Positions 1 to 64,000 of a stretch of DNA of 64,000 nt are shown in pieces. Below the pieces are notes generated by a model. The model saw only the letters and a program-made list of their open reading frames with translations, was not told where the DNA came from and did no database searches. Origin of the DNA: Oopsacas minuta (taxonomy: Eukaryota; Animalia; Porifera); contig JAKMXF010000301.1 of NCBI GenBank assembly GCA_024704765.1, positions 279,807 to 343,806 on the forward strand. Reading direction: 5' to 3'. The translations under genes and the position numbers were made by a program. Each line of letters begins with the position of its first letter. Position 1 is the first letter of the stretch.

Positions 1-878
1 TAGTACAAATTAAGCGGTCACCAATTAGATAATCTAGCCCAGATCCACTGCATTTGGTTGGGCTGGTGAAATTAAAAAGGAACACTACAGAAGGGGTGAA
101 TGGAAATGCTAGCAGAAGATTTCCTATTATTATTATTATTATTATTGGATATTAGTAATAAATTACCTCCTAATTATCCATTTTATCACTGTGCCACTAT
201 ACAATAATAGTATAGTGGCTCAGTACAAAATCGGTGACTGAGTTTATAGGTAGATATATAGACTAACCGAACAAATGTACTTGTACATAAATAAATACAC
301 AATTGATAATCATGGAAAACGGCGAATATTAGAATATGCATATAATAATATACATGGAAGAACTCTTTGAATATGCTAGAGAACATTTTCCAGACTTAAT
401 CGTTGAATAATGTTCTAATTAGATATGTTCGGGCCAGACACAGCTCGATAAATGATAATGAGCAAATGTCTAAGCAGCTGATTATTTATAGGGATAGAAT
501 AGAGTGATTAGAAAATATCAAATTAGAAAAATATTCATCGATTCAATTGCACATTGCATAGAGTTCAACAATGCTGATATGCATATTTGAATTTTACAGG
601 GCTGTATTCTCCCATTATGTCAATTTCATATAGTAAAGAGCTAAACATCGTTGACATACTTGACATACTTCGTTGTCACAACAGTGCCACAAGTGGAAGA
701 AGTGGCGCCAGAATAAAATACAATGAGAATTTTCATTGATAACCCTAAACTGAATGGAAATATTCATATAGTCTGAGATCAAGTCGATGGTTTCAGCATT
801 TTTAATCAGAAACGAATTGTTAAGCAGGCAATATAAAGATAATCACGAAAGAATATATATCCATTTAGATTTCCATAC

Positions 879-1202
879 CTTTACTAGAAGATGACGTTCT
901 TGATCTTCGAGAGCTGGACTCATTAATAGAGGCAAAATTTGATTAAATAAAGAAGATGCACCAAATTCCCTTGCTTTATCAGTAATTTGTCGGAGAGAAG
1001 ATTTCCTCATTGGTGGTGTACCATTCTTTATCTTCAATAATAGTCTCATAATTTTTAACTCCTTTTGTTCTTCAGGTGGTAAAACATCTTCATCAATATC
1101 TTCAAGGAGTTTCCCGAAATACTGAATATCTTCTTGCTTTAAAAATGGAAGATTACCCATTGGTTGATCAGTAAAATGCTTAGTCGTTGATCTCTCATCG
1201 AT
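879..1202 (-). CDS. SF3B1: SF3B1 coding exon 5 (start of HEAT-repeat region); gene continues beyond the left edge
   Basis: Acceptor tttag|ATC at 1203/1202 and donor AAG|gtatgg at 879/878. Translates [33 protein letters not shown]...[50 protein letters not shown], which closely matches human SF3B1 GNLPFLKPDDIQYFDKLL...[50 protein letters not shown]. 324 nt, phase 0/0. Confidence 0.97.
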
Positions 1203-2766
1203 CTAAAGTATATACAGAATGTTATTCCGGATAATAGAAAAAGATGAGAAGGAGATATAATCTGTCGAATACCAAGGGCACTATGATTAATATATAATAT
1301 AGCAGAAATTATGCTATCATAACTATTCCAATTGATTAAACAATGGCATTTTGTACTAGTATACTTAGAGGATCCTTTACGTTCAGTTGCATCATCAATA
1401 TTTCCAATAATGGATATTTAAGTGAATATTGCCGATTGTTGTTAGCATGAACATCTACAAAATATTGATATGCAGTAGAGTCCTCGAATAACGGACACAT
1501 TGGAGAATGAACTTTTTACATTATAGTGAAGTGTCTGTTTCTCAGAGAGTGTTCTATATGTTAAAAATCCCGAATAAAATGATTAGAAGTTAAAATATAC
1601 TTTATATGCAGATAAGAATACTACTGCACACATGTACACATAGATATTTACGCAGCCTGTGGTAAGTTTGAATCTTGAAAGAATTTTCTAAACTTCAATA
1701 AATTGTGATTACATAAATTGCCTAGTACATGAATATCTTGTATATGGAATTCAAAGATACTAGCTACAAGATACGTTTTGTTCAAAATTGGACAAAATAT
1801 CAAATGGAAAGTATGTGGCGTTGTTGCTCTTAATACAAGTTTACACCGACAGTCACAATTCGTGCAAATCCGATCGGTAGATATACAGGAGAAATTGCAA
1901 ACTCTCTATTTATGGGGAACATGAGAAAGTGGGGCAATTTGATCCACATTCATTCATGACGATAGAAACTAACCTCTATAAGCGGGGAGTGAGTGAAGGG
2001 AATACTTTAAAGAAAATTATGTCGTTTGAATCAAAAAGTACATACATTGATTAACCTGCGACTATATCAATTACTGAATTAAAATATTACAGTATATAAT
2101 GGCACTTGCAATAGCTTTACTATAATCTCAAAGTTGAAATGTTAGATTTGTCGGATCAAAGAAATAAAAAATGATTTTCAAAACAACCAGTCATTCTCAT
2201 AGTTAAGATGAACATAACATTACTTCGAGTGTGAAAGCACGAGTATACTTATCGACATCGCTTGAAGTAGTTCAAGGCCGGAAATTTTATTTACCATCTC
2301 ATACTACGAGCGTTCAATAAGTCCTAGGCCCTTTACTACTAAAGCGAACACAATTTTTGATATAATTACTCTTTCGCACACATGTTTGTGGCAGACTGAT
2401 AACCAGTCAAAAATATTTTATTGTAATCTTCAGGAGAGATGGCTTTGGGGTCATCTAAACAGCGTTTGATAGGTCGATCCTGCTCTAAAAAGTTTGCTTG
2501 CGAGGAAGTTTTTAGTTTTGAGAACAACGATAAGTTGCATGGGACAATGTCAGTTGAGTAGCCTTGAAGTTCTAGTTTGTGGATATTCTAGCTCGTGTTT
2601 TGATATAAAATACACTACAGAAAGTTAGTGCTCTTTGAGAATCTAGTTTTTAGGTTACTATTTAAGATTTTACTATTGAAGACAAGAATCATTTTGTATT
2701 ACTAGTAGTTTGAAGACAATATATACCAAAAAGGTTTTCAGTATGGAAGGCAGCGGTTGGTAATTA

Positions 2767-5054
2767 CACAGGTCAACAAAATTTAACTTTATTTTCTCAT
2801 CAAGTATTAGATTGACATTTTCTAAGCTAGTTTTTACGCTGAATTCAAATCTGCTTTCAGATTCTCTCCAGCACGTCCAGTTTTCTTTCCATCTACAAGT
2901 CAACGATTTTATGTATTTCCTAAATTTTTCCTGTTATTTTATGCTAGTGGCTGTCTTTTTGTCTTCTTACATGATAGCCATGAAATAAATCAACGTTTCG
3001 ATGTTTTAGATTAATGCCAAGATAATATCAGTTATTATCCTAGCTCTTACATATAATTATTCACATTCATGCATGTATCAACTACTCACAAACTAAGGGG
3101 AAATACATATCCATCTAGGAGTATAAAGGTAGCTAACTAAATTAAAAGTGTTGAGAGTACGACTTCCTTTTATATATCTTGTTGGGATTATCTCTGAAGA
3201 GGCTCCAATAGTAATCGGACATCATGCCCTCATTCCAGAAACCTTGGTATCGGGTTTCCATCTCTTGTATGTCTTGGTGGAATCTCTCACCCTGTTCATC
3301 ACTTACAGCACCAAGGTTCTCAGGGAAAAAATCAAGGTGAGAGTGCAAGAAGTGAAGTTTTAGCGACATGCGAAAGCCCATCTTCTCGTATGCGTTAAGC
3401 AAGGTTCCACTCCTTCTCTCTGTAGTTGGACGACTTCTTGTTGCCCAAAAAGTTTTCACAAACCCATTTGAAAGAATTCCAAGCACTCTTTTCTAATTCG
3501 GATAATATTTTCTCGAAATCTGGATCCCTGAATACTTGTCTGATTTGTGGTCCTACAAATACTCCCTCTTTTAACTTTGCCTCGTTTAGTTTCGGAAATT
3601 TGCCTACCAAATGCAGAAATCCTGCTGAATTTGTTTTGCCCATTGTTTTACCGAATGTTTTCATTAATCCAAGTTTAATATGAAGTGGGGGTAAGAAAAA
3701 TTTGTTTGGATCTACCAATGGCGAATGCTGTAAATTGGTTTTCTCCACTTCATAGGTTCTCTTCGGCCAATCACAATTTTTATAATCTTCACCAGTTGCT
3801 CGGCTGTCTCATAGACATAGGAAACAACAATACTTTGTAAAACCTTGTTGTAAGCCCATCAATAGCCCGATTATCTTAAGATCACCGCAGATATTCCATA
3901 TATGTGTTCTATACTGTATTGCCTCCAAAACTTCCTGCAAATTGACGAAGGTTTCTTTGAGATAGACGGAGTGAGCAATTGGAACGCCAAGCTTTAGATT
4001 TCTGTTATGCACCAGAACAACTTTCAAACTGCGTTTTGACGAATCGATGAAAAGGCGCCAATCAGAGGAAGAATCTTCTTGTAATAGGTTTGCATAGAGT
4101 CCTTCGATATCATTACAATAGCACAGTGGACCATCAGTGGTGTAGTATTGAGCGAGATCGAAATTTCACTTGCGATAGTGGGATACCAGGACATCTTTGT
4201 CGAGTAGGTTTTTCTGTTTGAGCCTGGATGCAAGGAGTTCAGCTTTGTCTTTAGATAAGTCTAGATCCCTGACCAGGTCATTCAATTCTCCCTGTGTAAA
4301 TGTTTGTGGCTCTAGTAATTCATCTTCCGGGACATAATTAGCATCTGTAGAATCTGCATGAACATCTTCCACCATATCAGACCTGATTTTAATTTGCTGT
4401 GGTTTGGGAATTGGGATTGGTAATGAGATGTCGTGTGGAATTGGCCTGCGAGCAGAATCCAAGTCTGGGTAAACAAGAGCGTGCTTATTCTTGGCTGAGA
4501 ATCCTGTAATGTCGATAAGGCAAAAGTAACAATCATCAAGGTGATTTTTCTGTTCCCTCCAGACCATGGGTATTGCAAATGGCATTGAAACTTTCCTTTT
4601 GTTCAACCAATCACGTAGTCCACTTGAACAAGAAGTGCATATAACATGTGGTGCCCACGACTTGTCTTGGTCACCAAGTGGACATTCGAAGTCAATTTGT
4701 ATATGTTCTTTAATTGATTTGTGATTGGCCGTCTTTGTGATTTTACGCAAAAATGACCACAAACGTAACAAAAATTGTCGGGATGAGTTTTACAATTACG
4801 ATGCATGTTTATAATTTGATTTACTTGATTTCAAATAAGTAAAGTCATTATATTCCAGATAATTGAATCAAAATAGGCATGCTCATATAGCAATTTAATA
4901 ACTAGGTAATACTAGACTATTGAAAAAATGGATATTGGATTTCAGAATAGCTAGACGTGCTAGAGAAATTCTGATTGCAGATTCGAGTTCAGCATTCAAA
5001 AGTATGCTAAGATAATTGTATGCGATCTCTGATGAGAAATCTTGTTGAGTTGTG
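2767..5054 (-). mobile_element. Chapaev3-type (CMC superfamily) DNA transposon with frameshifted transposase
   Basis: Imperfect TIRs CACAGGTCAACAAAATTT.. and (reverse complement) CACAACTCAACAAGATTT.., sharing subterminal GCTGAA..CAGCACGTC.AG. 3-bp TTA TSD at 2764-2766 and 5055-5057. ORF pieces 4806->3142: N-terminal HPDNFCYVCG..WAPHVICTSC..PMVWREQKNHLDDCYFC zinc finger; C-terminal LPPLHIKLGLMK and HLDFFPENLGAVSDEQGERFHQD. Confidence 0.85.
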
Positions 5055-5419
5055 TTATTGAACTATTTGTAAAGGGGTCTAGTCAGAGCAATTTGCTGAA
5101 GATCTTGAATATTCCTAGGAGAAGGATATTGGAGGAGTTAGGGATAGGCGGAGGAGTTGACATCTTACATCGATAACTACCTGGAGGATGAAGAAGCGAA
5201 TCTTGCATCACACTTTGAGAAATCCTAAGAACTTAATGAGAGAATTCGCAGAATATTTCGTAGTTCAGTAAAAAAGATTGTCAAAAAGGACATACGCCTC
5301 TCTTCCTACAAATGAAAGTAGGTTCACCTCATTTCCAACCATGTAGAGCAAAAGCGATTTGCATGCAGTAAAGGACTTGTTCGGCGGTTTGCAGATAGCC
5401 TATAAATGTCAAAATGACA

Positions 5420-5830
5420 AGATCGGTTCATCATCATTATCTTCAATTCCAAATGAGCTCAATTATATAAAGAGGACTGAAAAACCGGCCTTCGTGATGG
5501 TTAGGGCTGGAATTTCAGTGCAAAGCCGAAGCCTGCTGGGATTTGTGACATCTGGGGTAAATCAACTCTTCAACATACAAAGAACTTATCTTAGAACCTG
5601 TTGTCATAGCCATAAGTGAAACAATTCTCATTATTCAGTCATTATTGTTTCAACAGGACGGTGCACCAGTCACACGTCAAATACCACTCAGACGTGGCTT
5701 CTAAATAACATCCCGTATATCATCCCTAAGAAGGAATTGCCAGACTCCAGCCTAGATCTCAATCCGTTGGAATTAGCTATCTGGGGAATCTTATAAACAA
5801 ATGCCTGTGCTAAATCTGACACATATACAG
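5420..5830 (+). pseudogene. Fragment of maT-like (DD37D/E) Tc1/mariner transposase
   Basis: Decayed KP.FVMV.AGIS, QQDGAP and .DLNPLE.AIWG motifs with 37-residue spacing after correcting one frameshift. No termini found. Confidence 0.65.
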
Positions 5831-5959
5831 AGTGACTCACGAGATCTTTGAATGGTTACATAATCATTGTTACATTGCAATACAAGAGGTAAATATAAGC
5901 TGAATAAAACATTCTTCAAATAGATATATAATTTATGGACTAATATGTATCAGAACTTA

Positions 5960-6150
5960 AAAGCCACCCTGTAGACTTTAAGTGAAATGTTTTGTGGCCT
6001 AGCATTATCATGCAGTAAATTTAGTCCTCTTGGTCTTGACTTGGGTCTTCGCTCCCAGTAGTGTTTGCGACTTTTGACAGGCAGTTTTTGGCATAAAATT
6101 CTCAAATAATGGTTGCGCTTTGGAGCGGTAATCTTGGCCTTGTGCATTGA
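5960..6150 (-). pseudogene. Short mariner transposase fragment
   Basis: Translation contains NHYLRIL...LNLLHDNARP, the mariner LLHDNARPH motif. Confidence 0.55.
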
Positions 6151-6507
6151 AAAATGTTGAAAACAGATACTTCTGGTATCTGATGTCCGGCCTTGGATTT
6201 AATGGAGGCCGATCTCCTCTCAGTACCCATATAAAATTCTTACATCAGACAGTGGCTCGTCAAACTTAATTCATGATTTATCACCAGTAATTATCTCATA
6301 TAATCTTCTTGGATCTGCGTCAACATACTCAGCAAAGTTATTCTTTGCGAAAAGGGCATTAAATTTGGAAAACAACTTGACACCATAATCACAATATGTG
6401 ACTTCTCTCTTGGCCCATTTTGTAGCAGGTAAGAGACTGATTTTCTTAAGAGATTTTACTCGCAATATACTTTTAGGTATTATTATCATGATCTAGTTAT
6501 CACCTAC

Positions 6508-7900
6508 CTAGTAATCATTGTCATTGGTGTCACGATTGGCACTGTAGATAAATGTCAATTTATGTGCTTTTTGTATGCTAAGCCGGTTTCTGACCTTGCA
6601 ATGAATGTATGCGTTTACACTAAACGCTCGTTCAATATCTGCAGAACTTGCTCGTATAGCTAATAACTTTCTGCTATCTTGATGAAATTTTCTGAGCCTT
6701 GGGAATGCCATCATGAAATTGGGTTTATAGTTTGCCTTACTGTTTTCAATTTTAACTTCTCTGGGACATGTATCTGTTTAGAATGATGGCCACGAATTCA
6801 AAGAATGAGTGGGGAAATTTTCTAGCCATTTCTTTCTGTTCATTGGTGGGAGTAAGTATTCCTTGGTAGTATTTCGGATGTAAAGTAATGCAATTTAGTC
6901 TTCAGATTTGATAAAGTTATGCCTTTTGGTTTCAATTTTGCTTTGACATGTTCTAAGTTTGGATCGTTTGGTATCCGAGCCAATTATACATCGCATCCGC
7001 AATAGAAGCTTTAGAGTTTTGTACTGCATCTAAAAAATGCTTTACTGGCTCTGGGACTTTCAGTAAATCTTTCACATTAGTAAATATTTCTAGGTCATTT
7101 AATTTACTGACGATTGCCTGCTCTATTTCATCAACATGGTCAGAAGAAACCGCAATCATTCCAGGACGGTTTTGCTTGTAGCTTTGGAGAGCATTGACAG
7201 TCTAGAACATCTGGTTACTGAAACAAGCTTGGGTCTAACTAAGGGGTTTATCTAGGTACTTGGTGGGCACCTAAAAGTGTCATTTCAGCACCCATGAAGG
7301 AAACAAAGTGCCGAATATCAGACTCAAATTAGTACAAGATCAATATGTTATCCCCAAAAATTGCCATTTATAGAAAGCCACTGCAAAAAGGTGCCGAATC
7401 AGAAATTCCTGTATAAAGCCCTGGTCTAACTACCTAGAATTTCCGATAGTCAATACGAAATCTTGCTATGATCTTTGAAAAACCAATTAATTTGAATGAT
7501 ATGATTTACAACTCCAGGTGGGGTTAGGTCCAAACTCAATAAATTAATCCGATGTGCATTGCAGCCTGAATATGAATTCCTCCTCTAACAATTTTCATCA
7601 GCTGCTTCATCCGTAGCATTTGCTTTCATTGTCTGTAACAATACTCGTTAATTCACCTCCTATATCTTGTTCAGCATTGTTAATGATCTTTAGACCCATA
7701 TCCTTCAGATATTCAGAAGAGGCTGTATCTCCCTTCTTGTCAATTGTTCATAGTGATAATCTTCACCCGTTGACAAACATTTTAAGCATGTACCAATAGT
7801 TGATGCCCGGGTAATATCACTGCAACTATCTAAAAGTAAACAAACCTCCTTACTTTTCAATTTTTGCACATGTCTTTCCTTAATGATCCGTATTGTTCAT
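6508..7900 (-). pseudogene. Decayed hAT transposase (catalytic core remnants plus hATC dimerisation domain)
   Basis: 6508-6714: ASSADIERAFSVNAYIHCKVRNRLSIQKAHKLTFIY (hATC). Upstream remnants SIVTDNES and CNAHRINLL near 7530-7680. Boundaries approximate. Confidence 0.75.
7241..7423. mobile_element. hAT-type MITE (183 bp) inserted in the hAT relic
   Basis: Exact 8-bp TSD GTCTAACT at 7233-7240 and 7424-7431. Termini AAGGGGTTTATCTAGG and (reverse complement) CAGGGCTTTATACAGG. Confidence 0.75.
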
Positions 7901-8964
7901 CCAGTCAGCGATTGCGAGTAAGTTTTGAACTTGGTGGTGTATATGATGGTCTAATAAAAGCACCATATTTTTAAAGTAGTGATAATCACCAAAATTAAAT
8001 TGAATGTTACAAGTATAAAACGCATCGCGACTGCTTTATCAAAGGATTCTTTCTCCTTAGAATTTGTCATGCTTATTCGATCACTAGTCAGGTATGATTG
8101 CTCTGTTTCGATAAGATCACCCTCGCTCAGAATAGGTATACCGCTACAACTCGTCAATTTAAGGTTTGAAATGAATTCCAGTCTATCTCAGTAACTTGAT
8201 TTGAATAGATGTACATATGCTGATATGAGCTCGCAATCTGATATACTTATCACTCAATTCTACATTACAATGTATACATTTCTGCTTAGAAGGTATTGAT
8301 GACGGGCAGTATTGATCGTGGACAGGATCTAATTTTCGTCCACCAAAGTTATTGGACTTATCGCAATGATTCTTTGAATGACTTCAGTCTAATGAAAATA
8401 AAAAATGATAGTATGTAGTAAAACAATTCATACTAAATAAACGAAAGGAATATCTACAATCATAGCATTATATATACTAAGGCAATGTCACTCTATCGAA
8501 ATTTGGACCATGGATTGTCATTAACATCAGACTACTTTACATCACAACTTTTGTATTTCTTAATATATCAAAGTGATTTCAACATTTATGTGTATCCAAC
8601 AACTGCTTACTCCTTAGAACATATTTTGGTATAATTTTGCCTGATTTATTAAACTTCAGTTTTGCACATGTTTGAATATCCAATTCAGTTGTATTGTCCG
8701 CGCGAATTGATCGCTTATAGTGCTCTAAGAATATGTACAATTCATTATGAGGATAGAGATCTTATGTAGCAACATGCAAACTATGTATTAGCATCAATAT
8801 TTGTGATTACTTTTGAGATTTTGTGTCTTAAACGTCTTAATATGAAAAATAATTTCCCCACCCATAAATTTTATATTCAATGTTGATAATATATAATAAT
8901 TATTGTAAATATTTTCGTTCTTCCAATTACTACATTATTTGTACTGCATCATCACATATTCAAC

Positions 8965-11612
8965 ATGACATGCCTAGTACCTGGTTGTAAGTCGAATTGT
9001 CACAGCCAAGGTGATTCATATGTGCCTACTTTTTCTTTTCCTACTGATGTTGAAACTCGTGAAAAGTGGTTTCGAGCGATTCCTCGACCGAAAGGAGACT
9101 ATGAGGAGAATAAACGATTTTTGGTAAGTTATTATAGAAATTTGTCTGTGATGTATAATTATTTCTATCTTTATAGGCCTGCATACACCATTTCCGTGAA
9201 GAAGATATCGAGAGGAATATTTAATATTATAACGGAGTTGAGATGGTCAAGATGCCCAGGAAAAAAGTTGCTCTTAAGAAATTTGCAGTTCCTAGTATCT
9301 TTCTAAATTGTCCAACTTATTTCACAATTGCAGTTGCTAAAACCCAAAGGCTATCTCTAGACGATAAAGGGGAGAAGAGGATGCAGGATGTATACAAGAA
9401 AAGTCGAGCAGAATTTCAACAGACCGAAGCTAAGTTAATGATTTCGAGTCTTTGTTGTATTATATCTAAGTTGCACATGATTGAACTCCCAAACGGTTGG
9501 CTTTTCCATCGCCCTGAATCTTCTAACATGCTATTTCTTAAGATTCAATTTTGTGACGAAGTTTCCACTACCGAACGATATATAATTGTAGATGAAAGTT
9601 TATTTTGTAAGTCTTTTTATAAAGAAAAGAACAAAATTCAGCTCTCGTCTTCCTCAATAAATGACATCAGGTTATTAAAAAACATTATACATGAAGTTGA
9701 TTTATTTGAAATATCTCCAAGTACTAATACAAATACCTCTGCGACATCTCTGATACAACATGTGGAGAATCCTATTCATAGTCTTGGCCAAGCTATTAAT
9801 ACATTAGAGCACACTGATTCCAAATTATATTTCGAATCGCTGAGGCTTCTTTACGAATATATCCTACATTTTTGCTCGATCAGTTGAAATATCTAATCAT
9901 TGATAAAACATGCTCGACGTTATAACATCATCACCCAGGTCTTGTGTTTAAAAATTCACGGCATTTCCCCAGCTTGTGACCGTCTCATTCAGGGCTCTAA
10001 TTACTCAACTTTTCCTCATGAGCGTAATTTGTTGAAAATAAAAATAGTATTGGTTTAGAGAGTGATTATACAAAAATTCTCAAGGAAGTTGCCACTACAT
10101 TCAATAATTTAGAACGCCATGTTATTCTTCAAATGGATGAGGTACATATCTGTGGTGAAGCATCATATAAGGGAAGGAGAGTAATTGGGTCGATTGACAA
10201 TCTTAATGATCCATATACAACAGATTTCTCCATGATGGTTTCTAGACTATCGGCCAAGTTTCCACCATTGATCGGTTGATTCCTTTGGGTTCTTCTTCTG
10301 CTGAATCATTGTATCCTATTGTAAGGTCTACTATCTGTGATATCGAAGCTTGCGGTCTATTTGTAGAAGCTGTTTGTACTGACAACTATCCACTGAACGT
10401 TCGTTTATACAAATTGTTTTCAACTAGTTCGAAACGGGAGCGAAAAGTACAACACCCCTACAGCCCACATAAAAATATAATTTTGCTTTTTGGTAGTGTT
10501 CATATCATTAAGTGCATCCGAAATAATTGGTTGAATCTCAAAAATATTGACAACACTTTCATTTTTCTGAAGTTTGACGGATGTCAAGTAAGTATTCAAA
10601 ACATCATTGACACAAAGAAAAGTTTTTACCTCTCCATCACTAGAGCCAACATTTCTACTGCCAATTTGACTTCTAGCTCTGTATATCCAGATATTTGTTA
10701 TGCTCGATTTCAAGATATACGAGACTTGTTTAGATCGGATAGATGTAATTTGTTAAAACAGGCACCAAAATTAACAGCGAAAGCTTGTTGGCTTTCAAGC
10801 TTAGAACGACAATATGTCAGTTTGCATTGAAAATTTTTCAAGAGACAAAATCTGCCGGCCAATTAGCGTGGAAAATCGAAAATGACACCAAACACATCAA
10901 TCAAACAGTAGATTTTCTTGATCTTATTAACCGGATATGGAAAATATTCAATGTGAACTGGGTTGGGAAAAATATACGTTTTAATGATGAATTTTCAGCC
11001 CCAATATACCCAGACGATTTTCAGGTGCCCTTTTTGAACAACGTGGTCTCCTGGTTGGATAGTTGGGTTAATCTACCTTTTTTGTCCGGAAAATTAACAC
11101 CACAAACCTTTACCAGCTTTAGACATACATGTGAGGCATTACCACTACTAGTCAAACAACTAACTGAAAATAGTGAGTACCAAAATCGTCTTACTGCGAG
11201 AATACAAAATGATGCTTTATAACACCATTTTGGATTATACAGACATATGTCAGGGTCTCACTATCAAATATCTTTTAACCAAGTTTTAGAAAGCGAACGA
11301 AGACTCCAACTTTCCAACTTTTCAATAGTTTTTGATATAAAATATGGTTTGGGAGAAAACGTTTCACTAAAAGAATACCTTAGGCAATTCGCAGACGATT
11401 GTGAGTTTATAAGTGACGAAAAGCAACTCGATATAGAACCTTATATGACTATATTGAATGATATCTCGCTCATTGAATTAGAAGTTTCTCAGATTGAATG
11501 CCTCATCTATATGGCAGGATATGCAGTCTTCTCTTACATAAAAAAGTCAAATACTTGTCAATATTGTTACGATATATTCACAACAGATAGACTCCTACGT
11601 TGGTTCTCTTAA
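8965..11612 (+). pseudogene. THAP zinc finger plus P-element transposase, many stops and frameshifts, with a 53-nt intron (9124-9176)
   Basis: MTCLVPGC..FSFPTD..REKWFRAIPR..FL|ACIHHF..AVPSIF after removing gtaagt...ttatag gives a complete C2CH THAP. Core motifs ILQMDEVH, DNYPLN, SVHIIKCIRNNWLN and QNDALEHHFGLYRHMSG are present. Confidence 0.85.
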
Positions 11613-12043
11613 ATATCCTTCTTCTTGTGTAGTAAAGTCTGTTACTATCTTGTATAAAGCCTTTCTGATGATAGATAACTGTGATGTCCTCAGCAAGAAA
11701 TTCTATTCTACACAGTCCCTTAGTTTGTTGGTACTCATTTCTATGACAATCATTTCAGAGAAATAGACTGATGTTTGGAATGATTGTTGCTCCTGTGGCG
11801 TTTGGAATCGGGACATATTGAAGAAATTGTGTGTTACATGGTCAAATATAATCTTGTCGAAGAGAGTCCGCAATTACAATTTTATGATTTTAAATGGGAT
11901 AATACTAAGCTTAAAAATACAAATAATTTTTCTTTGTTCTTTTTAGATGATTTTACTGTTAGAAGTTTGTGTAGAAGACTGAAGCTATTGTATTGTTATT
12001 CGATTTGTTATGTTCAGCTGGACGTTTATGATAGTATAATATA

Positions 12044-12823
12044 TCGGGTGGTCCAAAATAGACTGTACCTAAATTCTTTCCCCAACTGTTCAGGCAATAT
12101 TTTTGTCAGAGCAATGAAATTATTAATATATGTAGTTACATAATTCGATATATATCCCGTGAATACCAGGTCTCTAGCTTGACAACTTTTGGGTTTAGAG
12201 GAGCTGCACGATGTGGCCACCATTACATTCTTGGACATTTTTGAGTCGCAAAGCGAAATTCTGGAAAACTGACTTCAGAACATCTTCGCTTAATACTGTG
12301 ATTTCTAGCACAATATTCATTTTCAGTTGCTCATGTGTTCGGAGTAAGTGGATGTCTTCCTTCATAACCCTCATTAGCGATGCTCGTGGAATAACGAGTG
12401 CTAGACTCCTCTTTCTGGTCGATCGGCTGGGAGATGCGATAACATCATTTCGGATCTGCTCTTTAACGGCCGTGTCACAGTTTCTTCCTCCCTGAGTAGG
12501 CCCCATTTACAAGGGTCTTTGGTCTGAGGCGCTGAGCTTCTCTTCAGTCCACAACTTCCGCACCCACAAGAATATCAAGGATTTTACGGGCTTTATCGGT
12601 CTCAAATTTGTCTGGAATTCATTTATTTCTGTCTAGAAGCAGTGACACTCCAGATACAGTACAGTACAGTACAGAAGGTTCTCATTTCGAGGGTCCATTT
12701 GTTGTTTCTCTTTTCAACAAGGGATGTATCTAACATATCTAAAAATGACTATTGATTAATACAAGATATTGAGACTGGGCAGTCTAAAATATGTATGGGT
12801 ACATTCTATTTTGGACCACCCTG
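12044..12823 (-). mobile_element. Internally deleted DD41D/rosa-like Tc1/mariner element nested in the P element
   Basis: TIRs (t)CGGGTGGTCCAAAATAGACTGTACC and GGTACATTCTATTTTGGACCACCCTG with TA flanks. Contains a HTH-region remnant SPSRSTRKRSLALVIPRASLMRVMKEDIHL that resembles the element at 54456-55495. Confidence 0.75.
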
Positions 12824-14074
12824 TATTATTGCTACTACTACTAAGAGAATGTATTATGTTATTTATAGTTTACTACATATACGTATTGTACTGTTAAATA
12901 TATGGCTTGACTTATTAAAATCTCATTATGTTGATTTTTAATATTCTAATATTAAATAAATCAGGCCGGGTGTGGTAAATCATTTAAACTGATGATTAAT
13001 AATTAACTAGCAGCGCAGTAGATCACACCTATAGATACATTATACTTTGAAAGTGGATGGTAATGACAATCCATGGTCCAAAATTTCAATAGAGTGCAAT
13101 TGCCTTAGTATATAGAATGCTATGCTACAATATATACAAAATATGATAGCTGATAAGCGAAGTGTGATGTAGGAATTCTTCTAAACCAAACCAAAAATCA
13201 AAATAATCATCTCTAATCGGGTATTGCTAAAAGTTGTTGAAATATTATCCAGCATTTCATGAGAGACTTATTGAAGATCCGTTGTAAAATCTATGACTAC
13301 TAATACCTCGTTAATGACAGTATTTGACCTTCAGCCTAAAATTAACAGCTAAAAGGTTGTCATATGATATTTAGCTACTTCTAGTGTTTGGTGCTTAAGA
13401 TGAAAATTATCGATTCTAACCATATAATATTCAAAATTTTCTAGCAAGAAATATCATAATGTGAAAATATTTAAGGTAACAACATATTATGTTGGACACA
13501 GTTAAGGAAAGGATAAGTTGGGTTATATTGAAACTTGTTCACAATGAAATTAATGGGGCCTAGACAATGTGGCGCATTTTGTACCACAATTTCTACGTCG
13601 CGATAGCGTTTTCGGAATGTTTAAGCGCACCAATGGTGTCAATGCACAATATTTGCACCATGAGAGCGCCAAAGTTGGCTAAGCCCATGCTACATATAAA
13701 TAAAACATTGAATCATATTCGAACTGAAAATTTTGTTATAAAACAAAGTTGAGAGAAGTAAAGTGGGCGCGTTACCCTATTAGATGTTGTAGTACAAATG
13801 CAATGACTTATCTCTAGGCTAGGTGAGGCGCGATTCAAGTGACCCATAAATTGATGGAAATGAACAATGATAAATAATATTACAATAAAAAAGATTGTAT
13901 TGTATAAGGAATAAGTATATAGAGTTATGATTCCCACAATGTAAAAATGTTCAAATAAAATACATTAAAGTATGGAGACATTCCCAGGTGTATTGGGAGG
14001 AACGGGGAGACGGAAGGAGTTTCTCTATTGAAATATTTGATTATTCAACTATATTTTTATTTGTATTGAAATTA

Positions 14075-16758
14075 CAGGGTGTATCAAAAGTGCTGTCGCA
14101 TAACTAACAATTATCCGAAGATCATAATATTTGCGACCCATTCCTTACTCTTATCATTTTATTATTATTCCGATATTTGAATTTCTTCTGTATATTTATC
14201 TGCACAAATTATTAGATATTCTCACTTTATGATATATTTTCTAAGTTTTACATTTTTGTTCACTTTTCGCATAATGGATGTCAACGACCATGGTATTTAA
14301 CTTCGAAATAAGCCATTGGTATGCTGAAGGCTGGTTTGACTCTTAAAAAAGTGTCAGAAGCTCTGGATAATTCAATTAGATCAGCCCAAAGATGGTTCCG
14401 TTGGGAAAAACTTGGACAATCCTTGGGTACTTTACCAAGGAGCGAATGCCCAAAGTTCTTTCTCGCGTTCCTATAATCATCAGATCCAAGATTTTGTACA
14501 AGAGAGGCAATCTACACGATCTATAGCACGTATAGGGTGTCCAGAAATTATTGATACCATGAATTTCTATGTTTAATTGACCATATTTTGATTTATGTTA
14601 TCTCCTAAGTATGTACAATGATATTTCATTTATGTTCATTACCGATTCAGTCTTTTCACAATTTTTGAATTTCGATTATCAAAAATCTAGTGAAATTTAT
14701 ATAATTTATTTAATCACAATTTTCTATCTTTATTAGCGTCATTATCAAGAATATTGAGATTCGTTCACGTGCTATTGGTATGATAGAAGGCGGCATGACA
14801 CAGAAAGATGTAGCTAATCATCTTAGTAAGGGAATTGCCACTATTAAAAGGTGTTGGAAACGCCACATCAATAACCAGAGTCTCAATCATAGACCTGGTG
14901 CAGGAAGGCCGCTAAAATTGAATCCAGTGGCAAAGATGATAATATCAAAGTCTTTGGGAAAAAGACATCAGTCCATAAGGAGATTGAGTGAAAAATTGAA
15001 ATCTAAAGGACATTCTAATTCGAAAAGTAGTGTACAATCTTATTTGAAGAAGTCTGTTGGCGCTAAACCCTTCAAAAGGCACAAACAACCGAAATTAACA
15101 CCAAAACATAAGGAAAACAGACTTTTGTGCTGCCAAAAATATCGAAATTGGTCAGTGGATAATTGGAAATGCATTCTTTGGAGTGATGAATCTCCATTTG
15201 AACTTTTCATCCTCAAACCATCAAAATGACCGAATTTTGGCAAAGAGTTCAGCAAATATACCCCCTCAGCAAACAGTAAAATTTCCTCAAAGAGTCATGG
15301 TGTGGGGCATGATGAGCTATCAAGCGGTCTCTGAACTGCACATAATACCTCCCAAACAAAATATAAATGCCGCCTATTATACGGATGAGATATTGGCCAA
15401 AACTTGTAAAGATGCAATTAAACGCAAAAGAAAGACAGGAAATATCTTGCAGAAGAGAATGCTTCCAGAACCGTTGAAATCGATAGTCATGCAAGATGGT
15501 GCTCCATCTCACAGGGCCAAAATTTCGCAAGAATGGTGTTATAAACACTTACGTAATTTTTGGCAGAAAGAAGTGTGGCCAGGTAATTCGCCAGACCTGA
15601 ACCCCATTGAAAATCTTTGGCCAATACTCAAGCAGAAGCTTGAGGAGGCACCCAAGCCGAACAACCTTCAAGACCTCATATTTCTTCTGAAAAATGCTTG
15701 GTCAAACTTAGATTCTTCGCGCCTCGAAAATTTAATAGTAGGCTTGCCGAATAGAATTGCAAAATGTATAGAATTAGAAGGAGGTGATATAGGTAAATGA
15801 AATGAGTAAATGGTGGGTAATTTCGAACTTATAGAAACTTATGAAAGGTATTAAAAATTACTGGACACCCTGTACATTGGTTAATTCTGGTTTTCCCGCT
15901 TCACATTCAACAGTCCATCGCTATTTGAGGCAATTCATCAATGTTTATCCATACAAAAGGCGCAAATCCCTTGTCTGACCTATAAAATGATGCAAAATCG
16001 ACTCGACTCGACTTCGCCCTAAACATAAGAATTGGACTGTAACAAATTGGGAGAATGTTTTATGGTCCGATGAATCACACTTTCAACTATTATACCACCA
16101 AACAGGCAGAACGACCGAGTGTGGGTACATAGTTCGGCCGATGTTCAGCCATTCAAATGTGTTAAATTCCCGGTGATAATCCAAGTTTGTGAGATGATGT
16201 CTGACCAGGCACTTTCAGAACTCCACATAATCCCTCAGAAACAGACTGTTAACGGAGAATATTATCGAGAAAAAAGATTGAAAGGCACTTGCATGGATGC
16301 AATAAGAAGAAAAGCAAATTCTGGCACCATTTTGGAACGGTCTATGACTCAAAAGATGTCCCAGGTGATTTTTATGCAAGATGGCGCTCCAGCCAACACC
16401 GCCAAGCTCACTTAGACTTGGTGTTCAGAACACCTGCCAAACTACTAGGCGAAAGTTGACTGGCCAGGCAACTCCCCGGATTTGAATCCAGTCGAAAAAT
16501 TCTGATTTATCTTTGCAGACAAGCTCAGTAAACTCCCCGAAGTTAGCACTATAAATTCCCTCATAATTCATTTGAAAAAGGTGCGGTCAGGGATTGACCC
16601 TGTGATTCTTCAAAATTTGACAAATGGTATGCCTAATCGCATTAGCGAAGGTATAAATCGGTCAGGAGATTAGATGGTAAATAGAGTATAATGTTATATT
16701 GTGTATTGAATATGTTATAGTCAAATATATACTACAACAGAACTTTTGATACACCCTG
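14075..16758 (+). mobile_element. IS630-Tc1-mariner element with DD37E triad (outer copy, about 1342 bp after removing the nested copy)
   Basis: TIRs CAGGGTGTATCAAAAGTGCTGT and ACAGAACTTTTGATACACCCTG with TA TSD. Transposase remnants at 14275-14530 and 15875-16680 include LWSDES, FMQDGAP and WPGNSPDLNPVE, with 37 residues between D2 and E. Confidence 0.88.
14533..15872 (+). mobile_element. DD37E Tc1/mariner element (1340 bp) nested in a related DD37E element; transposase 14780-15800 with one frameshift
   Basis: TIRs TAGGGTGTCCAGAAATTATTGATACC and GGTATTAAAAATTACTGGACACCCTG with TA TSD. Motifs WSDES, MQDGAPSH and WPGNSPDLNPIE with D-(37)-E spacing counted. The ORFs overlap with a single frameshift near 15200. 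Confidence 0.92.
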
Positions 16759-16775
16759 TAGAGTTCAACATTATA

Positions 16776-16958
16776 CAGTAGAACCTCGTTAATACATACA
16801 CCAAGGGACCGTCAAGATTTGTACACCTTATGAGGGGTACGCATTAACCTGAGTAAAACCAATAGAATATTCATTATATGGACTAAAATTGTATAAAATT
16901 CTGTTCGTCTTATCCGGAAATTCTTATTAAATGTGTTCGTATTAACGAGGATTCACTG
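16776..16958. mobile_element. pogo/Tigger-like MITE (183 bp)
   Basis: TIRs CAGTAGAACCTCGTTAATAC and GTATTAACGAGGATTCACTG with TA on both sides. Confidence 0.8.
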
Positions 16959-17694
16959 TAGTCAACATTCTATTTGTGTGTAAATATAGTAAACATGTGG
17001 AAATACTCAAATTCCTTCGATTTTCAGCTAAAAAGTACTAAATATGGTGACATCCATGTTTGTACTATGAATTTTACACATATAGTGTAAATACTTTGTA
17101 TTTCATAAACTGTTAATGTAGACAAATCAGGAGAACTAGGACATCAAAAAGGGTGATTATACCTCATAAGAGGCGAAATTGTAGTGGAAGGGGCAATGTT
17201 TTGGAGCGTTCCCGAACTTTTATACTTAGGAATATACCCCTGGATATTCCAAAAATCATCTTTCAATTACGTTCAAATATATATTTTGGTTTCCCTAATC
17301 TAATCCAGTTTCAGAAATGTCACTTTGGTTGAAGGATATATGTTGAATTTTTAGGGAAAAAATATAATTGTTAATCGTTGCATTCCTGGATTATAGGCAT
17401 TATTTTCATCTGTAAATATATAGATAAAAAAGAGCTTAGCTCATCGATAAAAATTTCAGTTAACCTAATGATACATATTCCAAGGATACCGGACTCTTAG
17501 AATTGGCGAGGGTATATTCTCGATGGACTATGGCCAGGGTAGCAATAATTTGGAGGATAACGTAAATTAATGAGATCAAGTTCCATTTATGAATATTTGG
17601 TTTTATGCTCCAAAATATTTCAAACCAATTGAAATAATTTGTCATGGAGGAAATATTGAAAATTCATGAAATAATAGATAATTCTAAATCTAAC

Positions 17695-18023
17695 CTGGAA
17701 GTGAAATCCACCAACACCTGTTGGCGTAGGTGTAGCTTGGAGCCTTCGAGTTGGAGTTTGTAGCTTTTTATATCCATCTGGAGCGGATAAAATAGTGTAA
17801 CCTTCTTGAGGAAAGAGAGAATCCAATTCGTCATCAGTCATATAGCAATTTCTCTCATCCAATTCCAAATTCCATCGCATTGCACGTAATTGTTCAGGAG
17901 TCATAGAACCCACTGCAGGAGTACCCATTCCCATGGCATGTAAACCTGATGGTGTCACACCCATCCCAATGGGGGTGGAAAACCCTTGAGAAGATGGTGT
18001 ATTATCACGAGGAGTATAATCAC
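17695..18023 (-). CDS. SF3B1: SF3B1 coding exon 4 (TP repeats and p14/SF3B6-binding region)
   Basis: Acceptor ttctag|GT (phase 1, matching exon 3) and donor CAG|gttaga. MTPEQLRAMRWNLELDERNCYMTDDELDSLFPQEGYTILSAPDGYKKLQTPTRRLQATPTP aligns to human [60 protein letters not shown]. Confidence 0.95.
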
Positions 18024-18590
18024 CTAGAAAAGTAAATGCTGAGGTCACATTACAAAATTGCAAGACAAAAAAGGGAGGATTATGAGATAGCAGAGAGGAA
18101 TTGATTAGCGATGGATTAATTGGGGAATACAAGACATAAATATCACTAATTTCCCTAGAAGCTATACCCCACTTAGCTCTCACGCAAATATGACGACAGG
18201 ATCTTCTCATTAAAAAGTATTCATAACCTAAATTACAAAACAATAATATATACAAGTTCTGATTCTCACAAAATATGAATTTTGGGAAATAAGGGACGAT
18301 GTAACTTAAAAATAGATGTCATCAGAAAATATACCCACACTTGTTCAAATAAAATGCCCTATCATGTAATTATACCTATTAGAATTTCAAATTCATATCA
18401 AATCTCTATAGATAAAAATTACTAGATCAGGAAATATAAGAGCGAAAGCGATTACAATAGAATAGGTTGGAACTAAAAATACCTTAATCGAAATTAATTT
18501 AGTATAATTAATGAGTATGAAAAAAGTCTATAATTATTACTGTAAATGAAAATTCCAATTCCTCACCAAATACCGTCAAATATATTTCTA

Positions 18591-19899
18591 CAGGGATATT
18601 CAATAAATAAGAAGACTTTTTCATAATTCATATAGCAAACCTATATTTATCATAATTGATTATCAAGTGTTTCGATAATTTCCCCTTTAACTTTATACAT
18701 TGTTTCCATCGTTTTGGTAACTTTTCTAGCCCAGTGGTATAGTATTCTTTAGGGATCCCTTTTTCCCACTGTTGTATTTCATACTCCAGCCGATTGAAAT
18801 CCTCAAATCTCTTCCTCGAACAGGTCTCTTCATCTCTCCAAACAGCAAATCGTCGCTGGGAGCAAGACCTGGACTATACGGGGAATGAGGGAGGCATTCG
18901 AATCCTAAGTCATCAATTGCAGCCATTATCTTGGAGCTTACATGGGGTTTTGCGTTGTCATGTTGCAGCAATACGCCACTTGTCAACTTGCCTCGCCTCT
19001 CACGTTTAATCACTTGACGCAATTCTTTCAATTTGTCAACGTAATAATCGCTGTTTATGGTTGTCTTCTCAGACAACCAGTCGAGGTGTATAATTCCTTC
19101 CTTATCCCAAAATACTGTTGCCATTCTCTTCCCTGCTGATTATGCGGCCTTTACCTTGATGGGTACAGGTTCATCAAATCTCTTCTACTGCTTCGATTGA
19201 GTTTGCTCTCTGGTTCATAATAATAAAACCAAGTTTCATCCCCTGCTACTATACGATCCAAAAAGTCTTCCTCTGCCTTGTATCTTGAAAGTAATTCTTG
19301 CTAACTCTGGCCCTTTTGCGTGTTTGTTCTTGTGAAAGAAGTTTTGGGACCCAACGCGCAGTTACCTTCGACATTTCCAGATCTTCAGTGATAATCGAGT
19401 GTAGTGTGGCTTTTAATATACCTACCCTACCCTCTCTTCTAACTCTCGCAGGGCTATTCGTCTGTCCTCGTCCAAAATTGTCTGGATCCTCACGATATTA
19501 CTGCAGATTATTGAGGAAGTCGGACAACCTGGACGAGGGACATCGTGGAGTTCCTCATCACCATTATCAAAACGTCTGATCCATCTATATATGGTGGCTT
19601 TCGTAGGACATTCATCAACGAAAATATCCTGCATTTCACGAAGAATGTATGAGCCAGTCTCCCCTTTTTCCATAGGTACCAAATATTTGTCGTTTTCCTT
19701 CTTTGCTAAAATCCATTAGTTGAAAAAGTAGCCTATACAAATGAAATTTTATACTGAAGAATATCCTAGTAGAGTAAAGAGTACATTGTATTGAAGTTAG
19801 ACAATCAAGTTAGGCTTGTAATCTGAGATTAGGCTTAGAGCTGTATTAAATAGAATATGAATTCGATACATCAGTCTCATGACTTATTAAACACCCTTG
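18591..19899 (-). mobile_element. mariner (DD34D) element, about 1.3 kb, decayed
   Basis: Imperfect TIRs CAGGGATATTCAATAAATAAGAAGACT and (reverse complement) CAAGGGTGTTTAATAAGTCATGAGACT with TA flanks. MATVFWDKEG..LQHDNAKPH..HSPYSPGLAPSD gives D-(34)-D. N-terminal HTH remnant at 19422-19682. Confidence 0.88.
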
Positions 19900-20286
19900 T
19901 ACAAGTAAAATTTACTATCACTACCTAGGGTATATCAATGTGGAAATTCACATTCAAGACAATATATTACACGCTGATATAACAACTGAAGAATAAATAC
20001 AGGTTCGTAAGTCCTATTTACGCATTCAATTGTCTGATTAATATGAAAATAAATAATCGAATCATTAAATAAGGAATGTAGGCATAAAACTCGGGTACTG
20101 AAACTTGAGTCCATCTGAATAAATTTGAATTTCTATATTTCAAAATTCTTAAAATAAATATTCAAGTTGGCTCAATTATTAGATTATTCTTAAATGTGAA
20201 ATATAATATACTAATAATTTAGTGAATAAGGTACATGTATTACTAAAAATTCGGGTTTTTGAGGTTTGTAAAACTTTTGGAATATA

Positions 20287-20645
20287 CAGTAAAGTACGTG
20301 TAATCCGGAATCCCTAGGACATTGAAATTTATGGGATTACCCACACACTGAATTACAAGCACTCTGTCCCGAAATGGAATTATTGTAATGTTTAAAACTT
20401 ACTACTGTTTAAAGGATGGAGAATTAAGTCTCTAAATATTAATAGTCTCGTGGTATTCATGTTAATTAGGATTGGATTGAAAGTTCATAAATCTTCGTTG
20501 ACATAGTTACCTGGAAAATATATAATAACGATTGTTCATTAAATGATATTGGAAAATGTTGAATATTGCGGATCAGGCGGATGAACTAGGAATGGGATCG
20601 ATAGATATCAAAAGTAGGGGCATATCCGGATTACGAGCACTTAAT
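20287..20645. mobile_element. Possible pogo-like MITE
   Basis: Ends CAGTAAAGTACGTGTAATCCGGA and TCCGGATTACGAGCACTTAA are imperfect inverted repeats. Right boundary uncertain. Confidence 0.45.
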
Positions 20646-20651
20646 AACATA

Positions 20652-20842
20652 CAGTCACGTGGGTAGGGTGGAACAAGTGGCGCAATTGCGTCACTTGTAT
20701 TTTTCTCTGTGCTAGGTGATGCGCCACCTGTTTTTAAGTTTGACTAGGTAATGTCTCATTGCATGTACAGAATTTACTCCACCTGTACCAAACAATTCGC
20801 TACCTGTGCTTAAGCACTATCCCAATCCTAGCTACGCCACTA
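20652..20842. mobile_element. hAT-type MITE (about 190 bp)
   Basis: Termini CAGTCACGTGGGTAGGG and CCTAGCTACGCCACTA (CAGTGGCGTAGCTAGG type). 8-bp flanks ATAACATA and TTAACATA match at 7/8. Confidence 0.6.
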
Positions 20843-22202
20843 TTAACATAAAAAGCATATCATATAAAATGGGACATGAAAAACAATCCGGATTACTCGA
20901 AAAACGAATACACGCATACGGGTTAGCATACTAGACTGTATGGTATAATGCCAATAATGAGGATATTGTTGACTCCAGACACGCGCTATTTACAACTATT
21001 GAAAGAGAGGTTATATAGTCTATTTACCCGATTAGCGTATCTATGGCATTTCATAAGAGAGCTTTTGGCCAAAAAGTTAAAAATTGTCAAGTTATTGTTG
21101 AATAACTGCCAACATATGCCATCCATGGTGATAAGCATATATCTGAATGAATAAATAGCATCTAGACAAACAATTAATATTATTCTCGATCACATGGAAT
21201 AAATTTTCTAACTGAAAACAATAGTAATTGTTATTCTCACAAACCCTACAGAGTTTTGAATGGTGAAAGTGTTATCATATCTAGGAACTAAACATTCAGA
21301 CAAAGCCCTTATACGTGTAATAGAATCCCAATATACAACTTCCTATTTGAAAATTAGACAATTTACACCACAATACTAATTAATTTAAAGATAAAAATGG
21401 AACGACTTCGATTTCCAGAATAGAAGAGTCGGCGGTCCTAAATATTCAGATGTCAATGATTTCATAGGATTGAGACATCTAGAAAAAATATCATAACCAA
21501 CTCCACGGCATAAAATAGACAAAAAGAGGATTATTGAAGTTTCCAGGTGATATGAATAAATGTGATTTATAAATTGGGTCACAGGTAGCCTTCTAGTATG
21601 TAGATTATAATATTGATCTTGCAAATCTATACCCTACATGGTTTATATGAATAATCTATTTTCTAATTACAAATTGTGTAATTTCAGCAGACCTTACGAA
21701 TTACCAATCAGATTTAAATAAAATCAGTATCATTTGATAAAAGATAGGAAATTTCAACGCTATGAGTGATTTTTGTGCATTTTTTCACTGAATATCGTCA
21801 TGTTTTGTTCAATTAGTTAGGTTCACAACTGCTCTCACTTGGAACACAATTTTGGAAGTAGTTTTACAACCGAATTGCCAGTTTCGTAGCCAAGGATTCT
21901 ATATATATACTTGAGAATTCTCATTTATATCGTAATATCTACGCCAATCCTGATGCCCATCCACTGTACACTTTTTCGCTAGCATAAGTAATAAAATTAT
22001 TCAGGCTAGTGCAACATACACAGCCACTGGTAAAAACACCTAATACAACGACGATTCCCAATCTGGGGTCAAATATTACGGTATTCATTATTCAACTTAG
22101 CTTATAAAAAGCATATCTGGTCTTGCATCTACATTTCGAAATATTATGCTAAGAATATATTTATTGAGTTGTCTAGGATTATATTACATAAATAAGTGCC
22201 TG

Positions 22203-24025
22203 TGTCACATAGTAATTTTCCTGCACGTTTATTTCCCCAAAGGAAAAATGTTATTAGTAGTTTTCCATCCGGGAAAATTATGAAGTGTAGCAAATCTCCC
22301 TCTATTCAACAAAGCAATTTAAAACAATTGAACCCATATTAGCTTCAGACAGAAGTCAAACACTTAAATTGCAATATAACTAAGAAGTATCGTAAATATA
22401 TAGATTATGTATTTGATGATCAAATTTAACCTTGATTTATGCAACTTCCAACTTATGAAGATATTTACAATTATGTGGAAAGGGGATTCTACCCAAAATC
22501 TTTTGAAAACCTGGACAAAAAATTATTAAAAGATAAAAGAAGAGATTTAGAAAGGAATGGCAATCGTTTCAAGTTAAAAATAGCCTTCTCTAGCATATTT
22601 CGACGATGTCACGACCTGATAGTATCAGAGAATCCCAAAGGAGATAGACAAAGGAAGAATTTTTCGAGTATTGCATTGTTCTGAATTCGGGTGGTTGTCA
22701 CTCTGGTATTTGTTCTACATTCAATAAGATATCTGAAAGGTACTGGTGGAAAGGGATGTACAATGATATTCTCTCGAAGATAAATAGTTTGCAAGAATGT
22801 CAACAGCAAAATCAATTCAAGAAAGGCCCATCCGAACTAGATCCTGTGAATATACCGAATAGAAATTTTCCCAAATGGGGAATGGATTTAATTGATCCTC
22901 TCACAGCAACAGTGGTAGGAAATTCTCAAATTATTGTTCTTACTGAATATCTCACTGGATAGGCAGAGGCCAAGGTAATTTCAACAAGAATCGTCTTCTA
23001 CTTTTGCTGCGATACTGGATCTAATAATAACCCGATTTGGTGCACCAGAGAATTAATCTCTGATCAGGAAGAAAATTCGTAAATGAACTCACCCATCTAC
23101 TCTTTCTATAAGTGGAAAACTTGAATCTGGATGGATGGGGAAGAAAATTATGGTAGAAGTCTTGGAAAGAGGTACAAATAAATTAGATGGTCTCAAAAGA
23201 ATCTTTAATGCTACTCAACTTAAACCAGTTATTTAGGAGGCTATGGTAACAGAATTACCAGCAAAGAAAACCGAATTAGTCGAAAGAATAACGAAGAAGT
23301 AATTCCACTTGAAATAAAACAGGAGGTTCAAAACTATAGATTTCACTCACCAAATGTACAATGGCAGAGGAACATATGCTGCTCCTGGAGGAGTATTAAA
23401 GTTTAAGGAGAAGTCGTCACCTATTGGTCAAGTACTAAATGTAAAATTTACAACGTTTTCGAAACCGAATCGAGGAAAGCATATTATCTGCGATGGTAAT
23501 TGTTTTTTCAGAGCTTTATCATTTCAAATTACCGGATAAGAAGACCAGCAGTCTGCAGTTCGTAAATATGTATGTGGTTTTATGGAATTACAAGGGAAGG
23601 AAATAGGTGGAAAAACCCCCAAGATTATCTCGAAGATTCGAAAATAAGGAAAGATGGAACGTGGGGAACTACTGATGAATATTTTTCTGCAGCAGCATTG
23701 TTAAAAACTACAATTTATGCCTGAAATATATTTGGAGAAAGACTCTGCTGAATTCGACATGGTCATAATAAAGAAAATATCAACAATTTCGGGGTATATG
23801 TTGATAATTCTAGTAGGAGTCATTATGATATTGTTCTACCAATTAGTAAAAATGATAGCATTCCATTTTTTCATTACTCTTAGCTACTATATTCTATTTA
23901 TTTCTGCTTAAGTGAGTTTCTCATATTTATACTATTTGAACGCAATTATCTAATCATCTGATTGTTTACTAAGTAGTAATCTCCCGGGGGGAAAACCACA
24001 GTAGGGGGATGAATACTATGTGACA
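22203..24025 (+). mobile_element. Ginger-type DNA transposon (Gypsy-like integrase plus OTU protease remnants), internally deleted
   Basis: Termini TGTCACATAGTA and TACTATGTGACA. Integrase remnant KWGMDLIDPLTATVVGNSQIIVLTEYLT (22756-22990). OTU remnant CDGNCFFRALSFQITG..GTWGT (23470-23720). Flanks CCTG and TCGG. Confidence 0.75.
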
Positions 24026-24060
24026 TCGGCACTATTAATTACTTTAATTGAACAATAAAC

Positions 24061-24163
24061 TGGTATCATTGTCATTATTACTTAGCCTCTCCATACGGAA
24101 AACTATTTCGCGACATAGATTTCCGTATGGAAAGGATAGGTAATAATGACAATGGATACACCA
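24061..24163. repeat. About 100-nt near-perfect hairpin/palindrome
   Basis: CATTGTCATTATTAC pairs with GTAATAATGACAATG, and CCATACGGAAAACTAT pairs with ATAGATTTCCGTATGG (1 mismatch), around an 8-nt loop TTCGCGAC. Confidence 0.85.
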
Positions 24164-24930
24164 AATGCCCGTTTCTAATTTCGGTTATTATTTATGTAAC
24201 AAAACGTCCACTAAAAGTTGCTCTGCCAATAATCCTACTGGTGGTACAAATTGTATAAATTGTAGAGTATCCAAACATTATAATTCAAATTTAAATACAG
24301 ATGTGAATTTTCACAATAATATTGATATTATTTGAGGCTAATTGTATAAATAACTGAATTTCTAACTGGTTCAATGTGTATATAATTCCACAAACAAATA
24401 CTTACAATAACATGTAAAAACGCAAGTAACCACTTTTACATATCATTTAAAGAATAAAGTTATACATACACATATAGATATATAGAAACATTCAACTCCA
24501 CTTAATGGGCACATCCAGCCATTAAGCGAAGTTCAATATTACCCGGAGATTTCCGAAAAATAATACTAAAGAGCAGCGCTATTCAATTTATGCAGTCGAT
24601 GACTTCCCTGTAGAAAGTTAACCACTCTATGGTTGAGCCAAAGCTATCCAATGTACAAACTTTTAAATTTTCCGAATGCTTGTAAATATTTCAAAGTTGA
24701 AGTTTTCGATATTATAGAGAATTATATTTCGGCGGCCGACCTAAAGGTAGTTAATTAAACTTTTGATATTAGAAAAGAAATACGCATATATAACTCACAT
24801 TATCAGATATTTTCATTTCTGTGGTTGTTTGTACACTAATGGCTGAGTTAAGTGGGTAATTAAAATCATGAGGGTATGTTAAAGGATAACAAATAAATAC
24901 AATAAATATACAAACAAGTATTTAAAGTAC

Positions 24931-25315
24931 CTGGAGTACTAAGACCAGGAGTAGATTGATAAGGTTCAGGGGTTGGTTGGACTTTTGGAGTACCCCTTTC
25001 GGTAGAAGGAGTAAGATCCCAACGGGACTTTCTAACCGAGCGAGTTTGAGTAGGAGTTTCGCTATGTTTAGACTCAGAAGCTTTAGGAGTACCCCAACGG
25101 GTGGATTCCGTAGAAATTGGTGTACTAGAATTATGGGATAAAGAGACTGGAGTAGTGGGAAACTGATATCCAGTTCCAGGGGTAGCAACTGGAGTAATAG
25201 CAATAGGTGTAAGGACATGCTCATGATATTCGGAAGCGGGAGTTGAACCAGGATCAGAAAACGTGTTAAGTTCAATCTTTTTGGTAGGTTTGTCTTCTCT
25301 CCGATCCATACGTCT
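24931..25315 (-). CDS. SF3B1: SF3B1 coding exon 3 (TP-rich, ULM-containing N-terminal region)
   Basis: Long polypyrimidine acceptor tctttctactttcttctatacttctttag|AGA and donor CCAG|gtactt (phase 1). The many TP motifs plus STRWGTP and RKSRWDLTP are typical of the SF3B1 N-terminus. 385 nt keeps frame with exons 2 and 4. Confidence 0.9.
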
Positions 25316-28300
25316 CTAAAGAAGTATAGAAGAAAGTAGAAAGAGAACAATAGATTGTAGGTAATATACACTGTAATATGAGACAATAACATATCGTCGC
25401 AAGAAACAAAAGAAAATACCATTAAGAATTACCAAAATCTATCTTAGTAAACGCAATTACATGTAATTAAATATATATATATAAATGTTTGTGTGTCCGA
25501 AATTGATCAAAGAAATTGAAAACCCCAGCAATCTTTTGGGATATGAGGTTTTTTGTGCCTGGCACAGACAAGTTTGAGTATTGCACGAGAAAAATTACCT
25601 ATGACGATATTATGACGCATTGTCACATTTTGGATAATCCAAAATCTCATTATTAGCCACAGACAAATAATATGCAAGATGCTTGAGATTGGAAACACAA
25701 GTACCCCTCAATATGCCAAATGTCCTAGCGTAATAATTTTGACCACAAGCGAACTCAACATGAATCATTATTTTATCATGATAGTCAAAGAAATCCCCAA
25801 TAGAAATCATTTGATTGCAGTTTACATGTATTAATCAACGGACAAAGTGTATTCAAATAATGCATTATATCACATGATCATTAATACAATCAACAGGTAA
25901 GGATACTAATGCACACAAGTCCACATAGATAGGTACGCAGCTTGTAGTAAATTCAAAAGTAGAAAGATTTCTCTAAATTACCAAATAATAATAATTGTGC
26001 TCGGAAACATTTCGAGTTACTAATCACATTGCCTCGTTGTGTACATGAATATCTTGTATATTCACAGTGGAGAGAATTTAAAGAATTTAGCCATAATAAA
26101 TTAACCGCACTTGGAGATAATTATGTATTATCAAATTTATGTAACAACATTCGAGGCCAGTTCTCAGTCCTATATCCGAAATTCAGAGTTTGGCGAATCT
26201 TGGAGATGTCAAAGTATTATAAGTATGGCAAATTCATTACGCTCCACGAAGTCTGTCCTTTGTGGAAGATTTCCCGAATTTGGAGTGATGAGAGACTCCA
26301 CTAAAAAGAAATGGGACATTTCATTGAAACACTAAGCGTTGTAAGTGGAAATAATACGGTGTGTACCAAAATTGATGTTCGATTATAGTAGTAACTAAAG
26401 GGTGAGAATAAAAATCAATCTATAACATAATAGCGCAGTTAGATTGATAGGTCGCTGCTCGATAGCTTTTTACGTTAGATTAGGCTCAAATATTAAACAT
26501 CTATATTTCTTAGTGAAATTGGCGAGATGCGATGGTATATACTCGGCACTACCTGCATCGGGTAGATAATAGAGGGAATTCACATTATTTTATGCTCCAT
26601 AGCGCATCAATTACATGTAATTGGCATAGTTGGTAACACTGGAGCGCTTACATGACTTTTGGCAAGGAATATCGAAACTTCGTGCCTCGTGTATTAAAAA
26701 TTCTCGAAATTTATGGTTTGTCAAGGTCATGATGACGTAATAATTCAATAATGAGTTCGCATTAGGTCAAAGTGATGTAGTCATAACTCGTGGCATATTG
26801 AGCCTACCCGTGATTCAAATTTTAAACATCTATTATGCTAAACAAGAATTATCTATCATAGCCCAGGAATAATCCATCCTATTTTAGACTCAAATTGAAC
26901 ACGATTAATTCAAGAAATGCGAAATTTCAGCTCTATAATGATCTCCATGATCATTTCTTCCACAGGAATTGATATTGGACTGATAGAACACTCAGGATCA
27001 AGGGATTATCAAGGAGCACTAGAAGCTCTTCTAGGACCACGACTTTTGATGAAATTACATATAGGAGCCTGAAATTGAGTATATTTCCCTATAAAGTAAC
27101 GCAAATTTAATGATTTCGGCGTAGAAGATTCAGGAGGAGAAGCGCTAGGAGCGTGCTCCGAATCCTCTGCATAACCCTTGGATCAGGATGCTGGATAGCG
27201 AGAGCGGAATTAACTATTATGTGAGTGCATGAAGAGATTTACTAATCAGGGACCCAGTAGTAAGCAACTGAAAACAACAGCATGACCCTTAATAAACTAA
27301 GATTTCTATTTGCTTAGAAGTATGCATAATCATAATAAACGGATCTTGCACAAAGTACTGAAAATAGCCTAGATTTCATTTCGGAATAAAATTTCTTTAA
27401 ACAATTAGCTTATTATAAATAAGTAAAATTGCCATAGCCAAATCCTCGTGTTTAGTCGAAATCATTGAATTTCTTAAAACAATATGGTCACTGAATAATT
27501 ATCAAATAATTCTCCCATTATTCTGAACCAGGTTGCAAGATAAATAACACCTAATATGCACTGGCACTATATCTGTATATTCAGTAGATAGAGATCCTTC
27601 TGAATAAACTTCACTAATACTCAATTATTGAATTAACTTTCGTCGTCAGCATAAAAAACTTGCTCTCAAAATGGGGAATTTGCACTCTGCTCTAGATCGA
27701 AAGAATGGACTGATTTATTGCGCATATCAGAATGTTTAACTGATAATAAATAAATTTCAAAACACATATGTTGTTCACATAATGAAATTTAAACGAAAGA
27801 ACATTTGTCCACAGAACAACTAATGGCATTCTAAGGTTTGAATCAGTAATACACAAACTATTATCCCATTTTTTGATTTCGAGATAAATTCTCCAGATAA
27901 TTTCTTTCAATCTGAATTATAATAATGAATCAAACACTTATCAGTTTCCACAGTAAACTTAAGAATGTGAACCTGGGAATGGGAATTGGTTCCTTAACTA
28001 TACTTTGACCATGAACAATATATTCAGGATAACATTTTCTAAGCTGGAAATACCATGAATATCAAATTTCATTCCTTGTTCCAATGACCACCAAATTATA
28101 AACCTTAATATCTCTCTAGGTTTTACAGATATATTTAATGGGAACTAATTTGATCAACTAAACTATGAGAAGGTTGTCTCATAACTAACCACAAAGCAAT
28201 CAGAGGACTAAACTCAACAAACTATTGTTATAAGCACCTGTGATGACGTACTGAAATGATTTTAAATAAAACATGCATCAGTGAATTATAAAATCCTGGA

Positions 28301-31300
28301 AAATTAAGTGAAGCCGATAACTGAGGGTGTTATGAAGAACAATAATAAGAAAATATTTACTTCGACATGCTTAAAACATGTAAAACTATACCAGTTTTGG
28401 AGCTAAGGACTGGCAATTGCCTGAGAAGAAAGCTGTACCGATTCTCCTTATGACTGATAGGTTTACTGGCCCATTAAGGCCATAAACTGCATTTTGTAAT
28501 AATCCAAGTTTAAGGAGGCAAAGTCGAATAAGTTTGGAAATTTGGAAAACAATATTTTTCATATTTTGCCCGTTAATTGGGCCAAAAGGAGATTGAAATG
28601 CGTATATAGGTAACAATTTTGGCAAAAAAAACTGGTTCAACCTATTCTTGACCACGTTTACAGGATAGAAGCGGTTGACAAAATCTGAGTATTCAGGTAT
28701 GTCAAACCTTGAGTCACTGTAATTGATGTAATACAAGACCTTCAAGACTTAACGGAAGATCTGATGGAAAGCCATCAATAACAAACTCACTTCCCACATT
28801 AGTTCCCTTTCTACTGTGAAACTTCGAATCTTGAAATAATTAATCTAAATTTCCAAATAATAAGTTCCATTGGAAAGGTTTCGATCGAGTACGTGCGCCG
28901 CCTCCTTGTATACGAATATTTATATACATTGCACACTGTAATTATGTGATTCGTAGATTCCAACGTTTTTCGCCAGTGGACCCAAGATAACAATTTCATC
29001 GATTCTATATGAACACCTTCCCACAGACAGCAATACAAATTTAGAGATCCTGTGAACATCCATGAACCCCAGTTCGAGAACTGCTGAGGTAATTCAAAGA
29101 AATTGGCTATCAAATATGTTGTGTATAATTGGAGAAAAGTATCAAGAACGAATAAGGTGTCGTTTTGCTCACAATACTTATACAATCCTACAGCTACATT
29201 TCAAGCAACTTCCGTTCGTAGATCAATACAAGATATAGTGCAACATCGATTATCCGAACATGCCCCTTGGTACCAGTTCACAATCAGTATGTATAAGTGA
29301 CAATGATTATGTAAATTGCTGATAATCCGAACGCTTTTGATCAGTGTCTACGAGATCGGATAATCGAGCTTATACTGTATATAATATACCTTAGAATTGG
29401 GGAATATAACATGATTTCAGAATATGACTATGATGGAATATCATGCATAATTATAAATGGGGGGGATGACTTTGATAATTATGTGAATTAGTGATATCCA
29501 TGAAAAGTTTTTCGATGAGTTTTTGATTGTCCGCTCTTGGAAGATAATTACAAATTATCAAACACTATTCGGGGGCCAGTACTCTGTCCGTCATTCAGAA
29601 TTCGAATTTGTCCGCTTCTCGAAGACTGCTTAAAACTTTAATTAAATATATTGTTAATTCATTCGGCATCACGAGATCTGTCTGTTGTAGAGGGATTGTC
29701 TGCTTATCGGAGTGTCCGTTATGGGAGAGCCCACTTTAGAACTGGAGGTGCTTTAATGAATTAGTAAAAATGAAAATTGATAGAAAATTTCTCGAACTAC
29801 TATAATCTGGAGGCTGAATTTCTGAATATAATGGACATGATGTTATCGCAAGAGACATATCTTGATGGTGGCACAAAAAGCACAATTGTTTGAAATTGTG
29901 TCAGATAAAATCGAATACCGAGGTGCCAATCGACACATCATCATAAAACTGTCTATAAATTTCTACTCTTATTCATAAACAGTGTGGGATGTAGACGGAA
30001 TACTAAACTAACATAATATGCACTGAGATGGATACTTGGCAACTAAACGATATTATAGTCGGTACAGACAAAAAAGTTTAGATAATATCAGCGTTCAGCC
30101 GGTAAATTTCCCATTTTTGACATTTGAGTTGTTTATTAATCCAAATGCTTGGTAATCATTAAACTTGGTCACGTTTTAGGACTCTTGAACTTCATGTCTT
30201 GAAATAATTTGAAATTATATCAATTTACCATTATTTCACACATGAAAGTGAGGTTGCTATGCTTGATGGGCTTGAAAACAGGGAAGGTCAATTATGGAAA
30301 ATGTTAATAGGTGCGAAACGGTGCGACTGAAGCAGTTTCGATTGGACAAAAGTATTTCGGATCAAAAATGGGTCATCAGTAAAGTCGAAATCGTTCATCT
30401 CTGCTCCCCAAAATCCAAGATAACAGAAGGAAAACAACCCGAATTAGAGAGTAAAACAATTTCTATTTCTATTTCTAAAGCTCTTGAAAGATAACAGTGT
30501 GATTATTTACTGATTATGGAATTTGATTAGATTGGATCATGATAAAGAGTTACACGGTAGAGTCAAAAATGGTTTGTTAGCTACAAGATTTCTTGCCAGT
30601 TGAACATAATCATGTAAGTATTACAATATAAATGTATCATTTTACAAGATATTTACTCTCCAATATTTTCTGATCTAATCTTGAGTGGAATGAAATGATA
30701 TCAACTTGGAATAGATCCCAAACTATTGCGAAAGTTTTATGCACCTCTGCAAACATTCTTAAAGCGTACAACTATAAAATTGTACCCTCGAACTTTTCAT
30801 CCGAAATGTAAACGCACTTATTCTAACCTGATCGTACTCGATTAATGATGATGATTCCACTGTAGAACGTTCTAATCGGTGCACAATCGAAAAGGTTAGA
30901 GCTAAAATACACTACTAAGCCAAAGTCTATGGGCGAAATTGTATTAGTCATCAAATATATTTATACTGATTCTAGTTACTATGTATAGCCATAGTAATGT
31001 GCCTACTAACATCATTGCATAGTGACTTACATTATTGAAAATCCTGAACAGGAATGCAAACTACAAAATAACAAGCAATCATAATTATAATCAATACTTC
31101 AGAACAAGCTGTTAATTTTCAAAACGTAAGAGTACAAAGAGAAGCTGACTAGTTCATGATTAATATCCAAAAAGGTTACCAAAAGTAAATGAATATAAAA
31201 TCAAAACTTATTGCTTAAAACAATCACTCCCTTCTTTCAAATGATACAAATTTCGTATAAATTTGATGAGTATAAGTGAGTCAAATTAGTGAGTGAAGTG

Positions 31301-31599
31301 ATACTCATCTAACTTCGTAGAATTTTTCAAAATAAAATATTTCAAGTAATGAATATGATAAAAGAAATTTTAAACTCATATCCACCAGCCCTCAATAGTA
31401 TGTAAAAGAAAATTTGTATCAAACTTACAAAGAGAAGCCAGTCAAAAAACCCATTATAGTGATACGAATAGGAAAATTTTAAAACCTCAGTGCTAGTCAT
31501 CGCACATACTTCTACAATTCTGATGACATTTTCGTATTCTACCAGCACGATACTTCGAATGATAACAAGTTCCTTCTTTAGCTATACTATTAGTGGGTC

Positions 31600-32740
31600 A
31601 AAGAAACGATTGAAGTGAAAACGTTTTCATTTGAATTGGCTGCTAACCGCTTTTTCGTTACTTTAACAGCGATTGTAGAACATCCGTCATATCCTTGACA
31701 AACAAGTAACCCCATATTTAACCCAAAGTTTCAGGATAAATAAAATTGATGTGGCACTATATTGACGTAGCACTAGATTCTGCGTGCAGATCACCAAGTC
31801 CGAGGAATTCTTCTAAAATTTTGGTTTCTTGTAGTCTCCCTGGTGAATCGTACAACAATTAATAACTATCCATGCCCATTTGTATCTGCATTTCAACAGA
31901 AAGTACGATAAATCCAGAGGAATTAATTGCTTCTGACACGATCCTATTGACAATAACTTGTCCACAATCCTTAATAAGTTCATTGCGAATAGTTGGTGAG
32001 AGATAATTTGCGTTCACATCAGCTGAATCTATATGCTTCTTAAGCAATTCATCGCCCGCATCCATACGAAACGAAGCAATCTTGAACGATTTCCCCTTTC
32101 TTCTGTTTTTCCACGAAGTGGACAAAGCAGATGTTCCACTAAAACAATGGATTGTATTATTTAAACAAGCCATCCACGATTTTCCTGAATTATATTTACA
32201 AAAGTTTAGATAGTGGTTGGAGAACTACTGATTGATTCAATACACCACAAGTTATTGCTCGTGCTCGAGCTCAGTATGAAACTCGTTGCCTATCGTTGAA
32301 GGTGTAATAAATGAAGCACCCAGGAATTCCTCTTCGGATAGTGGGAGGAAAGATGACACAATACTTACAAAGACAAGTATCGTGCCATCTCTCCTCTTTA
32401 TTTGAATAGACCAACCATGGAAATTCGTCCAAACAATCCTTTCTAAAAACTCTACCACATCATGAATCGTTTTGTAAATCAAAATCATCAGGTGGAGACC
32501 AAGCGTCAAGCAATAGCATTAGTTTACTTCCAAACGGAAAACTTTCGCTCAAATAATTCACAACATCAAGAATATGTGTTGAAAAATACAATACATTTTG
32601 TTATTCCATGGTTGTGTCACCAAGAGCAGTTTCTTGGTGTGGTTCAAGTGCGCTATAACCTAGCAAAGACCTCTTCTTGTCCACCATCAGTAGGAATAAA
32701 ACTATATGTCTATACGTAGCGATTAGGGACGAGAGAGCTA
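31600..32740 (-). pseudogene. Decayed hAT transposase of the ZMYM1/PRKRIR-like type
   Basis: Remnants WSPPDDFD..FPWLVYS..CKYCVIF (TTF-type zinc finger), FRMDAGDELLKKH..YLSPTIRNELIKDCG, and EEFLG..GLNM. No termini seen; boundaries approximate. Confidence 0.75.
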
Positions 32741-33310
32741 GCGAATATCCTCAACCAATATTTCAAAGTATAGTGACATCATCTCAATTCTTCGTTCATG
32801 TTTACAACAGGGATTCTATAAATACTAGTAAATACGCATAGAAATTCTTGCAGCTCAATGTAGTACGTAAATACAAATTACCAATCAATTTCTCAAAAAT
32901 ATATTGTAAATATTGGCAATTATTTCAATAATGGGGAACTATATATTTAGCTGAGTTTTAGGACAGTATTAAGGATGGAGAAATAAACGAATAAATCATC
33001 AAGATGGCCTGTCATGTGAGAGAGAAGGTAATTCATGATGATTACCTATGTTCAAGGAATTCATGTAAATACTCAATGGCCGGATAAATCAAAGTAAAGT
33101 TCGTAACTAAGTTCAAAAAAATTGGTAATTAACTACTTAGAGAAAATGAAGAAAGATTTTCTCATAGCCAAATAAACACTTTGATGGACAATCTGTGATG
33201 ATTATGACCTAATCTCGAATATTAGAATAAGATAAATCCGCTTTCTTGCGAAAATGAGCAGATATTGAATAGGAAAATGAACTACAAGGATATGGAAAGT
33301 CGAGTTTATA

Positions 33311-34637
33311 CAGGGTGTTTCACAATTGATGTCGTATTTTCTATATTTGTGTATTATGCACCATGCAATAATATCTGTGTATTTAAACTTGCAATTATAA
33401 TCTATCTTACAGGGTCCTATTGAGTAATTATTTCATTCATCAATCGAAATATTTTATAGCTTCTATTTCCAAATCCAAATTGGGCTAATTATTTGCAAAA
33501 TATAATGGTGAAAGAATACAGTATCATGATTCGCTCACAGGCTGTTGCATGCTACAAACTGGCTCTTCTCAGAAGTTTGTGTCTCTTAAACTCGAAGTTA
33601 ATATCCGTACAGTTCAGCTTTGGTGGCAACATTTCAGGAATGATTTGACATTAGAGAAAAGGGGGACGTGGCCGTAAATCGTCCATATCGAAAGTTGCCA
33701 AGATTGAAATTACTAAATCAATTGGAAAAAAAACACAGTATTTACGTAGTCTTTCCAAGAAATTGAAGTTGAAAGGTCATTCCGTATCTCAGAGTACAGT
33801 GTACCGTTATTTGACAAAAGAAAAGGACGTAAAATCTTACAAACGCCAGCGGGAGCCGTTAATAACAGAGAAAAACATGGCTGCTAGGTTAAAATTTTGT
33901 AAAGAACGTGTCAATTCGGACAGCAACTGATTGGAAAAACATATTATTTACAGATGAATCACCGTTTGAGTTAAATCATCCTCCTAACAGGAAAAATGAT
34001 TGTGGTTGGGCGAGAAACACATCGGATATCGAGCCCGTTTAGACGGTGAAATTTCCAAAGAAAATTCAAGTATGGGGTATGATGTCACATCGAGCACTGT
34101 CGGAGGTACACTTCATTCCCGTTGGACAAACTGTATCTGCAGAGTACTATGTTAGTGAGATACTGGGTAAAACTTTAATGTCTACAATGAATAGAAGCGA
34201 GAAAGACGCACAGTTGTTGAGAGGAAAATGTTAAAAAATATGTCCCGTGCGATATTCCAACAAGATGGCATTCCAGCAAACACGGCAAACATGACACAAA
34301 ATTGGTTGAGAAGTAACCTAGAGTTTTTGGGCCAAAGGTACCTGGCCAGCCAACTCTACATATTTGAGTCCCTTGAGAACATGGTCGATTTCGGAAGATG
34401 ATCTTGATTCAATAGGTGAGTCAAAAGACATAAAAATGTGGAAAATCGACTGAAAACAGCATGGTCCAATATTTCACCAGAGCCTTTTGGGCAAATTGGT
34501 GGATGGGATGCCAAAACGAATCCATAAGTGTATTGAACTTAGTGGTGGATATATTGGCAAATAATTGTAGTAATATCTCTAGTATTCTATTAGTTATGTA
34601 ATATTGTATAACACAACATCAATTGTGAAACACCCTG
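33311..34637 (+). mobile_element. Third DD37E-type Tc1/mariner element (1327 bp), decayed
   Basis: TIRs CAGGGTGTTTCACAATTGATGT and ACATCAATTGTGAAACACCCTG with TA TSD. Motifs FTDESPF, VKFPKKIQVWGMMSHRALSEVHFIP and FQQDG are shared with the 14.1-16.8 kb copies. Confidence 0.88.
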
Positions 34638-35527
34638 TAAACAAATTGGGATGCTATTTGCAATAGAATTTCAGGTTACCGAGTTATAGGTAAATATTGA
34701 CAGAAATGTGCCATCCATGGTCACTAGGTACAACTCAGTATAGTAATAACTTTATCATTGAAATTTTGTATAAAACCTCGAGATAATTCAGATAAAATTC
34801 TGGAATCGAAAGTGACATAATAAACCGTCTCTTTCTCACTTTTGAATCGTAAATATTGAATCATTAATATTCTTAAAATGGATAGAAGTAGCAGTTGATA
34901 GTGTAACAAATAAAAAATTTCTTAACGCAAATGAGTAGATATTCCGTGAACTATTGTTAGGAACAAAGTCATGGGAGCATCGGTTTCAATTCGCTATACT
35001 CTGAATTCGTAGGAATCGGAATAAAATCAATAACTTTTAAGCAATACGGCAGAGATTGAATCGATCAGCTTTTTATGAGCAGACACGACCCAGCAAGCCG
35101 GTAGATCAGTCATCCAATATATCTTTACCAACATCAAATAATAAATAATGCACATAAATAGTATAAATCATAGAACTATAATTAGGCCAATACTGAAATA
35201 TATTTCAGTACAAGTGTAACAAGCCTATTGAAGTATTTGGAAGGTCAAATTCTTAATGTCGATCATTTAGTTGTAGGTCAACGGACCGGTCAGAATTTGA
35301 CCGGTACATACATGACCGGTCGACTGAAGGGTCCCAATTCTATATACGGGGTAAGAAATCACTTCGTTATACCTAGAATTCCGTTATTTCCGACTTGGTT
35401 CGAAAGGGAATTTACTATATTAACAGCATGATCTGAATCATATGAACATATATTGCATATCTAGGATATACATACAAATATGTACTGTATCGAGTAGCGA
35501 GATTATCATAAAACAGCAAAAACTCAC

Positions 35528-35740
35528 CTTCAAGCTTCCATCTTTAATTTTAGTAGAAAGAGCTTCATGTATCTTTACTTCCTCCTTCTGAAGTCTCTGA
35601 TCTTGAATAACCTCTGAATATATGCGCTTACTTGGCCCTTGAGGAGTCATACCTAAATCCTCAAAAGGGTCATGTCTGGCAGGAGAATAAACCATTATCT
35701 GTCTTCCCATCCTTTGGTAAGCATTCTCACGTGAAATGAT
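35528..35740 (-). CDS. SF3B1: SF3B1 coding exon 2
   Basis: Acceptor atttag|ATC and donor AAG|gtgagt. IISRENAYQRMGRQIMVYSPARHDPFEDLGMTP...RIYSEVIQDQRLQKEEVKIHEALSTKIKDGSLK aligns to human [32 protein letters not shown]...[33 protein letters not shown]. 213 nt, phase 0/0. Confidence 0.93.
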
Positions 35741-37029
35741 CTAAATTTATGTAAATAAATCTAAAGGATTCTAAACCCTGAGGCAAGGGTCTTCACATAA
35801 ACATGAGAGCAGGATTAGGAATACATCTCATGATGCTTAGTGGGAATAATTTAGTCGTCAATATTTGTGATGAGATGGTTTTGATTATTAACTACACACA
35901 CAGTGCTGGCATTCTATACACTAAAGCATTGGTAGTCACTAAAGTTTTTGGACCAGGAAAGGAATAAATACCTCAATATTTACATCAGGAAATTCCATTA
36001 AGGGCTCTAAAATTAATGGCACATTTTGAGCTGAATAAATGTAACATGTATATTTCACAATACATATATTCACATATCTACAAAAATTTCAGGTCAGGAT
36101 TTACATCATATGCTTGGTAATAACAATCATGCCAAATAAATGCTCTAATGTAATTTAGGAGAGGACTAAATTTATACACTTTTCGTTTCAAATAGGATCA
36201 AATGATTTTGACGCACATATTTTTAACAATATCCAATAAAAACTTGACTTACTTCAATGTTATGGACAAATCAATTTGTACACATCTAGTATACCTGAAT
36301 TCCGATAACGTAATAGTACATTTAAAATGAAATCTCTGATGATCATTCGCAAACACGAAAGGACCAAATATGGTATTATTGATGACTGCAAAAATTCCTT
36401 GAGGTAGCATATCAAATGTGGTATCTGGCTATGAAAGTCGGGCATATACTACATGTGTGCCAGTTGATCTGGCCATGACATTGAAGATTGTAAAGTATTT
36501 GTTGGATATTGTTAAAATATGCTTTCAAAGTCCAAAAGAATAACACTAGAACGGTAGAAATTTAGCCGAATTGACGAACGCTGTACAAATACACAAAATT
36601 GTATAATATTAATCTAGATGACTGATGACAGCGGCATCAAATATTCCAGATCATAGGCCTATCGGAAATATATTATATCCCATATAGCATTATTAAATTG
36701 GAGTCAACCCTTTAAAAAGTACAAAACTCCTTTCAAAGCCCAATTAAGCAAGAATATCAAGATTTAAGTTAAATTGAGATCGTTCCTTTCGTGGAGATTT
36801 GTCCCAATTGAGCTGATTTGACTGTTTATGATATTATCTACATATCAAGCCAAATCCTTGGAGATACTAGTTTGCATAGGGATAACAATATTAAATTTAT
36901 TGGGAAGTCGGTCGATTGTCACAAACTATCTCATGCATCCTTTTGGGCAGAAAATCGACTTCCAAATGAAGAAATATCGTTTATCCACGTGCAAATGAGT
37001 TATTTCGAAGATTTATCAAAAGATGCAGA

Positions 37030-39619
37030 TAGGTGTTTCCAAACTGGGGGTCGTGGGACATTGCATTAGCTCGAATTCATAAACAGTTGAGGGATCTAAT
37101 TTAGCAAGTTGTCACTTATCTTTGTTTCGTTTGACCAAGTCTGTTTATGGTTGCTTTAGTGTCTGAAAACATATAGTATTATGGTGTTACTTCAAAACTT
37201 AATTTTGAATGGTGTAAACTTACTTATGATGTAATTATAACAACTATACTGAACAATATGCATAGTGCATACTTATTACAGTGTCATTAGTAGGTTAATG
37301 TTATTTAAGTACATTTACGCAATAATTATGTAATAGAAATTTTCTAAAATCAAGATCAACTATCATGGCAACGGCTCCAATAAAGCGGAAGTACGCAGAA
37401 GATTATATTAACTATGGATTTACCTATATTCAAAGTTCGGGAATTCAAAAGCCCCCGATGTGTCGTATGCAATGAGACTCTCTCAGCCGAATCAATGAAA
37501 CCGAGTAAATTAAAAAGACATCTCGAAACTCGTCATCCTGAATATTCATCTAAAGATCCTTCATTTTTCATAAGGATGGAAATTCTGTTGAAGCGATCAA
37601 GACTTGATACAACAGGCACTTATCAACAACAGTCGTTCACCTGTATTGAAGCTTCATACCTTGTATCTTTAAGAATAGCAAGAAAGTACAAACCTCACAC
37701 AATTGGAGAGGACCGCATACTCCCTTGTGCAAAGGACATGGTTCAACTTATTTTTGGAAATGAATTCGCCAAAAGGTATCATGCTCCCTCTTTCTAATAA
37801 CACCGTCGAGCGAAGAATTTCTGATATATCGGATAATATCCTGAAACAGATGTTTAATCATGCTCACAATTAATGGTATACTGCCGTTATGTTCACAATA
37901 ATAAATTTAAGGAAGAGTTCTTGTTCTGTCGTGAACTTTAAACCACAACCAGAGCACAGGATGCCTTTGAATTGATTGACAATTTTTTCCAAGATAATGA
38001 ACTCGAGTGGAAGGATTTGTGTGGTGTTGTAGTGATGGAGCACCAGTTATGCTTGGTTCGCGTTCAGGCTTTCAAAAGCTTTTCCAAAGGTAAAACACCA
38101 CAAGTCACAGGAGTACACTGCGTGATCCATAGACAAGCGCTAGCTTGTAAAACTATGCCACCACAGCTCTTACAAATTATGTCTATAATAATAAAGATAG
38201 TTAACTTTATCAAATCCAGTGCACTTAACACACAGCTTTTCAGAGAACTATGCGAGGACATGACCGCTAGTCACCAAACTCTACTCTTTTACACTCAAGT
38301 ACGTTGGCTTTCAAAAGGAAATGTTCTTAAACGAGTCCAAATATTGCTTCCGGAGATAAAGGTATTCCTTGACCAAAACGCAAAACATGAATTTTGGCAA
38401 TAATCTCAGATAATCTTTAATATTATAGACATAATTTGTAAGAGCTGTGGTGGCATAGTTTTACAAGCTAGCGCTTGTCTATGGATCACGCAGTGTACTC
38501 CTGTGACTTGTGGTGTTTTACCTTTGGAAAAGCTTTTGAAAGCCTGAACGCGAACCAAGCATAACTGGTGCTCCATCACTACAACACCACACAAATCCTT
38601 CCACTCGAGTTCATTATCTTGGAAAAAATTGTCAATCAATTCAAAGGCATCCTGTGCTCTGGTTGTGGTTTAAAGTTCACGACAGAACAAGAACTCTTCC
38701 TTAAATTTATTATTGTGAACATAACGGCAGTATACCATTAATTGTGAGCATGATTAAACATCTGTTTCAGGATATTATCCGATATATCAGAAATTCTTCG
38801 CTCGACGGTGTTATTAGAAAGAGGGAGCATGATACCTTTTGGCGAATTCATTTCCAAAAATAAGTTGAACCATGTCCTTTGCACAAGGGAGTATGCGGTC
38901 CTCTCCAATTGTGTGAGGTTTGTACTTTCTTGCTATTCTTAAAGATACAAGGTATGAAGCTTCAATACAGGTGAACGACTGTTGTTGATAAGTGCCTGTT
39001 GTATCAAGTCTTGATCGCTTCAACAGAATTTCCATCCTTATGAAAAATGAAGGATCTTTAGATGAATATTCAGGATGACGAGTTTCGAGATGTCTTTTTA
39101 ATTTACTCGGTTTCATTGATTCGGCTGAGAGAGTCTCATTGCATACGACACATCGGGGGCTTTTGAATTCCCGAACTTTGAATATAGGTAAATCCATAGT
39201 TAATATAATCTTCTGCGTACTTCCGCTTTATTGGAGCCGTTGCCATGATAGTTGATCTTGATTTTAGAAAATTTCTATTACATAATTATTGCGTAAATGT
39301 ACTTAAATAACATTAACCTACTAATGACACTGTAATAAGTATGCACTATGCATATTGTTCAGTATAGTTGTTATAATTACATCATAAGTAAGTTTACACC
39401 ATTCAAAATTAAGTTTTGAAGTAACACCATAATACTATATGTTTTCAGACACTAAAGCAACCATAAACAGACTTGGTCAAACGAAACAAAGATAAGTGAC
39501 AACTTGCTAAATTAGATCCCTCAACTGTTTATGAATTCGAGCTAATGCAATGTCCCACGACCCCCTCGAAATTGTTCAGCGACCCCTTGAGGGTCGCGCC
39601 CCAAGTTTGGGAAACACTG
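37030..39619. mobile_element. Foldback (inverted-duplication) derivative of a Buster/Charlie-type hAT element: two 5' halves tail to tail
   Basis: Arm 37046-38199 is the reverse complement of 38412-39565, with constant coordinate sum 76611 at both ends and identical ORF translations on both strands. The 212-bp spacer continues the transposase (TQVRWLSKG). BED finger PRCVVCNETLSAESMKPSKLKRHLETRH. The hAT terminus CAGTGTTTCCCAAACT is at 39619 (minus), with a degenerate copy at about 37030. Confidence 0.93.
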
Positions 39620-39761
39620 GTTTAGGGGTTAGAGACTGAAAAATAGAAATTCCCCAATAGATTTGGAACTCCCCTCATAGTGGTCAAAGGCTGGAGATGA
39701 ATTGTCGAGATTAGGCCGAGTTTATTGTATATATAACAAAATGTAACTATGTTTGTATGTA

Positions 39762-41058
39762 CAGGGTGGCCAATAAGATCTGACCCATTGATAAAAATTC
39801 ATAATTTACGAAATATCAAACTATATTCACTGAGACTTATTCCAGTTCTATTAGAAAACTATATCAATACATTCGATAGTAGCTACTCAATGTAACCACA
39901 TTCATTTCGACTACCCTCTTCAAACGTTGGGGGAACGTCTCAACCGCGATTCGTAGGTTAGCCTGTGGAACTTTTCCCACTCACGGGGCAAAGACTTCTT
40001 CAGAGCTTCAACACTTGAATGTGACTTTGCATTTTCTCCAATACGGACCAGATTGAGAAGTCCATTGGATTCAAGTCTGGGCTTGATAGAGGCCATTCAC
40101 ATTGGTAAAGAAATCCAGAATGTTTTCTCGTAAACAATTTAGGGAAATGTTTGATGGCTGAGCTTGTGCGCCGTCTTGCTGGAATAGAAATGGCTCTTTG
40201 TTAAACATCGTTTTGCTCAAATCTTTCACCACAGGCTCCAGAATCAACTTTTGATATGTTGACGAATTTATTTACCCCTACTGGGACAAAAACCAATGGA
40301 GTACGGCTTACTGCTGAGATTCCGGCCCAAACCATCACCGACTGAGGTTTCTGAGTCCGTTTGACATACAGATGCTTTTCTGTGATGCTCGAAGAGGTGC
40401 GGGCTAATATTCGATCACTCTGCTTATTAGTCGCTTCTTCTATGGTGAATAATTTCTCGTCAGAAAATATGAATCTACCAGGGGTTGAGTTGCGAGCCGA
40501 GTCAGTATGCCCTTGCTTCTAGCAAGTCTCTTTATCACAATTTTTCTCAGAAAGGAAGTCAACTGTTCTTCTTTCAAAAGATTTGAGGTGCAAGTCATTT
40601 TTCACAAGGTTATACATCGATCCATGCGAACTTGGAGCTCATAGACCATTTTTCTGGAGAAATCGTCGAGGATTTCGCCGTATTCTATCGATCACAACTT
40701 TTTTCAGCCTCGGAGTTGTACCGACTTTGGTCGACCGCTTCTTGGCATATCTTTTATGCCCCTAGTCTTATTATAACGTTGGATAGTGCGATAAACGATT
40801 TTCCTCCTCGATTTAGGGATATGGACTAGGTTCAAAATTACTCCTGGACGTTTTCCATTAGAAAGTAATTCAATTATTGCTGCTCTTTCCTGATTCATTG
40901 TGAAAAAACTCTTGTGTGGGCTAATATGCAATCAAGGCGTTAGATGATGGTAGATAAATGGTCTACTCAAGATATAATTCATTAGAAATAGCGAATACTT
41001 ACATATCTTACATTATTGTGAGTTTTTACTTTTGGGTCAGAACTTATTGGCCACCCTG
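39762..41058 (-). mobile_element. maT (DD37D) Tc1/mariner element, 1297 bp, decayed
   Basis: TIRs CAGGGTGGCCAATAAGATCTGACCCA and TGGGTCAGAACTTATTGGCCACCCTG with flanks TA and CA. Motifs IFSDEK, VMVWAGIS and FQQDGA..SPDLNPMD give D-(37)-D after restoring a 1-nt deletion. Confidence 0.88.
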
Positions 41059-42173
41059 CATATCCGGAAAGCTCATCGAAGTTTGATGGACCATTTTGGA
41101 CAAATTTGTGAGCAATAAGATTATGGGTGAAAACTCGAGGAGTTATCAAGAGATGGAAGCACATTAACTAAGTTACCTGCATATTTTCACACATTTCTGA
41201 TAGAATTCGAAGAGAAACATTGATAGGAATGCCTTCATTTTCTCAACGATATTCCTCAATTGCTCATATGTAAATATACACTCATCCCAAATTAACAATT
41301 ATCATTACCTCTAGAAGGAAATTAGATCAGCTGTAGCTATTTGTGCAATAGGACCGGTGTTAAATTCTGCAATATGTGACTAAATACTATGTGAATATTT
41401 GGAAACTTACGTAAAGTGCAACTTTTGGACATATTTGAAAATAATCAAATGCTTATACCTATTTCTGTTAAAATCGAAACAAAATTAATGTCGATATTCG
41501 TAATAAGTGCAAGATTTCTAGTAATTTGAGTGGTCATTCGAATAAAAATATTCCCTTAGCAAAGCAGGACTGTGACACCATGGGAAAAAAATTAAAGGAA
41601 TCAATTAAGAATAATTGGAATTTCAAAGGGCATGCTTCATATAGTTTAAGCTAAATTCAAATCATGGCTTCCAAATGTAAAATTTACTAACTGCATTTTT
41701 GTAAATTTGTATTTCGTTGGAATGCTTCATCCATAGTCCATACTAAATAAATATTCATCATGTTTGCTTAAAAGAAATTCTTACCCCTTCTTCATATTTT
41801 TCGATGAATTTCTTTCCCTAAAGAGCTACAACTCCCAATAGTTGGATGCTCAAATGTTCTTTATAAGAATTTTTAAACTGGACTCATAGTTTTACTAATT
41901 CGGTGGCATGTATAGCCTAATTTCAGTAGGCCATAGTATAACTTTATCTCTAAATACTAATCAGGGATTGAAAGAACTTCAACTGCGAATTTTTCCCTAA
42001 AGGAAATCAAACATTTTAATGAATGCATATAAAATATATAGAAGTAGATATTAGCCTTTAATATTAGACAAGGGTTTTGACTTAGTCAATCATCAACTCT
42101 TGTTACTTAAATTAGAGTTGATCAAATGGCTTAGGAGCTAAATATCTGATCTCATCAATGTGTATCTGTAAAT

Positions 42174-42788
42174 CAGGGTGCCAAACTGTGGCCCGGAGGA
42201 CCATTCGGTGTGACACGCAGATAATTCGCTTGTTTTCATTATTCATATTCATATATACAGAAATTGACATGCCTCAATCGTCAGATAATAATTGTTTTTT
42301 CTAAAACACCATATAGAAATAATTATAGATACTCTACAAATCCATTAATGTTCCTAGTATGAATAAAGTCATTTGTAACATAGTTGGCATTTAGAATTCT
42401 ATCAATCATTAGAGCTTCACAAGTATAAGTATAACGTGGGACGCAGAACCAAAATTGAAATGAGGAGATTTTTCTATAATGTTATTCTAGTATGAACAGT
42501 ACATAGTATACCCCAAATCTAGGATCTAGGTTTAGTACTATTGTCCACTTGCTAGAAAACAAGCTGATTCCAAAATAGAAATCAAATGATTCGAATTCAT
42601 TTAAGAGATTATAATTTAAGTCAATAACCTGAATTTACAAGTAGAATACATTGTTAGTGCAATATGAGGTCAAATAGGATAACTTGAAAATTGATTAACT
42701 AAAGCCAGAGGCCATCTATTATTTGTGGCGGGTAAGGCGGAGACAAATTTTTAAAGTGGCCCTTAGATTTAAAAGTTTGAGCACCCCG
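42174..42788. mobile_element. hAT-type non-autonomous element (615 bp), about 220 bp inside SF3B1 intron 1
   Basis: Termini CAGGGTGCCAAACTGTGGCCCG and GGCCCTTAGATTTAAAAGTTTGAGCACCCCG. 8-bp TSD CTGTAAAT and CTGTAGAT match at 7/8. Confidence 0.75.
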
Positions 42789-43011
42789 CTGTAGATAATA
42801 TATTTTATACTTCAAGTAAAATAAAATGTGGGGTACCACAAGGTTCTATACTTACACATTCCCTTATATTAAACCAAAGAATCAAAAGTCCAAAAATAAA
42901 GAAGGTAGAATGGGTCATGGGCACTGGTAAAGGCAATTGAAGGATAATTGAGTGAGGTTGCCGGTGACCTGGCGACTTCAACCAAATTAATTAACAGTTA
43001 TAACCATTTAC

Positions 43012-43269
43012 CTTGCGCTGATCATATCTATCGAAAAGAGAATTAGGTTCATCAATCTTGCTATTATCAGTCAATCCCAAATTCATTGGGATATCAGCCT
43101 GTACAGTATGTGTATCTTCATCCTCATGGTGGTCAGTTAAATGTAGAGAAGGGAGATAACCTTCAAATTTATCTCCGGTATCATAAATGTGTTGATCGAA
43201 ATTGCTCTGATTCAATTTAGTTGTATTTGAGCTTTCAATAATAGTTTCTTGAGAGTCTAACTTCGACAT
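43012..43269 (-). CDS. SF3B1: SF3B1 first coding exon
   Basis: NFDQHIYDTGDKFEGYLPSLHLTDHHEDED aligns to human [30 protein letters not shown]. Donor AAG|gtaaat at 43012/43011, phase 0, joins exon 2 in frame. The start is uncertain because an acceptor-like AG lies 4 nt upstream. Confidence 0.85.
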
Positions 43270-43290
43270 ATCCCTATAAAATAAGTAGAA
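43270..43290 (-). promoter_or_regulatory. 3' splice-site-like signal immediately upstream of the SF3B1 ATG
   Basis: Minus strand reads TTCTACTTATTTTATAG|GGAT-ATG. Confidence 0.55.
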
Positions 43291-43843
43291 TATATTAATC
43301 TAAGGTTTGGGAATAGCAGTCACTTTAGTATATTGGTGATGAAACCAGACCCAAATTTCGAGATCTGAAAGGCTCTCAAACTGGGTAACATCAAAATCAT
43401 GTGATTTGTGAAAAATCTCATGATTCTATCGTAATTACACGATATAGTATCAGTATTATAAGAAAAGACCAAGGATTTGATTGTAATCGTATCCGGAAAT
43501 CGTGAGAGTTGAGAGCCCTGGATTTGGTACCATCTGAGGTGCCAAATTGTAATTTCACATTTTCATTAGTCACAAACCTCAAGCAACGGTTTGATATGAT
43601 AATACTTGCAGATTGGCAGCTTAGTGTGATTAATCACTCGTTTGAATGACTATACTACCTATCATCCCATGAGTCATAGCTATAATTTTGACAAAAAGGC
43701 GTTTCTCGAGGTGGTGGAAATACCCTTCGGCAAAAGACTGTTTAGAAAGTGGCTACAGTACCGATACCGGGATCGTCTAAATTCACCTTGCAATACCGGT
43801 AACATAAATTACTGTGAATCATTGTCGGTGTATATGTGTATAG

Positions 43844-46800
43844 GGTACAATTGCAGAATCTTGCACCCCTAACGTTTTTAAGGTGGTAAAAAAATCCCTA
43901 TATGCACCATTCAAGAACTCGTTGAGAGAAGTTGATAGAGCTAAAGAATTCCAAATCGGATTAAAATTGACAAAGTTACGAAAAATTTACTCTCTAAGCC
44001 AAATCCTATGGGGAAAATTGTATATTACTCACTATAGCCAAATTGTATTGATTTATACATTACAATTACCATAGGAATCCTCATACTGTTGATATTGCGG
44101 TTATACACGCTTGTTACTCTACTCTTTCTTGTTCATTTGTTTGCTGTCAGTGTATTTCACTGCAGGTAATTCTTCTTGTTACTTTAAAGGAAAGCTGGTC
44201 AGAAGATAATGCTGTCTACAACACTAAATATACGATGCAACATTTCATTGAATACTTTATAGTGGCACCTCGATAATTCGAACCTAGTTAATAGAATTCC
44301 AGATATGACGCATATATTTGCATATATTCTGTTTCCTAAAATGGTAGTTCAATTTGTATTACTCCGGCCAAGGCAAACCAATTTGATCGTTCGTTTGTGT
44401 TTGTATCAATGTTAGAAACAATTCATGTACTATTTAATCGCATAGTTATTGATCCAGCTTCTCTCAAGGTTCGTTAGTAATGTTGGGACAAAGTTTTCAT
44501 GGATTTCTACTTATGATAGTGGACAGTATATTATATATATGACACCCCATGGCTGTATACAATAGTATGGGTAGTCGTTATATTTGGAGTAACTAATTAG
44601 TATTAAGCTTTCTATATACTACTTTAACTCCAAATCGACAATATAACAAGTACTGCTACAAAAGAAACACCAAAGCAAAAGTATGGTACTAATTACAGGT
44701 TACTGATAACTATCAAAACAGTTAGACAACTAGATATTGTTTCCTTATTTCCATGATAAGGTTGGAGAAACTAGCTTGTTCAGATTTTTTCTGCCAACAC
44801 ACTTAAGATAAGTGGGTATCTAAAAGTCCAATTGGTTGAGGATTGACTAAAAATTCCTCAACGCATAGGTCTCTGAGGAAGTTCCTCCAGTGTGTTATAG
44901 TATGCTCTCCCCACCCCAGATTCTTGTGTAAAAAGGCAGTAGTTTGCAGATTATCGGCCCAGAAATAGAGAAATTCTAGCGACTCAGTTAATGGTATATG
45001 AGCACTTTCAGAGAATGAACCAATCCTCATGTAAGCGATTTTTTTGAATGACTTTTCCGGGCACCTCCACCCCTTTCCATTTGCAATACCTGAAAATGTT
45101 CCGGGTCGCATAATTCTAGCGCATTTGCACATCATCCCGGTAGCAAAAAGTCCGTTACTTTTGAGCCATGCTATACAAGTATCTTCATCAATAGTGATAT
45201 TACGAAAAAGTTGTTCTAAGGTCATTTCTTCAATAACTGGAACTATAGTAGGAACCAGCAGAGGTTGCAACGATGGAGCAATTGCCATTAAGGATTCTAT
45301 TATAGAAATATCACCACTCGAAAAATTAGAATTTGTTAGTATATTTCCCTGATATTCCTTTTATACTTTACTTAGGATTAATCGAAATGCATTGTATGAT
45401 CGTTTGGAATGTATTCTTTAATTATAGGTAATAATTACATGTGGTTTGCATGCCACTTTCCTAAACCATTTGTTGTTCAACTCAATAACCAGACAAACAG
45501 CATTCCAATTATAATAAATTTGTATGTAATTGATACTGGTAAACTATAAACACATCAAAAATCCATACAATAGAAATTAAATCTGAAACCACATATTTTT
45601 ACCACACTTCTCATGTTTAATCTCAAGCATATTTACCATATTTTAGGTGATTGTTGGTTGTAAAGTTTATTTATGTAAATAATCCCATAATCAAATAAAT
45701 TTCTCATTCGGATCGTTATATTGTCTTTCGTTAATCAATTTTGATAACAATAACTAGTAAATAGATTTTGATTGGGCCATATTAATCCCAAATTAGGCAA
45801 TGTACCTAGTACGTAGCTCATTACAATTTCCTAAATCAAGAGAAAATCGTCTTGAGTGAGTCACTAATTTTCACTCGATTACCAGAATTGTCCTAATTAA
45901 GCGGAGTTGACTGTCAAATAATAATCCTGGTATTGTAGGGACGCAGGAATCACATACTTGCTGTTTCAGCATTCATCGCATCTCACCATTAATATAGATT
46001 GCTAATTATTGGTTCGGAGCGACCGCCGAACCTGTTGCACCACCTCATAAGGCCCTGTACTGTAAACTTCCGTCATAAGCTAACATCAATTATATGGCTA
46101 AACTCACGCTATGACAAAGTGATTCATAAACCCCCTCCAGGTTGAAAGTATTGATCTTACTCCGCATATATCCTAATGCTGCTGATCACGAAATGAAACC
46201 GGGTTCCATACCGGTCCAGAGCACTTCGTTATAATGAGAATGTGTTGCAGTTACAAACTGATTACACTTGCTCAAGTTTACCTATAATAGACATTTGACC
46301 CCACACATTTGGTTCAGGCAAGAAATATCACCCGTATTTTATTAGCTACCCAAAACTTGATACTTTTGCTCTCCACTGGCTAAACATTATCGGGGTATTA
46401 CAGCGTCAAGTGTCAACCCCATACTTGTCAACATGAGTGAGGAATAAAAAGCGAGACAGAAGGGGCTAATTGAGCGAGACATCGTCGGATCCAGCATATT
46501 TGTATTAGACTGGACAACAAAATAGAGGGACAATTAAGGGTTTTATCAAGTTTAGGCTGGACATTAGCCTCATTGGCAATCAACACATATTCGGGCCGAG
46601 AAATCGTAGTGTCCCACCAACCAACGGAACAGTTGGCAAGTATGGTACGTTTGAACGACTTCATATACAGGATGCAATTTAGGTGCAAGCATAATATTAA
46701 ATGCAATGTTGCAATGTATATTTAGTGTTGCAGACAGCATTATCTTCTGACCAGCTTTCCTTTAAAGTAACAAGAAGAATTACCTGCAGTGAAATACACT

Positions 46801-47080
46801 GATAGCAAACAAATGAACATGAAAGAGTAGAGTAACAAGCGTGTATAACCGCAATATTGACAGTATGAGCATTCCTATGGTAATTGTAATGTATAAATCA
46901 CTACAATTTTCCCTATAGGATTTGGCTTAGAGAGTAAATTTTTCGTAACTTTGTCAATTTTAATCCGATTTCGGAGTTCTTTAGCTCTATCAATTTCTCT
47001 CAACGAGTTCTTGAACGGTGCACATAGGGATTTTTGACCACGTTAAAAACGTTGTGGGTGTAAGATTCTGCAATTGTACC
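43844..47080 (-). mobile_element. Merlin (IS1016/IS1595-like) element with about 380-400-bp TIRs and truncated transposase
   Basis: Inverted repeats 43844-44243 and 46705-47080 both start GGTACAATTGCAGAATC. The internal ORF 44803-45288 has C.C..M..NGKGWRCP..K..YMRIGSF..WADN..T..WRNFLRDLC..PQPIG, the Merlin N-terminal half, and ends before the DDE. No TSD recognised. Confidence 0.75.
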
Positions 47081-47380
47081 ATTATTTGACTGCCAAAAGG
47101 TGTATTTTCGTATTTAGGGACATTGGCAACAGACCAACTTCTGCTTTTGACTTCACCCACCCAGCGTATATATTTCAGATATACAATCTTCGAAAGTTCA
47201 TATCTTTGCCCATACACAACGGTACGTCAAAAATCCAAGATTATCAAAATAATCATCCTCTTAATGATTATAAGACAAGTAAATGTAATATTTGTATATG
47301 TTCTGGTAAATATACATATATACTGTTGGAATCATAGATAGAATTCAATATTCCTTGAGGCATTACAAAATATTTATCGT

Positions 47381-47449
47381 TACTGACTCAGGTGTGTCGA
47401 AAGACCTTTAACACCTGAGTCTAGCTATCTAGACTGCCATGAGTCAGTA
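47381..47449 (+). other. 69-nt sequence folding into a three-way junction
   Basis: TACTGACTCA pairs with TGAGTCAGTA (10 bp), GGTGT with ACACC enclosing GTC-GAAA-GAC, and AGTCTAG-CTAT-CTAGACT forms a 7-bp hairpin. Confidence 0.6.
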
Positions 47450-47799
47450 GAAAGGCAAACAAATCATAATCAGAACTAAGGCAAGCCATTAACGCAAAAA
47501 GTGAAACTTTACAAAAATCTAAACTAAGTGGTCCATATCCTTTATCAAGTTTAAATTCCCCATGTGATTGATGAAGCGTGTTTCAATGGTGTAGTTGGTA
47601 AGATCATACCCTAGTAACCTGATTGTCCTGGGATCATAACCCATACTTGCATCACCGTTAGTAAAACTAAAATATATTGCTTCAAATGGCACTATTGGTG
47701 GATTTTCCTCTACTTTTTTCGTATAGGTCAGAATTGTAGAATATACTAGGGTAATAATATCAGGTGGTCCAAAACAAAGTGTATCCGACAAAATTATTT

Positions 47800-48900
47800 G
47801 CAATAATAAATTAACTATAATCCAATTTAGCATTGATTACTAAAGAAATTAACGATACATTTCTTATATAGAAGTGATCAATATTACCTAAAACAATAAT
47901 GTTGCTAATAGTTAATCTTTTCTCACCAGAGGCAATTACCTGATCACACCTTTTATCATTGAACTTGGGATCTAGAAAGAAATCAGGCTCAAATGTTTCC
48001 CACTGAGAATGTATCATACTCTCCACTTCCTCAATTGCCTTTGGGGCGTTGACCATTATTTTGTGCTTCAGTACACCCCATAAATTCTCAATAGGGTTGA
48101 GATCCGGACTATTGAGAGGCCAGTCTATGTCTAACACGGTGTGTCTCTTTGAAAGCACATGAAAACCTTGATGTATGGATCCCGAATTAACCTCTTACAA
48201 TTTCCAGCCATCAGGGTATAATGTTTCTGCAATCTGAAACAGAACTTCATTTAAAACATCCCAATAATTTTCTGAATTAAAGTTATGCTTGAATGTCTTC
48301 ACTGGGGTGGCACCTCGAGCAGAAATTCCTCCCCAAATGTGTACAATGGGAGTATGACGTGGAATATTGAGGATTGGTCGTTCACCTCTTGTCCACATTC
48401 GAATTCTAGCCTGATTTAGCCAGATAGAACATTCATCCTTGAATATTATCTTGTGCCAATGAATATTCCTTATGTCTCTTGACCCAATCGATACGTATTT
48501 TCTCATTCTATTGAGTGATTCCCGGCCCTCTGATCAGAACTTTCTTAGAAAGTCCCATACTCTTTATTGTCCTCCGTACCGACTTTCTAGATATATCTAT
48601 ACCCTGAGTGACCTGAAATTCACTTGCTATCCTTCTTACAGATACTTGTGGAATTTTCGGAGCTTGGCTACAAGAGATATCTTGCAATTTTGGACATTTT
48701 CATTTGGCTACCAGCTCCTTTTCGATGCTACAAATTTATGGAATCTGACAATGTAGCTTTGACATTATACATGGTCTTCAGAGAAACTCCACATCGCTTG
48801 CAATTGACTTTATAGTAGTTACCAATTTGAATAACTCCGAAACTTCTTGACGTTTGGCCTGTTACATAGATTTCGAAGAATCATAATTCACCACAGAATA
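47800..48900 (-). pseudogene. Decayed Tc1 (DD34E-like) transposase
   Basis: IIFKDEC, VHIWGGISARG and DWPLNSPDLNPIENLWGVLK motifs. Termini are poorly preserved. Confidence 0.78.
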
Positions 48901-49109
48901 GGGATAAAATGCTCAGTAATCACCAAGGATGACGCGACTAAATCAAAGAAATTATGTAAAAAATCAAAAAAATTTGGAATAACAAAAATATGTATTATAT
49001 TTGCAATATTACGGGTCTTAAGAAAGAATCTGATAATTGTGAATAATTTCCCGTCAGACTGTGTGTTAGATATTTAAGCAATCAGAGAAGTTTGTTATAA
49101 TATATAGAT

Positions 49110-51387
49110 CAGTGGTTCTTAAACTGTGGTACGGGAGGTATCTCATTATTATTTAGGTATATGCAAAATTTGAATATTTTATACTAAAATACTCATTGTA
49201 ATACGTTAGTAAAGGTAAAAACATATGGATGGTTGGCTCAGAACAGTGACCGTAAGGAAGTGAAGTGAGGGTGGAGAGGACAATATTTCGATTGTCGCAT
49301 ACGAATTGGAGTACTATGAAGCGACCACAAGTGCCTGTGGTAGGACAGTGAGTGAAGTCAGCACGACAGCTAACGTTTGTAGCAAACGCAGCAAAGTTAT
49401 AAGAAAATATGATCAGAGTTATCTCAGTTTTGGATTCAGTTGGACCGGGACGGAGGGAGAGCCTAGGCCGCAGTGTGTAATGTGTGGTGATGTTCTCAGC
49501 AATGAAAGCATGAAGCCTGCGCATCTCAAACGGCATCTTACAACCAAACACGTGGTATTAAAAGACAAACCGATTGCATTCTTTCAGAGAAAACTTGATG
49601 AACTGAGCAGTCAAAGGCAATCATTGTGTCCTGGACTACACCCGTAGCCAAAGCACAGGAAGCCTCCTACTGTGACAGCTTACGCATAGTCAAAGCCGGT
49701 AAGCCACGTGATATTGGCGAGGAGCTGTGTCCACCGTTACCAAAAGAGATTACACACATTATGTGTGGGGAGAAGGCTGCCAGACAGTGAAACTTGGTGC
49801 CGCTTTCAAACGACACCGTATCGCGGAGAATAGTTGACATGGCAGATGACGTTAAAAACATACTGATCGAGCGTATCAAGAAGAGTCGTTATTTTTCAAT
49901 ACAGCTAGACGAGACAACTGACGTAGCAGATTTAGCTAATTTGCTAGTTTATGTCAGATAGGAATACGATGGAGCATCTCAAGAGGACTTTTCGTTCTGT
50001 CAGACACTGATAACGAGAACTACAGCAGAGCATATTTTTCTGTTATTGAATATTTTTATGGAAGAGAATTGTCTCGATTGGAAAAAGTGTGTTGGAGTTT
50101 GCACCGATGGTGCCAGGGCCATGACCGGGCGCCACAACTGGGTAGCAGCTCGAATTAGCGAAGTGGCCACCGAGATGCGATGGACCCACTGCAGCATTCA
50201 TCGATAAGCCCTGGCAGTGAAGAAATGTCTGAAGATCTAAAGTCAGTGTTGGACTCTGCTGTAAAACGGTGAATTTTATCAAGGCACGTCCGATGAATTC
50301 CAGTCTCTTTGGTGTGCTCTGTGATTAAATAAGCAGCGAGCATGTCCAACTCTTGCTCCATACCGAAGTAAGATGGTTGTCAAGAGGAAGGGTACTTACG
50401 AGGCTGTTCGAATTGCACTGGAAGGTGCAGATGTTCCTACAAGACAAACAATCTTCCTTGTTACACCTTTTTGAAAACAGTGAGTGGCTGAGTCAACTGG
50501 CTTACCTGTCAGACATTTTCTCTCGCTTGAAAGAGCTAAATTTGGGACTACAAGGACTGTCTATTACTGTTTTTGACGTGAATGACAAAATCAACGCAAT
50601 GGTGAAAAAGCTGCAGCTGTTTGAGATGAAAATCAAGGCAGGTGATGTTTCAGCTTTCCCCACTTTGGAGAGTTTTATATCTGAGAACAAGCTTGACCCT
50701 TGATGATGGTTTCAGAGACAACATTGTGGCGCACATTGATTCACTGAGACAACAGTTCTGCAACTACTATCCAGTATCAGCCGAAGTCAACAACTGGATG
50801 AGGAACCCGTTCACCGTCGAAGTTGCTGACATGCCTGAGGATTTCAGCACCGGTGTGCAGGAGAGTTTTTTGGAATTATCTTGCGACGAAACGTTAAAGT
50901 CCGATTTCAAAAGGATTTCATTGTTGGATTTTTGGATACAAAGACACGGCGAATGCCCAGCGCTTTAGAACAGGGCCACATGGTTTCTTCTTCCATTCGC
51001 GACTACATATCTGTGCGAGAAAGGCTTCTCATCTCGTGTTGCGATCAAGACAAAATACAGAAATAGGATGGACGCCGAGCCAGACCTGAGATTGAAGCTG
51101 ACCTCGATTGACCCAGACATCGCAAGGCTTGGTACACGAAAGCAGGCGCACCCTTCTCACTGATAGACCTGTAAGTCGATGTACACCAAAATGTACATCC
51201 ATAAACATTATTTGAATTATCCTAATGTCGATCATATTCTATTTATTGATATTATGTTTATTTTACGAGCGTTCTTCATATGCTTCATTATTCGGGGGTG
51301 AATTTAAATATCGATCTTTATGATGGTACGCGGAGACTCTAATATTTGGTGAAGTGGTACGTGCTGGAAAAAGTTTGAGAACCACTG
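49110..51387 (+). mobile_element. Buster/Charlie-type hAT element (ZBED5/FAM200-like transposase), full length with multiple stops and frameshifts
   Basis: TIRs CAGTGGTTCTTAAACT and AGTTTGAGAACCACTG with exact 8-bp TSD ATATAGAT. BED finger PQCVMCGDVLSNESMKPAHLKRHLTTKH, plus FSIQLDETTD, CTDGARAMTG, HTEVRWLSRG and C-terminal YLCE.GFS..KQAHPSH. Confidence 0.95.
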
Positions 51388-51886
51388 ATATAGATAAATT
51401 ACATGAAAAAATAATTCGGCTGTTTAGGGTCAACCATTCAGAGTAGATGTTCCATGTGTCCCCCTTTCATACATATTACTTATCCGAGGAGCATAGTAAA
51501 GTTTTGCATGACGGACTTCAATACTGGTCTTTTTATCCTTCTGATAACGGTTCATATGTTAGTTTTTATGTTCCACCAGTGTCTTGGGTTGTTCTGGTAT
51601 ATCCTGTCTTTAATATAGCCCACAGAAAAACATCTGGGGCCGTATTCACTAAGCATACTTAAACCGTATTCACTAAGATTGGTATTCACTAAGATTTAAG
51701 CTCATACTTAAGTATGTACTTAAGTACAAAAGTTAAGTAACCTACCGAGGTTGCTTAAGTTATTCAAGCTCTATTTTAAGTTTCCAAACATATTATATTT
51801 ATCGATAACATTGATGTAATCACTTCAGTCACTCGTTTTTTTTGATTAATTCATACTTTCACTATAAATTATGATTTTCTATGATG

Positions 51887-52636
51887 TTACAATATGACTA
51901 AATCGTATATCGAAAGCTGCTGCTGTTGATCTTTTTCTAAAAGTCTCTGCTTTTTATGACGATAATACTCCCTCTGCTCTTCAATCAGCTGTAGTTGAAC
52001 CGAGAATACTTCCATCTGTTTAAGGAGCACTTCTCGTTGCAGAGGAAGTAAATCAGAGACCTTTGTTGACTGTTCGATGCTCCTCTTACGCCTACGCCTC
52101 CCCTCTGGACGACTGTTAACTACAGTAACTTCTGGTCCCTCAAACACTGGTGTTACTTCTCTGCTTTCGCTAATCTCAGTGTGTGAAGGCAATGTTGTTG
52201 AAGCTTGAAACATATCAACACTACCACATATTCCAGAGAACGCTGGCGTACTTGAGAACATCTGTGATACTCTCTCCGTCACAGATGTGGATATTTCCCT
52301 ATCGGAGCTAAGGATCCGGATGTCTTCATCCTCCACTTCACCAGCTTCATTTGGCCCTCCTCCTGTCCTCCTCGCTTCCCTTCGACTGGAATCCACACGG
52401 GCTTTTGCGGAACCTTTTAGATTGTTCCACTTCTTCTTTACATCTTTCACATCTCGGTTGTTGCCATGGATGGAATTGATTTTCCTCATAACATTGTTCC
52501 AAAGCCTCGTCTTTTTTATGTTTATCTCCGCGCACTGACCAGCAGTACCTCTCAATATATCTCCAGCATCCTGGATTGCCTCAATGAGTGTATACTCCTC
52601 CTCCTTTGTCCAATTTACTTTGCGACCTTTGTCCAT
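51887..52636 (-). CDS. Harbinger-associated Myb/SANT-like DNA-binding protein (249 aa, intact ORF)
   Basis: MDKGRKVNWTKEEEYTLIE..KKTRLWNNVMRKINS..RDVKDVKKKWNNLK..RRTGGG is a Myb/SANT-like (MSANTD/NAIF1-type) domain, followed by a C-terminal coiled coil. The start at 52636 is chosen by domain alignment. Confidence 0.85.
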   Translation of the reverse strand: MDKGRKVNWTKEEEYTLIEAIQDAGDILRGTAGQCAEINIKKTRLWNNVMRKINSIHGNNRDVKDVKKKWNNLKGSAKARVDSSRREARRTGGGPNEAGEVEDEDIRILSSDREISTSVTERVSQMFSSTPAFSGICGSVDMFQASTTLPSHTEISESREVTPVFEGPEVTVVNSRPEGRRRRKRSIEQSTKVSDLLPLQREVLLKQMEVFSVQLQLIEEQREYYRHKKQRLLEKDQQQQLSIYDLVIL

Positions 52637-52746
52637 ACTCTTGCTTTGGAATATCAATAACCTCCACCAATTTATAGTTTTCATAATGCAACAACTAGCT
52701 CCAAATTCAAGTGCGATACTTGATACATTTCGCAATTAAATATCCC

Positions 52747-52862
52747 AACTACAAAGACCAACATCCTACTTAGATGTTTCAAAACTACAAAGACCAACAT
52801 CCTACTTAGATGTTTCAAAACTACAAAGACCAACACCCTACTTAGATGTTTCAAAACTACAA
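52747..52862. repeat. Tandem repeat, 36 bp x 3.2
   Basis: Unit AACTACAAAGACCAACATCCTACTTAGATGTTTCAA head to tail with no spacers and one substitution. Confidence 0.9.
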
Positions 52863-52938
52863 TTTCCATGTTACCTTATAATCATTAACTGTGCAAAATG
52901 TTTCCATATCTACATCACAACATATATGCTATGTGAAT

Positions 52939-53985
52939 TTAGTTGCTGAAATTATGAATAGAAAATTGATCCCTGTAATGCTTTGATGCCAAATGCCCAA
53001 CAGTTTCTTCAAAGTCAAGAACATCATCCGGATAGGAATCATCGGAGACTTCATCTTCTAAGAGAGGTTGTTTCCACTGTATTGCTATGTTATGCAATAC
53101 CGCACAAGCAACTATGATCGAACAAACTTCATCTGGACTCCTCCTGAGCTCTCCATGAAGACAGTGGAATCTTCGTTTCCATCGCCCAAATGTCTGTTCA
53201 ACAATAACCCTTGTCCTCTTATTGTGCATAGTTGTAGTTAAATTGGGGAGTAGATATTGGTTGGCGATAAGGAGTGAGTAAATATGGCCTCATCATGTAA
53301 CCGCTATCTCCTAATATATGCTCCCCTATTGAAAAGGTATTTTCAACATGCATCCCAACACCTGAATTCTTCCAAATCCGTGAATCGTGAACAGACCCAG
53401 GAAAACGTGTCAATACATCACTAAACATTCCATCTGGTTGGCAAATAGCTTGGACATTAATTGAGTGGTAAAAATGCCGATTTATATAATCTGCTTCATT
53501 TTCCGAGGGTCTTTGGATTCGTATGTGTGTTCCGTCAACTAATCCTACTACGCCTGGAAAGTGAGCAATTTCATAAAACTTGTTTTGACTTCTACCCTCT
53601 TGAGACCAGCAGGCAAACTAACAAACTGATGGTATATAGCTTGCAAACCCAGAGAAACATCTCGGATATAACGAGAGGCAGAAGCTTGGCTTACGTTTAT
53701 CCCATCTCCACAAATTATCTGGAACGTTCCAGAAGCGAAAAATTGAAGTGCCACACAAACATGCAAGTGAGGGGAAGCAGCACAAGAACGCTCGGTGAAA
53801 TTCAAATAGTTAGCTATCAACTCTGTAATTTTAGATATTGAAGCTCTAGAGAAACGGAAACGTCGAACAAGTTCCATATCATCATAACAATCTAGGGGAT
53901 CATTGAGATCCCTGAAAACTCGTTGACGTGCCATTGAGGAAGAGGTTTCTTCTTCTGCGAGAAATAGTGGAATCATCTGTGCCAT
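52939..53985 (-). pseudogene. Harbinger DDE transposase (HARBI1-like) with two frameshifts
   Basis: RFRFSR..VALQFFASG..VSQASASR, FPGVVGLVDGTHI, HSINVQAIC, FPGSVHDSRIW, ILGDSGY, TRVIVEQTFGRWKRRF and ACAVLHN are spread over three frames. Confidence 0.9.
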
Positions 53986-56900
53986 TTGTTTATATTAAAA
54001 TACTGGAATATTTATATATTATATTTGATCATAATTGTATTTAGCAAAACAGTCATTAGTGTAAGTTGGAATGTATAATTCAGAATGATATTATTTAATA
54101 TTACGTACAAAGTAATGCATTCCTTAGTAACAGATATGTTATATCATAAGCGTTCGAGGAATTCCTTGTAACATTATTTGTGAAGTATTTCATGAACGTA
54201 AACCACAATATTATCGTGAGATCATGCATAAAACATGAAAAGTTTTGAAAATATATTCCTGAATGATTGAAAGTAATTCTGTAAAGCAATCCATCAGAAA
54301 CTCACAAATTCATGAATATAAGTGATACTTAAGTATGTACTTACTTAAGTATGTACTTAGTTAAGTACATACTTAAGTGCGTACTTAACTCTTAGTGAAT
54401 ACGACTTAAGTACGTACCTAACTAAGTACGTACTTAGTACTTAAGTACTTAAGTACTAAGTATGCTTAGTGAATAGGGCGGCAGGGGGACTCAGGTCGCA
54501 CGAATAAGTGGGCCACTCGATCTCACACTTGCGATTGATGATCCTGGACTTGAAGTGAGCTCTAAGCCAATCCAGGAACCTTTGACCTGCATGGGGAGGA
54601 GCACCGTCCTGCTGGAACCACATCTTCTGCCAATTACTGGGAAAGAGACGTTTCAAGTCCTCGGAGAACCTCTCTAGCATCACAATGTAGCGTTCACTGT
54701 TGATGCTTGTCGTCACTCCATTTTCCTCGAAGAAATATGGGCCAATAATGCATTTCTCAGAAAGAGCACACCAAACTGTGACCTTCTTCGAGCGAAGAGG
54801 CTTGGTTATCACCTCGGTAGGTCTCTGAAAACCCCAATATATGCTATTTTTAGAGTTTACCGCCCTCTCAAGATAGCAATGAGCCTCATCGCTTGTCCAC
54901 AGAAGCTGGAGAAAATTCTTTGTTTTTCCGATTTGTCAGCCAAAACCTTCACCATGTCCAGCCTGTACATCTTTGCAGCTTCTGTGTGCTTCTGGTGGGT
55001 GGCAATGCGATAGGAAACAATTTTAGGGTTTCATTAATCGCTCTTAACATCGTTGAAAGTGAGGAAGCTAGCTCTTGACACCTCCTCCGCGTCGATTTGT
55101 GTGGTGACTCTTGTACGGATTCTCGCAGGCGGTCGATAAACACCTCATCCCGCCTCCTCTTTCGTCCTGATTGACTATTTCGACCCCGGATTTTTCAGTT
55201 GAGATTCCTTACCGTCCCTTCTTTCCTAAACTTGGCCACCCACTTGACAATGAGTGATTTGTAGGTTAGTTAACGGGGTTGAACTTGGTAATAACATCGC
55301 GTATCGTTTCATGGAAACTCTTCGTCTCCATGTACCTCTCAACGGCGAATGCTTTAAGTTCTACATTCTAAAGAGAGTACTGCTTGGGCGTAGGAGTTAT
55401 ATTTGACATTTGCTAAAACGGTATAAAGTTGGAAGAAAAGTTGCAACTTGAGTGGTGGAAAGTTGCACTGGTACACTTTGTTTTGGACCACCCTGTACTC
55501 TTCGATGTTGCCAGATGTTTCACTACCTCCTAGATATCCAGGGTAGCCGTGGGTATTCACATATATTTTCAAACATGTATTTCCATGCGGTCTGACATAG
55601 GTGTCCCCAATATGGATTTCCTCTAGAAAGACAATAATCCCCATTCCGATGATAACACTGAAAAATGAAAATATTCACCTCAAGAAATCACATGGCTTAG
55701 TACAAAGAATAAATGCGAATTCCCATATGTGTGATCCCATATTGGAATTCCCATACCCAAGCAAACCCAGTAGATATCTCTAAGGATATCATAATCCAAT
55801 AGCCTGTTGCTCAATTTGATATAAACCAAGAGGCGAAGCACTAAAAGGAAATTTCTCTGACCCTTATACAGTTACTATAAAATATTGCCTTGTTGTACCA
55901 GTATCGGTAGTCCGGTACTGCAAGGTGAATTTACACGATCACGGTACCTATACTGTAGCCACAGCCTACAATTAAACGACCACATAAATGGGTTGAAAAG
56001 ATCTAGCTGCATTTCGATGACCGAGCCGAGTCAAAAGAGGGGTTACTGGATATACATAGAACAAGTTTTGAGAATGGAATGTGTTACATTCCGGCAATGA
56101 AACGAAAAAATATTTTCCAAACAAAGGTTATACTACCCCAATTATCAAGAATTTATCTAGGAGAGCGGGACGCTCCTTTATGTGTATGATTTTTTACGAA
56201 ATCATGTTTTGACGATATCATGAAATTGAGGATACTGTAACAATAATTTACTGATTTCGGTGTATGCAAATTTGAGAAGAGGAGCGCCGAATGACATAGA
56301 TATCTCCGTGCCTACAATGAGGAGAATTTATACTGACTACGAATATCTGTTAAGAAACATTATTAGACTAAAATATGGAAGTCAAGTAAATCCTGCATGA
56401 TTTGAAGCGAAATGGGTAAAATATAGAAATTTCAATTTCGTATTTTTCGCTTAAACAAATTTTATACATATATTTGTAACTAGTATCACATTTATCTTAA
56501 TAATATGGATCACATGACCATGGTTTGGGAAATATATTTTCTTTACCGCGCAGGAATATGACCCATTCCTTTCTCATTTTCTCATCACTTGGTATATCTT
56601 ACATATCTAAACTCTATCATTTTTTTGTATGTTCGGATTGATTGAAGAACTGGTTTAGGATACAGAATTGAAATTTGGTACGGGGTGGGGAATGACGTTT
56701 CTAGAAACAAGTGTAAATATCTGATGAATATATTCACACCTTCTCACATAGTTCATAATAAAAAATAACGGGTAATTAGCTAGTCTGGCTCTCATTCCCT
56801 TGATGGTTTTCGCTTAAACAATATGCTTTATAATTTATCATACAATTTAACCTGTACTCAACTGTAAGATGAGTAACCACCTATCCCGAATACTGACATA

Positions 56901-57121
56901 CACAATTATACACAAATCAGGATCTTCCAGTTATCTTCTTCAAGAATCTCGTCAGTATCTTCAATTCATCAACTTCCGGAATCTCAACACTATATAGAAA
57001 AATAACCACAAGAAGGTGCCGGTGAACTATAGTGTCTGTATCCATTGCGAACGTAAAACTTCGGCCGTATTCGGTTAAACTCTTTTGTTTATTTTTATTT
57101 AATCTATTTTTGATTACAAGC

Positions 57122-57163
57122 ATGCCTCACTTCCAGCGCGTGGCACCGCTGGAAGCGAAGCAT
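57122..57163 (-). other. GC-rich 17-bp stem-loop
   Basis: ATGCCTCACTTCCAGCG-CGTGGCAC-CGCTGGAAGCGAAGCAT. The two plus-strand mismatches become G.U pairs on the minus strand. Confidence 0.55.
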
Positions 57164-58250
57164 TTCGATTCTTTCTTTCATACTCATAATAACACCAATC
57201 TATTCACATAAGATAAACTTAAAAAGCGAAATGCTGATTCAGAGTACTTTATCTACCCAATATGTACGTTGAGAGCATATCTCTTCGAAAATTTGGAGAT
57301 TTATTCAGTTTGTTGACTATTGTTTATACCCAAACCAACAATTAAATTTACATATGGTTAATTAAAAAGTATAATAATTTGATTCTGCATATTCTATTTT
57401 GCATTTAATTCTGCTTAGTGAGGATGGGAAACAATTTAGAAATTGCGGCCTGCTGAAAGTCATAAAATGATGAATGCGACCCTCAACCCAAAGGTTTTTT
57501 TACCCCTCCCTTTTTTGTATAGATGCTATGTACACCTGAGCTCATAGCGGTAAATAATTAGTTTAATATAGCCAAAGTTTCTTATATCCGACTTGGTAAT
57601 AATAGGAGTGCACTATTTATTTCTAATTATACTTAGTCAACTCCAGTAAATGAGAAAAAATAGTTCCTTAATTTCCTGGGGTTGAGGAATAATCCGGGAT
57701 TAAATGGCAGAGCGCCAGTGAAAGTGTATACGCAAACTCTTTGTGTAAGGCTTATAGTCCCGGGATGGACAAATGGTTAATTAAAAATTTAATTGAACGA
57801 GGATATTAAAATACATTCTATTTTCTATGTGTTATAGTTAATATTTCGAAAGTTACTCTCTACAATTATGGAAATACCCAAACATCCCACTTTTCGAAAA
57901 ACCATAAATCTAGCCTCCCCTTTTTGGCCTTGAGTGGTCGGCACCCTTGGTCTGATCCGAGTTCCACTTTAATACATCCTTACTACTCTTAGCTAAATAA
58001 TAGCTTCTAATCCTTAATCTTTCGTCTCCAATGTCCTAACATTGCATAGTTTTTACAGCTGAAGCCATTTTTTCTAATTATTTCTTTGCATGCTATTTAG
58101 TAAGAAAAAGCCAATAGTAGAACTAATCTGTTTGAAAATGTATGTAAATATCATATTCTTTACAATCTAAGGTTAAAAACAATAGTAATTCAACACGCTA
58201 AGTAAGAAGAAACGGTTTCGACTATACCATATTTCTATATGTGTGATTCA

Positions 58251-58291
58251 TCCCCTTCCTTATTTTTTTGCAACTAGGTATTCTAGGCTAG
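58251..58291 (+). promoter_or_regulatory. 3' splice-site-like signal upstream of the M16 ATG
   Basis: CCCCTTCCTTATTTTTTTGCAACTAG|GTATTCTAG|GCTAG|ATG: a pyrimidine tract followed by three AGs, the last abutting the ATG. Confidence 0.5.
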
Positions 58292-61200
58292 ATGACTGCT
58301 CGGAATACTCGTTATAGGAATGTATCTGAGGATAGTACAGATGAAGATATTCATATTGAAGATGATACAATTCCGTTGTCGAGTCAACCAGATGAAGACC
58401 TTTCTAATCTGAATGTTAACACTCATTCTAAGGTTAAATCTTATCAGTTGTGCAAGGTTAAACATCGTGAGAAGTGCGCTGCTATAACATTCACTTTGCT
58501 TACATTGGGATTCGCTATTATCACGATGACGTTAATATACGTAAGTGCTTTCGCCTTACGACATGATCACGTTCTAGATAATGGAGGTTCTGATCCAGAT
58601 ATCCAGAATTGTATCCATGCTCATCTCAGTAATGGTATTATTCTGCCATTACTTGACAAAAAAACTTATTTATACAAACAATTGAATAATAGTTTACGGG
58701 TTTTGGTTATAAGTGATCCAGATACCAAAGTATCAGGTGCTTCTCTGTCTATCCTTTCTGGATCCTTTAATGAAGGTCCTGTTCCAGGTTTGGCTCACTT
58801 TTGTGAGCATTTATTATTTTTAGGAAATAAGAAATATCAATTACCTGACGCTTTTATGACGTACGTTGCTGAACACAATGGATTTACTAATGCTTATACT
58901 GACTTGGGCATTACCAATTTTTATTTTCAAGTTGAATCTGATTTCTTTTTTCAAGCTCTTGATATGTTCTCTAACCTTTTCATACATCCACTTTTTAACT
59001 TTGAATATATTCAGAAAGAGATTAATGCAGTTAATTCCGAATACGAATTAGATAAATTTTCAGATGAATGGAGGCTATTTCGTCTCTTGCAACTTGGTTC
59101 TAATGAATCACACCCGTTTCACCAGTTTAACATCGGTAATACTGAAACTTTGAACATCACTAATATTCAAAGTTATGTGTCTAGTTACTTTTACAAATAT
59201 TTTAGTTCGAATCTAATGACTGTTGTGTTATATGGAAGTGAAAATATCACTACATTGTCTCAAATTGCAGAATTACGATTTGGTATTGTTCCGAATTTGA
59301 ATTTATTTGAAAGAATCTACCTACCTCCATATTCTTCATTACCCACATTTATACTAGCTCAAGCTCTAGAACAAACTAATGCAATAATTTTAGTATTTCA
59401 ATTACCATCATTTACGAAATATTTTAACTATTCGCCAAATTTTATTCTCTACTTATTGGATTTTCCTGGAAGTATTGGTTTCATAAGTAGCATGAGACAA
59501 TCGGGATTAGTTGATGATATTCATGTAACTACTCAGCAGCTTGTATCAAGTACTTTATTGAAGATTACTATCCTAGTTCAGAGTAAATTGATATTTGACC
59601 AAAAATGGTTTTTTCTTGTTGAATCTTTTTTCTCTTATATCCAACAAATACGCCAACTTAATTCGAATTTAATGGAGGAAATGTTTGACTCTTGGAAAAA
59701 GGTCAATAGTTTCAAGTTTGATTATGAGTTAAATGGTTCTCAAAAAGTTTCTTCCATAGTTTCGAATTTAGCTCGTCAGATGCAATTCATTCATTCTACA
59801 AAAGATTTGTTGTTACCTCCCTGTTCGCTCCTATTTAATTACACTTTCATTTCTACTACATTACTCTCACAGATTAAACCTTCTAATCTTCTCATTATAA
59901 TGTATTCAAATGAATTCAATTCATCTGATAATCAAGGTTGGCGAAATTTGACAATGAATGATCAGTATTTTGACATCGATTTTGTTGTTTACCCTATTAA
60001 TTCTGATTATGTTTCTAAATGGGACAGTGTAAATTCAAGTGCATTTGTTCTCCCAGATGATAATTTTATTCCCTCTATTTTACGAGTTGAGCCTTCTCTC
60101 AGTGAAGGTTTTAATCCTGAGTTGTCTTTATTCGGAAGTCTTGTCATTTGGCACCTTTATAATTCCAAGTTTTCAGACCCTTATATCAAATTTTCTTGTA
60201 TACTTGATACTAGTGACAAATATTATAACTTAGAGCATTATACTGCTCTCCAATTATTCAAATTTATTATTTATACAATTTTTCCAGATGAGATGTACAT
60301 GTATCAAAACTTTTATTCTCTCTCAATTCCTATCCCAAATTATTTCAATAGATTGTCACTAAATTTTGAAGGATATTCTGATAATATCTTATTTGAGAGT
60401 TTCATTGATAAAGCTACTGATATATTGACCAATTCATCATTCTTAACCAATAGCTATGCTTATACTATAGCTTATAATATGTATTCAAACACCTTGGCTA
60501 ATTATTTCAAACAATCAACTGCTGTTGATTTAGTGATTGATAATTTCAAGCTTTTATTCTTTCCAACTGCATATAAGATTGTTGACATTTACGAAAGCTT
60601 ACAAAATATCACGAAAGATAAGTTTATTCATTATTTATACGAAACTAATACAAACTCATTTCTAACTTGCTTCTCATTTGGAAATGTTGATAAATCTTTA
60701 TCCCTAAGGACTGGTAATAAAATTCAACAAGAATTTGGATCAGACTTGATGATATCTCCCGTAATTCAACAATTGACTCATTTATGCCAAGGAGTTAACT
60801 ATACCTTCTCGCGAAATAACTCTAACAGCCAAGATTTAAATTCAGTGATAGATGTTGTATATCAATTTGGCTCAATTTGTGGGGTGAAGAAGTTAGGTGA
60901 CAGTTGTAATACTACCCAATTACAAAGCTATGTGCTGTTGAAATTACTAGTGAGTATAATGTCAACGCACTTCTTCTCCATATTGAGAACTGAGGAACAA
61001 TTGGGTTACCTAGTTCAAAATTTTATATGGACAGAATCAGATGAAATTTTTTTGCATTTTCTTATTGAAAGTCCTTATAATAGCCCTGATTATCTAGAAG
61101 AGAGAATCGATCATTTTCTTTTGAATTTTAGCAAAACACTCGGATCAATACCTCTAGACAATTGGGATGATATTATTAGCGCTTATAACCAAACCATACT

Positions 61201-61483
61201 AGTTGAACCAAATTCATTTGATACTGCCTTTGAAAGTGTTTGGTCTGAAATTAGCACTAGACAATATCAGTTTTCGAGGAATTCTCAAATTAAGGATATT
61301 CTTAATACAATAACAGCAACAGAAATTATTTCTTATTTTCATATGATATTCTTTGATGCTCCAGTGCCAAGAGTTAACTTCAAACTTTTTGCTCATCATC
61401 TACATCAAACTACACAAAGCATCAATACACATGACTTAGACTACGATACGATTAACATCTTTAAACAGAATCTTAACTGTTAG
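58292..61483 (+). CDS. M16A family zinc metallopeptidase (insulin-degrading enzyme/pitrilysin-like), 1063 aa, single exon, with N-terminal type II transmembrane anchor
   Basis: Inverted zinc motif GLAHFCEHLLFLGNKKY (H169-H173), TNAYTD, EINAVNSEY (third-ligand Glu region), HPFHQFNIGNTETL and C-terminal LRTEEQLGYLV all match IDE motifs. A hydrophobic segment at about aa 63-89 is preceded by KVKHREK. Confidence 0.93.
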   Translation: MTARNTRYRNVSEDSTDEDIHIEDDTIPLSSQPDEDLSNLNVNTHSKVKSYQLCKVKHREKCAAITFTLLTLGFAIITMTLIYVSAFALRHDHVLDNGGSDPDIQNCIHAHLSNGIILPLLDKKTYLYKQLNNSLRVLVISDPDTKVSGASLSILSGSFNEGPVPGLAHFCEHLLFLGNKKYQLPDAFMTYVAEHNGFTNAYTDLGITNFYFQVESDFFFQALDMFSNLFIHPLFNFEYIQKEINAVNSEYELDKFSDEWRLFRLLQLGSNESHPFHQFNIGNTETLNITNIQSYVSSYFYKYFSSNLMTVVLYGSENITTLSQIAELRFGIVPNLNLFERIYLPPYSSLPTFILAQALEQTNAIILVFQLPSFTKYFNYSPNFILYLLDFPGSIGFISSMRQSGLVDDIHVTTQQLVSSTLLKITILVQSKLIFDQKWFFLVESFFSYIQQIRQLNSNLMEEMFDSWKKVNSFKFDYELNGSQKVSSIVSNLARQMQFIHSTKDLLLPPCSLLFNYTFISTTLLSQIKPSNLLIIMYSNEFNSSDNQGWRNLTMNDQYFDIDFVVYPINSDYVSKWDSVNSSAFVLPDDNFIPSILRVEPSLSEGFNPELSLFGSLVIWHLYNSKFSDPYIKFSCILDTSDKYYNLEHYTALQLFKFIIYTIFPDEMYMYQNFYSLSIPIPNYFNRLSLNFEGYSDNILFESFIDKATDILTNSSFLTNSYAYTIAYNMYSNTLANYFKQSTAVDLVIDNFKLLFFPTAYKIVDIYESLQNITKDKFIHYLYETNTNSFLTCFSFGNVDKSLSLRTGNKIQQEFGSDLMISPVIQQLTHLCQGVNYTFSRNNSNSQDLNSVIDVVYQFGSICGVKKLGDSCNTTQLQSYVLLKLLVSIMSTHFFSILRTEEQLGYLVQNFIWTESDEIFLHFLIESPYNSPDYLEERIDHFLLNFSKTLGSIPLDNWDDIISAYNQTILVEPNSFDTAFESVWSEISTRQYQFSRNSQIKDILNTITATEIISYFHMIFFDAPVPRVNFKLFAHHLHQTTQSINTHDLDYDTINIFKQNLNC

Positions 61484-64000
61484 TTTCATAAATTCTCTTG
61501 TAAACATGAACATCTTTTCAATCGGGAAGTCCTATTTATTATTTACATAGAATAATTGATTTTCTCATGTAAATTGTAATGTAAATAGCATCTATTCATA
61601 GGAATATAGTATATGTATATATGAATGTGGTTTACCTTATACGTATGAACTCTTGGAGCATCTGAAGTGCTTATATAATTGATTTCTGGGACTTAACTAG
61701 GTATCCCAGGGAATATGCTCATTTTACGAGCTTAACCCAGAAATGCTTTTGTCCGTTATCAAGGAAGGATTATGGCATGCTATTTTGAATATGAATCGGC
61801 AAATACAAGATGTGGTGCATAATCAGGGAAATATGGTAGAACTTGATTAAAATTACAATAAAATAACCTGAATTCAGTAAACTTTACAAAATCAATTGAA
61901 TTCCTGAGATCGACTCAGTACCATGGCAAGCTCATGACAACCGACCTGGCCATCTAATATAGCCGAGCCTGCTTAGTAGGCCATCAGAAATTGAACTAAC
62001 ATTGTTATTACAAAATACCGGCCTGACAAGTCCCAAAGCTACAGCCATGCAGTTAAACACCCTTTAGAATCAGATCAAATGGCATAGCCTACTAGATATG
62101 AAACCATCTGGAACGTTTATCTACAAAATGTTGAAATGCCAAATGGTCTATAACCGTTTCTGAACAAAATATTAATAATAAGTCGGGTATATCCCTTATA
62201 CTCGCTATGTTGATTTGACCATTATTGAGACGATTATGGAGTTATACGAATATGTTTACAAAACATGTGAAATTCATCAACTTTTCTTGTCTGTGCGAGG
62301 AGAAAAGTGCAAACTTTATCATAACATATTTTTTATATTTTGTACAAAATCGATTCTACATCAATTGGCATATCAACATATTTTGAACCTAGACCAATAA
62401 TAAGGTTTTAAATGGGTTTCAAAGATGGAACATTTTGTATACATATTTGTCAATTACGCAATCAGATTACTTACCTTCAATCCGAAAATTTTAACAAAGT
62501 GGTTTTTGTGACTATATTCGGGTGAAAATTACCAATTCCTTTATCCCTGGTACTGAAAGTGCTCAGTTAGCAGGCCTATCTTTAGTAGACTATGCAGATG
62601 AAAATATTTTGTCACTTTGTTTAATTATTTGTAAATTTATGTTACAAATTAAGTACGATTTAGTATATTCGCGATTACATTGTTTATTTACGGATTAATT
62701 TATAAATAATTGATTCGTGCTTACACTAGTGTAAGTACGTATATTTTTAATGATCGTATTGTATCACGTAGCTAATTGGAAATTTTGAGAATTATTTATG
62801 ACTTTCAGATTCTCGTAACTTTTGATGGAATTTCAAATTCTTTGAGGACAAACAATTGGTAATGTTTTGTATATAAAGTTGTGGACACGATCTGTACCCC
62901 CCTTAATAATTCCTTCCTGAGGTACAAGTGGAATTATAGGGATTAGAGAGAACAGTAAATTTTATGAACAATGCGTCACTTCTCACAAAGTAAACCCTAT
63001 TGGCGATTATCTTATATTCAAGTGTTAGTTACTAGCATTTAAACACTGATAAAACATTCTAAACTCTCGTGATTTTGCTTCTATTTCTACAAGCTTTTGT
63101 ATTTTGGCACCTAGGATTACATTTCACCTTTGCCTTTCTGCAAGAACATGGTGAATTTTAAACAATTCTTGCCCAGACAAGTTTATTTCAAACATTGATT
63201 CATTCTACGTATACGAACAGCATCAGGAACAGAATCGATTGTCTGAAACTTGTGTGACCAGGGCTGGGGTTGGTTAACCGAATTTAGGGGGAGGGTAACA
63301 ACTTTTAAATATTAGTTGTTAACAGGTTAACGTTACAATTATTTTTAACACAATCAATGATGTTTTGTGACTAAGATTTACAATATGAATACATAGATAT
63401 TTTATATGAAATCACGATAATATTATATATTTCAAAACGATTGAAATTTGAGAAATTTGACATCTAATGATACTGAACTAGCAGAATTTGTGTATATGTT
63501 GCAGTGCAAACGCGAGATTAGTCTAACGCGTTCACACTGGTGTAAACGCACGGAATATTCAAGTTTTATTACTCTTTCGATTACACCAGTGTAACCGCAA
63601 GTAGTCTTGTAATAGAATATTGTGGTATATTTAGAAAAGCTATTTATTTATATACGTACTATATTGAATTACGTATTATAGTGTAATGTGAAACTACGCA
63701 ATAGATTTCGGGAACAATCACTCCCCCAGGTTTGATTTTGTTTCCTAATTTGTTTAAGGTGGAGGTAATATGGACGAAGCCCCCATATTACCCTCCTTCC
63801 AGTACCGCATACCAATGCCGTCAGATTAAGATTCGCCATCAGCGAGTCAAGCGCTAATGCCAGGCCAGTCCTTGAGATGGTTTCAAAATTTGCAGCCCTA
63901 GCCAACTGTGAAACTGTGCCGCCCTTCACCCAATTTGTTAACACCACTATGTGCCTTATGACATTGGTGTTACAACTCCTATTGCATTTTTGCAGGGACA

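What the first reader, a model, noticed from the sequence alone, without database searches (positions are those of the whole stretch)
58292..61483. Intronless insulinase/IDE homologue rebuilt as a type II membrane-anchored luminal or ecto-peptidase
Seen in sequence: a complete four-domain M16A enzyme with intact HxxEH is preceded by a ~62-aa tail, a basic stretch KVKHREK and a ~27-aa hydrophobic helix. The tail contains YRNV (YxxPhi-like), an acidic cluster SEDSTDED and EDDTIPL. After the helix I count about 17 N-x-S/T sequons by eye, only moderately above what this N/S/T-rich composition gives by chance, plus a Cys-bounded loop ICGVKKLGDSC. Established: animal IDE and nardilysin are mainly soluble and not type II anchored, whereas secreted or TM-bearing M16A expansions are described in apicomplexans. 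Inference: this is a secretory-pathway or cell-surface peptide-degrading enzyme with sorting signals, possibly a lineage-specific retrocopy or innovation (single 3.2-kb exon beside a gene with large introns).
Basis: partly seen in the sequence, partly recalled or inferred. Interest (0 to 1): 0.7.

Follow-up and report, generated by a model that had tools for sequence, protein, structure and literature searches.

The report
Membrane-anchored insulinase of glass sponges
The glass sponge Oopsacas minuta transcribes a single-exon gene for an insulin-degrading-enzyme-like zinc peptidase that, unlike the soluble animal enzyme, carries a cytoplasmic sorting tail and one membrane helix that should place the catalytic chamber in the lumen or outside the cell; the design is conserved in four related assemblies and is a new variant of a well-known enzyme family.

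Summary
Window 58292-61483 (+) is one 1063-codon ORF for a complete M16A (insulysin-type) peptidase with all catalytic residues. It follows a 61-aa tail and a single strong hydrophobic helix (residues 62-90).

The window is Oopsacas minuta, a glass sponge. Four relatives (42-55% identity) in four other large assemblies keep the same architecture. They share YxxPhi, an acidic cluster, the helix, positive-inside charges and eight cysteines past the helix. All are single ORFs.

One run, probably RNA-seq, covers 58276-61527 at 30-900 times the flanks. It starts at an AG acceptor 14 nt before the ATG, so tail and helix are in the mRNA.

In 1.84 billion representatives the clade is isolated: 1785-1900 bits, then 436. 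It does not group with animal IDE (AU p 0.0018, long-branch caveat). It groups with divergent eukaryotic M16A proteins, several with anchors of their own.

Not supported: a recent retrocopy, since single-exon genes are common in glass sponges and the relatives are also unspliced. Also not supported: sequon enrichment (p 0.11).

Verdict: a new variant of a known kind, of moderate interest. Topology and activity are inferred. The scan had noted this same stretch once more in another reading (s1-285091), not on other DNA.

The parts
58262..58277 (+). Pyrimidine-rich tract ending in AG: 3' splice (probably trans-splice) acceptor
   Evidence: Sequence read. A contig of run X4 fits from 58276 on and is preceded by 9 non-genomic letters, AAAACTTAC. 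No copy of these letters with a donor site lies in the 58 kb upstream.
58278..58291 (+). 14-nt 5' untranslated stretch holding an in-frame TAG just before the ATG
58292..61483 (+). Complete coding sequence, 1063 codons plus stop, single exon
   Evidence: X4 depth is 1600-8000 across it, against 8-15 upstream and 49 downstream.
58292..58474 (+). Cytoplasmic tail, residues 1-61: YxxPhi (8-11), acidic cluster (12-19), ED-x-[IM]-P-L (23-29), basic juxtamembrane stretch (47-61)
   Evidence: Y8, R9, T16, D17, D25 and P28 are invariant in five sequences. YxxPhi is kept 5 of 5. The AF2 model is disordered here, pLDDT under 50.
58475..58561 (+). Signal-anchor transmembrane helix, residues 62-90
   Evidence: KD maximum 2.13, 2.08-2.62 in the relatives. 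AF2 helix 59-88. Flank charges are +5 on the N side and -3 on the C side.
58562..58609 (+). Short disordered juxtamembrane linker, residues 91-106
   Evidence: pLDDT under 50 for residues 89-106
58610..61480 (+). Four-domain M16A clamshell, residues 107-1063
   Evidence: AF2 mean pLDDT 84.6, pTM 0.83. Foldseek best matches are human IDE, TM-score 0.89 by target. phmmer to IDE 4e-73.
58796..58810 (+). Zinc-binding and catalytic motif HFCEH (H169, E172, H173)
   Evidence: E243, E250, R899 and Y906 are also invariant across 22 M16A proteins.
60878..60907 (+). Cys-bounded loop C863...C872
   Evidence: Invariant in five sequences. Both cysteines are shared with P0069 and absent from cytosolic IDE/Ste23.
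61484..61527 (+). Short 3' untranslated region; transcript coverage ends near 61527
   Evidence: X4 depth falls from 8064 to 49 after bin 61334-61530, and a contig ends in adapter at 61527.

Best explanation
This is an expressed gene of the glass sponge Oopsacas minuta for a type II (N-in, C-out) membrane-anchored M16A zinc peptidase. The 61-residue N-terminal tail stays in the cytoplasm and carries sorting signals: a conserved YxxPhi, a casein-kinase-type acidic cluster and a dileucine-like ED-x-[IM]-P-L. Residues 62-90 act as an uncleaved signal anchor. After a short flexible linker, the whole IDE-like clamshell faces the lumen of the secretory or endocytic pathway, or the cell surface. There it would enclose and cut peptides of up to a few tens of residues, using the H169/H173/E250 zinc site and the E172 general base. 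Eight conserved cysteines would form disulfides. By position and tail logic it would work like the type II ectopeptidases of family M13 (neprilysin, ECE-1), but with an M16A catalytic chamber. Shown here: ORF, family, fold, catalytic residues, conservation of the architecture in five assemblies, transcription across the tail and helix. Inferred: topology, disulfides, glycosylation, trafficking, activity and substrates.
For: Family and fold. Catalytic and substrate-binding residues are invariant. A single strong hydrophobic segment at 62-90 occurs in all five clade members and in none of the other 63 word-search hits at that position. Positive-inside rule: N flank +2 to +5, C flank -2 to -4 in all five. 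No Met lies between the helix and the catalytic motif other than M79 inside the helix, so no soluble isoform can arise by internal initiation (sequence). C107, C511, C636, C793, C832, C863, C872 and the terminal C1063 are invariant in the clade. C636 and C793 co-occur across 342 M16A proteins (12 with both, 2 and 32 with one, 296 with neither), and 9 of the 12 carriers of both have an N-terminal hydrophobic segment. Sequon N836 is kept 5 of 5 and also in P0069. Transcription: X4 depth is 1600-8000 from 58276 to 61527, against 8-49 in the flanks. The other three runs are flat, and the acceptor lies 14 nt before the ATG. The Oopsacas project did produce RNA-seq.
Against: No dedicated topology predictor (DeepTMHMM, SignalP) was available; topology rests on hydropathy, flank charges and an AF2 helix. 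Sequon numbers are no higher than composition predicts in any of the five (p 0.14-0.72). Cys-Cys distances could not be measured because model coordinates are not exposed. The cysteine co-occurrence test is not corrected for shared ancestry. Run X4 is not on record as RNA, and contigs cannot show an exact transcript start. The four relatives are only presumed to be glass sponges. IDE-family enzymes are otherwise mostly cytosolic.
Confidence: 0.72

Rival explanations
1. Membrane-tethered but cytosol-facing: the helix anchors the enzyme to an organelle or the plasma membrane with the short tail outside or in the lumen and the clamshell in the cytosol, where IDE normally works.
For: IDE and Ste23 relatives are cytosolic. 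Sequons are not enriched. C171 in HFCEH is also present in cytosolic IDE.
Against: Flank charges are +5/-3 and conserved, which argues for N-in. A 61-aa acidic tail with YxxPhi and an acidic cluster makes sense only in the cytoplasm. Eight clade-invariant cysteines are absent from cytosolic IDE.
Confidence: 0.1
2. The anchored form is only a precursor: cleavage in the disordered linker (residues 89-106) sheds a soluble secreted or lysosomal peptidase. This is compatible with the main reading up to the point of shedding.
For: The linker is disordered in the model. Many M16A relatives near it in the tree are secreted through cleavable signal peptides.
Against: Strong conservation of the tail motifs suggests the anchored form is itself trafficked. 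No conserved dibasic or other processing site stands out in the linker.
Confidence: 0.15
3. A recent retrocopy or fast-evolving duplicate of the sponge's own cytosolic IDE that picked up an N-terminal extension.
For: It is a single exon, and the stem branch is very long (1.67-2.63 changes per site), which could pull it away from animal IDE artificially.
Against: Relatives in four other assemblies down to 42% identity are all unspliced and share the tail and helix, so the state is old. The AU test rejects a clade with animal IDE, p 0.0018. No poly(A) remnant follows the gene. Single-exon genes are common in glass sponges.
Confidence: 0.05
4. Acquired by an ancestor of glass sponges from a protist by horizontal transfer, rather than an ancient animal paralogue lost elsewhere.
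For: In both trees the clade sits among protist and unnamed eukaryote sequences (Ancoracysta, EukProt entries, metagenome contigs), not with opisthokont IDE/Ste23. It is intronless.
Against: Support inside that group is low and all branches are long. No close donor exists (next best 436 bits against 1785-1900). Composition and genomic context are those of the host.
Confidence: 0.12

Closest known systems
Insulin-degrading enzyme (insulysin, MEROPS M16A; human IDE structures such as 2g47, 2jg4)
   Same: Same four-domain clamshell over its full length (TM-score 0.89). Same HxxEH...E zinc site, including the Cys in HFCEH, and the same R/Y pair in the C-terminal half. About 23-25% identity.
   Different: IDE is soluble, with no signal anchor, and is not disulfide-bonded. 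The sponge protein has a tail, a TM helix, eight extra conserved cysteines and no PTS1-like C-terminus. It does not group with animal IDE in the trees.
Unnamed environmental eukaryote M16A lineage P0069 / P0233 / P0235
   Same: These are also tail + TM helix + M16A core. The tail has an acidic run and an (E/D)GIPLL acidic dileucine. They share C636, C793, the C863/C872 loop and sequons at 516, 714 and 836. P0069 is the best non-clade hit (436 bits, 28% identity).
   Different: The tail is shorter, the motif order differs, and the P0233 lineage has no YxxPhi. P0069 has a roughly 130-residue Ser/Thr/Pro-rich stalk. The organism is unknown (compact, about 50% G+C genome). Monophyly with the sponge clade is not resolved.
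Apicomplexan insulinase-like proteases (Cryptosporidium INS family, Toxoplasma toxolysins)
   Same: M16 enzymes routed into the secretory pathway by signal peptides, some with transmembrane domains (papers listed, e.g. PMC11478815, PMC6532270).
   Different: They belong to parasite-specific expansions and secretory organelles and are not animal genes. No sequence comparison was made here.
Neprilysin / endothelin-converting enzyme (MEROPS M13 type II ectopeptidases)
   Same: By analogy only, from general knowledge: a short cytoplasmic tail with sorting motifs, a signal anchor, and a large disulfide-bonded zinc oligopeptidase ectodomain restricted to small peptides.
   Different: The fold and motif are unrelated (HExxH gluzincin against the inverted HxxEH of M16). 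Not tested here.

Membership tests
Peptidase family M16, subfamily A (pitrilysin/insulysin type) | Inverted zinc motif HxxEH in the first domain | tested here: met
   HFCEH at 169-173, invariant in 5 clade members and 22 aligned M16A proteins
Peptidase family M16, subfamily A (pitrilysin/insulysin type) | Distal Glu zinc ligand and its partner Glu about 70-80 residues downstream (IDE E189 and E182; numbering from memory) | tested here: met
   E250 and E243 in EINAVNSEYE align with the IDE motif and are invariant
Peptidase family M16, subfamily A (pitrilysin/insulysin type) | Four homologous alpha/beta domains in one chain of about 1000 residues that form a closed chamber | tested here: met
   Pfam M16, M16_C, PqqF-like_C_4. 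AF2 pTM 0.83. Foldseek to IDE over about 990 columns, TM-score 0.89 by target.
Peptidase family M16, subfamily A (pitrilysin/insulysin type) | Substrate-anchoring Arg/Tyr in the C-terminal half (IDE R824 and Y831; numbering from memory) | tested here: met
   R899 and Y906 in LRTEEQLGY are invariant
Peptidase family M16, subfamily A (pitrilysin/insulysin type) | Zinc-dependent oligopeptidase activity | not testable with these tools
   Needs recombinant ectodomain and peptide substrates
Animal insulin-degrading enzyme orthologue group | Groups with animal IDE in a phylogeny | tested here: not met
   It falls outside the opisthokont IDE/Ste23 clade in two trees. AU p 0.0018 against a joint clade. 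Long-branch caveat applies; nardilysin was not sampled.
Animal insulin-degrading enzyme orthologue group | Soluble, with no signal peptide or anchor | tested here: not met
   Hydrophobic helix at 62-90, KD 2.13. The C-terminus is NLNC.
Type II (signal-anchor) membrane protein | One uncleaved hydrophobic helix of 19 or more residues well inside the N-terminus | tested here: met
   KD 2.08-2.62 in five sequences, starting at about residue 62. AF2 helix 59-88. Prediction only.
Type II (signal-anchor) membrane protein | Positive-inside charge balance with the N side more basic | tested here: met
   +5/-3, +4/-4, +4/-3, +3/-2 and +2/-2 over 15-residue flanks
Type II (signal-anchor) membrane protein | Luminal marks on the C-terminal domain (disulfides, N-glycans) | tested here: inconclusive
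   Eight clade-invariant cysteines and one invariant sequon. C636 and C793 co-occur. But sequon counts match composition, and no distances or chemistry are available.
Tyrosine-based and acidic-cluster sorting signals | YxxPhi with a bulky hydrophobic residue at +3, plus a Ser/Thr-containing acidic run, in the cytoplasmic part | tested here: met
   YRNV, YRAV, YRAV, YRHI, YRPM; T16 and D17 invariant within an acidic run. Function not testable here.
Processed retrocopy | Intronless copy of an intron-bearing parent, with a poly(A) remnant and recent origin | tested here: not met
   No A-run after the gene. Four relatives down to 42% identity are also single ORFs. The parent gene was not sought.
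Spliced-leader trans-spliced mRNA | A non-genomic leader joined at an AG acceptor upstream of the start codon | tested here: inconclusive
   One X4 contig carries 9 foreign letters at the acceptor 58276/77. No cis exon was found.

The most novel reading that the evidence does not exclude
Glass sponges retain, as a highly expressed gene, an ancient secretory-pathway branch of M16A that other sampled animals lack. This branch is a type II 'ecto-insulysin' cycling between surface, endosomes and TGN. It would serve their syncytial tissue as the peptide-clearing or phagosomal peptide-digesting enzyme, the role taken by M13 neprilysin-type ectoenzymes in bilaterians. The tail-plus-anchor module would be homologous with that of the P0069 lineage of unnamed protists, which makes membrane-anchored M16A an old eukaryotic invention rather than a sponge novelty.
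Probability: 0.25. Interest if true: 0.6.

Novelty: new variant of a known kind. Interest (0 to 1): 0.45.

Why it matters
M16A 'cryptases' such as IDE are textbook soluble enzymes, and how they reach extracellular substrates is a long-running puzzle. A natural animal M16A that is built for the lumen or cell surface, with sorting tail, signal anchor and conserved cysteines, shows the chamber can work in an oxidising, membrane-tethered setting. It also offers a tractable comparison for IDE engineering and for peptide turnover in an early-branching, syncytial animal that lacks many metazoan core genes. The isolated position of the clade bears on how many M16A lineages the first animals had.

Tried and rejected
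- **Sequon enrichment as evidence for a luminal domain:** rejected. No clade member exceeds composition-preserving shuffles.
- **Cis 5' exon for the 9 foreign letters:** two chance-level matches in the window, neither followed by a donor.
- **Comparing the leader with the published glass sponge spliced leader:** the sequence is only in a supplementary figure and is not in the text.
- **Finished 'careful' IQ-TREE search on 40 rows:** it did not finish in two 300-s runs, so the quick PMSF tree was used.
- **Naming the organisms behind the nearest outgroups:** cluster look-ups and contig contexts gave no names for P0069, P0146, P0156, P0208, P0173 or P0205. A word search with P0069 found only unnamed metagenome relatives.
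- **Cys-Cys distances in the AF2 model:** coordinates are not exposed, so disulfide pairing could not be checked.
- **A canonical IDE or nardilysin in Oopsacas:** not findable with these tools. Nardilysin was not in the tree.
- **Species identity of ERZ25766962, ERZ25072730, ERZ25072740 and ERZ20067936:** not established.
- **Conservation of the upstream acceptor among relatives:** the alignment of upstream regions was uninformative.
Full report
**What is in the sequence.** Window 58292-61483 (+) is one uninterrupted ORF of 1063 codons. An in-frame TAG directly precedes the ATG.
- YRNV at 8-11
- SEDSTDED at 12-19
- EDDTIPL at 23-29
- KVKHREK at 55-61
- HFCEH at 169-173
- ICGVKKLGDSC at 862-872

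The only strong hydropathy peak before the catalytic motif is residues 62-90, with a Kyte-Doolittle maximum of 2.13 over 19 residues. The only other window above 1.6 is a core helix at 880-898. There are 17 sequons after the helix, against 12.7 +/- 3.1 in shuffles (p 0.11). None of the four relatives exceeds its own composition either (p 0.14-0.72).

**Family and fold.**
- Pfam finds Peptidase_M16, Peptidase_M16_C and PqqF-like_C_4.
- NCBIfam gives sub-threshold pitrilysin and PqqF matches.
- The best solved relatives are human and rat IDE, at 4e-73 over residues 110-1026.
- An AlphaFold2 model built on a 42-sequence alignment has mean pLDDT 84.6 and pTM 0.83.
- In that model residues 1-59 and 89-106 are disordered, residues 59-88 form one long helix, and 107-1063 form a confident core.
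- Foldseek's top 50 PDB matches are all IDE, with TM-score about 0.89 normalised by target.
- H169, E172, H173, E243, E250, R899 and Y906 are invariant in an alignment of 22 diverse M16A proteins.

Nothing suggests a dead enzyme.

**Organism and gene structure.** The exact protein lies on contig JAKMXF010000301.1 of assembly GCA_024704765.1. That WGS project is the glass sponge Oopsacas minuta (PMC10280926). The paper reports 1.59 introns per gene. The Aphrocallistes vastus genome paper reports many single-exon genes (PMC10282587). A single 3.2-kb exon is therefore ordinary here. No A-run follows the gene.

**Conservation.** A word search found four full-length relatives of 1052-1066 residues at 55, 54, 52 and 42% identity, then a drop to about 25%.
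- Each relative is a single ORF on a 0.5-1.2 Mb contig of a different ENA assembly.
- This fits one orthologue per species. That these species are glass sponges is my presumption, not shown.
- The alignment keeps Y8, R9, T16, D17, D25, P28, the helix, and cysteines 54, 107, 171, 511, 636, 793, 832, 863, 872 and the very last residue C1063.
- YxxPhi is kept in all five: YRNV, YRAV, YRAV, YRHI, YRPM.
- Fifteen-residue flanks of the helix carry +2 to +5 on the N side and -2 to -4 on the C side in all five.

A basic N flank, a tail full of cytoplasmic-type sorting motifs, and eight conserved cysteines beyond the helix all point to the same topology: N-in, C-out. C171 is left out of that count because cytosolic IDE also has it. 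The only Met between the helix region and the catalytic motif is M79, inside the helix. No soluble form can therefore arise from internal initiation.

**Transcription.** Four runs of one study hold the stretch. Three show flat, DNA-like depth of about 40, 104 and 44. One of these carries Nextera adapters, which matches the project's mate-pair libraries. The fourth run, X4, carries TruSeq adapters and behaves differently:
- Depth is 8-15 upstream.
- Depth is 1600-8000 from the bin that holds 58276 to the bin that ends at 61530.
- Depth is 49 downstream.

The Oopsacas project included RNA-seq. I read X4 as that library, although its kind is not on record. One X4 contig fits from 58276 and is preceded by nine letters, AAAACTTAC, that are not in the genome there. 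Positions 58276-58277 are the AG that ends a pyrimidine-rich tract. The nine letters occur twice in the window, at chance level, and neither site is followed by a donor. A roughly 37-nt trans-spliced leader is reported for A. vastus, but I could not obtain its sequence. The 5' end is thus probably trans-spliced 14 nt before the ATG. This rests on one contig.

**How isolated the clade is.** A profile of the five sequences was scored against 1.84 billion cluster representatives. Its own two clusters score 1900 and 1785 bits. The next hit, P0069, scores 436 bits, followed by a smooth continuum from 392 bits down. Among the best 150 many have N-terminal signal peptides. A few have internal anchors: P0069, P0156, P0208, P0126, P0146 and Balamuthia P0115.

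P0069 sits on a 6-kb gene-dense genomic contig from SRR25073305. Its tail has RYK, EGIPLL and an acidic run, followed by a helix, a Ser/Thr/Pro-rich stalk and the M16A core. It shares the following with the sponge clade:
- C636 and C793
- the C863/C872 loop
- sequons at 516, 714 and 836

Its relatives P0233 and P0235 start MSFKDGIPLL, then an acidic run, then a helix. That lineage therefore conserves a canonical acidic dileucine tail. None of these organisms could be named. Their contexts are eukaryotic.

**Phylogeny.**
- A FastTree of 161 rows and an IQ-TREE quick search under LG+C20 PMSF on 40 rows place the sponge clade in a 14-row group with SH-aLRT 97. The clade itself has support 100 and a stem of 1.67 changes per site.
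- That group holds P0146, P0069+P0098, P0156, P0208, P0173, P0205, a EukProt entry and Ancoracysta.
- It is separate from the fungal plus animal IDE/Ste23 clade, which has support 96.
- With the other long rows removed, the clade (stem 2.63) still stays outside opisthokont IDE.
- An AU test rejects a joint clade with animal IDE (p 0.0018).

Four caveats apply. The hypothesis was framed after seeing the tree. Branches are long and composition is skewed. The careful search did not finish. Nardilysin was not sampled. I conclude that this is not a recent remodelling of the animal IDE gene. Whether it is an old paralogue or a transfer stays open.

**Cysteine co-occurrence.** Across 342 aligned M16A proteins, C636 and C793 occur together in 12, alone in 2 and 32, and are absent in 296 (Fisher 4e-10). 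Nine of the 12 carriers of both have an N-terminal hydrophobic segment. The test is not corrected for relatedness and depends on the alignment. It is supportive only.

**Literature.** Secretory and TM-bearing M16 proteases are described for Cryptosporidium. My searches found no description of a type II M16A in animals. Neither glass sponge genome paper mentions insulinase, M16 or peptidases. These were limited full-text searches, not proof of absence.

**Verdict.** It is wrong or unsupported on retrocopy origin and on sequon enrichment. It needs qualifying on lineage specificity. This is a new variant of a known kind, of moderate interest. The same stretch was noted once more by the scan in another reading (s1-285091); nothing similar was noted on other DNA.

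Noticed in passing
window 58262-58291: Nine non-genomic letters (AAAACTTAC) precede an AG acceptor in a probable RNA-seq contig. This may be the 3' end of the Oopsacas spliced leader. If confirmed on other genes, it would give the SL sequence for this species.
   Followed up: partly
L006:12-398 (contig of SRR25073305): The 3' end of a ZIP zinc-transporter gene lies 99 bp upstream of the anchored M16A gene P0069 on the same strand. A zinc importer sits next to a zinc peptidase in a very compact, unnamed eukaryote genome.
   Followed up: no
window 50353-52735: Transposon-derived ORFs lie upstream of the peptidase gene: a FAM200/GTF2IRD2-like fragment and a 282-aa Myb_DNA-bind_5 ORF on the minus strand. 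They sit within a block of higher G+C (0.40 against 0.32-0.34 around it). A DDE_1 ORF lies just beyond the window's end.
   Followed up: no
window 62247 and 62787-62788: Three of four runs read T instead of C at 62247, and all runs show a one-letter insertion near 62787/62788. This points to a polymorphism or a small assembly error downstream of the gene.
   Followed up: no
P0098 (1475 aa) and P0073 (1835 aa): P0098 is a signal-peptide-bearing M16A with a long C-terminal extension and is sister to P0069. P0073 looks like a tandem double M16A whose first copy has HLCQH in place of HxxEH.
   Followed up: no
L001, L004, L005: 20-45 nt before the ATG: The three closest relatives share a block resembling TAGC-TC-TCTAGCTGATTAT upstream of the start codon that Oopsacas lacks. 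It may be a conserved acceptor or a core promoter element.
   Followed up: no
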